Part shown: piece by piece, positions 1 through 64,000 of the stretch | Position numbering within the stretch: position 1 is the first letter of the stretch | Layout: every line of letters starts with the position of its first letter | DNA from: Fonticula alba ATCC 38817 | Taxonomy: Eukaryota > Protista > Nucleariida | Assembly (NCBI GenBank): GCA_000388065.2 | Contig: KB932203.1 | Length of the DNA: 64,000 nucleotides | Strand: one strand, 5' to 3' | Notes under the pieces: model-generated | The model's database searches: none | What the model was told of the DNA's origin: nothing | What the model saw: the letters and a program-made list of their open reading frames with translations, nothing else | Translations under genes and position numbers: made by a program

Positions 1-2012
1 CCCTGTACATTGGCGGCGGGCGCAACCCCCTGGGCAACCCCCCCGAGGATATGGAGGCCTTCCGTACGTGTCCTGCGCAGTTCCTCCTCCTCCTCCTCCT
101 CTTCCTCCTCCCCTGCTTCCCCCCCCCCTCCGCTACATATACACATGGTGGCAGTTCATTGACATGTACCTCCTTCCTCCTCTCCCTCCTGGTCGCAATG
201 TCCCCCTTGTGTCCTCCTGATCAGTCCCCCCGATCGCCGTGGAGAACGGCATGATTGTTGCCGAGCTTAGCCAGGTTCCCAACCAGCCGATTATCTTTGC
301 CGATGAGGACTTCGGCCGCTCGGAGGGTATGTTTTCATCTTGCTCCCCAGTTTGTGCCGTTTGCCGGGCCCCTCACCTTCGTCTGTCGTCGCTCCCTTTC
401 CACTGATCGCCCTCTCCTTCCTCCCCTCCCCCCCCCCTCCCCCGGCCGCGACTTCCTTGCAGACTCCTTCCTGGCCAAGACCTGGAAGATCTTCATGCGC
501 ACCAACGAGCCCTACATTGTCGGGCGCTTCCCCATGGTCAAGGCGGCTGTCCGGGCCATGGACGCCATCCAGGAGTTCGCGGCGCAGCGCGTGCCGACCG
601 CCCCGAGCGTCGAGCGCTTTGCCGTGGTCGGCGCCTCCAAGCGCGGGTGGGTGAGCTGGCTGACCGGCGCGGTGGACTCGCGTGTTGTGGCCTCGGCCCC
701 GATCGTCATCGACGTCCTGGACATGTTCAACAACTTCAACAACATTTATCAGACCTACGGCCGCTGGCCACTGGCCCTGAATGATTACACTGAGGCCAAC
801 ATCACTCAGTGCCTCAACTGCCCGGCCTTCGAGCGCCTGGCCGACGTCGAGGATCCCCTGGTGTACATCGAGCGGTACAAGGAGCGTGGCGTGCCGGTCT
901 TCGCCATCAACGCCGTGAGTGACGAGTTCTTCGTGCCGGATGGCTGGAAGTTCTGGTACCCCTTCTATGACGGCGAGAAGTACCTGGCTTACCTGCCCAA
1001 CACCGAGCACTCGCTGGTCGGCCATGTGCGCCAGGTGACGTGCGTGTGCCCCCCCCCCCCTCCCCCTGCATCCCCTGCATCCCCTGTCGCAATCTCTTCC
1101 TCCGCCTGGGTTCTTCCCTTCACATTGTCCTGACCCATCGTCATGTGCCCGTGTCACTGCCGCCCACCCTCTCCTGCTCCTTTTGCTTCTGCCCCTTCCC
1201 TCCCCCCCCCNNNNNNNNNNNNNNNNNNNNNNNNNNNNNNNNNNNNNNNNNNNNNNNNNNNNNNNNNNNNNNNNNNNNNNNNNNNNNNNNNNNNNNNNNN
1301 NNNNNNNNNNNNNNNNNNNNNNNNNNNNNNNNNNNNNNNNNNNNNNNNNNNNNNNNNNNNNNNNNNNNNNNNNNNNNNNNNNNNNNNNNNNNNNNNNNNN
1401 NNNNNNNNNNNNNNNNNNNNNNNNNNCGTTCCCCCCCCCCCCCCTCGGCGCCCTTTCAGTGAGACCCTCAGCAGCCTCATGCACCTGCTCATCTACGGCG
1501 GCGAGCGCCCGGTCTATGACTGGTCCCTCGACCCGTCTGGCCAGCAGATTGTCTTCCGTTCGGAGACTCGCCCGGTCTCGGTGAAGCTGTACCAGGCCCA
1601 CAACAAGAAGGACCGGTCCTTCATCCTGAACTGCTACCTCAAGTGCAAGTGGGTGCCCACCGATCTGACGCCGGTCGATCCGGAGCAGAAGGTCTGGGTG
1701 GCCAATGTCGAGCTTCCGGAGACCGGGTACCGTGGGTTCTTCGTGCAGGCCGAGTATGATGTGACTGATGCCACGAGCCTGGTCCCGCGGCACCAGGAGG
1801 TCACCGGCGCTGGCCCGGCCGGCATTGTTGCCGGCACCACCCTCCCCGGCAGCGACGAGCGCATCTTCACCGTCACCACTGGCGTGTCCATCGTTCCGCT
1901 GGAGATGCCCCACCCCCCGTGCGGCGTCGAGTGTGACGACTGCGCGGCCTGCTCGCCCAATGGCGAGTTCGCGGATTGGGAGTTCTTCACCGACCCGGCC
2001 CCGGTCTTCTAG
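1..2012 (+). CDS. PhoPQ-activated pathogenicity-related (PqaA) family / Dictyostelium AprA-like alpha/beta hydrolase; 5' end lies outside the window. Exons about <1-63, 225-326, 463-1039, 1460-2012
   Basis: The spliced product reads VPNQPIIFADEDFGRSE-DSFLAKTW...FPMVKAAVRAMD...GASKRGW...DEFF...PNTEHSL, the motif order typical of PqaA (nucleophile G-x-S-K-R-G at about 630-647, then Asp and His). Intron phases are consistent with GT..AG splicing. Confidence 0.85.
1211..1426. other. Assembly gap (N run) inside an intron of the PqaA-like gene
   Basis: Run of N flanked by C homopolymers. Confidence 0.99.
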
Positions 2013-2503
2013 GTGCCCTTTCTCTTTCTCCCCCTCTCTCTCTCTCTCCCTCTCTCTCGCTCCCCCTCCTCTCATCATCCGCTGTCTCCAGCGCCATTAG
2101 GAGCAGGGCCCAACTGCACGTGTGAGTTCGGGCGCGCAAGAGTCGCCGGGCGTGCGTCAGTGTGCATGCATGGCAGCCGCCTTTTCTCCTCCCTCGTTTA
2201 ATATACCCTCCTGCTTCCTCTTGCTTGTGTTTTTTTTCGCTCCTCGCCAAGCTGCCCTCCCTTGTCCATGCCATGTGTTTCAAGGCTGTGAAGGGCGAGA
2301 GGCAAGTGATGTCCCAGAAGCCTCCCCCTCTGCATGCAGTGATCTTCTGACCCTCAAGATAAGGCACTTTTTTTTTTGATGAAAGGTGATACTCTTCAAT
2401 GCACAAGGGAGAATGGCCGGGATGCGAGTTTATCCGGAGGGCAGGCAAACGCCAGTCTGTCAGGCAGCGAGCACGCCTGCAGATATTTGAGGGGATACAT
2501 CGG

Positions 2504-5500
2504 CTATGATGGGGTCTTCCGTGGAGCGGCCGTGGTGGCAAAGGTCTGTGCGTCGGAGCTACGAGCGGTTTCCGACGTCGACTGGTCGGCCTCGTCACTC
2601 GGGCCCAGGGAGCCGGAGTTGTGCTCATCACCAAGTGCCTCCAGCTCACCGGAGTCGGTCTGGAAATCCAAGATGTTGCCATCTGAGGGTGGCTCCTCGA
2701 TGTTCAAGTTCTCATGCAGGTCCAGACGCAGGCGAAGAAGCTTGGACACGGCATTTTGCCGGTACTGCATGAAGGAGGCACGCGGACGATAATACTTGAG
2801 ATAGCCATCCCAGGGGACCGGAACCAAGCCGGCACAGCGGGCAATGAGCTTCTTCACGCGATCCGCGAACATGGTCACCGACTCCTCCGGATGGCGGGTC
2901 TGCGGCTCGAGGTAGTAGACATCAACCTGTGCGCGGGAGGGAAGGTGAGCCGGGGGTGCCAGTGGGGAAAAGGATAGAAAGAAGACCACACGAGAATTCA
3001 AGCGACGAGAGAGGGAGAGAGAGAAAGAGAGACAGAGAACGCACAACAAGAGCCCAGCTGGTCATCAGCTTGAAAAGATACCCAAGGAAGGACTCCTTCT
3101 TGGAATTCCAGAAAGCATCCGCGAAGTCCTTACTGCAAACGTCAAGCACAGGAAAAAAGGGGGGCAGGGCCGAAAGAACAGGACTGTGAGACAATTGGAT
3201 CGCGCGGGAAGGGGAAAAAGAAAAAGGGCAGAGGCAAAGGGGAGAAAAAAAAAAGAACACCAAAGGACGAGGGAGGGCGCACTTGTACTTGATGGCAATC
3301 GGGCAGACATCGGCGTCAAGCTCGAATGCCTGTCGGGGATGGGGTGGAGAAGGGAGTCAGCACCAGAAGGGGGAGTGTGGGCGGTTTGGCCACATAGAGG
3401 GTGGTATTGACGTACACCGCGCTTGAACATGACAATGTGCTTGTTGTTGACACATGTGCTGAGCAGGCGGAAGTGGGGGTGGGGATGGGGGCGAAGGGGG
3501 GGTTAATTTTGAGAAGGGAAAAGAAGACCCAGAAAGGGCATGGCCAACGGCAACCAAAGAGGGGGGGGGGGCACGGGCATAAGGTGCACATACCCTTCGG
3601 GGAAAATCAGCAGCGGCGACCGGTTGATGTCGTGAGTGTGCTCACGAATCCTACAGAGGAGAAGTGGCCCGCCCCACGCGGCCAGAGAGGGTAAACGTGT
3701 TAGAGGCAAGGAAGCAATAGGCTGCACAGGCTCAAGGCGGTGTTTCAGAACGCACTTCTCCGACACCATCTTGCGGTCCTTGGCCTCCATGCGGTTGAAC
3801 CAGAGGCAATCCGTGCCGGCCAGCACGGAATCCTGCAGCCAGCCCACAAAGCCGACGTGGCGCTGCCCAAGCATCGAGTAGATTTGGTCCACATTGAGCA
3901 CGACCACATCGATGAGAGAGGTGTGATTGGCCACGTATACCTGATTGGGCCGGCGAGTTGGAGGCGTGCCATGATACTTGATCACAGCAGAGAGGGCCAT
4001 GGAGAAGATGTAGGAAAGCGTCTGAAGACTGCGGCGCTATTGTGTCGCCCCGGGAGGGCCAAGTAGACATGCACATGCGCATGCCCATCCGTGTGTGAGA
4101 GCATGTCGAGCGAGCCGAAGGCCGGGGCGGGGGAGATGAAGGGAGGAGGGAGAATGGGAGAGACATCGTGGAGGGCCATGCGCCGGCACGTACCTGCCAC
4201 TGAATCCGGCGGCGAGGGGAGTTCTGGAAGATCAGCCCGGTGATGCCTCGCAGCAGGAAGAACAGCACAAACGCCGATATCAGAGTAAGGACACTGCAAC
4301 GTGGCAGAGGGAGGGGAGTGGGAGGGAGGGAGGAGATGTAATGTTAGATGTGTATGGGTGCGTGTTGCGGGGTGAGAAAAGTTGAGCGGGGGAGCAGGGA
4401 GGAGCAGAAAGAAGCAGGAAGAGGCAAGAAGAGACAATGAAGGAAGAAGAGGCAGGAGGAGACAATGAAGGAAGAAGAGGCAGGAGGAGACACTGAAGGA
4501 AGAGAAGGGACGGCGTACCGCAGTGGGAAGAGCACCACATAGCGCAGAACCACTCCGAGGCAGTACATGATGAAGAGATAAATGTTCCAGTTCCACCGCC
4601 GGGCCTTCTGCGGCACGAAGCACCGGGTGAAGGAATCATTGATGAGACTGGAGCAGCCTTCCCGCATGAGGGTCGAGAAGTCCAAGAAATGCAGGCCACT
4701 ACGAGACTCGGTCTGGATGGTGCGCAAAATGTCGTCCAGGAACATTTGATCGAACTTCAGCTGGACATTGTCCTCGTCCACATCGCCGATGGCCCAGCTG
4801 GTGCTCTCGGTGGCCATGCGCCGGGAGAGGGACCGATGCGGGCCGCCTCCCGGCGTCGACTCGCCAAAGAGCTTGGTCACCTTGGCCAGGTTCAGCTGCG
4901 ACAGCGGGGTCTTGGTGTGGGGATTGGGATTGCCGGAGTTGTGGGTGCCGCCAGTCGTGGCGCCGGTGTCGGGGTTCATGGGGCCGCGCATGCCGGCGGG
5001 CGAAGGGGCCAGCGAGCGCGTCGGCGCCGCGACATCGGCCGCCGGCGGGGCACGCGCATCCGGCTCCATGGCAAGGGCCCGGGACGTGCCTTGGGCATTC
5101 AGAGGCCCAGCTGGACCGACACCAGTCCCCAAGGACAGGCCTGACGCCGAGGGAATCGGGCTGGCCAGCCCCGACAGGGCCGAACTATGGGACATTGACC
5201 GATGGGCGTTCTGCAATGGGGCCAGGGGGGCCAGGTGCGAATTGGCCGTCTGGTGGAAGGTATGCTGGTGCGCCTGCTGGAACTGAACGGTCTGGTGGGC
5301 ATGCGGGAAATGATGCTGCGGCTGCTGTGCCGCCAGGGAGGCCAGATTGACGAATGAGTGCGAGTTGGACGGCAGCCGGGCGATGGACTCGCGCGAGGTG
5401 CTCACACTGCCGGCGCCCGAGGAGGCGGTGCCACGGCCATCGGCCGAGCGCTTGGGTGAGCCCGAAGGTCCTCCAGCTGGGCGGGTCGGCCGGGAGCTTC

Positions 5501-6155
5501 CCCCGGTGGCCGAGGCCCCGCCACGGGACCCGGTGGTGGCCGGCGCGGCGGCGGCGGCCGAGGCACTGTCGGCATCAGCATGAGACCCGACAGCGGGACT
5601 GGTGTCGTTGCTGCCCTCCAGGGAGGAGGGGCTGGCGTCGTCCGGAGTGCCTTCAATGTCCCCAGTGGCCAGGGCCTTGAGCGAGTCGTCGGACTCCTCG
5701 CCGGCATTGCCGGTCTCATCATCGTCATCCATGGCGTTGATGGACCAAATGGTCACTTGCCCGGCGGACCGGGGGCTGCCAACCGCATCCGGCCGCGGGG
5801 ACAAAGCCTCCTTCAGGAGAGACGTCGGCGAAAGGGCCGAAATGACGCCGGAGTTGGAGGACACCGGCAGGGGCGTCGTCTCGACCGTCAGCGAGGGAGG
5901 GCCGGCGGCGGGGGCGTCAGCGACAGCCAGTGAGGGGTCGCCATCCGAAGAGGGAGCCGACGAGGGGGGCTGGCTGGGGGTGGCATTGGGGGCCTCGTCG
6001 TCGGCATGCGTGCCGTCGGACGGGCTGGAAAGGGGATCATGCTCCTGGCCGGTCATGATGGCGGCAAGAGGAGGGCTGGCCGGGGAGGGGGGCGCGTCGG
6101 AATCGTCGCTGTGGTTGACCTCTTCGAAGGAGCTGTCCCCGTCGATAGAAGTCAT
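2504..6155 (-). CDS. Glycerol-3-phosphate acyltransferase, GPAT3/4 (plant GPAT9) type, multi-exon, with a long low-complexity N-terminal extension
   Basis: Contains DSFTRCF..RWNWNIYLF..GVVLRY..LFPLR, catalytic NHTSLID (HxxxxD), LLIFPEG-TCVNN, FKRGAFEL, DAFWNS, MTSWALVVDVYYLEP and PWDGYLKY. Start Met at 6155 (MTSIDGDSSFEEV) is inferred. Confidence 0.9.
4433..4503. repeat. 28-bp minisatellite (gacaatgaaggaagaagaggcaggagga), about 2.5 copies, in a GPAT intron
   Basis: Direct copies at 4433-4460 and 4461-4488, partial copy 4489-4503. Confidence 0.85.
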
Positions 6156-6779
6156 CAGTCGCGTGGGAGGGGGCGAGGAGGGAGGGTAATGTGGGAGGTG
6201 TGTGTTTGCGTGGAGGAGAAAGGGGGAAAGGTTGGGGCGGGGGGGGGGGAAGAGGAAGAGGGAGAAAGAGGGAGAGAGAGAGAGAGAGAGAGAAGTCGTG
6301 CGGTGGGGGGCGGAGGGGTGCTGATGCCTCTTTCGCAGCGAGACAAAGACCTGGAGGGGCCTTTTCGGGGAAAGTGCCCTCACACCGGGCTCCCTGTGAT
6401 TCTCCCGGGCCCTGCCGACTGTGTTCCCCTTGCCGCGCCTTTCTCTCGGGCGCGGCCGCCTGGGCACTGGCACCCGGGCCCACGCCGGTTTTCGCCGATC
6501 GGGTGAGCGCCGGCCCCCAGAGTGGTTTGGGCGTGGTTTCGGGCACAATCGTCTGCGTTCCTCCCCTGGCTTGGTCCCTCCTCGCCCCACCCTCGATGCT
6601 TGAGGCGATCTCTCGCGGGCGTTCAGCTTCGCGACCTGGCGAGATGCTTCGAGCTTGGCCCCTCCCCGGGGGGCCGGGGTGGAGGGGGGCGGGGGCAACC
6701 GGGGCAGCCTCCCGCAAGTGGGTGGGCCAGTGTTGCAGGAATGACGCCGAAGCCGACGGGATGCTGGCGCCGGCGCGGG

Positions 6780-6780
<1 letters not shown>

Positions 6781-6812
<32 letters not shown>
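6781..6812. repeat. (TG)n microsatellite
   Basis: About 16 TG units seen directly. Confidence 0.95.
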
Positions 6813-6813
<1 letters not shown>

Positions 6814-7849
6814 CTGGGGTGGGGAGGGGGCGCGGCTGAGCCCCGGTCAGGGGCGATCACCTTGTCTGGACCAATCTGCCCCCGGCCCTGCGGGTCTCGG
6901 AGCTCCTGCCCGGTCAGAGCGCCCCGCGCAGGAACCGCGGAAAAGCCCGGGGCGGGGCTCTCCCTTTGGCCTGCTTTCTCCGGGCTTTCGTGCGGGCGTC
7001 TGCCGGCCTACCTGAACCAATGGCACATCGGCATCACCATTGGCAGCCGGCCCGAGAGGCGTCTGGAATGCTGTCCCTCCGCGGGGTCGGCCGCCCGCTC
7101 GGCACAGAGCACTGGAGCCTCTCGGCCCGCTGGTCGCACCCACCTGCGGCGGTCGGGGGGCATGAACGGCGGAGCCGTGGATTGCCGCCCCCCCCCCCCC
7201 CTGCCCATCTTACCAAGCATGCCTCCGGGGTGCGCGGAACACCCTGGCCCCGTCGAATAATCTCACCGGGCGTTGTCCGGTTCCCGAGTAGGTGGGGTCT
7301 GCGGGGGGGGGGGGGGGGGGGCGAGACTAACTTGCCTCAGTCCGGGCACCGCCCATTCACCGGGAAGGCTGTCTAGCCGCCTGCCTATCCCCCGCCCCCC
7401 AGGCCCAGGCCCTCGGCGGCCCCCCCCACCCTCGCCTCCGGGCCCTTCGCGCCCCCCGCACGGAGACTGCTAAGTCCCACCGGATCCGGGGCCGGCTGGC
7501 CGGCCGAGAGACACAAACAGAAAGGCTGATGCGCGCGCGCGGCCCACCGTCGGTTGTGTTTGCCTCATTCTGCGCAGGCACATACACTGCCCATATGTGT
7601 TGCGCGTGTGCGCCCGACCCCAAGCGCACCCGGGTGTTCATGGCCCCCCTTCCCGGCCCCACAGCCGTTGAGGCCCCCCTCCCCCCCCCCTCAAGGTGCG
7701 CAGGGGGCGACACTGCCCACACCTGAGTCGGTACGTGATGCGCCCACTTCGGGAACCCTAGACCACATGATCAGATCAGCGGGCATCATGGCGTCCGTCC
7801 GCCAGCCCCCACCTGCCTGGGGAACTGGCAGCGGTGGTCGTCTCTCTCC

Positions 7850-8170
7850 NNNNNNNNNNNNNNNNNNNNNNNNNNNNNNNNNNNNNNNNNNNNNNNNNNN
7901 NNNNNNNNNNNNNNNNNNNNNNNNNNNNNNNNNNNNNNNNNNNNNNNNNNNNNNNNNNNNNNNNNNNNNNNNNNNNNNNNNNNNNNNNNNNNNNNNNNNN
8001 NNNNNNNNNNNNNNNNNNNNNNNNNNNNNNNNNNNNNNNNNNNNNNNNNNNNNNNNNNNNNNNNNNNNNNNNNNNNNNNNNNNNNNNNNNNNNNNNNNNN
8101 NNNNNNNNNNNNNNNNNNNNNNNNNNNNNNNNNNNNNNNNNNNNNNNNNNNNNNNNNNNNNNNNNNNNNN
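7850..8170. other. Assembly gap (N run) flanked by (CT)n
   Basis: Run of N. Confidence 0.99.
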
Positions 8171-8438
8171 CTCTCTCTCTCTCTCACACACTCTCTCTCT
8201 CACTCTCTCTCTCTCTCTCACACACATCTTGTGCCTCTCGCCATATCCCACTTTCGTGTCCTCATGAGTGTTGGCTCGATGCGGCCGCCTTTTTGCCCGT
8301 TGCCCTCCCAAGCTCGATGATCGGCAAAGATCCTTTCCTGAACATGACACTCCCGACACCTGGGCCCTGTGCCTCATATCCCTGCGCCCGCGCGTCAGGA
8401 CATCTTCACCAAGGACAGGGCATTTATTTCCAGCAGCA

Positions 8439-10308
8439 TCAGGGCGACCAGCTGGCCTGAGAGTCCAGAGACATGGAGGAAGGCGCCGGATCGGAAGAGG
8501 GGTCCTCCTTGAGGATGGCGGCCTCCTTGTCGGCATTTGCATCCTTGCCTACGGCCTCCGTCGACTCGAGACGCAGCCAGGCGAAGGGGAGCTGACCAAG
8601 GCGATGCAACCGCACCAAAGCCACCACCAGCAGGGGCAGAACCACACCAATGCAAACAATCAGCAGCGCCAGGCCAAGCCAGCCGATCCACGAGGTCAAA
8701 GCCAGAGGAGACGGCCCGGGGAAGTCCCAGGACATTGCCGCCAGGAGGCCAAAGTGCGAAGAAGGGTAGATGTGCTGGGACCCGGTGCCTTGACGGTTGT
8801 CCCGAATGAGGGACGCCTCGCTGACCGCCAAGCCAGCTGTGGCCAGCGGAGACCCATGGAGAAAGAGGAAGTCCGGCCGCTCGGTGGCCACCCCGGTGAA
8901 GTCGTGATACGTATCACCGGCATGCTGGTTGCCCGGAAGAAGGCGGAAGCTGTCCATGAAGCCGCTGGCCCGCAGGAGATGCACATGGAAGTCGTCTTCC
9001 GACTGGGCAGCCATGTCACCGGTGGCCACCACCGGGATGCCGTGGGGATTGTAGTTGGAGATGCTCAAAACCTGTGTTTGTGTGTGTGTGTGCGCGCGCG
9101 CGCGTGCGTGCGTGAGTGTATGCGGAGGTGCATTCGCATGGTTAGTTTGGACTTTGCATGTGCGAGCCGGAAGGGGGGCACACGTGTAGCGAAGCCACAG
9201 GGCGCGGGCACAATCGAAAGGGCGGACAAGAAAAAAGACGCACCATTTGCAACGTGCTTTCGGTCAAAGCCGCCGGGGCATTGGGATCCAGCCGGGTGTT
9301 GAAGTGGTAGAAGGAGCGCCGGGAGGACTTGTCATGGAGAAGGACCCAGGAGACGGATCGCGGCGCGGTGTTGCCGAATGACATGCACCCCGGGAGGGAG
9401 GGCGTCTTACACAGGGAAAAGGTGCCAGATTGCAGGGGGAGGAAGCGTGTCCGGCGGAAGAGGATCGGATTGTGCAGGGCGATGCCCAGGCGCAGGTCGG
9501 CCACCGTCTGCGGGGCCAGGGCATACTGCTCGCCGAGGGCCGAAAGGAGCAGATCCAGGTGCTCGGTGGCCAGATCTTGCAGAGCCACCACATCCGGATT
9601 CCGGGAAGTGATGGCACTGACAAGGATGGGCATGCGCTCCGTCCAAGGGGGCCCGCGGGTGGATGCGCTGTCCACATTGAAGGAGAGGGTCCGCAGGAAC
9701 AGGCGAGTAGACGAGCGCCCGGCCGACGGGTGTTGCTGATGGGGGGGCGTCGGGTCCGTGCCCTCTTCCGGGCCTTCCACTTCCTCATCGAGGGGTGGCG
9801 AGGGAGTCGGGCCGGAGTCCGGCACGTTGGGAGTAGTTAGCACTCGAAGGACCTCGGCTGCGGTCGAATCCGAGTCGATGGCCACCCCGAAGGTGGCAGG
9901 GAGACCTGACTGGTCGGAGTCGGCGGGAGCCACTTCAACTTGGCCGAGCCCCGGGAGACGCCGAGACCGGGCCCGCCGCCCAGGCGGGGGAAGGGCGGCT
10001 CGCTCGACCGCCCGTCCGACCATCGATCGAAGGGTAGCGCAAGCCTGATCGTGGGTCCTCATGATGCCGGGCCAGCTGGCAGCCGAGGGGGCATGCCCAC
10101 GCGCCGGGACCACACGGCAGGCGGCAGGCTCGGCCATCGGTGTCAGGAGCACCTCAACGCAGGCACCACTCGGATCATCTCCAGGACAAACCACAGCCCG
10201 AGAGTGCACACCAGCAGGAGGGGCCTCGGCCAGCCCGGCAGCCAGCAGGCCCGCCAGGACCAGGAGCAAGGCAGCCCAGGTGCGTGGGCCGACCGGACAG
10301 GGGGGCAT
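8439..10308 (-). CDS. EEP (endonuclease/exonuclease/phosphatase) superfamily protein A: signal peptide, degenerate catalytic motifs, C-terminal TM helix. Exons 10308-9244 and 9071-8439
   Basis: Hydrophobic N-terminus (WAALLLVLAGLLAAGLA), then RTLSFNV, PDVVALQD, NPILFRR, SGTFSL, GDM, GFMDSFR, TYHDF, RPDFLF, YPSSHF. C-terminal hydrophobic stretch WIGWLGLALLIVCIGVVLPLLVVALV. One phase-0 GTGCGT..CAG intron joins the two ORFs. Confidence 0.85.
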
Positions 10309-11426
10309 ACGTCGGTAGATGTGCCAAGTCCAGAGACAGGGCTCGAGAGCGAAGAGTCAACGCGCGTGCTGGTGATCGATGGGCCAAGGAGCGGGGATGT
10401 GAGGGAGTGGGGCCCGGGGCGGCAAAGGTGCTTCGGGGAGGGACGGGAAGGGAGGGGGGGGGGAGGAGAGTAGCCATGTGCCAGGGTGGAGAGGAGGAGG
10501 CACTCCCCTGGTTGTGAGTTGCCGAGAGGGCGGAAGCTTTTGTGTCTGGCCCACAGTCGGTGACTGGCGCCGGGATCTCGGCCCACGCCCCCGGGGGATA
10601 TCCCTCTCCGGGGGTTCTGAAACAACGAAGTCCGCGACGTTCCCAAAGGGGCGAGTCGGGCGCGGGGGGGGGGGGGGGGGGGGGGCCAAAATGAAGGCAC
10701 CGCTCGATCAACCGCCGGGCGCCGCGCCGACGGTTCGGCAGGAGGACAAAAACAGCAAGCATCTGTTGGTCTACATTCAGCAAGCCTTGAGGCCGGTTGC
10801 TTTGTTCCGCAGTGCCGGCCATTCGCTCGCAAGTCCAAGATCCAAGAAGCAGCCCCGCCTCCCCCCAGAGCGCGTGTAATTTCCGAAGGGGCAGTCACCG
10901 GGCGGCCCGGGCGCCTGCCAACGGAGTGCTCTTGTTTACAATCGACTTTTGGTTGAACGGCCTGGGGGCGGAAGGACAAACCCCAAGCGCCGGCCGGTCT
11001 TGGCCCGAGAGACGCGCCCGCTTGCGCCGGGTCTTGGGCCTTCAGGTCCCGACCGAGCCCAGATCACTCGGGCCTGCGCCGCAGGTCTCCCACAAGGGCC
11101 AGTTAGCAATGGAAGCAGGGTGTCCGGGGCGTGCAACATACAAAATACTAACGCCTCAGTGAGTCTAGCCCCTGGTGTTGGGGTCCCTAGGTCGATTTGT
11201 CCTGTCCAAACACATCTCGAGTCAGGCGCAGGGGACCAGGCAGATAGCAGACGCCCCCCGCCCCCTTCTCCCTCTCTCTCCCTCTCTCTCCCTCTCTCTC
11301 TGTCTCTCTCTCCTCCACCACAAGGGGGTTTCGCACGTCTCTTTGAAAGGACACAATCTATTTCGGACAGCAGGCAGGCGAGCAGACATTTCCAACAGGG
11401 AAGAGAGAGAGAGAGGGAGATGGCGC

Positions 11427-12377
11427 TCACTCGGATTCCGGATAATCAAAAGCCACTTGGGCCCAGATCGGAAAGTGGTCACTGGGGAAAATGGCACCAA
11501 GGGTCGGGTCGGGACGATACTCGCGATTGATGTTGGCATCCTTGACGGTGACCTGCCAGGCGGCTTCCGGCGAGTCGGCCTGCACAAAGACATAGTCGAA
11601 CTTGCGCATGGCCATGCCGGAGAAGGCGTGGAAGGTTTCCCCCGGCGAGGGGAGCGGATTCACCACGCGGAAGGTATCGATGAAGTTCTCACGCTGCAGG
11701 GCAAGCACCTCGGGCGAAGATTCCGATTGGTTGTTGAAATCCCCAAGCAGAATGACCGGCAGGCGTTCGCCATTCATGAGGGAAACCGTGCGAGCCAGTT
11801 GCTGGGAGCTGGACAGCCGCGATGTCGAAGAAACATGATCCATGTGCAGGCTATACACGAGGAAGGGCTTCTGCGAGGCCAAATCAAGGAGACGTGCCCA
11901 GGTACTGATGCGGGGGATGCTGTTGCCGTACGACTTGCAGGCCGGGAGGGAAGGCTCGTCACAGAACCAAAAGGTGCCGGATTCCAGAAGGGCGAAGCGG
12001 TCTTTGCGGAAGAAGATGGGCGAGTACTCGCCGGCTTGGTGGCCATCGTCCCGACCGACGCCCACATGCGCATACTCGTCCAGTCGCTCGATGATGAAAT
12101 CCAGCTGCGAGCTGAGGACCTCCTGCAGGCCCACCACGTCGTACCCCCGCTGGCCCATGATCTCGACGGCGTGCTCCCGGCGGTTTTCCCAGATGTGCTC
12201 GGCATCGCCGGGGTTGGCATACCGGATGTTGAAGGAAAGGAGATTCAGCTCAAGCGAAGCGCTCGGCAAGGAGGGGCGGCCACCTTGGTCTGGGGGGGCG
12301 GCGGCGTCGGCCGCGCGCGTCACCGCCAGAAGGCACACGAGCAGGAGGCCGATCAGCAGGCGGGAAGTCAAGCGCAT
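11427..12377 (-). CDS. EEP superfamily protein B, secreted, intronless, about 316 aa
   Basis: Signal peptide MRLTSRLLIGLLLVCLLAVTRAADA. Complete catalytic motif set: SFNIRY, GLQE, HMDH, GDFN, RKFDY, FPSDHFP. Confidence 0.92.
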   Translation of the reverse strand: MRLTSRLLIGLLLVCLLAVTRAADAAAPPDQGGRPSLPSASLELNLLSFNIRYANPGDAEHIWENRREHAVEIMGQRGYDVVGLQEVLSSQLDFIIERLDEYAHVGVGRDDGHQAGEYSPIFFRKDRFALLESGTFWFCDEPSLPACKSYGNSIPRISTWARLLDLASQKPFLVYSLHMDHVSSTSRLSSSQQLARTVSLMNGERLPVILLGDFNNQSESSPEVLALQRENFIDTFRVVNPLPSPGETFHAFSGMAMRKFDYVFVQADSPEAAWQVTVKDANINREYRPDPTLGAIFPSDHFPIWAQVAFDYPESE

Positions 12378-13190
12378 GCCGATGACGGGGAGGGAGGGGG
12401 AAGAGGAGGAGGGGGAGGAGGAGGAGGAGGAGGAGGAGGAGAGGGAGGCAATCCGCAGGGCAGACCAGGGGGATGGATAGGGGAGGCCGCGAAAAGGGGC
12501 GGGCGAGTGTGTGTGTGTGGGGGGGGGGGTGTGGAGGAGATCCGAGAAACGAACAGACCCCGGGACCTGGTCGCCCCCGTCACACACAAGTCCCCTCTAA
12601 AGGGATCTCGAGTGTGTGGCGGCAAGCCGACTGATCGACCCCTCCCATGGCGCCAATCCCCTTGCCTCGCGCACATGGAGAGCCATCTTCTCTCAAGCCG
12701 CAGGGCCCCCTCCTGCGGTCTGAGGCCGATCTTCCCGATTGGCCACCCCGCCGAAGTCCCCGGCGATCGGGGGGGGGGGGGGGGCGGAGCGAGAGCCGGG
12801 GGCCCCGGGGTGGAGGGGCTCCGGGCAGAGGTCCAACGCCGTCCCTCCGGCCCCGGGCCATTCTTGTCGTCCAGATCGAGGTCACTGATGCGTCGGCATC
12901 TGGACATGGGTCGTGCCTCCATCGGCAGTACCCGTCCCTGGCTGTGTCATCCTCCCACACTATTCGGCGGCCATGGTGCCGCAGGCACACGCGCAGCCCC
13001 CCCCGGTAAGCCAAGGGAAAGCAATTCCGCTGAGCCCGCCCCTCCCCCTCCTTCCTTTCCCTCCCCCCCCCCGTCCCTCCCCGCTTGCTCCTATTTGTTC
13101 CTTTCTTTGTGATCCTCTGCCCCCCCTATCGCCCCCCCCCCCTGCCCCGAGCTCCCCCCACGCCACCTCATCGACAGCCCTCCACATACC

Positions 13191-15409
13191 ATGGCCAGCT
13201 CCGCCCCTGCCAAGGCGTCTGCCTCTGCTGTAATGTCGCACTTCCGCTTTGCCCTTGGCCAGCGTGCGGCCGCGGCGTCGGCCAGCGCCCCAACCCCAGC
13301 CTTGGCCGGCTTCGGTGGAAATGCCGCGCGCACCGGTGTCCTCCATTTCGGCCAGCGGTCCTTTCCCACGCCGCTGGCTTTCCTGTCGGCTCCGCGCGGT
13401 CATCCGACGCACCTGACCCCAGACCATGCCGCCACCCTCTTCGACCAGGCCGATGGTCATGGTCTCGGTGCGTGCCGGGACCAACCCACGCCCCTCCCTC
13501 TTGCGCGGGCGATTGGCGGAAAGAAAGAGAAGAGAAGCAAACCAACCCCTTTCTTCATTTCCCCTGCTCTGCCCATGCTCCTGACATGTCCCTGGCCGAA
13601 CTCCCTCTCCCTCCCTTCCTTTCCCCGCCCGAATCCCAGCCTTCAACCTTGAAACCGACTATCTGATGGGGTCTCTGATCCCTCTGCTCCGGCACAGCAG
13701 CACCGGCAAGGTCAAGCGCTCGGACACCTCGGCCGCCGTGACCACTTCCCTCCCGAGCGATGGTGATGTGGCGCTGCTGCCGAATCTGCGATCTTTCCTC
13801 GGCTTGTCGCCCGACACCTTGGTGTTCTCCTCGCCGCGCATGGTCTTCCCCGGGGCCCCAGGCGTTGGCCAGAAGACTGCCGGCAACACCGATGACACCA
13901 TCCTCTTTGAGAGCCGATACGGCCGCCGGGGGGCCAACCTCCAGCAGTTCATCCAGATGGTGGATCTCATGTACTCGGACCGGACCCCCCCCGCCGGCCC
14001 GGAAGCCGGGCGTCTCCTGCCGGTGGAGTTGCCGCAGGCCGGCTCGCCCACCCTGCTGATGGCCTTGGCCGACCTGCCGCCGGCGCTGGCCGGCGCGCGC
14101 CGGTCCCTCCGTGCGGCCGAGCGCAATGTGGCCTTCATGGATGGGCTGTTGAGCCATTATCAGAAGACCGGCGGGGTGCAGCCGGTGCGCGGGGCCTCCG
14201 ACTCGCCGGACCCCAGTCCGGCGGTCCTGCCGGCTCTCTTCGCCCCGATCATCGGCCCACACCCGGCGGCCGCGCGGCACGGCGCCAACTATGTGGCATC
14301 CGTTGTGGCTCGCCAGGGCATCGCCAATGGCGAGGGAGATGTCGCGGTCGGGGCGCCGGAGTCTTCCGGCTTCAGCCCCTCCTCCGTGCTCGGGGGCGTG
14401 GTGTTGGTGGGCTTCGACTTGACGAAGCCCCAGCAGCGACGCCTGGTGCGTGAGGTGCTGCGCACGGTCCCCGGGCACTTGCCGCGTGCGATTCTGGTTG
14501 GCTCGTCCGCCGGGGCCGGCACCCCGGAGGAGGCCCTGGCCGCGGTGCGCCTCGGTGCCGATCTGGTCCTCGATGCCGGGGCGGCGGCCGTGCGCGATGC
14601 CTCCGACGGCCGGGCTTGGTCGCTGTCTCACGGGGCCCTGGCGGAGGCCTTCCTCGGCGCCGAGGAGATCGACGAGTCCGAGCTCGACCACCTGCGCCAG
14701 GAGCGCCAGCTGTTCACCGACAATGAGGCGGCCATTCGTCGGGCGGCCGAGGAGGCCGATCGCGAGCGGGCCGAGGCAACTGCCCTGGCCGAGGCCGAGG
14801 GGCGCGCGACCCCCGGGCCGGCTGGCCCGCCGCGTGCTCGTCATGATGCTCCGCCCACGCAGCCCGACGACCTGGACCGACGCCTGGCCCGGGTGGCTGA
14901 CATGCTGGCGGGCAGCCAGCGCCAGGTGAACCTCTGGGATCGCGAGCACGCCATGGCCAAGGGCCCCTTCGTGAAAGGGTGCCCGTGCTTCGCCTGTGCG
15001 CGCCACACCCGCTCATACACGCACCATCTGCTCAACACTCAGGAGCTGTTGGGGCCGTTGCTGCTCAGCATGTGCGTCCTTTGGCTGGTCTTTCTCGCCC
15101 CCCTCCCCCCCCCCCACCGCCCGGCTCCTTCCTCCTGCTATGCGCCCTCTGCCCTGCCCCACCTTCATCCCCACTGCTATCCAGGCTTTCGCATGATGTC
15201 CATACTAAGCACGACATCTTCCCCGCCCCCCTCCCGGTTGGTGCCACCCATTTGTCCCATCCACCCGAAGTCACAATTCCCACCAGGCGCTTGGGCTTTT
15301 CCGTGAAGTGCGCCAGGTACTGGCTCGGCTGGCTGGCCCGAGCAGCAAGCGCCTGCGCACCGGCACCGATGCCGATGACGCCTCGCCCAAGCGCCCGCGC
15401 GTGGAGTAA
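13191..15409 (+). CDS. QTRT2: Queuine tRNA-ribosyltransferase accessory subunit 2 (QTRT2/QTRTD1). Exons 13191-13467, 13640-15071, 15271-15409
   Basis: N-terminal ARTG..FPTP..LSAPRGHPTHLTPD. Later G.GTPEE.LAAVRLGADLV and the zinc site C-x-C-x2-C-x25-H (GCPCFAC...HTRSYTHHLL..QELLGPLLLSIHN, joined across a phase-2 intron). I did not see the catalytic DSGG/DD motifs of QTRT1/Tgt. Confidence 0.8.
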
Positions 15410-15655
15410 GTACGCGCCCCGGCCCCGCTTCCATTTCGACCCTCTCCTCGCCCCGACTGCGCGCCCGGCGCCATTGGGGCACCCCTTGCTTTGTTTTTTT
15501 TTTTTTCCCCCAGCCTCTTGGAAATCCCTCCTGTTGCCCTTCCCCCCTCAGCACATAATAGACCTTCTTGCATTGGAACAAGGAAACGAAAGCGACACCA
15601 GTCTCACAGAGGGAAGGGGCGGGCGGGCGGGCGGGCGACGGCACAACTCATCGCT

Positions 15656-17044
15656 CTAGCCAAAGTGCCATGCGACATCGGCCAAAATCGGGTAGTGGTC
15701 GCTGGGATAAATGGTCCCCAGGCCGGAGGGCAGAGACACATGCTGGGTGAGCATGTCGACCGCGGTGACATTGTACCCGGCCAGGTTGGCGCCGGTCCAG
15801 AGCCACACGTAGTCGATCTTGCGGATGCCCTTGCCGGTGAACTCGTGGTAGGTGAGCCCACGACGGGGGTCATGATCGAGCTGACGGAAGGTGTCCATGT
15901 AGCCGGCATCCTGGAGAACCCGGACTTCGGTGGCATTTTCGCTGTGGTTGTTGAAGTCCCCGGTGATCAGGGTCGGCAGCCGGGCCAGGTTGTACCGGTC
16001 GATGGTGTCAACCAGCTGCTGGGCGCTCTGGATGCGGGAGTTGCTGGACATGTGGTCCAGGTGCACATTGAAGTGGTAGAATGCGCGGCCGGTGGGGACG
16101 TCGAAAAACTTGGCCCAGGTGCAGATCCGGGGCAGGTTGTTGCCGTACGTCCGGCAGCCGGGAATGTGTGGCTGGTCGCAGAACCAGAAGGTCCCGGATT
16201 CGAGAACCTGCAGACGATCGGCCCGATAGAAGATGGGCGCATACTCGCCGGCGGTGAGGCCATCATCGCGGCCCACGCCGACATGCCGGTACTCCGGCAG
16301 CTCGGCCAGGAGCTCTTGCAGCTGGAAGTGCAGGACCTCCTGCAGCCCCGCCACCAGGGGAGCCTGCTTACGCAGGATGTCAAACACCTGGGGCCGGCGC
16401 TGTGGCCAGCCATTCAGCCCATCGCTGGCCGAGCCGTAGCGAATGTTGAAGGACAGCGCGCGGAAGGCCATTTCGGTGGCCGCCACCGCCGGGCGCCAGG
16501 GCGTGCGCGGAGCCACGCCGGCCGTCGAAAGCTGGTGACTCTCGGCGGCGACCTCGGCAATGGCCCCGGCGGCCTCGGCGGCCGGGGCTGTGATGTTCAG
16601 CTCCAGCAGCTCGTAGCCCGCGGCCCCGTCCAGGCGCTGGCGGTAAAGCCCACGCGAGGTGAAAGCCCCCCCGGGCAGGGACTGGGAAAAGTAGCCGAAG
16701 GTGTCGTCACCGTTCACCTGCCCGGCAAGCGGGCCCTCGGAGGAGACACGCGTGAGCAGGGGGGCCAAATTATCGGGCCAGGTGTCGGCGTTGGCATCGG
16801 CGGTGCCGGCGGGCCAGAGCAAGGTCTGGGGCAGGCCCGGGCCGGCGGCCAGGCGAACCGCGGCACCCTCGGCCAAGGTCAGCTGCGGTCCGGCGGCCAG
16901 GAGGCCCTGGCTGAAGAGAGCGCGTAGCCGGCGCATCGGCGCGGTGTCTTGCTGATGCGGCGAGGTGGGCAGGGCGGTGGCCGTGATGGCCGCCGCCGCC
17001 AGCAGGGCCAGCAGGGCCAGCAGGAGGTGCTGGAGAGCACGCAT
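15656..17044 (-). CDS. EEP superfamily protein C, secreted, intronless, about 462 aa with an extra N-terminal region of about 170 aa
   Basis: Signal peptide MRALQHLLLALLALLAAAAITATA. Catalytic set SFNIRY, GLQE, HLDH, GDFN, RKIDY, YPSDHYP. Clearly paralogous to 11427-12377. Confidence 0.92.
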   Translation of the reverse strand: MRALQHLLLALLALLAAAAITATALPTSPHQQDTAPMRRLRALFSQGLLAAGPQLTLAEGAAVRLAAGPGLPQTLLWPAGTADANADTWPDNLAPLLTRVSSEGPLAGQVNGDDTFGYFSQSLPGGAFTSRGLYRQRLDGAAGYELLELNITAPAAEAAGAIAEVAAESHQLSTAGVAPRTPWRPAVAATEMAFRALSFNIRYGSASDGLNGWPQRRPQVFDILRKQAPLVAGLQEVLHFQLQELLAELPEYRHVGVGRDDGLTAGEYAPIFYRADRLQVLESGTFWFCDQPHIPGCRTYGNNLPRICTWAKFFDVPTGRAFYHFNVHLDHMSSNSRIQSAQQLVDTIDRYNLARLPTLITGDFNNHSENATEVRVLQDAGYMDTFRQLDHDPRRGLTYHEFTGKGIRKIDYVWLWTGANLAGYNVTAVDMLTQHVSLPSGLGTIYPSDHYPILADVAWHFG

Positions 17045-17665
17045 TCTCGCCCTCGAACGGTGCAGAGGATGTGTGGTTATGTGCGTGTGTGTGTGTGTGC
17101 GCGCGTGAAAAGAGACGGCCGCGAGAGCAACGGAGATGGATGGTGGTGGGGAGGCAGGATGGTGGGGGGGAGGGGGGGGGGGAGATGAAGGGGCAGCGAG
17201 GCCTGTGTCAAGAGGGCTCTGAAGCCAGCATGCAGCAAGCATAGCCTTTTTATTCGGGCACCGGTTCCGGCATCGGTGCACACGGTTGGGGGCACGGGGA
17301 CCACACCCAGGGCCGGGCATCTGACGACAGATGCACACCCAGGGCAAGGGACAGATCTCCCAATGGCTGAGGTCACCCGGGCCGCGAACAGCATGTTGTG
17401 GCGGTCCCTGGGGGACATTCGGAGCCTCGGCAGTTCAGCCGAAGGGGCCGGGTCGGACACGGGGACCGGGGTTCCGGGCCAAGGGTCGGGGGTGGCTCGG
17501 GTCACTCCGGGGGGGGGGGGGGGCATCACGCACAATCCTCCTGCCAGGCCGGTGTCTCCTCCCGACAATATGTCCCCTGCCAGCTGTGCTTCCGCCGGTG
17601 GGGGCCGGTGTGAAGGCAGTGTCGGGCGACAAAAGGGAACACAGGCACACGCGGGGGGCAGGCAT

Positions 17666-17671
17666 TTTATT
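17666..17671 (-). promoter_or_regulatory. Candidate polyadenylation signal (AATAAA) for the exostosin gene
   Basis: AATAAA on the minus strand about 90 nt after the inferred stop at 17761. A second copy lies at 17249-17254. PAS usage in this organism is not established. Confidence 0.3.
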
Positions 17672-17760
17672 GTGTGCCTGCCCCCCTCGGTGCGAGCGAA
17701 CGGGCGCCGGCGGAGACGCGCGCGCACCCTGCGGGCCGGTTGTTTTGATATGTGCTTTTA

Positions 17761-20039
17761 TCAGGGGGGCGAGGCCGCCCGTGACAGCCACGTGACGAAC
17801 TCGTTGACCAGCCCTGCATTCACCCACACCTCGCCCGGGTCCGGGGCCGAGGCCGAGGCCGAGGCCGAGGCCGAGGCGGGCATGCTGGTGGCGGCGGCCT
17901 GCCACCGGCGGACAGCCTCCTCGAGGTCGACGCTGTAGGCGCCCTTGCGGGCGATGTCCAGCCCGCCGGCCAGCATTGCCCCAATGGCCCCTTCAGATCG
18001 GAGCTCCGTCTGGGCCAGAGACTGATCGAGACGCCGGCCGGCGGTCGAGTAGCTGCCCCAGCCCGCGGGTGCGTGTTAGAATGGCGCCGGCGGGAGGAGC
18101 TGCGCGTCTTCTCGGGAGCCCGCGCTGGCAGGGGGAGGGACGCGGGCAGGGTGCGTACCTGACACGAAGGACTGCCCGCCGGGAAAGGTCTGGCTCCCCC
18201 GGGCCCGGGGCTTCCAGGTCGTCGCCGAAGATCACCGGCACGCAGCCCAGCATCATGGCCTGGTCCGTCCGAGCAGAAAGACATACACACACACACACAC
18301 ACAGACGCCCCCACCGGCCCGGCAAAGGCCCAGTCCGGGTGTATTTTCCCGGTGCCGAGAGTTAGCATGGCCCCCCTGGCCGGCCGGGTGGCCGAGACGC
18401 GACCGAGGATCCGACGGCGCACCTCCAGTGGCCGGGGCGACCACTCATAGAAGCCCGGCGGACAGAGGCAAAAGCGGGACTCCTCGCCGGGCCGATTGCG
18501 TGGGTCCTTGCCCAGGGCCAGGCGTGCCACGGCGGGCCCGGCTCCCACGGCCCGGCGCGCATCCTCCCACAATGCATGCCCCTCGGACAGAGCCTGCAAG
18601 AGCTGGCGCACCCCGCGCGAGTGGGGGAAGTCCCGCTGGATGGTCCCGTGGAAGCTGGACCGGATTGCCTTCTGGCGCCACTCGGCCAGAAGCAGCTCGG
18701 TCGAAGGTGCCTGGCCGATGGGCCGGCATGCTCGGTCGGTGGCGTCACGCTCATGCCCCGGGGGACAGCCCCGGCCCGCCGCCGAGCGGGCGTGCTGCCC
18801 CAGCAGGCGATCCATTCGGGCCACCAGAACATCCAACGTCGCATCGGTCACGCGTGCCGGGGCCACATAGTGCTCCTCGGGCTGGCAGGTGGCCGAGGGC
18901 AAATCCGCAAGCCAGGGCGCCGGGCATCGCGCCAGGGGCGGGCACGAGCATGTGAGTGTCGACATGGGTGGAGGCCGCACGGCCGGGCCTTGCGCAGCGC
19001 CTAAAAGACGCGAGGCGTGCCTTCCCTCCCCCCCCATCTCCGGTTTGAGAAGGAACTCACCGTATAGCCCGATCGCCGGCTGCCGTTCGTGGTGATAACC
19101 AGCGGACCCGGCTGCGCGCGTCCGGCCGCCAGCGGGCGCTCTCCGGCCAGGCGGGCCAAAGCCCGCTGGATGAAGGCCAGGCCCTCGCCATGCCCCGAGA
19201 AGAGGACCATGCGGCCGAGGGGGACACGTGTGTCTCGGAGCATCTCGTCAAGGGCTTTTGCATGTTTCCGTGCCCATCGGCCGGTGGCATGTGAGTTCGC
19301 CAGCCCGTGAAGCTACATGCCCCCACGATGGCAGGGGGCCCCGGAGGCTCACAAGCGCACCCTGATAGAAGGCGGCCTCGACCCAGTGGTCGGAAAACCG
19401 GCGCAGGGCCTTCCCCTGGCGCATTTCGGCCACGGTTTCCCGGCAGCCATAGCGCATGGCATACACCGGCACGAAGACCCAGTCCGCCTCGTCGGGCGTG
19501 GCCACAAAGGGGCAGAGCAGTTCCTCCCCCGAGAGGATCGGCACCACCGGCGACCGGGCCCCGTGGATGCACCGGTGCGCGGCTCGGAGGAGCTCCACAT
19601 GCAGGAGCACCTCACTGTCAAAGAGCCGGCCTGTCGGGCCGAGCATGCATGCGCGGCGGGCCTCGGTGGCCGAGCTCTCGGCGATGGGGCCCACCTCGGG
19701 CCAGCGCCCGAGCGCCACGGCGCCCATGTCGCCGGCCGGCGCCTCGGTGGAGAACAACAGATCGCGAGTGAGCCCCGCGGACCCGGGGTGGATGAAGCTG
19801 GGGATGTGAGGGAGGGTTGTCATTGGCCCCGGTTTCGGTTAGCCATCCCCACAATGCAGAGGGTTCCAGCGGGCAAGCGAAGAGGTCGGCGAGGGGTACA
19901 AGTACATCTTGGTGCCGGCCACCGGCACACAGCAGGCCGAGTTGACCGTCAGGCTGAGGAGGAGCAGGCAAAGCAGGGCCAAAGGCACGGATCTTGATCC
20001 GGCGAGCCCATGACCGGGATTGCCGGGTGAGGTGGGCAT
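17761..20039 (-). CDS. Exostosin-family (GT47-like) glycosyltransferase with N-terminal signal/anchor; about 5 introns
   Basis: Splicing joins TKIFIHP...DLL, [63 protein letters not shown], the hallmark exostosin motif series. Phases checked at each junction. Confidence 0.8.
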
Positions 20040-20449
20040 ATCGGCAAGCGAGGGGGGCGGAGGTCAGGGAGTGGCTCCAGACAGGAGCACAAGCGAAGAT
20101 CAGGGGTGGTTGGCAAGGTCGAGCGGCAGGGGAGGGGGGGGGGGGAGGAGGGGCGGGGGGGACAGAGCAAAAGTGTGCTCCTCCGCCTTCTTCACAGGCC
20201 GGGGCGACGGCACTTGTATTAATTAAACCCCACAATCCTCTGCGAATGCAGGTGACGAGCCAGCCCATCCGCGTGACCAGCCCTCCCGGGTGCCGACGAC
20301 TTTCCCTTTAAATGCCGGTGTTCCGTGTTTTCCGCAGACCCTTGGGGTGGGGGTGCCAGAAGAAGTGCCCTCCCCCGCCCCCGCCCCCGCCCCCGCCCCC
20401 CCCCCCCTCCCTCCTCTGCCGCTTGTCCGCTGTCGCTGCCATCGCCTCC

Positions 20450-21495
20450 ATGTCTTCTGCCGAGAGTCCCCCCGGCACGCCGTCTGCCATTCCGGCCAGC
20501 GCCCCGGCCCTTACCACGGATGCCCTGTCTGCCACCCTTGGCCCGGCGCCGATTGTGGCCAGCTCGCAAACCACGGCCGAGCCCGTGTTCGCCGATGCCA
20601 GCCTGGTCTCGGATGCCGGTGCGTCTCCCCTCCTCCTGGGCTGCTCCTGCGTCACTTCCTCTGCTCCCCCCTCCCCCTCCCTCTCTCCGCCTAGGAGCCC
20701 GCTGAGAAGGGCCCGCCCCCCCCCCACTTTCTAACCCTCCCCTCCATTCCCAGATCGCTTTGAGTCGGAGCAGGCCCGCCTGATCGAGCGTGCGGACGAC
20801 ATGTTCCGCAAGATCTCCCAGTACATCAATGCCGAGATGTCCAGTGCGTGTGCCATCCAGCAATTGCCTTCCCCTTATGTGCCTTTGCTCACCTGCCCCC
20901 CATGCCCTCGGCCTGGCGCTGCAGCTCTTGAGGGGGACTACTCCAACCTGGGGAGGATGAACCTGACTGCGGCACATGCGTACGCCGAAATCGAGCGCAT
21001 GGTCCTCGGTCTGAACTCCATGATGTCCGAGCTCCAGAACAAGTGTACGTCCCCTCCCACTTCATCCTCACTCTCTCTTCCTCCCGCTCTCTGGCGCGTG
21101 TCCGTGCGCGCCCTTGTTCGCGCAGCCCGCACTGCACCAAGGCCCCAGTCTGTTTGGCCCCCTCAGCTGACCCATTCCCCGCCCCCCCCCCCCCCCCCCC
21201 GTGCAGACGAGCATAATAAGGTGTACTTCGCACAGATCGATGCCCTGGAAAAGAGTGTCGAGCGCCTGGAGACCGCCGCCCGCGAGCTGGACGCGTATGC
21301 CCGCCGTCTTGGTGCGTCCTCCCGTCTTTTGATCCTGCCAGTGCTGGCTTGCAGTTGCGCCTATCATGGCCGGCCGTTGCACTTGCGCCAAGACCTGCGC
21401 GTCCCACCTTCCCTCCCTCTAACACACACACACACACATACACACACACGCAAATATCCACAGATCAAGCCTTCCGCGCCTTCGGCCGCGGCTGA
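20450..21495 (+). CDS. BLOC1S2: Biogenesis of lysosome-related organelles complex 1 subunit 2; 5 short exons
   Basis: Spliced helical sequence DDMFRKISQYINAEM..DYSNLGRMN..AYAE..LQNK..YFAQIDALEKSVERLE..ARELDAYARRLDQAF closely follows the BLOC1S2 pattern (MFSKMATYL..DYKLLENMN..YLDQI..LE..A.KLDAYSK.LE). Confidence 0.85.
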
Positions 21496-22257
21496 GCAAC
21501 TTCCGCTTGTTTTCTCTTTTTTGCGCGTCTGCCGAAAGCGACCAAGACAATGGGGGGTAGCCCCCCCCCCCCGTTCCACTGCCCTCCTCCGCGGCCCCCC
21601 GCCATCCTGGGCCCCGGTGGGAAAATACACACATCTTGCGTACTCCCGTCGCAACGCCGGCCGTTGGCACATGGCTCCATTGGCAGTCCCCCGATCTTGG
21701 CCCGAGGTCCTGGGACACCGCGCGATCTCGCCCCTCGGCCGTTCTGTCGGTGCATCTGCCGATCGCTCTACGTTGGCGGTGGCGGTTTCCGGCCATCCTG
21801 ACTGGCAGGACCCACCGGGGCCGGAGCGCGGGTGCGTATGCGCGCGTGTGTGTGTGTGTGTGTGTGCGCGCGCGGCACCGCCACGCTCCCGAAGGGCGGC
21901 CGTCAGGCGGCGTTCCAGGGACGGCGTGAGGCTGGAGGAACCGGTGGGAGTCGGCTTTTCAAAGGCGCGCCGGCAACGCGGCTGGGGAAGGGGGCCTGGG
22001 GGCCGGCCCGCGAGCACGCATGCTAGGGGCGGGGGGGGGGGGGGGGGGGGGGGGGGGTCGGCCGCATGTCTTGTCTGTCTCTGACGGTTTTCCCCGGACA
22101 CAAGCCCCCCTCGCCGCCCCGGCCGAGAAGGGGAGAGGAGGCTTTGTGCACGCGCGGCCCCCGGCCAACGAGGGAGATCGGCCGCGTCTCGTTTCTGCTC
22201 CCGTCACCAGGGACGCACAAGACTGGACATGGACCTGGCATGGGTCTGCGCACATGC

Positions 22258-22261
<4 letters not shown>

Positions 22262-22333
<72 letters not shown>
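22262..22333. repeat. (GT)n microsatellite running into an assembly gap
   Basis: About 36 GT units, then Ns. Confidence 0.95.
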
Positions 22334-22438
22334 NNNNNNNNNNNNNNNNNNNNNNNNNNNNNNNNNNNNNNNNNNNNNNNNNNNNNNNNNNNNNNNNNNN
22401 NNNNNNNNNNNNNNNNNNNNNNNNNNNNNNNNNNNNNN
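22334..22438. other. Assembly gap (N run)
   Basis: Run of N. Confidence 0.99.
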
Positions 22439-22743
22439 GTGTGTACGCCAGGGAATGGGGGGCACAGCTGGGCATTAATTCCCCTCAATTGCCGATCACC
22501 CCGGGGCCTGAGGCTCGAGGCTGGCCAAGTGGCAGCGTCCAGTCACACCTCTGCCAGGACCCGGGTATCACCCTTCAGACGCCCGGACCATTTTCCACCC
22601 CCCTCCCCCCCCCCCCCCCGCCCCCCATTTTCCCCCTCAAATCAGGATATCACCCCGCCCACCCCTTCCCCTCGCGCCTCCCGACCTTGCCCCTTGCCGC
22701 TCCCTATTCCATTTGGGGGAGAGCAACAGAGAAACACCCCCCG

Positions 22744-25700
22744 ATGGACGGCTCCGGTACCGCCACGGCCACGCTACGCCGCGAGGCGGTCTTCTCCCCG
22801 CCCAGCTCGCCGCGCTCGCCGCTTCGGAGCTTCCGCCTGGGGCCGCGTGGCTGTTCACTTTCCTTCGGCTGCCCGGTGCACCACTACCATCAGCAGCACC
22901 GGCTTTTGCAGTCGCCACGGAGCCCGCGCGGCCTCGGTGCCGGCGCATCCCCTCTCGGACGGCCACTCCGGGGGATTTACAAAGTTCGCCGGGGTGGCGG
23001 CCCACTGCTCAGCCCGAAGCTCCAACGCGCGGCCCTCGACTCGCAGCGCTCCCTCCGGCGCCTGGAGCTGGCCCGACAGCGGGCCGCTCGAGCCCCACCT
23101 CGGCCGCCAGACTTCTCCCAGCCCCCGCCGGATCTGCGCCACCGGGCAACCATCATCATCCCGGTGAGCAGCTTGGCCGACCTGCCGGCGCCCTTCTCCT
23201 CGGCCGGGCACTTGGGCCCATCGCCGGCGGCCGCGCTTCACCGCCTGGCCCGGTACTTCTGCGAGCCCGCACATCGGGCTGTGGCGGTCCTTGGAGCGGG
23301 GATTTCCACCTCCAGTGGCATCCCGGACTTCCGGTCACTGACCGGTGTCTATGAGCAAGCCGAGCATCTGGTCGATGGTGGCCCGGGCACCCAGGCGGCA
23401 AAGCCCCGCCGCGGCGCCGCCCGTCGTGGCCAGGACCTCTTCGATGCGAGCGTCTTTTATGTATGTCTGCCTCTCTGGTCCCTCCCCCCGCCCTCGGATG
23501 TGTTTCTGACCTCCTTGGTCCCTCCCCGCCCCCCGCCCCCTTCTCCTCCCTCCCCCGGGAATGTGGCACATCGAATAGGATCCCGAGCGAACGAGGGACT
23601 TTTTGAGGCTGATGGCGGTTCTGGCGCAGCACTCGCGCCGGGCCTCGCCGACCCCGGTGCACAAGTTCCTGCGTGAGCTCGAGGGCGAGGGGAAACTCCT
23701 CCGGGCATACACCCAGAATATCGACAAACTCGAGCGCAAAGCCGGCCTTGGCGACCGGACAGTGGTCGAGCTTCATGGGACCCTCGACACGGTGTACTGC
23801 ACCCTTTGCCATGAGACCTTCCCGCTGGTCGAGCATGAGGCCGACCTTCTTGGCGGGGGCTTCCCCGTGTGCCCGGCCTGCAAGGCGATTGACGATTTCC
23901 GGTGCGCTTTGCGGACACCTGCCCGCGCAGCACCCCCTTGACACACCCTGTCCAATCTGACCTTGTGCCTGCCTTCCGGGCTGCCTGCCTTTTGCAGTAA
24001 GGCCAATAGCTCGCGCTCGCGCGGTGTCGGCCGCCTGCGTCCCAGTGTGGTCCTCTATAATGAGTCGCATCCCCGCGCGGAAGATATCTCCGAGGATGTC
24101 GAGCGCGCGCTCAAGGAGTGCGTGTCCGCCTGCTAGCCTGCCCACTTGCATGGGGCTATTCCGTGCTGCCTGGGCCTCCCCCTCCCCATTGTCCCGAAGG
24201 CTCATCTTCTCGCTCTCTCCCCCCCCCCCCCCTCCCCTCCCTCCCCCGGTCACTCCTCGACAGCCAGCCCACCCTGCTGATGGTCATGGGGACGTCGCTC
24301 AAGGTGGATGGCTGCCGACACCTTGTCCGGCAACTGGTACGACACCGCTGCCAGGCCTGCCTCTTGCTCTTCCCCGACTCTTCACTTTCGGTGCCACTTA
24401 CAAAGGCACCCCCCCTCCCCCCTGACTCCCATGGCACATGATGTTGCAGTCTCGCGCTGTCCGCAACAACGGTGGCATTTCCCTCTATTTCGACAACTCC
24501 CCCCTGGCTCCCGAGTGGCTGGGGATTTTTGACTGGCACATCATGGGAGACCTCGACCAGGCAGTGATGATCCTCAACTCCTGGCGTCAATGCTATCGCA
24601 CGGCGGCTCGCAGCGATGCGGTCATGAGTGCCCGCCAGGCAGTGCCCTCCTTTTCCGGTGCGTTTGCTTGCTCGGGGGGTTGCCTCCCCTTTGCCTCCTT
24701 CTCGCGCGTCCTCTGGCACATTTCCCTGCCGCTGTGTGTTCAAATGCACACTCACTCACACACATGCACATGCACATGCACATGCACATGCACATGCACA
24801 TGCACATGCACATGCACATGCACATGCACATGCACATGCACATACACATGCACATACACATGCACAGTCTCTTGGGGACGCATGCAACGGGGCCTCCAGT
24901 ACCGAGGCCCGGTCTTGGATCGAGATGACTCATCTTTCGCCCAGGACCGGCGCTGGCGCGGGGTGGCCCGCCAGGCAGCCGCCGAGCTTGGGCCCCGGCC
25001 TTCGGCCTCGGACATGGTCACCATCCGCCCGCCCAAAGGTGCGGTCGGCCGGAAGCCGGCCGTGCGTCGATCGCCTGCCCGCAAGTCTGCCAGCTCCTCC
25101 TCCTCCTCCTCCTCCTCCTCCTCCTTGCGACTCGACTTTGCCCGGCAATTCCCTGCCGAGCAGGCCTGGCGGCGTTTCTCCCGACGCACTGGCGAGTATG
25201 GCACCGTGGCTGAGGGCTGGCCGGCGGGGGCCTCCGGCACGCCGGTCACTCGCCAGGAATGTCCGCCCTTCCCCTCGGTGCCCATCAGCCTGCTCGACCG
25301 GGCGGCTCCTTCCACCCCGGGCCTGACGAGCACCAGCAGCGGGACCTCATCGCCCCTGCTGGACCCGGTGGGATTGGGATCACCCTCGCCGGCGGGGGCT
25401 CTGCTCAGTCGACGAGGCCGGGGCAACTCGCATCAGGCCCCCTTGGCGGTGTTGGCCCCGTCGCCGGCGCTTTCCTCTCCTCGCGGAGCTCGGACCCCGA
25501 CGCGCTCTTCGAGCGACCTGCCCGCCGGCCTGGCATCCCCCTTCCGTGAGCCCATTCGTCTGGTGGCCAATGGTGCTGCCGGTCTCGGAGGTGGCACAAA
25601 TGTGGAATCCCTGCTGCTGGCGGCCGGGGGTCCGGCCTCGCCATTGCCTGTTGAGCATCACATTCTCGTGGCGTCTCCGCGATCAGGGGCCGCGCCGACA

Positions 25701-26306
25701 TCGGCTACCGGGCTGAACAGCGCCTGCTGGTCCCCCTCGCGGCTGACCATCGTGTCAACCTCGGCCTCGGCCTCGCGTTCTCACCTTTCCCCCGATCCTG
25801 GGCTTTATACATTCCAGCAGCTGAGCCCCAGTCAGCGGGCATTTGATCTTCGCCGGGCGACCGCTGACACGGTCGGTTGCCGGGCGGACGCCGTCCCCAG
25901 GCGCGGGTGTGCCACTCCTGACGGGGTCCGGTCGCCTTCAAGCAAGTCGGCCATGGCCCGGCTTCCGCCACGCCCCCCGAATGTCGGATCGCCGGCGCCC
26001 GGCGGGGAGCCCCATCACCGCCGAGGGAGTCTTCCCCTGGTGTCCCCGCTGCTGGTGCTGACCAGCGCCAGCGGGACCACCGATTCCGGGTCCTCCTCGG
26101 TCGATGAGTTCGATGGACCTCGGCCGGGGGTTGGTGGCCCGCCTCCGCGGATACCCTTTTCCCTGGCCGAGACCGGGCCTCGGGGAGAGAGTCCCGCGCC
26201 ACCAAGCGCCGATCGGCCCCGCCGGCGGCTGGTGCCGGCTGCCGCCGGCCCAAAGCCACCGACCCCTGGCCGGCGCAGGAGCGCGCGCATCCGATCCGCA
26301 CGGTAG
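22744..26306 (+). CDS. NAD-dependent deacetylase, Sir2 family, resembling fungal Hst3/Hst4; multi-exon with Ser/Pro/Arg-rich N- and C-terminal extensions
   Basis: GAGISTSSGIPDFRS, GQDLFDAS, YTQNIDKLE, ELHG, zinc CTLC..CPAC, GRLRPSVVLYNESHP, VMGTSLKVDG. The DLFDAS, LRP.VLYNE.HP and GTSLKV combination is characteristic of the Hst3/4 subgroup. Confidence 0.88.
24761..24866. repeat. (CACATG)n hexanucleotide tandem repeat, about 17.5 units, in sirtuin intron 24658-24867
   Basis: Seen directly; two units carry a G>A change near the 3' end. Confidence 0.95.
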
Positions 26307-27010
26307 GAAAAAGTCGAGAACCGTGAAGGAACCGTCGCAGTCTCTTCACTTTCCTCCCCTCCCCCTGCGCCCCCCCCCCCTCTCTCTCTATCTTTCTTTC
26401 TCCTCCCCTCCCTCCCTCCCACTCCACCGCACAATAGATTCACCAAATCGGCCCCTTGCTCATGCTGAAGCAGGCTCCATCCCCCCCAAGAGACGCGGGA
26501 AGCCAAGGGATGAAGAGACGGCAAGACGAAGAGACACATGCAGAAGGCCGGACAAACCGGGCAATCTGGCCATTTCCGGCAGAAAGAACACAACAGAGAG
26601 CCGGGGGACGATCTATGTGTGTATTCCGGGGACGAGAGGAGGAAGGAAGAAGGAGAGAGCACGCGCATGCTTGCCCTTCCTTCCTCCTGCGCCACAGAAA
26701 GACTTGGCCAAAGGGAGAAAAAGGGTGGCAACTCGACCGGCGCACTTCCTCCCACCGGGAGCCGAGGGAAGGAGGCGCAGAACAGCGGCCCAGTCGCCGA
26801 ACGAAAGATACCAAGCAAGAAATGGGTGGGGAAGGTAAACAAAGAGAGGGACAGGAGAGGGAGTGGGGAGGAGAGAGGGGGAGAGAGAGAGAGAGAGAGC
26901 CATGAAGCGGTGCTGCCATCACGCATATGTGCGAGCCTGTGTTGACACACAAACACACACACACACACACACACACAGGCACGCGCACAACGTGCTTGCC
27001 CCTCCCCACA

Positions 27011-28782
27011 CTACTCCATCACGGGGTGGCGGATTTCGAAGGACCCAGTACCACCCTCGACCGGGCGGCCGACCACAATTCGAGCGGACGGGCTGTCGAT
27101 CGAATCGAAGTCCTGGTGGGTGACCGCGCTGCGCAGGAAATGCATCGTGGTCTCGAAGGACATTTGATGCAGCGGCGACACACTGGCCTCGATGCCCATG
27201 CGGTTCATGGCCTTGTAGCCACCGTGGAAGGTCATGTAATCGGCGATCAGGCTCAGATGGCGCGGATCCACCGAGATACCATACGCCCCGAAGACCTTGC
27301 TGATCTCAGAGGCAATCGTCGCCCGGGCAGCCTCCACACCGTAGGTCTTGAGGATGGCATTGATGTCGTTCGACGAAATGCTGTTGACATCGATGACATT
27401 GTCCATCTCCCACACACCCTGAAGGTTGACACCCTCGGTGGCGAGACGAATCTATGACGCGGACACGAGCCGCAACAAGGGGAAGGAGCCGGGCCAATGG
27501 CCGTCAGTCGATGTCCACCGGGCCCCGAGAGAGAGAGAGGGAAAAAGCGAGGGACGGAAGAGCGGCAGCGGCAATGAAAAAAAAAAAAGGGCAGCGAACA
27601 AGGGAGGGAAGGCGAGCTCTGGGCATGACACGCACCTGGCCATCATTGGCATTCTTGGTGGACTCCTCGTCAATCATGCACGAGCTGATGCCAGCCACCT
27701 CGCGGATCACCGAGGTCTCGGCCAGACGCTCCAGCAGATTCACCAGCATCAGCTTGCGCGTGTCGATGTTGTAGCTGAGCTCCAGGTGCACCTGGTTGGT
27801 GACACGGTCGTAGGAGTAGGCGGTCACATTCTGGCAGAGGGACTGAGCCATGCGAGTCTCCTGGTCCGAGTGCGCAGACTTGCCGGAGGAGCCGGCCGAC
27901 ACGTCGACATCCATCTTGTCCTCGGAATCCGAGGGGGCGCTGTCGTCGGAGTCCGAAGCATCGGACTCCTCCGAGTCAGACCCATCGTCATCGTAGGAGG
28001 ACAGCTGCCGGCGAGCGGCGCCCTTCTTGGCCGCCGCCGAGCCGGACTCCGAGTCCGAGTCGTCGGAGTCCGAGTCATCGCTGCCGGCCTCGTCGGCCCC
28101 GGCACCGCCATCGAGCTCGGCGCTGGCGCGAGCCGCGCCGCGCTTGCCCATGGACGACACGACGTCGCTCACCTCCGAGACCCCGACACCGAGGGAGTCG
28201 TCCTGCTGCTTGGCATCGCGCACGCGGTTGGCCAGGTCTCGGCGGATCAGCTCCACCAGGCGCTTGATCATCGGCCCGCACAGATACGGGGCCAGCTGGT
28301 CGGTGGACAGCAGGAAGTCCTCCTGACACTCCAGGACACTCAGCAGCTGGAAGGTGACATTGTACACGCGCTGGCGACCGAGCCCGCGCGCCGGCGGCGC
28401 GATCGAGTCCCGCACTTGCACCGACTCCAGGATCGTGCCGAGGGTCAGGCGGCTCAGGACCGAAGCCATGCGCAGGGCATCGGCGCGGCTCTTGTCCGCA
28501 TGGATCGGCAGCTCCATGAAGGGGGTGCGCGGCTTGGACGACGCGGTCATGATGATCTCACGCAGACGGGGAATACCGAGCGTGACGTTTTTCTGAGCCA
28601 CACAGACGCAGGCACGACAAACCGAGGCCGGGGGGGGGGGGGGGGAGAAGAGAGCAAAGGTCAGCAACACCAGGCAACAGACAGGAGACAGGGAGAAAGA
28701 GATGAACAGGAGGAGAAGAGAAAAAGACCAGGCATAAACTCCCCTCCCATCAGCGAGAGGGAAAGAAAGAAAGAAAGAAAGA

Positions 28783-28830
<48 letters not shown>

Positions 28831-31800
28831 CCCCTGGCACACGCACAGCACCAACACCAGCGAAGTGGAAGGTGTTCAGGGTCATCTGGGTGGAAGGCTC
28901 ACCGATGGACTGGCCGGCAAGCACACCGACCGCCTCGCCCGGCTCCACCAGGGTATGCATGTACCGCTGGTACATGAGCTCCTCGAAGGCATCGGCGTCC
29001 AGCGGCGCGCCAGACTCATCGTCCAACATGCCACCGGCCTCGCGCTGGGCATCGATGAACTTCTGCAGGGACTTCTCAAAGTGCTCGGACACCGATCCCA
29101 GATGCACACCAGGCGGGAAGGTCGCCAGAGCAGGGTCATACTTGCTCGGCTTGCGGATGGCCTTCTTCATCATGGACTGGCCCTCCTCACGCTCCAGACG
29201 ATGGAGGACGCGCTCGGGCTGGTACTTGGCCAGGAAGGCCTTGTGGTTCTGCACCGAGAAGGGGAACTGCTCCAGGTACAGGCGCTTGGTCACATCGAGC
29301 GAGTCCTCCCCATACAGGAACTGCACCACAGAGCCATCGGAGTCGCGCACGGTGTTGTCATAGTGGACACGGAGGCCCTCCATGTGCTAAGACACGCGCA
29401 AAGACGGAGACACGCGCAAAGACGGAGACACAGAATCAGAGGCAGAAAGAGAGGAAAGAAGGTGAGAGCAGCGAAAAAAAAAACACCACCAAGGACCAGG
29501 AGAGAACCCATCCGCGGCCTTGCCATGGCCACACGCCAGCGACATACCTTGATGATGCACCGCTGCAGGTAGCCCGAACGGGCAGTCTTGACGGCCGTAT
29601 CAACCAGACCCTCACGACCAGCCATACAACGGAAGTAATACTCCTGCGGGCGGATGCCCGTGAGGAAACGCTGGGCAATGTAACCACCAGCACGCGGCTG
29701 GGTGTCGAATGGCGTGAACGACGGCAGCGTCTTGCCGGAGGCCATGAGCGGCACACGGCGGCCCTCGAGCTCCTGCTGCCCAAGCAGACAGGTGATCTGC
29801 GACAGGTTGACATTACTGCCCTTGGCACCGGTGTGAATCATCAGCGACATGTTGTTGTCCTGGAAGAACTTCATCTGACCCTCGGGCAGGGTCTTGTCAA
29901 TGATGGAGGAAGTGATCTCGCCGGTCTTGGACTTCATGACGGAATCCATGCGGGCGCAGTTGTTGTCATCACGCAACAAAACGCTGAGCTTCTGATTGAG
30001 ACGCTCGGCACTGACGCTGCCCGGCAGGCCGGCCACCTCGGCCGCCACCGAGTGACCCACCTGGGCGATGTCATCGAACATGCGCCGGCGGTTTTCCTCG
30101 GCCGCCTCCAGCAGGATCAGGTCATCCATGCCACAGGTGAACCCGTGGTCCTGGAGGAAGCGGATGAACAGCCGACCAAGGGCAGTCAACAGCTTGCCGG
30201 CGATGGTTCCGCCATACACCTCGTAACAGGCATGCACCAGACCGAAGGCCGACGCGCCAAATTGGTTCTTGTCCAGGACACCCTGCACAAGATGCCCCTC
30301 ATGGAAGATGACCTCGGCCTCCTCCACGGCCGGGCTCTTGGCCGCGGTGGCGGACTGCTCATCGCCAGCGCGGAAATGGTGCGACCAAATGCGCGCCGGG
30401 ATACGAGCCTTGGAGGTGAGGTTCAGCGGCGGCCGGCCCTTGGTCAAGTTCATCATCAGGGTGGAGATGACCTGCTTGCCGGTCCAAAGCTGCCGCGGCC
30501 GGACGATGGCCGGCGGCAGGGTCTCCAGATGCTGGATGGACTCCGGCAGGGACCCATGCAGCACCTGGAAATACTCCTCCCGGGTGAAGAAGGTGTCGCG
30601 CTTGGTCATCAGCACACCGGTCAGGACATGATCCTGGATCAGCCCACGAATGGGCTTACCATCGGTCGGCACGATGTACTGATTGTCGGTGTTGGCGATG
30701 TGGTAGAGCTCGGCGCGGGCGATCTGATTCTGCGGGAAGTGGATGTTCATCTCGTCGCCATCGAAATCGGCGTTATACGTGTTGCAATTGGCGTAATGCA
30801 TGCGGAAGGTCTTCTCGCCGGGGAGGATGCGCGCCTTGTGCGACATCATGGACGGCTTGTGCAGGGTCGGCTGGCGGTTGACCAGGATGACGTCGCCGTT
30901 CTTGATGTGCCGCAGCACGCGCTTGTTGATGCCGGTCGAGGCGCCGGCCCCGGCGGTCTGCGGCGTCAGCAGGCGGTTGGCCAGGGCAGTACGCTCCTCC
31001 GAGGAGAAATGCCGCAGAGCCGACACCGAGCCATCCTCATTCTCGATGTGCGTGGCGCCAGGATGGACATCCGGGCCGTTGATGACCGCCTGGCGAAGCT
31101 CCCGGATGTTGTACTGGGTCACCGGCTCGGGGTACGTGAGCTTGGTGGCGAAGACCATGGGGACCTGGATGCGTTTGGGCAAGGCGGCGCCAGATGCGTT
31201 AGTAAGGGAGCAGCCGCAGCCGGAACCGCGAAGAGAGAGAGAGAGAGAGGCAGAGAGAGGCAGAGGGAAAGAGAGACAAGCAAAGGGAAAGAGGCGGGAG
31301 ATGGGCACAACACTTGGCAACATGTTGCCGAGGCAAATGCACAGGCAAAGGCAGGCCTCAGGGCCCCGCCGGCACGTACACCAAACTCCTCGGTGCCGAT
31401 GTTCGGGTCGGGGGAGATGACCGTACGAGCGGCGAAGTTCACACGCTTGCCCATCATGTGCTTGCGGAAGAGGCCCTCCTTCTTCTCGAGAAGCTGCTTG
31501 ATGCCATTCGGCACCTGGCGCCGCATGTCCCGGTTGAGGCCGGAATCCACCAGGCAGTTGACATTGTCCTGGAGGGAGAACCACGCGGACACGGTCTTCT
31601 CCAGATCCACGGAAACATTGGCCCCGGCACGCTCGGCATGCAGCTGCAACTCCACCAGGCGCTGGTTATCCTTCAGGATGTTGGTCAGATGGACGTTCTG
31701 GGCATTCTCGAACACCTTGTCGCCCATCTTGGACGCCGGGCGGAAGCGCGTGGCAGGCACCGGAACCACCTCGAAGAAGAAGGATTCCGGAGTCACACGC

Positions 31801-33456
31801 TCGGGAGCGGCGCCGCGAGCGCGCGAGGCCCCCGGACGCGGGGGAGCCAGCGAGCACAGCAACAGCCGGACGATGTCATTCTCCTTGTCGAACATGCGGC
31901 GCAGGTGTGACCGGACATGGATCGGCAGCAGGGTGCGGTTGTTGCCGGAGGTGGACAGACCATCCTCCTCCTCGTCGCCAACCTTGCCACCCTCCATCAG
32001 GACGCGAGCGGCGGCCTTCTGCTGGGCCAGCTCGACGGCCGCCGGGTCGAGATCCCCATCGGAATCGGAGCTGGAATCGGAGTCCGAGTCGGAGTCCGAG
32101 TCGGAATCCTCATTGTTCCAGGGAGCCGAAGCGCCGCTCATGAGGGTCTCACGCGACATGGTGTCCTCATCGGTCACCTGCCGGCGGCCAGTGGCCGGGA
32201 CAACCGAATTGCTTGTGGCCTCGCCGGACACGAAGTCCACCTCGCGATGGCCCTGGGCGTAATTCTGCCGGAGGTAGCGCGCCTGGATGGGGCGCTGGAA
32301 GATGCGCGCAAGGCCCTCCTTGCGCAGAGTGGCCGCATGGGCGCCGCAGTTCTCGCACCGCTGGTGGGGGATCTTGCGGAAGAAGGCGCGCACCAGGCGG
32401 CGGCGCTCCTCATGGGATTGGATGTACTGTGGCGAACGACACAGCGGGTCAGTGGTCCGGACGAGGGGGGGGGGGGGGGGGGGAACCGGAAAGACCCATG
32501 CCGGGCACGAACCTTGTTGAACTTGCGCTTGCCCTCGCCAGCATTGCCGATGACCGAGGCGACAAAGGCATCGATGCGGGCCATGTACACCTCCTCCGAG
32601 ATGCCGGCATTGCCCTTCTCGCTGCTGTCCCAGTTGATGTCCTGGAGGAGGATGTTCTCACCGGACTTGAGGATGGCGCTCTCCGAGGACTCGGCCTTGG
32701 CCGAGGGGGCACGCCGCTTCTGCGGGCAGCCGAGGAGCAGACAGAAGAGGCGGTCAGCGGATGGACATAGCGCGAGCGCGGAGAGGACACCGCGTCCTGG
32801 GAGCCGATCGAGGGCCAGCACAGGGGACCATGGGAACGCACCACCAGGTTGATCTCCATCAGGTCCAGGGCCTCGGTCAGGAAGCCGTGGTCGATGAGGG
32901 TCAGGATAGCCTTGTACTTGTGGGCCTATGGATGGCGGGGGGGGGGGGGGGGGTTCCCCGTGGAACAAGCACCGGACAGAGAGACGGGAAGCGGGAGGAC
33001 CACAGATTGCAAGCGGTCAGTGGCAGCCGGGCAGGGGGAGAAAGGTGGCCACACACGGCCAGGAAGGGGCAGGGTCGTGCGCGCGGACGAGGCACGCACA
33101 CGATGAGTGGCCATCTTCAAGGAGTGGCAGAAGAAGCAGGTCGCGCGCAGGAACTGGTACATGGTGGCGAAGGTATTGGGGTTGAAGACCGGCACGGCCA
33201 GCTCAATGTGGCCGGCATGGCCGGGGCAGGACTGCTGGTTCAGCGAGCAAGTCCCGCACATGGCATCACGGTCGAAGGGACCGAGAGCAGGATCATACAG
33301 GCCGCCACGGGTCGGGTGTCCGAAGGCATCAAAGAGCACCGGGTTGTGCAGGGCCTTCACCGACAGCCGGCGGATCTCGTCCGAGGTGTAGGACGAGAAG
33401 TGGATGCCGGTCAGGTTGTGGCTGACAACCACCGAAGTGGAGGGAGTGACGTTCAT
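27011..33456 (-). CDS. POLR1A: DNA-directed RNA polymerase I largest subunit (RPA1/A190); multi-exon
   Basis: N-terminal [56 protein letters not shown], catalytic [11 protein letters not shown] (30754-30774), [38 protein letters not shown]-terminal [22 protein letters not shown]. The Pol I-type C-terminus has no CTD heptads. Confidence 0.97.
29391..29431. repeat. 18-bp tandem duplication (gacacgcgcaaagacgga x2 plus partial) next to an RPA1 intron acceptor
   Basis: Copies at 29391-29408 and 29409-29426. Confidence 0.85.
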
Positions 33457-34894
33457 GGTCGGGACGGGGAGGGGGGCTGGAGCGAGGGGGATGCGACCGC
33501 CTGCTCGCTCTCTTTCGCTCTCTCTCTTTCTCTCTCGCGCAGAGGATCACCACTCGCGGGGGGCGGGGAAAGGCGAGCCGCAGGAAGCGACAGGGAGGCA
33601 GGTGTGTTTCGGCGAGCAGGCAGCGGAAAGGAAGGAAAGAGGGTGGAGGGGGGGGAGGGGAGGGCAAGGAGGATCGAGCGTGCGAGTGCCGAAAGGACAG
33701 GGGAGCAGCTGGCCGGCCGGCCCGCTCGCGCGGCCTGGATCCTGAAAAGGCCCCCGCCGGCACTGGCGCCGGGCGAGACGCCGGGAATGATGCGCGGTCT
33801 CGGCGCTAGCGTCGCCTGGGTCCAATTGTCCGCGCGAGCCGGGGCACGCTCGTCCCGTCCAGCCACACGCGATAAAATTCCCGGCCCGAGCAGGCCGCCC
33901 CGGCAGGTCTGGGCGTCGGGCCCCGCCACCTGGCACCCGGGGCTCGTGGCCAGCCGGCTGGGGGCGGGGGGCGGGGGGCGGGGCTGGGGGTGGCACACGC
34001 CGCGCCACACCGCGAGGCCTCATGGCCCAACTCCATGGCGTGGCCCGGGGGCGGGCCCCCGCGAGGCCGGGCGCTCTCCCTGGGCACCTGGGTCCCCGCC
34101 ACTCGCTGGTACCCCGGAGGACCGGCAGGCGGGGGGACAGCGGATGGCGCAGATGCCAGGCGCTCGGGCCGCCGGGCCGAGGTGGAGCCGAAGAAGTGCA
34201 CATCCTCGAGGGCGTGCCGGGGGGACCACCCAGCGGCGGAGGCCTGGGCAACACACGCGCCGGCGCAGGACCGCCGGGGAGCCACATGCGCCGGTGAATT
34301 TTCGGCCAAGATGTGAAATGAAAAAGGGCTTTTGCGCTATGTATATGTAATGGTATTTTCGAGGATCGTGTTTTGGTCATGTGTGCATTTCTGCATGTGC
34401 AGAACTCGCCCGGGCTCCCCCCAAAAAACACATTCACGGCCCGTTGTTGTGTGAATATCTTTTCATGCCTTTTTGTGCCACGGCACCAAAAATGCCCCCG
34501 GCCAGGGGGGCCGTCCGGGCAGATTGGGGCCAGGTGCACGCGTTGCTGCCACCGCTATGCCCTTGCCACGACCGTGACGGGGGGGGGGGGGGGGCCGCGC
34601 CCCTGCGGGTTTTACGCCGGCCCCTTACACCGCGGGCGCGGCCTCCGGCCGGAGATGTGCGCCCGCCCGAAAGGCTGGCCCACGGGCGGCCTTCCCCCTC
34701 GCCGGACGCTTCTTTGCTCCCCCGGGCATTCGGGCTTCCTGGGGGTCGGGGGTCGGGGGGCGGGGGGCGGCGGGAGCCCCAGGGGCCGGGCGGCGTGCTT
34801 CTTCGCCGCCATATGTGCCGGCCCCGATGCCGGTCGGAGAAAGATGATCGAGACCCCCGGGCCTGTTCTCTGCCCCTCCGCCGCCTTCCCCGCG

Positions 34895-35018
<124 letters not shown>

Positions 35019-35588
35019 ACAGCCAAGCGGGCGCATTTGTGTGGGCGCATGCGTGTGGGCGTGCCCGCCGCCACCGCCGCCGCCGCCCTGTGCGCACCGT
35101 CCCGATCTCCCTTGGCTCTCGCACTGTTAAGATCTAGTCTCCGACCACAAGGGGGCAAGCATTGGCAGGCGGCCGCAGTGCTCCTGCTTGTTCGGGCAGT
35201 GTCCGTTTACACACACACACAGATACACACACACACACACGGCCAGGGTGCCGCTGCTTGCTCGCTCATTTTCCTGCGCCCTCTTTCAATCTGGAGAGGC
35301 ATGCCCCGGACAGCCGGAGACCGCCCGGCCAGGCCGGCCCGGTCGGGGCGGGCAGACGCGATCTTGCCATGCTCTTCGGCCAGCGTGCCCGGGCAGGGGG
35401 GCTTCGGCGTGGCGAGTCAAGCAATCCTCCCAGACCTCTTCCCCTCGCTCCACCATCGCTTGGCCTCTTCCCCCCCCCCCCCGACACTTGTTCATCTCCA
35501 TCTTTCCCGTGTCCTTTCCCCTTCCTCCCAGCCGCCCCCCCCTCCCCTTCTCTCGCCCTTTTTCTCCTCCCCCCCGCCCTCCTGGCGA

Positions 35589-38500
35589 ATGATGGAGTAC
35601 AGCCGGCCTCGCCGCCGGCCACCGGCCACCACGGAGGGCGCACTCCCTTCCCATCCGCCCCCACCTTCGAACAGTGATCTTTATGTCGGGCGCCTGACGC
35701 CGCCCAGCGGAGCACACCCAGGGGCGCTGGGGTTTCTGATGTCAGCGGCGTCTGACGAGTCGACTGCCGCCACCGCCTCCAGCCCGCCAGCCTCCTGGCC
35801 CGGGTCTGCATACACCGGGCAACTGACCTCGCCTCTGGCGGTCGCCGTGGCGGCAGCCCCGCAACCGCGGCCGAGCACCGAATCGCCGGCCCTCCTGGCA
35901 CCAGCCGCTCCCGAGGGGCCGGGCAATCCCATTCGCATCCGTGCCCCTTCGGCGCGCGCGCTCATGGGTGCGTCGACATCGGCGGCTGCCGCCTTTGCCG
36001 CCGCCCCGCCGAGCACCAGCTCCGGCTTGGACACCAGCCTGGCGCCCGGGCGCTTCGCCGTTGAGCAACTTTTCGCCCGTGTCATCGCCGAGGCCGAATC
36101 CGCCATCGAGCACCTGTGCCAAGTCACCTTCTCCGTCCGTCAAGTCCCTTGTCGCTCTCTCTTCCCTCCCCCTTCCCCCGCCCCCTGTCCTTCCCTCCGT
36201 TGGTCCTATCCTCCGCCTCCCCCTGAGGACCCGCTCGCTCTGCTGTCTGTCGCGCGCTACACACACACGCGTCCATGCCCCCCCTCCCCTCCCCCCCCTC
36301 GCCCCCCTGCCCTCTGTGCTCACTCGCTCGCTTCCGCTCCTCCCCTGCTCTCCATGTAGGCGGACTTGGTTCGGTCTCGCTGCAAGGTGGGCGCCTTCCC
36401 GCCTTTTGACCTGGCGCTAGCCGCTCTGGGACCCATTGCGCGCCACTTCCTGGCCCCGGTTCTGGACCAGCTGATGGAGTGGTACACCACCAATTGCCCG
36501 TGCGTGCGGTCCCCAGCTGACCGGGCCCCTCCCTCCCTGCCTGTCTCTTTGTTCTGTTCCTCCCCGCCGATCCTGAGATCCCAGCTGTTTTTGTTCGCCC
36601 CCCCCCCCGCCCACTTCCCCCCTCCTGACGGCTTTCCTTTGTCCATCCCATGTAGGCCGCCCTCGGCCGAGGAGTCTCGTTCGCGTGGCGTCAAAATCAA
36701 GTCCAAGAGCGAGCAGGGCCCAGCCCTGCGCTCGGTGCGCCGCTGAGCCGCGCCCTTGCTCCTTCTTCTCCCATTTGCCATGGCACTGACTCTTTCCTCA
36801 CTGCCGGTCCCCTCTTCCCCCCGGTGTTGGTGCAGCTTGTTTTCGATTTCTTTTTCTGCCGCATCGCCTCGGAGATCATCCACCACATTGATGCGGCCCA
36901 GATGTCCCTGCTGATCGAGCTCTCTCGGCCGGCCTTTGGCACCCAGGCCCCCTCGCATGTCAGTGGCCGTGTCCTTCAAGCGCTGGAGGCCTCATCGCAG
37001 GCGCTCACCCGGGTGGAGAACCTGGCCTTCTTGGCCCTGCAGCGGGCGGCCAAAGCCCCGTGCGTCTCTGAGGCCCCCTCCCCCGTGGCCCCACATTCCC
37101 CTCTGACCTTCTCTCGGCCGATGCTTCCGTGTCGGCTTTTTTCCCCTTCATGTTGTTCTGATTTGTCGCCCCCCCCCCCCCTCACACACATACACAAACA
37201 CATACAACCAGCGCGACAAACAGCCCCGAGCCTTTCGCCCAGTTGCTGGGGGCCCTGTCGCGAGTGCACTTCCAGCGTGTGACCGATCGCCTGTTGCAAG
37301 AGCTGAAGACCGTGGCCCCGGTGCCCTCGAGCATGATGTCCTTCTCGCCGCTCAGTGTCAAAGTCAACCCGATGGCCCTTTTTTGGGTCCGGTCAACGAG
37401 TTTTGTGTCAATCCGGGTCCGTTGGTTTCCCGGGCTCTCTCTTCCTTCCGCCCTTCTTCTTCGCGTCCTCCGACGTGAGGATCTCCGCTTGTTTGCTAAC
37501 TCTCCGGATGCCTTCCCCGTGCATGCACCTATCACCTCCCCCCCCCCCCCCCTCCAGACCTATCCCATGAAGCATCTACTGGAATCGGCCGACTTCCTGT
37601 CCACTTGCGGGGAGCTGCTGAAGGTCAGTATCGATGTGGCCCCCTTCACCGAGGCCCTTGCCCGGCTGTTGACCGATCTCCTTGGGCAGGTGTGCAGTTC
37701 GGTGGAGGCCGAAGTCAATGTGCCTGCCTGGTTTAAGTGTATTGAGGCGCTATACAAGAATGCCTCGCGGCTCACCAAAAATCCCCGGCACACGGCTGTG
37801 CGTCCTCCTCTCTCCCTCTCCCCTTCCTCCGGCCGGACGCGCCGGGCTGGCTCTTCTCCGTGCCCCTTCTAACCCCCGCTCCTGTGATTATGCCCCCCCC
37901 CCCCCCCCCGCCTCCTCTCTCTCTCTCTCTCTCTCTTTCCAAAACCGCTTGCATTCTTCTCGACCCTGCCCCAGGTCTCCTTCCCCCTGGCGACGCACCT
38001 CCTGGCCGTGGCCAACCAGGAGCTCCTCAAGGCCAAGTGGGAATCCAATCTGGAAAGCGTGGTCAAGCTCTTTAAAGCACAGCCCGCCGTTCGCAGCGTG
38101 GGCCTCACCTGCTTTGCGCAGCTTCTCTGGATCTTTGTCTTCCGATTCCATCCGCTGAAGCTCCTGTCGCAGAATGGCGAAATGGCCTTCGAGGAGTCCC
38201 GGCTGCAGGCCCTCCTCCGGGTGGTCTTCCCTTCGGAGGAGCCCTCCACCTCGACGCTGCCGGTCTCGGCGTCGGACAAATCCGCCTCCGGGTCCAGTGC
38301 CTCCTCTTCCTCTTCCTCCTCCTCCTCCTCCTCCTCCGGCTCATCCGGGCCACCGTCGGCGGCCGGGCCGGCTGCCAGCGGGTCCGCCACCGCCCCCGTT
38401 CCGGCTCCCTCTTCCTCGGCTCTGGCATCCAACCAAACGATTCTCCCCTCCATCGGGGCGATGATCAACTTCCTGACCTCGCTCGATCGGGCCAAGGCCA

Positions 38501-41500
38501 CCACGGTGACCGTGTGCGCCAGCCTGGCCCTCTCGGCCTTGAATACTTCCCTGGCGCCGGGGCTGTCAATGCTCGGGCTGGCCGTGCACCCGGCGGACAT
38601 TCGCCACGACCAGCTGTCCTACATGCTCTATTTCATCGGGTCTCCCGGGGCCGGGCCCGGTCGCATGGCCTTCACCTTGCGGTATCTGGTCCTGCCCCTG
38701 CTTGGGTGGCCAGATGGTGCGCTCATTTCCTCGGCTGCCGCATTCGCCGTGATGTCCCTGTGCTCGGGACTGGTGGACCCGGGGGCGCTTCTGCTCCGGG
38801 GAGCTTCCGGCCACGACCGGTCATCATCGGCACCCCTTCCCGGGTCGGATCCCGGCCTACGTTCCCCCAGCACCGGAACCCCCCGCGGGCCGTCGAGTCG
38901 AGGGAACTTCTTTTTCACCCCGGCCATCGGGAAGTTTGCGGCGGCCTTCTTGCTGAATCCGCCGAACGAACTTTCCGACTACTCGCTGGAGGGCTTTTCC
39001 CCGGAACGGGTGACGATCGCCATCAATGGTACGGCCTGGGACTCTCGGTGAAATTACACCTCCCCCTCGGCGGGTGTTTCTTGCCTGTGTGGGCTCCTCT
39101 TCTGTGGTCTTCTCTGACGTATGCTTTCTGCCGGATGGTCTGCCCCCCCCCCCCCCCCAATCCTCAAGGCCTGCTGCTTCTCATTGGCGAATTGGACAAC
39201 CTCGGGCCACGCATGGCTCTCATGGGCTCCGGCAGTACCAGCGCCTCGCAGCTTCCGCCCTTCCCATGCTCGACCGGCTGGCAGTTGACGTCGGCCTCAC
39301 CGGCGCACGGGAGCGCCAGCAGTGGCGGTGGTCCGGCTGGCGGCGGCGACCTCCAGTGGGGTGCCGGCGGCGGGGCCGGGAGTAGTGGCAACAATGGCAA
39401 TAGCCTGTTGTTCCCCCATGGCGGCGTCCTGCCCAGCGATTCGGACCCCCTGTTGGCCCGGCGCATTCGTAGCCTGCTGACTCCCTCGGTTGTTGGCGGG
39501 GGCCTGAGCGGCCCGGCCGATGCCGGGCTCTTTGGCGGGCCACTCCGGCGCCCGGAATTGGCGTCCCAGTTTTTTTCCACGCCATTGGCCACGCGGCCGA
39601 CTTCCCCGGCTCCCTTCGGCCGGGCGGGAGTCGGCAGCGCGGCCTCCGGCAGCCCCTTCGCCGAGGCGCAGGCCGATGCGGCCAATCGGCGCCTCACCCT
39701 GCAAGCCAGCGGCGCCGGTGGCCATCCCGGCCTCGGGCCTGGCGCGGCCTTCGGCGGGTCGACCTCCTCCTACACGGCGGACGATCTGCTGGCCGGTATT
39801 GGCCAGGCCCCCAGCCGGCTGGTGTCGGCGTCGCGTTTGCACCGGCAGTCTTCCTTCTGGCTGTATACCGCCTCCATGGCAGCCGTCGGGCGGATTCTCA
39901 TTGCCACCGACTTCGCCATTGGCATCTACTCGCAAACGGTGGCCAAGTACGCCCGAAAGTCCGGGCTCTTCACCATTCCCCGGGAAAAGGTGCATCCCCT
40001 GTGCCGCGAATGTCCGCCCCGCCTGTCCGCTCCTCCGGCTGGCCTAACCTGCTGTTCTTTGTCCCCCCCCCCTCCCCCCCCCCCAATGTCGTGCCTGGCT
40101 GCTTCGCGTTCTCTGAAACACCTCGGACCAGCTTCCCTACATCGAGCTGCTATGTGCCATCCTCCGGGCCATCCCGCGAATCCTTCCGCGCACCTCGCCA
40201 CCGGAGTACCTGCTCACCCTGCTGGCCCACCACTCCCTGCATCTGGATGTCGGGGTGGCGGCCGAGGCGTCCCGAGCCCTGTTGCGCATTTGCAACAGCC
40301 TGCCCAATGCCCGAGTCCAGGTGGTTCGGGCCTTGTCCGATGCCATTGGTCGGATTGGAGGCTCCGGCTTGGACAGCTATGATCCCCGGCATACGGCCAG
40401 CCGCTTGAAAGCCCTTGGCCTGTTTGGCTCGTGCCTGTCGTACATCGGCGAGCCGGATTTGCCGCTGGCCATGGCCGCCTACCAGGCGCCGTCCAGCCAG
40501 GAGCATGGGAGTGCAGCCGCCGGCACCGGTGTCGGTGGTGGCACGGCCAATGTCGGCTCCGATGCCGGGGCTGGGCCTTCAGCAGCAGCAGCAGCAGCAG
40601 CAGCGGCGGCGGCTGCGACGGCGGGGCCCACCGCCGGAGCGCCCTTCCCAGCGTCGGCCAGCAGCAACTACCTGCCGGAAGATATGGTGGAGTTTCTGCT
40701 CTTCGATCTGGGCGACCCGGCTCAGGGGCATCGCGCCCCGCGAGCCCTGGAGGTGGGCCCGGTCCCGACGGAGAAGCGCCACCTGCTGCGCGTGCGCCGG
40801 CAGCGCGCGGTTCCCGAGCAAACCCCGGCCGCCCTGGCCGCCGGTCAGGTGGAGGAAGACGAGCAGCTCATTGGAGCACAGCTGGGATCGCAGTTGGACA
40901 TTTTCGCCCGTGCCGAGCGCCTGTGCGTGCTGCACCTGATGTCTGGAAGTGCTCTGGTGCGGAAGACCGCGCTGGAGCTCCTTGCGCATGTGTCACATGT
41001 GGCCCGGCGGACGGCGCGACACTTTGCCACGGCCGGTGTCCCGCTGCCGGCTTCGCTAGCCACGGCCGGGGTCGGGGTCGATGGGCACCCGGCCGCCGGC
41101 GAGGGCTATCGCCTGTACCATGTGGTGGCGGAGTTTGCCGAGGATGTGCTCCTGCGTTTTGGCCCGTCGCCTGGAGGCGAGTCCGCCACCGGGGGGCTGT
41201 CTTCCGGCATGGGAGGCGGCAGTGGTGGTGGCGGCGGCGGCGGCGGCGGCAGTGGAGGTGGCGGCGGCGGCGGCGGCGGCCCCGCCTGGGCTGGTCCCGG
41301 GCGCCGGGGCAGCTCGGCATCCGGTGGCTCGGGGGCCGAGGATTCCGGCCGGCCCGGGGCCGCGTCACTGTCATCGGCCACCTTCTCCGGTGGCCGAGGC
41401 TCTGCCGGCATGGCCACCGGGTCGGGCGGGGGCTCGGGGATGCGATCCTCCGGGCATGCGCCCTTCAAGAGACGGATGTCGGCGGCCATGGCCGTCTCGA

Positions 41501-43033
41501 CGGCCTTCTCCTCGAGCCCAGCCGATTCGGCCGGCACCTCCATGCGCTCCATCGCCTATTTCAATCCCTTCTTCTGCCGCGGAGCCTCGCCCGGGGGGCC
41601 AGGCCGGGCGGCGGCCACTGCGGCTGCCGTCGCGGGCGGGTCGGCCTCCATGTCGGCCTCGAGCGGCTCGGCCGGGGTGAATTCCCTGCGTCAAACCCAT
41701 TGGAATGTCTACGAAAACATGTCCGATGTGTTGACGAAGAACTTCTTCACGGCATACGACCTGACGCGGCTCCCCTGCTCGGATCAAACGTCGCGCTTGG
41801 TTTTCGGCGGCTTCGAGCCGGTCACCTCGGTGACGTCGCCCTTCCAGTCGCCCCGGTCCTTTGCATCGGGCGGACTGGCGGCCGCCGGCGGTGGCGGCAT
41901 CGGCGGTCCCCTGTCCGAGGATGCTGCACCGGGCGGCGATCCCGTGTCCGGAGGTGGCTCGGGGATGGGCGCCGCGACGATGGCAGCGGCGCCAGCCGGC
42001 GTCACCTCGGCCGGGGCGCGCGCCGGGTCCTCGGACTCGCTGCCGAGCAGCCGGCCGGTCCCCCCCTCGGGGGGCCTGAGTCGCGGTGCCGGGGGTGGGT
42101 CCTTCTCGGGCGTGACGACCGAGCCCATTTCGGGCGGCGCGCGGGTGGTGTGGGGCTCGCCAGCTGGCCGGACTTCCGTGCGGCATTCGAGCTTCCGCCG
42201 GTCTGGCGTGTTCAACATCTACTCGAATGTGCACCGTGGGGTCCCGCTGGCCGGGTCGCCTGCCGACATGGATGATCCGCTGGAACGCCTGCATGCGCTG
42301 GCCGAGGGGGATGGCGTCTTCTGGGCCCCGGTCTTTGCGGAGATCATGCGCCGGGCCGGGTCGCTCAATGGCATCAGCAGTGCCGTGGTGGCATCCTGCT
42401 GGAACCACGCCCGGCAGACCACCGTGCAGCTGCACTCGAGTGTGCTCATCTCGGCCGGCTTGTCGTCGGGTAGCACCCCGAGGTAGGCCGGCTTTCTCTC
42501 CTTTTGCCGCTTTCCTTTTGCCTGTTTGTTTGATTGCCTCCTGACGACCCGCCCTTCGTGGTCCTGCCCTCCTTCCCGATCCTCGTCTTGGCTTCTTTTC
42601 GCCCCGCTGGGCGCAGCTCCTTCTTCTCCATTTCCAAGCCCGAGCCTGGGGCCTGCCCGGAGCAGATCTCCATGTGGCAAAATTATCTCACCTTCGCCTG
42701 TGCCAATGGTATGTGCCGATCGTGTCGCCCCTCCCCCCCCCATCCTCGATCAGTCATTTCTTCCTGCCCCCTTCGGTCCTGACCTGCTTCTCTTGCTTCT
42801 GATCAGTTCCCGCATCGGCACTGTTGTCGATTCCGGTCGGCGAGGGTGAGGGCTCCTCCGGCGGGACGACCAGCGGGTCGGCCTCCGGAAGCACATCGAC
42901 CAAGCGCGGAGCCTCTCAACCGGCGCCACCGTCAGCGCGCCTTCTCTTCCGCGGGGCCCTCACTTTCCTCCGGAGTCCGCCGGTTCAGGCAGCCGAGTTG
43001 GCACATCCGAGTATGGCCAGTGCCGGGGGCACC

Positions 43034-43069
<36 letters not shown>

Positions 43070-43358
43070 AGCGGCAGTAGCCCATTATCTGTTGGTGCAA
43101 GCCCGGCCGGCTCGGTGCCCTCCTCTTCCTCATCCTCCTCCTCGTCGTCCTCCTCGTCTTCCTCTGGCGCGTCGGGAATGGGCCCCCTCGGAGGCACACC
43201 AGGCAGCGGGTCATCCCCCTACCCGACGGGGGCGGCGGTGTCAGCTTCCGGCTCCACGAGTTCTCTGACTTCCTCCGGCGTGTCCCTCTCGCCGGCGGTG
43301 TCCTCCTCATCGATGGTGTCATTGGGGTCCATGTCGCAGACAGCTGTTCCGGTGGCAC

Positions 43359-43390
<32 letters not shown>

Positions 43391-46300
43391 ATGGGTGGCC
43401 CCTTTGCCGGGGGAGACTTCTTTGCCATGCTGTCCGGCGATAGTGCCGGGTTCTCGCCGGGCGTCGGCGAGGGGCTCGTCGCCGGCGGCGGGGCCAGCAT
43501 GCTGCCGCCCGGGTCGGGACTCACGGCCGGGGCGACGCCCGGCCCGGCCGGCCTGGCCCCCGGCGATGGGCCTGTCTTCCCTGGGTCCGGCGGACCATCG
43601 CCCGAGGCGGACTACTTCCTGGCCGGGCTGCACCCATCGGTGGCCGGGCGCCTTCCCTCACCGTCGCCCTTCGCGGCGGCCGTCAGTCGGGCCCTGTCAA
43701 TGGTGCACCCCCGTGGTCATCTGGTTTTGTTGGAGGAGCTCCGGCCCCACCTGCGCAGTGCCTTTGGCGATGATGCGGCCTTCTTTTCGACCGACGAGAC
43801 TGTCAGCGGGCCTGGTGGCGGCCCCGGTGGCGGCCCCGGTGGCGGCCCCGGAGGTGGCTCCGGCAGCGGCCCTGGCGGAGGAATGGGCGGGGGCTCAGGC
43901 ACCGGGGTCGGTGCGGTCCCCGGCGTGCCGAGCCTCAAGCCGCGCTTTGTGTCTTCTTTCCGCATCGAAATTGTCCGCCTCTACTCGATGATCGCCCGGA
44001 GCGTGGCTCTGTCCTCCAACCTCGAGGAGAATGTCCTGAAGCATCTGTCCTCCTTCCTGGGGCTGGTGACGCAGTTTTTCGACAACTTCCACGAGAACTG
44101 CGGCTGGGCCTCGTCGGATGTCTTCAAGATGCGCATCTACTTTGCCATGTTCATCGAGCAGCTGTATCGCCATGTGTCGAGGCTGTCCTTCCTGGCGGAG
44201 CGCTTCTTCTCGCCGCGCATTCGCACCCGGCTCTTCAATCTCATGGAGTCCTGGGCCAACCTGGCCAGTGTCACCGGTGTCTGGTCCGTGTATGCCAACA
44301 ACACCATGAGCACGGTCATCACACGGCTCCGGCGCGAGCGGCACCTGGAAAACGAGAAGTCCCTGGTACGCTGGCTCCTCCCCGCCTGCCCCTGGCCTGG
44401 CCTGGCCTGGCCTGGCCTTGGCTTGCCTTGGTCCTCGTCCCTCTTGCTAACCCTGTCCCCCTTGACTCGGGTTTGTCCTCCCCCCCCCCCTTCCTCGCCT
44501 GTCTTCGCTCTCTGTCTGTCCTTTCCGCTCCTCCCTCCGGGGCCATGTGGTGCTCCTCGATTGGTCGCCCCCCCCCCTTCGGCCTCCCGGCCTCCTCCCT
44601 CTGCTGGCTATTCTCCATCACAGAACCGCCGCGCCCAGATTGTCCAGCTCAAGTTGCTGCTCTGGCACCTGGATCTACAGGCCAACCGGGCCATGGCCTC
44701 GCTGCTGGCTGGCCCGCTGTCTTTCCGCGAGGACATGCTGCACCATGGGGAAACTTATTTCTCGTCCCTCAGCGTCTTCCAGTGGATCAACAAGCTCTTT
44801 TCATATAGCACCAATCTCGATACCGTTTCGCAGCGCATTGATGCTGGCATCCCGGCCACCGTGGCCGACCTGCGCGAGCGGTCCGACATTGCCCGATCGG
44901 CGGTGCGCGCGTTGCTCAACCACTCGAACGATGGCCGGGCCATCCTAGACGCGCTCCTGAACTTCTGGTGCGCGCAAGCCTTGCTGGCGATCGACTCCAG
45001 CCCCCTTCCCCCCCCCCCCCCCCCTTTCCCCCTTTCCCCCTTTCCTTCATGGCATTCCTCTAACCTGGGCTCCGGTCGCTTCCTCCCCCCTCCCCCCCCT
45101 CTCTCTCTCTCTCCATGGCGCGTAGCTACACCACCTGCGACGTGTCCTCGCGCGGCTTCCTGCAGAGCCTGGTCGATGTGTACTCGTCCTCGCGAAATGC
45201 CCTGTCCTTCTTGGTCCCACCTGCTCAGCCGGGGCCTGGCCACCGGCAGCAGCAGCCGCAGCAGCAGCACTCGCCCTTCGCCCCGGGGGCCCTGCCCGAT
45301 GAAGGCTACAACATCCTGCCGCCCTCTGTCGCGCCGCTCCTGACGCTGGCCCTGTTCAAAGCGGTTGACCCGGATCTGGCCGTCCGAAACAATGGTACTC
45401 GCGCAGGCTCTTCGCCCCCGTTCCCCCCCCCCCCCCCACACACCCGCCCGCCCCCCCCTTCGCTGCTCCCTTCTTTGGTGTCCTTTTCATGATGCGGATC
45501 CTCGCTCGGGCCTCCGCCATTCGCTGACACCGTTCCACCCGTCGCCAGCTGTTCAGCTCCTCCAGATCATTGAGGACCGCTTCAATTTGCGCCCCATTGC
45601 ATCGGACTATCGGATCTCCCTGAGCTCGGCCCTGCCGACCGCTTACAAGCAAAGCCAGGCCTCGCTGGCGGCCCGGCTGGCGAGGGACCAGCCCCATCTG
45701 GCGCACGAGCTCCTGGCCGAGGTCCATCGGCGGATTGGCACCATCCCCCGAGGGTCGGCCTCGAGACGGAGCGACCTTCTGACCCTGATCTTCCCCTGGT
45801 TCGGGTATGTGGACCTGCTGGCCGGGGGGCCGGCCCCCCCGCCCCGGCCGGGCTCCGGGCCAACCAGCGCCCCACCCGGGGCCGATCCCCTGCGCCTGGT
45901 CATCCCCACCCAGCATCGTGTCTTCCTCGGTCTGTTGGTGTCGCTCACTTGCCAGTACGATGATGACTTCATCTATGAGGTGGAGCTCCTGTGGTCGCAG
46001 CTGATGACGGCCTTCGGGCACAATGCCCGGGTCCTGGTGCCGACGCTGCTGGACATGCTGGTCCGGCGCCGGCGCCGGCAATTCCGCCGGGCCGTGCAGG
46101 CCGCCAGTGCAGCCGACCAGACGCAGAAGCTCCGCGCGGCGCTGCTACGCCTGCCGGTGAGCTATTGGCTGGCATCCTCCGCCGGGGCGGCAAGTGCGGC
46201 CAGCGGGCCCGGGGGTGCCGGGGCCGGCGGCCTGCCGGCTGGCATCGATTTGTCAGCCCCAGCCGGGCACTCTCGACAGGGGTCCAACTTCCTCGAGCCG

Positions 46301-48846
46301 GACTACCTGTTTGACTTGGCCCTGGCCCAGGATGAGTTTGATGAGGCGGGCTGGGAGCCGGCCACGGGCGGGGGCTTCCGCACGGCCGGCTCCGCGGCCC
46401 GGTCTGCCTCATCCATCCTCGGGGGCCTTGTGGGGAACAGCGCCCCAGCGGCGGCCGAGTTCTCCCCGAAGGACAGCGAGGATGCCGCATTCCTGTCGCA
46501 CTGCAAGAAGATCATTGTCTTTGCCTGTCGGACGACCGCCTGCGAGACCATCCTCCTGGATCTCATTTGGGCGGTGGTGCCGCCCGTGCGGCCGGCCCTC
46601 CCGGCACACCTGTCCCCTCGGAGCATGGAGATGCGGTCGGCCGCTCGACGGGACGCCTTTGCGCTGGTGCTTTTGGTGGATCTGGTCCCGGAACTGCCGG
46701 TGGACTTGTGGCGCCCGCACTTGGTATACCTGTTGCATGCGCTCAGCCTGACCGTCCTGTCGAGCAGCTTCCCGGCCGGGCCACCGGACCAGACGGAACT
46801 TTCGTTCCAGTCGTCCATCTACTTCGGCGGGGCTCCCCTGGGGCTGGGGTTTGATTCGCTCTTCGCCGAGCAGAGCCGGCTGCTGTTGGTGAACCTGGCC
46901 CACTCGCTGCTTTCGGCCGAGGCTGCGGCTCCCGGGTCGCCGGGATTGGCGGCCGTCTCGCCGGCGGCCGGGGCCGGGCCGGGCCCCTTCCCCGGGCGCC
47001 GGGGTGCTGGTCTTGGGCGGTTGGCGCCCCCTGGCGCCGCCACCGCCCGACCCCTGTCGCCCAGCTCGAAGTTCCTCCAACGGCTGAACAATGTGGGCGG
47101 CTTGTTGGCCGCAACGGCTGGGCTGAAATCCGACTCGCGCATCATCCAGGGCGTGGGGCTGATGCCGTTTGCGCGCGCCGTTTGCCCGGAGGTTGCCGCT
47201 GAGTTTGGTCCCTCCGGCAACAGCGGCGGCGGCGGCGGCGGCGGTGGTGGTGGTGGCCCCGGTGCCACTGCCCTTTCCTCGGGTCCCTCCCCATCGGCCC
47301 ACTCGAACCCTGCCAACACCGGTGGGCGTCCGGTGCTGACGGTGACCCTGGCCCTGAGCGGCGCATCGAGTGACAGCTCTCTGGCGTCGGCTGGGTCGCC
47401 GGTTCCCGGGCATCTGGCGCTGCTGCTGCAGGCCGAGCAGTCGGCCATGAGCGAGGCCACGGAGATGGCCTTCGCCGAGGAGACCTCCGGCGGAACCATC
47501 ACCTGGGACCAGGCGCCCGGGTTTTCCGATGGCGCAGTGGCCTCGTGGATCGAGGCCGTGTTGGATGTCTTCACCGAGGACCTCGGGGTGATGGACATCC
47601 GGGAGCAGTGGGCCTCGGTGGCCCTGCACTGGATGGCCTGTTCGCCGTTGCTCCGGCACCGGGTCATTTCGGCGCGCCTGCTCCGGCTCCTTGCGCCGGC
47701 TCCGGCCGTGTCTGTCATCCGCGCGGTGGCGGTTCAGCTGTCCGGGGTCCTGTCCTCGCCGGATTACCCGCCGGCCGGGGGGTTCCCCGCGGCAAAGGGC
47801 GCCCCGGCGTCCGGCGCCTCCACCCGGCCAGGAGGAACCGCGGCCGCGTCTGCTGCAGCCCCCACGGCCGGTGCCCGGTCTGCCCGGAGCGCAGTCCCCC
47901 CGCGGTCACTGGTTCCGGAGGACGCCCTGTCGGGCCCGCCGCCGCCAGCAGGGCCTGCCTTGCCGCCGGGGCCCTTGGCTTCCCTGTCGTCGGCGGTTGA
48001 TGGCGCCGACCCGGCGGGCTTGGACCCGCAGCTGGTCGAGCTGATAGACACCGGGCTCCTGTGCCAGCACCTGGTGGACTCGGGGCTGTATGCGCGCGAG
48101 TTGCTCGGGTATTTGGAGTCCGTGGCATCGGAGCTGGTGTGTCGAGCGGCGGTGCTGCTGTCCGCGCGGCAGCCCCTTCCGGCGGACATTCGCCAGCTGT
48201 TTGCGCCCCTCTTCTGGGTGTTTGTGGCGGTGCTCGAGTCCAATGTGGCGGCCGAGTATATGACCGCCGTGCGGGTGCTCACGCGCCTGGTGCGCATCGC
48301 CGGGTCCGAGCCCGAATCGCTGGTCACGGCCGGCGGCGGCAGCACGCGTGGCACGTCGGTTCAGTCGCCGGACAGCCCGACCCCGCGCGTGGTTGTCGGT
48401 CCCGCTGGCGGCACTGCCACCGGCGGTGGCAGCGGCAGCGGAAATACCCTCAACGAGGCGCCGGGCATGCCGGTCCTCGATGTCGAGGGGCCCGATCATG
48501 ACCCTGGCATGGACTCCGATGATGAGGATGGCACCCGTGCGACCTCGCTGCCGGCTCCGGATTCCGGCCTCATTCGCCTGCTGGTGTCCACGGTCCCGGG
48601 GCATGGGCGGTGGCAGACCTTCGGCGGGTTGCAGCAGCTCCTGCTGAAGGGCGTGGCCCACCCGCTGACCGAGCCGGCCACGGTGGCCCTGTTGGCCGAG
48701 CTGAGCGCCAGACTGCCATCCGACTCGCCGCTGCTGGCGGATGATGACACCAGCGACACGCGCCTGCTCTTTTCCATTCTGGCCGCCGTGCCATACATGT
48801 TCTTCTGGCGCCACGCGGCTGGGGCGGTGCATTCGAGTGCGGCGGC

Positions 48847-48883
<37 letters not shown>

Positions 48884-51800
48884 GCAGCCGCCGCGGCTGC
48901 CGCCACCACCTCGACCGCGCCCTCAACCGGCAGCCCGCTTCATCCCACCATGCCGGCCATCGGGGCGGTGATGTCCGCCACCACGGCCGGGGGGATGTCC
49001 GCCCCCGCGTCTCCGGTCCAGGCAGTCCCTGGCATGGCCGGAGCCCCCTTCTTCCGGCCGAATGTGGCTCCGTCCGGCCTTGCCGGCTCGAGCCGGTTCA
49101 ATTCCTTCTCATCCATGGACTCCTCGTGGGAAAACCTTCTCCCAGGGGCTGGGGTCAGTGGGAGCGGCACCGCCGGTTGGGTGGCCGGCGCGTCGCCGGA
49201 TGAGCGTGTCCGCGTGCTGGCCCAGACCTTTGCCTCGATGGCCAGCTCGCGCGGCTTCACCAAGCTGGCCCGGTGGTTTGGTGGGTTCCTTGCACGCTAT
49301 CGCGTGCCGGAAGTCGAGCACATCAAGCACCTGGTGGCCGGGCTGGCCGATGCCTTCTTCCCGGCGTTCGAGGTGCCGACCTTGCGGTATCTGCTGGCCC
49401 TGGCCGAGTGTGGCCCGGTCCGGCATTTGCGCATTGTGCTCATCCTCCTGCGCAGTGTCATGTCGCACATTTCCCAGACGGTGGGTTGCCCGATCGCCGA
49501 TTGCACTCCTTTGGCCAGGGCTTTGGCCTTTCCTGCTCCGCCTCTTCTTCCCGCCTCTCTGACCCGATCCACCTGCCTGGCCCTTGGTTCCCCTTCTCGT
49601 CCATGCTCCGACGTTTTTTCCTTTCCCTGTGGGGCGGGCGCATCGCACTTGTCTTTTTTCTCAGGAAATCCTCCCGGATGGGGTTTCCTCCCCGGAGCTC
49701 ATTGGTCCTCTCTTCCGCCACATTCAGGGCGCATGGTTCCATGACGCGGTCAACATCCTGGACCACATTGCCTCGGTGGCGGCGATGGGAACTGCCACAA
49801 CCGGGTACGCACATGGCATCGTCCCTCCCCCTCCCCCCCGCCCTTTGGGTCTTTTTCCTTGCTTAAGCGCTGGGGCATCTTGTCGGGCATCCTTGCCTGT
49901 TTGAGCCACCCAGCTTCATGTGTCATCTCGGCTTTCCCCCACCTGTCCAGCAGCAGCAGCAGCTGCTGCTGCAGCACTGATACTGACCGTGCCGCCTTGT
50001 CACTTTTGGCAGTTTCGCCTTGAGCAATCACCGTCTGGTGGCCAAGGCCGGCGAGCACATGTGGCTGCCGGCGCGGCCCTGGTGGGACTCGCCGGAATCC
50101 GGCCTGGAGACTGCTCGTCAGCGGGTGTTCTTCTCGGTCCGTTGCCCCTTTTTCCACATCTGGCTTCGTACTCCGGTGACGGAGGGGGGGGGGGGGGGGG
50201 GGGCTTCCCTGTCTCGGGTGTCCATCCGCTCCTTTGTTTTCCTCCCAGCTGACCCCTCGTATGTTGCCTGCCATTTAGGTAACTGGCGGCCCGCCAGATC
50301 CCGGCCCACGGTTGCCATGGTCCGCCCCGCCGGCTGTCAATGGCGCCAAGCAAACTGCCCACACGGCTGCCGTGCTGTGCATGCACTTCGATCTGGGCAT
50401 TCAAGCTGCCGTTGGCGTTCTACCGGCTGCGGTTTATGAACCGGCCGCCGTGGCTCTCTTGCCGGAGCCCAATCCGTCGGTCACTCCGACCATCGTGACA
50501 GTCCCTACTGCCGCGGTCCCGGCCACCGTCGCCGCTTCGGATCCCGCCCCGCCGGCTGACCCGGGCTTCTTGGATGGTGTGTTCATCTCCCCCCCCCCCT
50601 CTTCGGACCTCCTTTCTCGCGTTTGGAATGTGGGGCAGCAGCTGCCCCCGGCCGTCGTCTGCCTGCACACCTCATGCCTCGACTGACCTCCAATCCCCCC
50701 CCCCCCCCCCCCCCCCGGCCCTCCCCTTTCCCTCCACCGATCCCCCGCCTTTGGGCCCACCTGACGCAGGCTCCTTCATCGAGGATGAGGACTTCGACTC
50801 CTGGGTCCTCAAGTCGCCGGTGCTGACGGTGTTTTTCCCCCCGCGGCAGTATCCCGGCCCGCCGGAGGGCTCCGGTGCTCCGGGCCCCTCCGGCATTCGG
50901 CCGGTGCCGGCGCCCTCATATCACCGGACAGCCACGCTGCTGGATGTGGCTCGGGTTCTGCGCAATGCCACGCTCATGGTGGTGGCCCTCTTCCGGTCGA
51001 GCACGCCGATCTACCTGCTGGAGGATTTGCTCCCGGAGACCGCGGTCCCCGTGCCGCTGTCACTGCCGCGCCTGTACAACCACCTGAGCGCCACGGTGCC
51101 GGTTGGTCCCGGCGGCGGGGATGACTCCCTCCCGGTGCCCCCCCCGCCGGGCCTGGTGCCGGTGGCCGATGGCGACATGGAGGCACCGGTGGCCTTTTTG
51201 ATCCGGCTCGGTGCTCGACCGGACCCATCGATCATCTCCAGCTGTGAGTCCTTCTTCCGGCATGTGTCGGCCCCGCAGCAAGCCAGCCAGTTGGGGCTTC
51301 TGTCACTGGCGCTGGCCACCTCGGATGCCATGGTCCAAGTTCCCGTGTGTGAAGCCCCGGCCGAGGATCTGACCCTGCCGCTGGACCTAGCCATGTTCGA
51401 GGGGACCGGCCGGGTGGAGCAGCTTGGCTCGCCGGCGCCCACCGGGCAGGAGGCTGCCTGGCTTCGGCCGCTCAGCTACTGGCTGCATCTGGACCAGCTG
51501 GTGCGTGCTCCTTGTGGCGGAACGCTCTTCGACTCTATTTCGCCCCCCCTCCCCCCCCCTCCCCCCCTCCCTCCCTCCCACACTCACGCACGTACACACG
51601 CGCGCTCCTTTTGCCCCACGCGCAAATGGTCCCCCATGTACCCCGCCCTCCCTCCGGCCCGTCCCTGTGCCGCTCCCTCCTTCGGCTGCCGCAGATCCTC
51701 GAGCCGGCAACCTTGCGCGACCCACTCGGCGACGTGGCCGCCACCCCGCCCACCATCGTTCAGTTTACCGACGCCACGCATAGCATCGTCGACGAGCTAC

Positions 51801-52900
51801 TGGCCGACTTCAGCCTGACGTTGCATTCGCTCGGAAGCGTCAATTGGGCCGAGCTCCCGGCGCTGGCGGCCCCGCAGTCGGATTACCGCCGGGCCAGGTC
51901 GAGCGCCAGTGGCGCGTCAACCGAATCGCTCTCCCCGAGCCTCGACGCCTGTCGCGAGGGGGTTGCCATGCTGCTGGAAGCGGCGGCGGCAGCCTCGGCC
52001 GCTGGCCCGGATCCAGCCGAACGGAGTCTCGAGCATTCGCTCGGTGTCTTGCTTCATCATGTGCGTCCAGACGCCGGGCGGCCCGGCTGCCCCCAGAGAA
52101 GGGGCCTTGCAGGGTGTTTTTTTTTCTTTCCCTTTTTCCTCTCCTCGTCGCCAGCCACATGGGCTGCCTTCTCCGGCTGCCCTTCCAGCGCTGACCCTCC
52201 CCCCCCCCTCTGTCTCTCTCTGTCCCTCCTGCCCAGGACCCCGCCTCGTACGGCGCTCTCGTGGCAAGCTGGTCGCGGCTGGCCCGGCAGTTCACGCCTC
52301 TCCTGCAGAGTCTGCTCTACCTGCGTGTTCTGCGCCTCGGTGCGTGCTTTCCCGGCTCTCCTGCCCCTGGTGCCCCGACCGGCAACATAGAAGCTGACTT
52401 TGGTTTTCCTCGCTGGCGCACAGCCTACTCGCCGGAGTTGGATGACTTCGCGCGGCCCTACCTCACCAACATCCTCTCGATCTATACGCTGTTGCTCACC
52501 CATGCCGCGCGGCTGTGCATCTTCCTGCGCGAGCCTTTCCTGTCGGCTCTGGCAGATGCCTACCTCGACGGCTCCGGCAATCCGGCCGCCGCCTCGGCAG
52601 TATGTGCCCGCGTTCGCGCTCTCCCCCCCTGCCCTTCTCCGGCACCCGCACCGGCTCACACTGCCCCATGGCTGACCCATTCATGTCAACTTCCCTTCCT
52701 CCGTCTCGGCTGTTGTCCCCCCCCCCCCCCTGCTTCGGCCTCTACCCCAGGCCTCCAACCATATGTTCCACACGTGCCAGGAGGTCCTCACCACATATCT
52801 GGCCCCGCTGCGGCACTGTCCCCTGACCTCCTTTGCCCTTCGCTTGCGCTCTGGCGCCCGGCCGGCCCCACTGGCCACCCCCTCCTCGCATAGCCACTAG
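35589..52900 (+). CDS. FRY: Furry / Tao3 / Mor2-PAG1 family cell-morphogenesis scaffold; about 22 exons, roughly 4,600 aa by hand sum
   Basis: Segments align by eye with Furry N-terminal motifs: LVFDFFFCRIASEII, LLGALSRVHFQRVTDRLLQELK, FPLATHLLAVANQELLKAKW, FSPERVTIAING-LLLLIGEL. HEAT/ARM-like helical blocks follow, separated by G/S/A/P-rich inserts. Not every exon boundary was checked. Confidence 0.75.
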
Positions 52901-53526
52901 CCCGCCGGTCATGGCCACATGGCCGGCGCGCTTTCACTCTGCCTCCCGCATGTACCTCCCTCCCCCCCGTGGGGAAATACAGGAAGACGGTGGCACTTGC
53001 TCACTCGCCGGGGGGGGGGGGGGGGGGGCGACCCGGCAATGCTTCGCGCAGCCGAGACCGCGAGAAAGAGGGCGGGGCAACCCCCCCCGACGGGGCGGGT
53101 GTAGAGCGACTCAAAACCTCTGCCCGTGACCTCGTGGACACGTGACCCAAATAAACCCACAATCCCCTGCCCGAACAGGTGTCATTTCTGTCAAGCTTTT
53201 GCCCTGGTCCTTCCCCCTCAATCGGGCAATGTACGTGTGCCTGGGGTGTCGTGAGGTGTGTTTGCGCGAGTGCGGTGTGCCGGCTGGTCGGCTTATTTGC
53301 TTGTCTATGTGTGTGTGTGTGTGTGTTTATGTACCCAACGGCGCTCTCGAGTGAGGCCGGCGAACTCGGCCCCTCGCCCCGCTCCAAGGGGTGGCTTTTC
53401 CCTCGGGGCCGACCGACGCGCCCGGGCGGGGAACGGGGCGGCGGGCCTCTCTGGTCGGAGCCCGGGCCGGTGCCATTGTGGGTACGTCTCGTTGGATTTC
53501 TCTCTTTCCCGCCCCCCCCCCCCCCC

Positions 53527-53617
53527 NNNNNNNNNNNNNNNNNNNNNNNNNNNNNNNNNNNNNNNNNNNNNNNNNNNNNNNNNNNNNNNNNNNNNNNNNN
53601 NNNNNNNNNNNNNNNNN
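53527..53617. other. Assembly gap (N run)
   Basis: Run of N. Confidence 0.99.
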
Positions 53618-53936
53618 TCCTCTCTGCCATTGCGCCACCTTCGAACATACGCCGCCAGGCAGCCACACCCCTGCCGACGCACTCACGTAGGCAGCGATCG
53701 GAAAAGCGCGCCCCCCCCCTCGCCCAACAAAGACCCAGCCTGCTCGGCGCTGATTGGCCTTCTGCTCCGGCAAGAAGTCCGGTCCTTTGGCGGTCGCTGC
53801 TGGCGCTGACTCCCCGAAGAGGTACCCTTGCCCCGCGCCCGGGCAGCACGCGCGCCCCCGATCGGCCCTTTGTCCTTGCTCCTTGCCTACTATAACCGGC
53901 CCGACATGAAGCCTGACACAACCTCCCCAGGCCCCA

Positions 53937-54906
53937 ATGGCCAAACCCCCCGGGGGATCTACTCTTTCCGCTCCACCCTCACCTGGCCAGCCTGGCCGGG
54001 AGTCTGACGCCTCTCCTCGCCTGGACTGGGAAGACCTCGGACCGCAGGCCCCCCTGGACCGGAAGCACTTGCCGCCCTCCTTCGACACCGGCCTGGCTAC
54101 CGAATCCACCGAGAGCGTGGTGCATCTGGGCATCGAGCCGGCAGGAAGCATGACTGGCCCGTCCCGGAGCGCCGGGGGCTCGACCCGCCGATCAGGCACC
54201 GGGGCCCAGAAGGCCACGCCCCTGCCGGAGAGTGGCCTCCCGTTGACCGACGCCGGCCCCTTCGGTGATGACGAGCACAGCGGCACCGAGTCGCCGGCCT
54301 CGCGGCCGGACAGCCCGGACCTCGGGACCGATTCGCCCGGCGGCCCGGGGGTCGAGGTGGGCGCCCTGCTGAGCCCGAGCCGCCGGGAATTGTCTCCGGG
54401 CCAATCGCCCACCTCCTCGGGGGACCTTTCCGACCAGGATAGCACTGACCGCGCGCCGGACGCCTCGACCACCGGGCTGGTGCCCAGCCGCGGAGAGGCT
54501 TCCAGCCGCGGGGAGGCGTCCTCCTGGTCTTCCACTTCGCCGCTGGTGTCACCGGTCGGCGCCGGCATCGGGGCCGCCGCCTCCGGCGACCGGCCCTTCT
54601 TCTTCACGGCCGCCGGGCCGAGCTCCCCGGCGCTGATGGCCACCGGCGGCGACACGGACATGATGTCGCTCATCTCGCCGCAGCTGGGGCCCGTGGTGGC
54701 GGGCGGCCCGCGGCGCAGTCGCTTCCAGCCAGCCCCCGGGGCCGCGGTGCACAGCGCCTGGGCCGGGCAAAAGGCCGGCCGGAGCACCACCGCCCCTGGC
54801 CCGGGGGATGGCGCCGACAGCACCGAGCACAGCGACAGCACCGAGGACGACGAGGAGGAAGACGACGACCACACCACCCATAGCAGCGACAGCGATGACA
54901 GCGATG

Positions 54907-54944
<38 letters not shown>

Positions 54945-57900
54945 GACGACGACGACGATGATGATGACAGCGGCGACGAAGGCGAGGCTCGGCCCCGGCG
55001 GTCGCGCCATCGTCGGGCCCCGGGCCAGCGAGCTCCCTTCAAGCTGCAGCAGTTTACCCGCGTCCGGGAGATTGAGATCAGCAACGGACGAACCACGCGC
55101 CGGACGCTGCCCACCCGGGGGGACCCCTCGGATGGGGGGCCCCTCCGCATGAAAACCATCGAGCACACTACCCCGGAGCTGAAGGCCCTGCCGAACATGA
55201 GCCCATCCCTCAGCGCGGCGTCCGGGTCGCCGGCGCTGCGGGCGCTGCTGGTCGGGGGCGGCCCATCGGGCAGTCTGCCCGGCTCGCCGAGGATGACCCC
55301 GACCATGGACCAGATCCCGGACAGCCCATTCTACGGGGGGCCGCGGAAGCTGCACCGCCTGGCGGCCGATGCCCCGAGCCCCATGTCCTCGACTGACTCG
55401 GTCCGGCTGGGGGCCCGGGCGGACGGCCGGTCGAGGCGCGATGGGGCCGGGCAGCCGGCCCGCCCGGACCGCCGCCCCTTGATGGCCCTCTTGGCGTTGG
55501 CAGCCTTGGCTTTCGGATATTGGTGGCGCTCGCGTGTGGGCGAAGCCCTGCTCGCCGGCCGCACGGTGTCCTGGGCGGGGCTGAGTGACAAGTTCCCCGG
55601 GGCGGAGCTGGCCAGCGTGGCGGTCGCCGGGCCGGCGGCCCTGCTGGCCCGGGTGGACCCCGGCGCCCTGCCAAGCTTCTATCCCCTGGCAGACCACTGG
55701 CTGCGGCAGCAGAATGGCCTCGACGAGGCGGTGGCCCGGTTCCAGGGCAATGTCACGCGCTTTGCTGAGGCGAGCGCCGCCGGCATGGGCGACGGGGCCG
55801 CGAAACCGGGGGCCCCGACGCCGAGCGCCCGCCCGGCGATCGGCCAGCTGGCCAGCTGGTCGGTGCTGGTGCGGGACACGGCCCACCGGCTGGCTGCCGA
55901 GCTACGTGCCACGCAGGAGGCCGACCACGGCGAGGGGGCCGGGCTGGACCCGGAGGTGGCCGCCCAGGCGACCATCCTGGACGCGCTTGCCCGCCTCGGC
56001 CTGCCGGACGACGACATGCCCGCGGCCGGCGGCCCGGGCAGCGGGACCGCCGGCACCGGGGTCCCCACCTCCGTGTATAGGGCGGATGTCGGCGGGCGCT
56101 ACCGCGTGGTGTATGCCGCGCGGTGGGCCGATTGCCGGGCATACTCTCGGGCCTGCAATGCCGCCGAGTCACGCGCCCCGAGCACGGTCCTGCTCTTGTC
56201 CAACGCCCTGGCCACCGCGGCGACGGCGGCGGCGGCCGAGGCGTCGACGACCTTCGTCACCACGCCCAGCCTGGAGCGCTTCATCTTGCGCTCGTGCGAC
56301 CCGCTGGGAGTCGCATGGGGCGGCATGGGCTCGGCCAGCCTGTTCGCCGGGCGCCCGCGGCCGGCCACCGAGCGGGGCTGGCTGGCTGGCGGTCTGGAAG
56401 CCGACGAGGCGGAGGCCCTGGCAGCGGAGGCCGGGCAGGCGGCGCGCGCGGCGCGGCACACCCCGGCCGGCGGCCACACCCCCGACACCGAGGATGAGGA
56501 CGACGAATTCGCCATCCCCCCGGTGCAGCGCGGCTTCCTCGGCGATGAGGCCGAGGCGGGGTTCATGCGCCGGACGCTGGCCGCCGACTTCGACGGGCCC
56601 ATCTTCGATGTGGTCATGCCGCTGCGGGTGGAGCTGCGCGACCGGCCGGGCAAGGCGCTGCCCCCGGAGGAAAAGGCCCGGGCCGTGCATTTGCTCCTGC
56701 TGGATCTCGGCCTGGGCGAGCCCCGGCGCCGGGGCGCCCACGAGCTGGCCTCGCGCCTGGACCGCGAGCGCCTGGACCTGCTGGCCGGCCGCGGGCAGGA
56801 CCCGGCCACGGCCACCGGCGACGCGGCCCCCCCCGCCGGCAAGGATGCCCCTGCCCGGCCGCCGCCGCCGGAAGACCCCTATGCAAAGGTGTATGCGGCC
56901 CGGTCGCAGGATGACCGGTATTTCCATCGGAGTCGCTTCGACCAGCGCCTCGGCCGTCGGGTGACCATCCTGCCGACGGGCGGGCTCTTCGCGCCGTCGG
57001 GCCCCCGGCCCTCCAAGGGGCCGACCGTGCACCCGGAAATCCGCCTGATGGCGGGGGTCTTGGCGGCCGTCCGGGACACCGAGGCCCCGGCCCTGACGGC
57101 GGCCAATGCCCCCGGCTACCGGTGGCTGCCGACCGGCAGCGCGTACGAGGGGGCCGGCATGCTGCAGCAGACCCCGTCCGCCACCGGGGTCCGGGCCCTG
57201 CTTCTGCCGCCCTGTGCGGCGCCCGCTGCCCCGGGGGGAGACCGGCTGGCACGGGCCCTGGGCCTGTGCCCGAATGGCCCGGAGCCGGCGGGACCTCAAG
57301 CGCCGGGAGCGGCCCCGGTTGAGGTGCACCCGGGGTCGGGGCAGTTCCTGGGCCGCCCGAGCGCCCTGGTCTCGACCGGAGGTGGGCGCCTTCGCCGGGC
57401 GTGCATCTTCTGGGGACTGTGTGCGGACTCGCGCGCGGCCGCCGTGTCTCGTCTGTGGGAAGAGGCCCTGGCACCGGGCGCGCTGGCCGGCCTGCCGGAG
57501 GATGCCCGGCCGGCCGGGAGCCTCGCCGGGACCGATCTCCGTCGAGTGCTCCTGTCGCTGGTCGTCACCAGTGCCGATGCCCTGTTCGAGGAGCATTGCG
57601 CCCGGGCCGCCGAGTCCCAGTGCAACATTTTGGAGGTACGCGGAGGCTTTTTTTTTTGCTCGGCCCCCGGCATCTGCTTCGCACGTTGCTAACCGAGCTC
57701 CTTGATGGATCCCCCCCCCGGCGATGGGCTGGCCGGCCGCCGGCGTGCGTGCATATGAACGGGTGCGGGGCCGGGGCACATCTGCTCCAGTTCGAGTCGC
57801 CGATCGCCGTGGCTAGCGCCATTGTGGAAAAGCTGGCCGAGCGCATCCTCCAGCAGATGGCCCGGCCAGAGCCGGCCCCGAGCACCGAGCGCTCCAACCT

Positions 57901-58430
57901 GTCAGACGACGTGATTCTCGGTACATGCTGCCCGCCCCCTTCTTCTCGGCATATCGCCGGTTGGTGTTGCTTTCTGTCGTGCCACCGCGGCCTGCTCGCT
58001 TCCAGAGCCAGGGCCGCCGCCGATGCCTCGCCCCCCGCTTCCTTGCAGCGTGTCCCCGTCTGCTCATACGCCGGATAGTGCGGCCCCATGCTAACCCGTG
58101 CCTGCTCGTGGTGCTGCCCCCCATGCACACGCCCCCGACCCCGCCACCGGGCCAGACATCCTCACCAATCCGATCCACCAGCCGATGGGCCTTTTGTCCC
58201 TCGGCCCGGGCGCCGACCGCCTGGCCATGACCCAGGCTGGAGGCCAGCCGCTGGCCGACGAGGTGGCCCTCGGCGTGATGAACTTCCACCGGCAGATTGT
58301 GGAGTTCGCCGAGCGCAAGCGCTGGGTCTACTTTGTCCGGTCCACGCGCAATCCCTTCCTCTGGGACCGGATTGTGGATGGCGACCCGGCCAAGGCCAAC
58401 ATTCGCGAGGACAATGGCGATGACCTGTGA
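53937..58430 (+). CDS. Hypothetical type II membrane protein, about 1,367 aa. Exons 53937-57635, 57791-57920, 58156-58430
   Basis: 1,251-codon ORF with GC3-rich codon usage and consistent splice phases. About 510 aa disordered S/P/D-rich N-terminus, one hydrophobic segment (LMALLALAALAFGYWW, about 55479-55526), then about 840 aa with no family I recognise. Confidence 0.75.
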
Positions 58431-58841
58431 CAGGGCCCCTCCCTGGGGGGGGGGCGGGGGCGGGGGGGGGACTCATGCCGGCCCACACCCGGTCTGCATA
58501 TGCTGGAATGACCGGACGTGCAGCATGCATTGATTGTCCCCCCGCCGCCGCGCCTACACACGACACCCTTTGCCGAATACATCACAGCCGCATGCCGCCC
58601 ACTCGGGCCGCCACAACAGGCGAGAGCCACCACGGTGAGAGGGCGAAACCGGAGGGGAAGCCGGTGCCGGGGCTGCCCAGGCGGTCCGAGTGCCCGGTCG
58701 CCCATCGTGCAGGGGGGGGGGGGGGGGAAGGGGAAGGGGAGGAAGGAGGGGGCTTCTATTCGGCGGCACGTGCCGGCACGCGCCATGACGGCAAAACTGG
58801 GCGAAGCGCCAAAATGAACATGGCCAGCGCAGGGTGTGGGG

Positions 58842-61800
58842 CTACCCGGTCACGAGAGACCCGGGCCCCGGGTGGAAGAGAGCATTCTCGGCCGGGGGGG
58901 CGCCAGAGGCGACTGAAGCCCCAGGGCTGGGGTTTGGGCTCAGGAGAGTACCCCCGGGCACCGGACCCGGGGGAGCCATCTTCCAAGGCCCAGACCCGGG
59001 ATCCGCTCCAGGGGCGGATGCCAGAGAGGGCACATGTGTCGATCCGAGGGACGCACCCCCGGTCGGGCCGCTCGAAGATGCGTGGGTCGAGCCAGCCAGT
59101 CGCGGCGAGGTGGACGCCGCGGTCCCCCCGATGCCCAGGCTGACATTGCTCCCGGCACCAAAGTGGTGCTGATAGTGGGCATACGGGAAGCCGCCCAGGG
59201 CCCCGGGCGACCGAGCCGCAGGGATGGCCGGGACAGGCGCGTCGCCCGGCGTGCTTTCCATCGGCGGGGGGTACTGTTGCGGCGGAGCGAAGGGGACCGG
59301 CGGCCCGCCGGCCATGCTCTGCGACAAGGGGAGGGGCGGCGGCGGCGGCAGGACCGCCCCCCCGGTCAAGAAGGGGCTCGAGGAGGCCAGGATATAGGGC
59401 GACGAGGCGGCGGTGGCGGCTGTCGAGCCGCTGAGGCCGCGTGCGGCGGAATAGGGCGACCCGGGCGCCCCGACAGCGAGGGCCAAGCCCGCCGGCGTGG
59501 CCAGATCCGGCACTGCCGGGGTCCGCCCCGCGGACAAACCCTCGGTGGCGGATGGGGCGGACGACGGGCCAACGGCAAAGCTGACTGACCCTGGGAAGGC
59601 GACAAAGAAGGGTCCAGGCGGGCAAGCGAGGGGGGAGAGAGAGGGAGAGGCATGTGCACGCGGTAAGGAAGGGGCTCCGGGGCAGGGGGCGTTGCAGGGG
59701 ACGCTACAGGGGGGGGGGGAGGAGAGGCGAGGGCCCGGGCGTACCGGCATGGGACTGCTCAGATAGGTGCACGCCATTGCCGTGGCTTTCGTTGAGCATG
59801 CCACGAAGAACGGCCGCCAGGGCGACCGGCGACACGGCCCGGCCAAAGGCCATCATGGCCGTGGGGAAATCCCCGGTCAGCAGTGCAGCCAGCAGGACAC
59901 GCGGTGCGGCGGCCAGCAACCGCGCGAGGCTCAGCACATGCGAGGACATCGGCGCCACGGGGATATACTCGCTGGCCATGGCTGCCAAGAGGCTTGGATA
60001 GGCCCGGAGAAGCTCGGCCAGCGGCGTGGCAATGGCACTGCCGACCGCGGCAAAGGGACTGGCCCCCAGGGAGGTGCCGGCCCCGGGCGTGGACCCCCGA
60101 AGCAGGCCCCTTGTCCAGGCTACCAGGGCATCTATGCGCCGGGCAATCCGACGCATAAAGTGACGACTGGCGGTGCGCCGCCGCCGCGATGGGGTCCCCT
60201 CGACTCCGGGGAAGGAATTCAGGCGCATGACCAGCCCATCAAGGCGCCGCGGCCCGAGGAGAATGGCCCCGAGGTACCGGCCGCGGGCCAGCAGGGCCAA
60301 GCTCAGCTCCGACCCGGCGGCCAGAGCGTCAAACCGGCTGACGGTGAGGGTGCGCTTCTGGCGCACGCGCTGGGCTTCATTCACCATTAGGCGCCCGGCT
60401 CCAATGGCATCTGCCAGGAGGATGATCAGTGCCGCGCCGAGGAGGGCCCCACTCAAGAGAAGGGCCCCCCCGGTGCCGTGGGTCCAGCCCTCGGCCTCGG
60501 CGGCAAAGAAGCATACGGGCGCCAGGAGCACCAGCGCCAGGGCGCGGGCTCGGTCGGCGTAGTAGTCAAAGGAGCTGTGCGCCAGGCGAGTCGACTAGAG
60601 GGGGGTGGCAAATGGCCAGAGTGGCTGGTTAAGGGAGGCAGGGTGGAGAAGGAGCGAGGGGGGCGGGTGGAGCTCAAGGGAGAAAGAGCGCAAGGAAAAT
60701 GAGGAAGGCTCACGCACCGGCAGAGTAGTCAGGCGCAGACGACAGGCAGCCGAAGCGACAGCCACAAAAGCCAATTGTGACAGGAGAAAGTAGCCAGGAA
60801 CTGCGTCGGCTAAGGTCCGCAACAGGACCAGAACGGCCAAGGCAAGGAACCCGCCACACACCAAGCTGGCCAAGGCGCGGAAGTGGGGCTATTTCGAGGG
60901 GAGGAGACAAGTGTTGAAATGGGACAGGATTGTTCGGGTAAGTGTGAGTGTGAGCATGTGTGTGTGTGAGCATGTGTGTGTGTGTGTGTGTGAGCATGTG
61001 TGTGTGTGTGAGCATGTGTGTGTGTGTGTGAGCATGTGTGTGTGTGTGAGCATGTGTGTGTGTGTGTGAGCATGTGTGTGGGTGTGAGCATGTGTGTGTG
61101 TGTGTGAGCATGTGTGTGGGTGTGTGTGAGCAAGTGTGCAAGCATGTGTGTGTGAGCATGTGTGCAAGCATGTGTGCAAGCATGTGTGCAAGCATGTGTG
61201 CAAACATGTGTGCGAGCATGTGTGCGTGCATGTGTGCGTGCGCCGAGGAAAGGGTATGCAACGGACCGTATGGCTAAAGCTGGCATGCGTCATGGACAGG
61301 GAAAACCGATACACGGCGAAGGGAGCCCCAATGAACAGGAGCAGCGTCCCGGAGATATACATCGACGCCGAGACGAGAGCCATGGCCACAAGGGGGAAAC
61401 TGTCCGCCAGAGGAGCGAGGAGGGAGGCCATGACAAGCAGGTTAGGAGCCGGGCCACCGAGCGAGGGGGGATCCTCGAGAGGGGGGGGGGGCAGGTCCAA
61501 CGCACAAGAGCACATCCAGGGCCGAAGGATGGACATATTGGAAGAAGGTGTCCATCGGGAAACGCCGGATCGCCAGCGACACACTCTTCTGCGAGGATCT
61601 GAGAGGGAATTCGTCAGAGCGGTGTGAAAGCAGAGAAGCGACCAGGAAGCCCGGAGCCGAAGGGCAGAGCAAGAGAGTGGGAGGGAGAGACGAAAGGACA
61701 GCAAGGAAGGGCGCGCTCCAGAGGACGTACAGCCGGAAGGACATCTCCAGCAACAGGCAGAGGACCAGTGTCAGGCTGGAAAAGCGGTGCGGACTAAAGA

Positions 61801-61860
61801 GGACCGCAAGCACCATGGTGAACAACGGAACGGGTAGACCCCCGGACAGCCTGCTTGGGG
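58842..61860 (-). CDS. Multi-pass membrane protein, possibly a divergent choline transporter-like (CTL/SLC44) family member; 5' exon(s) unresolved, probably up to about 62,050-62,250
   Basis: Phase-consistent exons give 8 or more hydrophobic segments. KSVSLAIRRF..PSALDVLFFPLVAMALV and ARGRYLGAILLG weakly resemble CTL motifs (RI.LAI..PSLLFFPLV; RYHLGS.AFG). The C-terminal tail is Pro/Ala/Gly-rich. Confidence 0.45.
60942..61241. repeat. Compound (GT)n/GAGCAT satellite (units such as gagcatgtgtgtgtgtgt and gcaagcatgtgt) filling an intron of the CTL-like gene
   Basis: About 300 nt of variable-length units seen directly. Confidence 0.9.
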
Positions 61861-62956
61861 GGGGGGGGAGCAGAGCCGGGAGGTAAATGCTCCAAAGGCA
61901 GGGGGAGAGATATAGGGGGGGGAAAGAGAGGGGAGGGAGAGGAGGAGAAAGTGGGGATGAAGATGGTGTGGGGAAAGAAAGGGGCCAAGGAGGAGGGGAG
62001 TAGATCTCTCCCTTTTATTTTTCCCAACTCCCCCGAGGGGGATGCCATCTACAGCGACCAAGCTCCCGAAATATCCATCACTTGCTCGTCGCACCTTCAC
62101 CCCCCAGAAGAAGAGTCCCACCATCCTCTCCTCCCCGTCGGGGGGGGGGGAAGGGGGCGGCTGGCTAGCTAAAAAGAAAGGAAAAAAAGCGCAGACGTGA
62201 TCGGGCAATCGGGCCAGCCGAATCCCATGGTGGCTGGCGATCGCCATCCCAGCCTCCTTTCCCCGGGCTCGGAGGCCGAGTTGGGATCGGGCCCCACGCT
62301 CGCTCGTCAATCGGCCCTCGCCCCGTCAGCGTGCGTCGGACGGCCAGCAGCCCTGCTCAAGCGGACCGTGCCTCGGCTCGGTCCCCCCCCCCCCCTGGCA
62401 TCCCTCCCTGCGCCTCGGCCCGCCCCCTCCCCAGCCAGCCGGGGCAGCCGGGGCTTCTCCCCACGGGTGTGCGGCTTCCTGGGCAGATCTAAAAGCAAGC
62501 GGAGATCCGGCCGCACCCCGGCACAACACGGCCCAGGGCGAGTCCCGGGAGTGTCAAGCATGGCAAGCCGGCCAAAGGACGTGTGCGCTTTTCGGGCGGG
62601 AATTGCCCAGCCGCCGAAAAGGGGGCGCCGCGAAGCTCCCTGCCAACGCACGCGCGGACGACGGGATTAATTGCCTGGTGCCGACGGAGCTCGCGTGATC
62701 CCGGGGCTCTGGACCCTAAGTTAAGTGGGACAGACAGCCCAGAAGCGCCCGGGGTGCTGGTGTTGTGCCGGAGTGAAGTTAAGCGCGGCCCTGACACCGG
62801 CCACATGTAACCCACAACCGGGCATTCAGCACCCCTCTGTCTTTTCGCCTCGCCGCACCTCGCCTTGGGTGACCATTCGTGTCGGCTCGCCACGCGCCAC
62901 ATAGAGCCACCAATTTTTACCACGCACACACACGCGCCTACACGCACACACGCGCC

Positions 62957-63900
62957 ATGAATCCATTAAAGCCCGCGGCATCTTCCAAAGCAAAGCCCAG
63001 CTCGCCGACCGAGCAGCAGGCTCACTCTCCTTCGAAGTCGGAGCTCGGGAAGAGCGCCACAAGGCAGCCCGAGCAGCCGGCCGTGGCGGGCATACGGCTC
63101 GGCATCGCGGCGTCCCCGAGGAGAGATGCTCCAGAGGAGGCCGCCACGCGCCACACCCGGCCACAGCTTCAGGCCCACTCAAACGACGAGAATGCCGAGC
63201 CGCCTGTTTCGGTGCCCCCACCGGAGGCCAAGCTGCCGGAGGAACTGCTACTTCCGTCAAGCACGACTCCCTCATCCGTGCCCCACTCCGGTTCGGATTC
63301 CAATCCCGACTCCGATCCCAAGCCCGATCCCCAGGGAGCCCGGATGCTGCAGCCACTTGCACCGGAGGCCCATGCCGCACAGGCACCCACATCCCAGATC
63401 GAGCCCATGAGCGACCGGTCCTCGCACGGGCTATCGTCGGTCAGCTCGTCCGAGCGGATGGTCATTGACCATATGAAGAAGTTGCAGCCCGGCTCGCCAC
63501 AGTCGGTGCGACCTCGCGTGGTGGCGCCGTCCTCGGTGGTCAGGCATGCGGCTGCCCTGTCGGCGGCCTCGTCGCCCCCGACCTCGTCGCCCTGCCACTC
63601 GGATGTCGAGCCGGCGGGCACGGATGCCTTTGGGACGGTCACCGGCGCCGGCGCGGCGGCAGCCGTGGCAGCGGTACTGGTGCCCCCGTCGCCGGCTTTG
63701 CTGACGACCTCGGCCCCGGAGGAGCCCTTGCGCCGGCGGGCCAACGGTGAAAAGCATCCCTCCATCATCATGGAGCTGCTCAAGCAGCTGAAGGTCGGCA
63801 TGGACTTGCACAAGATCACCCTGCCGGCCTTCATCCTCGAGCCGAAGTCCCTGCTGGAGAAGATTTCCGACTACATGTCCCATCCGAAGTTCATCATCAA
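62957..63900 (+). CDS. Oxysterol-binding protein-related protein (ORP/Osh), first exon; gene continues beyond the window
   Basis: After about 270 aa of disordered sequence comes KHPSIIMELLKQLKVGMDLHKITLPAFILEPKSLLEK, the N-terminal lid motif of the ORD domain. A GTGCGT donor follows at 63901. Confidence 0.88.
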
Positions 63901-64000
63901 GTGCGTGAGATGAAGGGGCGCTGGAACGGTGGCAGGCCGCCCCTGGCAACCCGGGGCTGTGGCAGGGGGGCATTTGACGCGATGGGTGGAGGGGGGGAAG

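Follow-up and report, generated by a model that had tools for sequence, protein, structure and literature searches.

How did three genes of a mostly bacterial enzyme family come to lie close together in the genome of Fonticula alba, and what might their products do? In the window (the whole 64,000-nucleotide stretch of DNA that was analysed), genes A, B and C of one EEP subfamily (PF03372) all lie on the minus strand between positions 8439 and 17044. The preliminary description read them as a bacterial gene acquired by horizontal transfer, tripled locally and diverged into a small soluble enzyme (B), an enzyme with an extra domain (C) and a membrane-tethered dead copy (A). The genes of the locus are:

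8439..10308, minus strand: gene A, exon 1 (10308..9244) and exon 2 (9071..8439, stop included), about 565 aa
12377..11427, minus strand: gene B, 316 aa, coding sequence without intron, PF03372
13666..15306, plus strand: TGT/QTRT2-like ORF with a queuine tRNA-ribosyltransferase match (PF01702, E 1.8e-15)
17044..15656, minus strand: gene C, 462 aa, coding sequence without intron, PF03372

The presence of three minus-strand paralogs within 8.6 kb was confirmed: B and C match PF03372, and A matches B and the subfamily profile. They are close together but not strictly tandem, because the plus-strand TGT/QTRT2-like gene, which is outside the EEP family, separates B from C. A, B and C were the only copies of the subfamily that a six-frame search recovered from the complete 31.3-Mb assembly. 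The described difference in gene structure is also present, with no intron in the coding sequences of B and C and one in A, whereas neighbours encoding an RNA polymerase I subunit and an acyltransferase are each split over several ORF pieces. The contig measures 3.6 Mb, and the cluster lies about 530 kb inside it, counted from one end, and is flanked by intron-bearing eukaryotic genes. Runs of N occur near it, at about 7850-8190. The GC3 of the three genes is 0.75-0.86, compared with 0.69-0.90 in neighbouring genes, and their base composition is native to Fonticula.

B and C score 40.3 and 40.4 bits, respectively, over positions 1-225 of PF03372 (E about 4e-10), above the gathering cut-off of 24.5 bits and along the full profile. 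They share 45% identity over 288 residues (E 1e-92), and identities among all three paralogs range from 32 to 45%. Both retain every catalytic motif (the Asn of SFN, the Glu of QE, HxDH, GDFN, the Asp of DY, and SDH), and the EEP catalytic positions are invariant or almost so across 30 aligned sequences. The shared motif set listed in the preliminary description can likewise be found in the alignment. B comprises a signal-like N-terminus (about residues 1-23) and an EEP domain (40-314), and its mature form has no Cys other than the pair C139/C147. C has a signal-like N-terminus (about residues 1-24), an extension (25-189), an EEP domain (190-462) and four N-x-S/T sequons. Hydrophobic, signal-like N-termini occur in all three proteins, in line with the signal peptides noted earlier; these N-termini and the membrane helix of A described below were called by Kyte-Doolittle hydrophobicity alone.

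In sequence as in fold, 3G6S, 3MPR/4C1R and 3L1W are the closest solved relatives, and other EEPs follow at a wide distance. In the AlphaFold model of C, the EEP domain is mostly above pLDDT 90, and Foldseek ranked 3g6s, 3mpr and 4c1r highest for this model (E 6e-26 to 2e-23, with TM by target of 0.78-0.84). With the profile of the clade defined below, PDB sequence matches reached 1.6e-65 to 1.9e-57. BVU_0621 of Bacteroides vulgatus (3G6S) is the closest (E 7e-42 by sequence and 6e-26 by fold, TM 0.84, 34% identity); this protein and 3L1W of Enterococcus faecalis are bacterial structural-genomics EEPs with no Cys pair and no assigned activity. TDP2, Nocturnin and CCR4/CNOT6L share the superfamily fold and the metal-dependent catalytic core with the Fonticula proteins, but are far more distant (13-19% identity) and fall outside this subfamily. 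These enzymes operate inside the cell, with DNA-protein adducts, NADP(H) or poly(A) as substrates.

The characterised member of the subfamily is BT3783 of Bacteroides thetaiotaomicron (4C1R, a mannosyl-6-phosphatase; apo form 3MPR, matched at 1e-33). It is matched at E 2e-33 with a single sequence and 2e-57 with the profile, shares the fold of C (Foldseek E 2e-23, TM 0.80) with all catalytic motifs aligned, and, at about 290 aa, is exported and requires Mg2+. It differs from the Fonticula proteins in being bacterial and part of a mannan-utilisation locus, in its identity to them of only about 26-33%, and in having Ser at the positions of their Cys pair. In a study that assayed BT3783 and BT2630, BT3783 was a divalent-metal phosphatase on phosphorylated sugars, with phosphorylated high-mannose N-glycan among its substrates (Cuskin et al., 2015; PMC4978465). 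Thus, of the earlier statement that the subfamily is uncharacterised and mostly bacterial, the second half stands for members that have been named, but the first holds only in part, given this mannose-6-phosphatase. Searches of the literature on Fonticula horizontal gene transfer, Fonticula secreted proteins and COG3568 found no paper on these genes. Our main reading, to which we assign a probability of roughly 0.7 as a whole, is that the three genes represent a lineage-specific expansion of the BT3783/BVU_0621-type EEP subfamily of Mg2+-dependent phosphoesterases.

Gene A departs from the other two in several ways, and the following features were identified within it:

9244..9708, minus strand: N-terminal half of the EEP domain (exon 1 residues 201-355), with SFNV, LQDL, the Cys pair and TRLDP for HxDH
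9243..9072, minus strand: intron, GT..AG, phase 0, 172 nt long, acceptor preceded by a (CA)n tract, read from the sequence
8718..9071, minus strand: C-terminal half of the EEP domain (exon 2 residues 1-118), with GDMA for GDFN and PSSH for PSDH
8613..8705, minus strand: membrane helix, predicted (at about residues 123-153 of exon 2), after which come RLHR and a tail of about 55 aa

Homology to B continues in frame directly past the AG of the intron. The two exons were handled apart in all searches, alignments and trees, as separate rows rather than as a joined protein. Searched in this way, they gave no Pfam match at E <= 0.01; by BLASTP, exon 1 matched B at 4e-24 and exon 2 at 5e-19, and against the subfamily profile they scored 83 and 70 bits. 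The encoded protein begins with the signal-like N-terminus and an extension of about 170 aa with four Cys, followed by the degenerate EEP domain, the membrane helix and the tail. Its catalytic core is changed at five positions: Glu to Asp in QDL, both His gone in TRLDP, Asn gone in GDMA and Asp to Ser in PSSH. A is a relative by descent, but given these alterations it is most likely not an enzyme and most likely a non-catalytic binding protein. The C-terminal helix spans about 31 residues with a Kyte-Doolittle peak of 3.22, and B and C have no such single strong helix. The predicted topology of A is that of a type I membrane protein with a luminal EEP-like domain, and the loss of catalytic residues together with this putative helix fits the earlier view of A as a membrane-tethered dead copy.

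The three genes and their nearest relatives are marked by a Cys pair (Cys-x7-C) that is probably a disulfide. Among 262 retrieved proteins it occurs only in A, B, C, a protein of Rhodelphis marinus (P0004), a protein of Diphylleia rotans (P0127) and five environmental sequences not assigned to an organism of origin (P0012, P0123, P0131, P0133 and P0197). It is absent from all 53 GTDB loci and all 61 metagenome loci with a readable motif, and the best 80 loci of a metagenome scan were all bacterial-type. One metagenome locus, L060, adjoins a glucose-6-phosphate isomerase gene. A profile search of a word-indexed collection with the alignment of the Cys-pair clade found no further Cys-pair protein among the 8000 candidates to which it was limited, a set from which several clade members were also missing. 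In a separate profile search, C was followed by the Rhodelphis protein at 480 bits, with all others at 338 or less.

The Rhodelphis and Diphylleia proteins, from two other protists that feed on bacteria, are the nearest relatives outside the Fonticula genome. Like the Fonticula proteins, they have the Cys-x7-C pair and hydrophobic N-termini; they group in the same clade and are about 41-46% identical to B and C, and the Diphylleia protein shares the GDFNN insertion as well. Both are EukProt transcriptome proteins, known from transcriptomes alone and not the subject of any study, and they may possibly derive from prey or a contaminant. No membrane-anchored degenerate paralog is known from either organism.

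Comparison with these relatives also bears on the supposed extra domain of C:

16478..16972, minus strand: N-terminal extension of C, pLDDT 31-60, with a weak match between its residues 130-164 and the corresponding extensions in P0004, P0123 and P0131

A search with residues 1-195 of C against a collection of 5.8 billion proteins found nothing but C itself, and pairwise BLASTP and phmmer among the N-terminal extensions of A, C, P0004, P0123 and P0131 gave no significant match. The 35-residue stretch of the C extension beat 500 shuffles against a profile of the three sequences; A did not. With low model confidence and no detectable homologues, the extension lends no support to an extra domain as described, and the short stretch that resembles the extensions of protist relatives hints that the extension may have been inherited rather than added.

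The phylogeny called for in the preliminary description was computed as unrooted trees, and the supports come from runs under LG+G4 or quick PMSF. After removal of the Cys columns, all nine Cys-pair rows split from 24 bacterial-type rows at SH-aLRT 96.8 / aBayes 0.999, and B and C formed a sister pair at 98.3 / 1.0, both on a topology that is an intermediate tree of an ML search. B and C are firm sisters on this support, and in other trees B+C group with exon 2 of A at 92-95. In the best ML tree, the four Fonticula rows form one clade (72), sister to six Cys-pair rows (91). The alternative, in which A joins other eukaryote-type rows instead of B+C, is only 2.9 lnL worse and is not rejected (AU p 0.53). 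A '-fast' tree in which exon 1 of A was drawn to a Chloroflexota row was set aside as a poor optimum, since it fell 69 lnL short of the thorough search. As for the proposed local triplication, the sister relationship of B and C stands, and the best tree would derive A from the same local duplication, with weak support for its placement.

Did the Fonticula lineage acquire the genes directly from bacteria? A direct, fairly recent transfer of a bacterial EEP gene, then tripled locally, would fit with the top named matches of B, which are bacterial at 40-45% identity, with the uniformly bacterial clusters among the ESM Atlas neighbours, with the lack of any fungal or nucleariid homologue among the best matches, and with the intron-free coding sequences of B and C. 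It sits poorly with the Rhodelphis protein as the best profile match after C, with the Cys pair and GDFNN insertion missing from every bacterial sequence examined, and with a Cys-pair clade that keeps its support of 96.8 even when the Cys columns are removed. Moreover, the paralogs have diverged to as little as 32-45% identity, A has gained an intron, no nesting of the Fonticula genes in a bacterial clade apart from other eukaryotes was seen among 24 bacterial rows in the unrooted tree, and the GC3 comparison with neighbouring genes found no foreign composition. The Cys-pair clade and the native GC3 thus argue that there was no recent transfer into Fonticula and that the three genes have long resided in its genome, and we consider a direct, fairly recent transfer very unlikely. 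Bacterial contamination or an assembly artefact, which the bacterial look of the family and the nearby N runs might suggest, has a negligible probability and was rejected on the position of the cluster far inside a large contig among intron-bearing eukaryotic genes, the GT..AG intron in A and the native GC3.

At the other extreme, the genes could be an ancient eukaryotic inheritance lost almost everywhere, with no transfer at all or with transfer from eukaryotes to bacteria. The spread of members over three supergroups far apart from one another (Opisthokonta, CRuMs and Archaeplastida) and clade features that suit eukaryotic secretion (the Cys pair, N-x-T sequons and signal-like N-termini) speak for this. 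We nevertheless hold it to be unlikely, as only three named eukaryotes were recovered from a collection covering EukProt and NCBI among others, the family counts 13,039 representatives, its loci with organism names are spread over more than ten bacterial phyla, and very many independent losses would be required; branching within the clade, though poorly resolved, is not obviously species-tree-like. Returning to the lineage-specific expansion, any bacterial acquisition predates the Fonticula lineage or passed through other eukaryotes. We infer that the ultimate origin of the genes is bacterial, and an older transfer into the ancestor of the Cys-pair clade is possible; an unrooted tree gives no direction for any transfer.

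In the mechanism that we propose, B and C would enter the secretory pathway via their signal-like N-termini and would work outside the cell or in endolysosomes and phagosomes, where they may strip phosphate from, or cleave phosphodiesters in, ingested prey material. A would present a membrane-anchored, luminal EEP-like domain that binds without catalysis, and all three belong to a small Cys-x7-C clade inside a very large, otherwise bacterial family. Because the nearest characterised relative is a mannose-6-phosphatase, sugar-phosphate groups on glycans are the likeliest single candidate that we can name as substrate of B and C, an extrapolation from one enzyme (BT3783) at about 27-33% identity, the closest structure (3g6s) having no assigned function.

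The EEP superfamily includes many nucleases, and B and C might instead be secreted nucleases acting on prey DNA or RNA or on extracellular DNA. Faint NCBIfam matches point in that direction, to exodeoxyribonuclease III (xth) for B and C (E 8e-4 and 5e-3) and, in the case of C alone, to the ExeM/NucH extracellular endonuclease (E 1e-4). None of these comes near the cut-off. In structure, the next neighbours are TDP2, Nocturnin and CNOT6L. The BT3783/BVU_0621 group is much closer, however (E 1e-33 to 7e-42 versus 1e-7 to 1e-10), and its sole assayed member is a sugar phosphatase; we regard a nuclease function as unlikely. A bolder extension of the sugar-phosphatase reading would see the Cys-pair clade as a eukaryote-only, disulfide-stabilised offshoot of the bacterial glycan phosphatases that has spread among phagotrophic protists, with A as a receptor for the same phosphorylated glycan in the sorting or recognition of phospho-sugar-tagged cargo or in prey-surface sensing. 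This is a long shot; were A such a receptor, it would be an enzyme-derived analogue of the mannose-6-phosphate receptor.

These results do not overturn current views. Their main gain is a corrected evolutionary reading, in which the genes appear to be old and common to other protists, together with a concrete substrate lead, sugar phosphates, via BT3783. A, with its predicted membrane anchor and degenerate domain, is a candidate for a pseudoenzyme receptor. Should B and C prove to be phosphoesterases that are secreted or act in phagosomes, they would be part of how a close relative of fungi digests bacteria or scavenges phosphate, and the Cys-pair clade would exemplify a bacterial enzyme type fitted to the eukaryotic secretory pathway and patchily distributed among predatory protists.

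Three genes of one EEP family, here called A, B and C, lie on the minus strand of this region, as the preliminary description had it. B and C each have a full-length match to PF03372 (Exo_endo_phos; E ~4e-10, over the Pfam gathering score), and the two proteins share 45% identity across 288 residues (E 1e-92). The two exons of A were kept apart throughout, including as separate rows in the trees. Searched separately, neither was detected by Pfam; A was assigned by its matches to B (E 4e-24 and 5e-19, 32-33% identity) and to the subfamily profile (83 and 70 bits), and its alignment to B is unbroken over the splice junction. Features of the region, in window coordinates:

255-2012, plus strand: PhoPQ_related gene (PF10142, E 2e-62), broken by an N run
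about 7850-8190, 1210-1490 and 22330-22440: N runs (assembly gaps)
10308..9244, minus strand: gene A exon 1, 355 codons, phase 0 at its end
between exons 1 and 2, minus strand: gene A intron, 172 nt, GT..AG, with a (CA)n tract
9071..8439, minus strand: gene A exon 2, matching B
12377 (ATG) to 11427 (stop), minus strand: gene B, single ORF, 316 aa
13666-15306, plus strand: TGT/QTRT2-like ORF (queuine tRNA-ribosyltransferase; PF01702)
17044 to 15656, minus strand: gene C, 462 aa

When all 31.3 Mb of the assembly were searched in six frames, the subfamily turned up only in this cluster; the other EEP genes of Fonticula are unrelated to it. The cluster is not strictly tandem, as the plus-strand TGT/QTRT2-like ORF is interposed between B and C. 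The Pfam match of this ORF covers only the C-terminal zinc-site region (profile positions 267-322 of 357), which suggests that the gene is divergent or contains introns.

The contig is 3.6 Mb long, and ~530 kb separate the window from its end. The neighbouring PhoPQ_related, acyltransferase and RNA polymerase I large-subunit genes are each in several ORF pieces, consistent with introns. The composition of A, B and C is fully native, with GC3 of 0.75-0.86 inside the range of the neighbouring genes (0.69-0.90). PhoPQ_related is a largely bacterial family, and its member ~6 kb from A is a second bacterial-looking gene nearby. One N run is just ~250 bases downstream of the A stop, and intergenic and intron DNA is rich in (CA)n and (GA)n microsatellites.

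Each protein opens with ~20-28 hydrophobic residues. A second hydrophobic segment is confined to A: a ~31-residue helix close to the C-terminus, after which come RLHR and a ~55-residue tail. By hydrophobicity, this fits two soluble secretory proteins (B and C) and a type I membrane protein (A). The catalytic motifs of the fold (SFN, QE, HxDH, GDFN, DY and SDH) are all intact in B and C. The motifs of A read QDL, TRLDP, GDMA and PSSH; with five catalytic positions altered, among them the GDFN Asn and the SDH Asp, A is most likely inactive. The proposal that A is a dead, membrane-tethered copy is supported by its altered residues and predicted C-terminal helix.

C had been credited with an extra domain. 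An additional 165 residues do separate its signal-like segment from the EEP domain, but a folded domain is not supported: the extension has pLDDT of 31-60 in the AlphaFold model (EEP domain mostly >90), and no homologue was detected among 5.8 billion proteins. When a profile was made from the N-terminal extensions of three relatives, C residues 130-164 (16553-16657, minus strand) scored 5.2 bits against it. As this exceeds all 500 shuffles (maximum 1.7), it hints weakly that the extension was inherited, not gained in Fonticula. These 35 residues end in an N-x-T sequon (LELNIT) and overlap weak predicted strands. A counterpart, W.L.E.NVT, stands directly upstream of the EEP domain in Rhodelphis P0004 and environmental sequences P0123 and P0131.

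The family comprises 13,039 cluster representatives (E <= 1e-3). Named matches and 53 GTDB-genome loci are bacterial and come from >10 phyla; the Atlas neighbours are bacterial too. The top non-self match (480 bits) is nevertheless a EukProt protein of Rhodelphis marinus; the rest score <=338 bits. C139 and C147, the sole cysteines of mature B, lie in the loop FWFC-x7-C-xxYGN. Among 262 retrieved proteins, this Cys pair is restricted to A, B, C, Rhodelphis P0004, Diphylleia rotans P0127 and five environmental sequences. All 53 bacterial genome loci lack it, even though one scan pattern required GTFWFC, and so do all 61 metagenome loci in which the motif could be read. Most Cys-pair proteins also have an additional Asn (GDFNN). 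In the Cys-pair member P0012 (JGI metagenome, 311 aa), the signal-like segment is followed by an Asn/Lys run, NNNNNNNNKNKNN. AT-rich protists, dictyostelids among them, typically have runs of this kind, a hint that P0012 comes from a eukaryotic source.

The two Cys columns were removed from all trees except the first quick tree. Maximum-likelihood phylogeny placed the Fonticula rows with Cys-pair eukaryote-type rows, apart from bacterial-type rows. In a thorough LG+G4 search (54 rows), the four Fonticula rows formed one clade (SH-aLRT 72), whose sister group comprises six Cys-pair rows, Rhodelphis and Diphylleia among them (91). In a 33-row tree without A, with a topology captured before the search had finished, B and C group at 98.3 / 1.0, and a single branch divides all nine Cys-pair rows from all 24 bacterial-type rows (96.8 / 0.999). 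Quick site-heterogeneous trees gave the same outline as LG+G4. Two poor trees placing B and C far from the Cys group were rejected by the AU test (p 0.02-0.045).

B and C therefore arose by duplication within the Fonticula lineage (98.3 / 1.0), and A is a member of the same eukaryote-type clade. The suggested local triplication holds for this pair; A may stem from the same event, with a clade value of 72, but an AU test also retains A with other eukaryote-type rows rather than B and C (p 0.53). By distribution, the whole Cys-pair clade probably descended from a bacterial gene. A recent acquisition specific to Fonticula is opposed by the nearest relatives, Rhodelphis and Diphylleia, and by the native GC3. 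Any bacterial transfer predates Fonticula or went via other eukaryotes; all trees are unrooted, and its direction is not readable from them. The original observation is real and its interpretation half right.

The nearest solved structures by sequence are 3G6S (E 7e-42), 3MPR (1e-33), 4C1R (2e-33) and 3L1W (3e-21). A clade profile improves these matches to 1.6e-65 through 1.2e-45, with the next EEPs, Nocturnin and TDP2, at 5e-10 or weaker; Foldseek with the C model left the order of structures unchanged. 3MPR and 4C1R are both structures of BT3783 (Bacteroides thetaiotaomicron), to which the Fonticula proteins are about 27-33% identical. In assays with phosphorylated sugars BT3783 behaved as a divalent-metal phosphatase; it was also shown to act on phosphorylated high-mannose N-glycan and is deposited as a mannosyl-6-phosphatase (Cuskin et al., 2015; PMC4978465). 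Because of this assayed relative, the subfamily, first described as uncharacterised, is not wholly so, and by extrapolation from BT3783 the best substrate lead for B and C is sugar phosphates on glycans. Many high-scoring metagenome relatives (P0003, P0121, P0122, P0124 and others) have two to three tandem EEP domains of the subfamily within a single protein, and others fuse EEP to SnoaL-like (PF13474) or amidohydrolase (PF07969, PF01979) domains.

Confidence is high for the family, paralogy and motif states of the three proteins, and moderate for their secretion, judged by hydrophobicity. B and C would be Mg2+-dependent phosphoesterases of the secretory pathway, acting extracellularly or in phagosomes on the prey's phosphorylated material. 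Sugar-phosphate groups would be the first-guess target, by analogy and at low confidence; the main alternative is that both enzymes act on nucleic acids instead. Alongside B and C as candidate sugar-phosphate enzymes, A may serve as a membrane-anchored, non-catalytic binding module. The cluster represents a somewhat elaborated new member of a known enzyme family.
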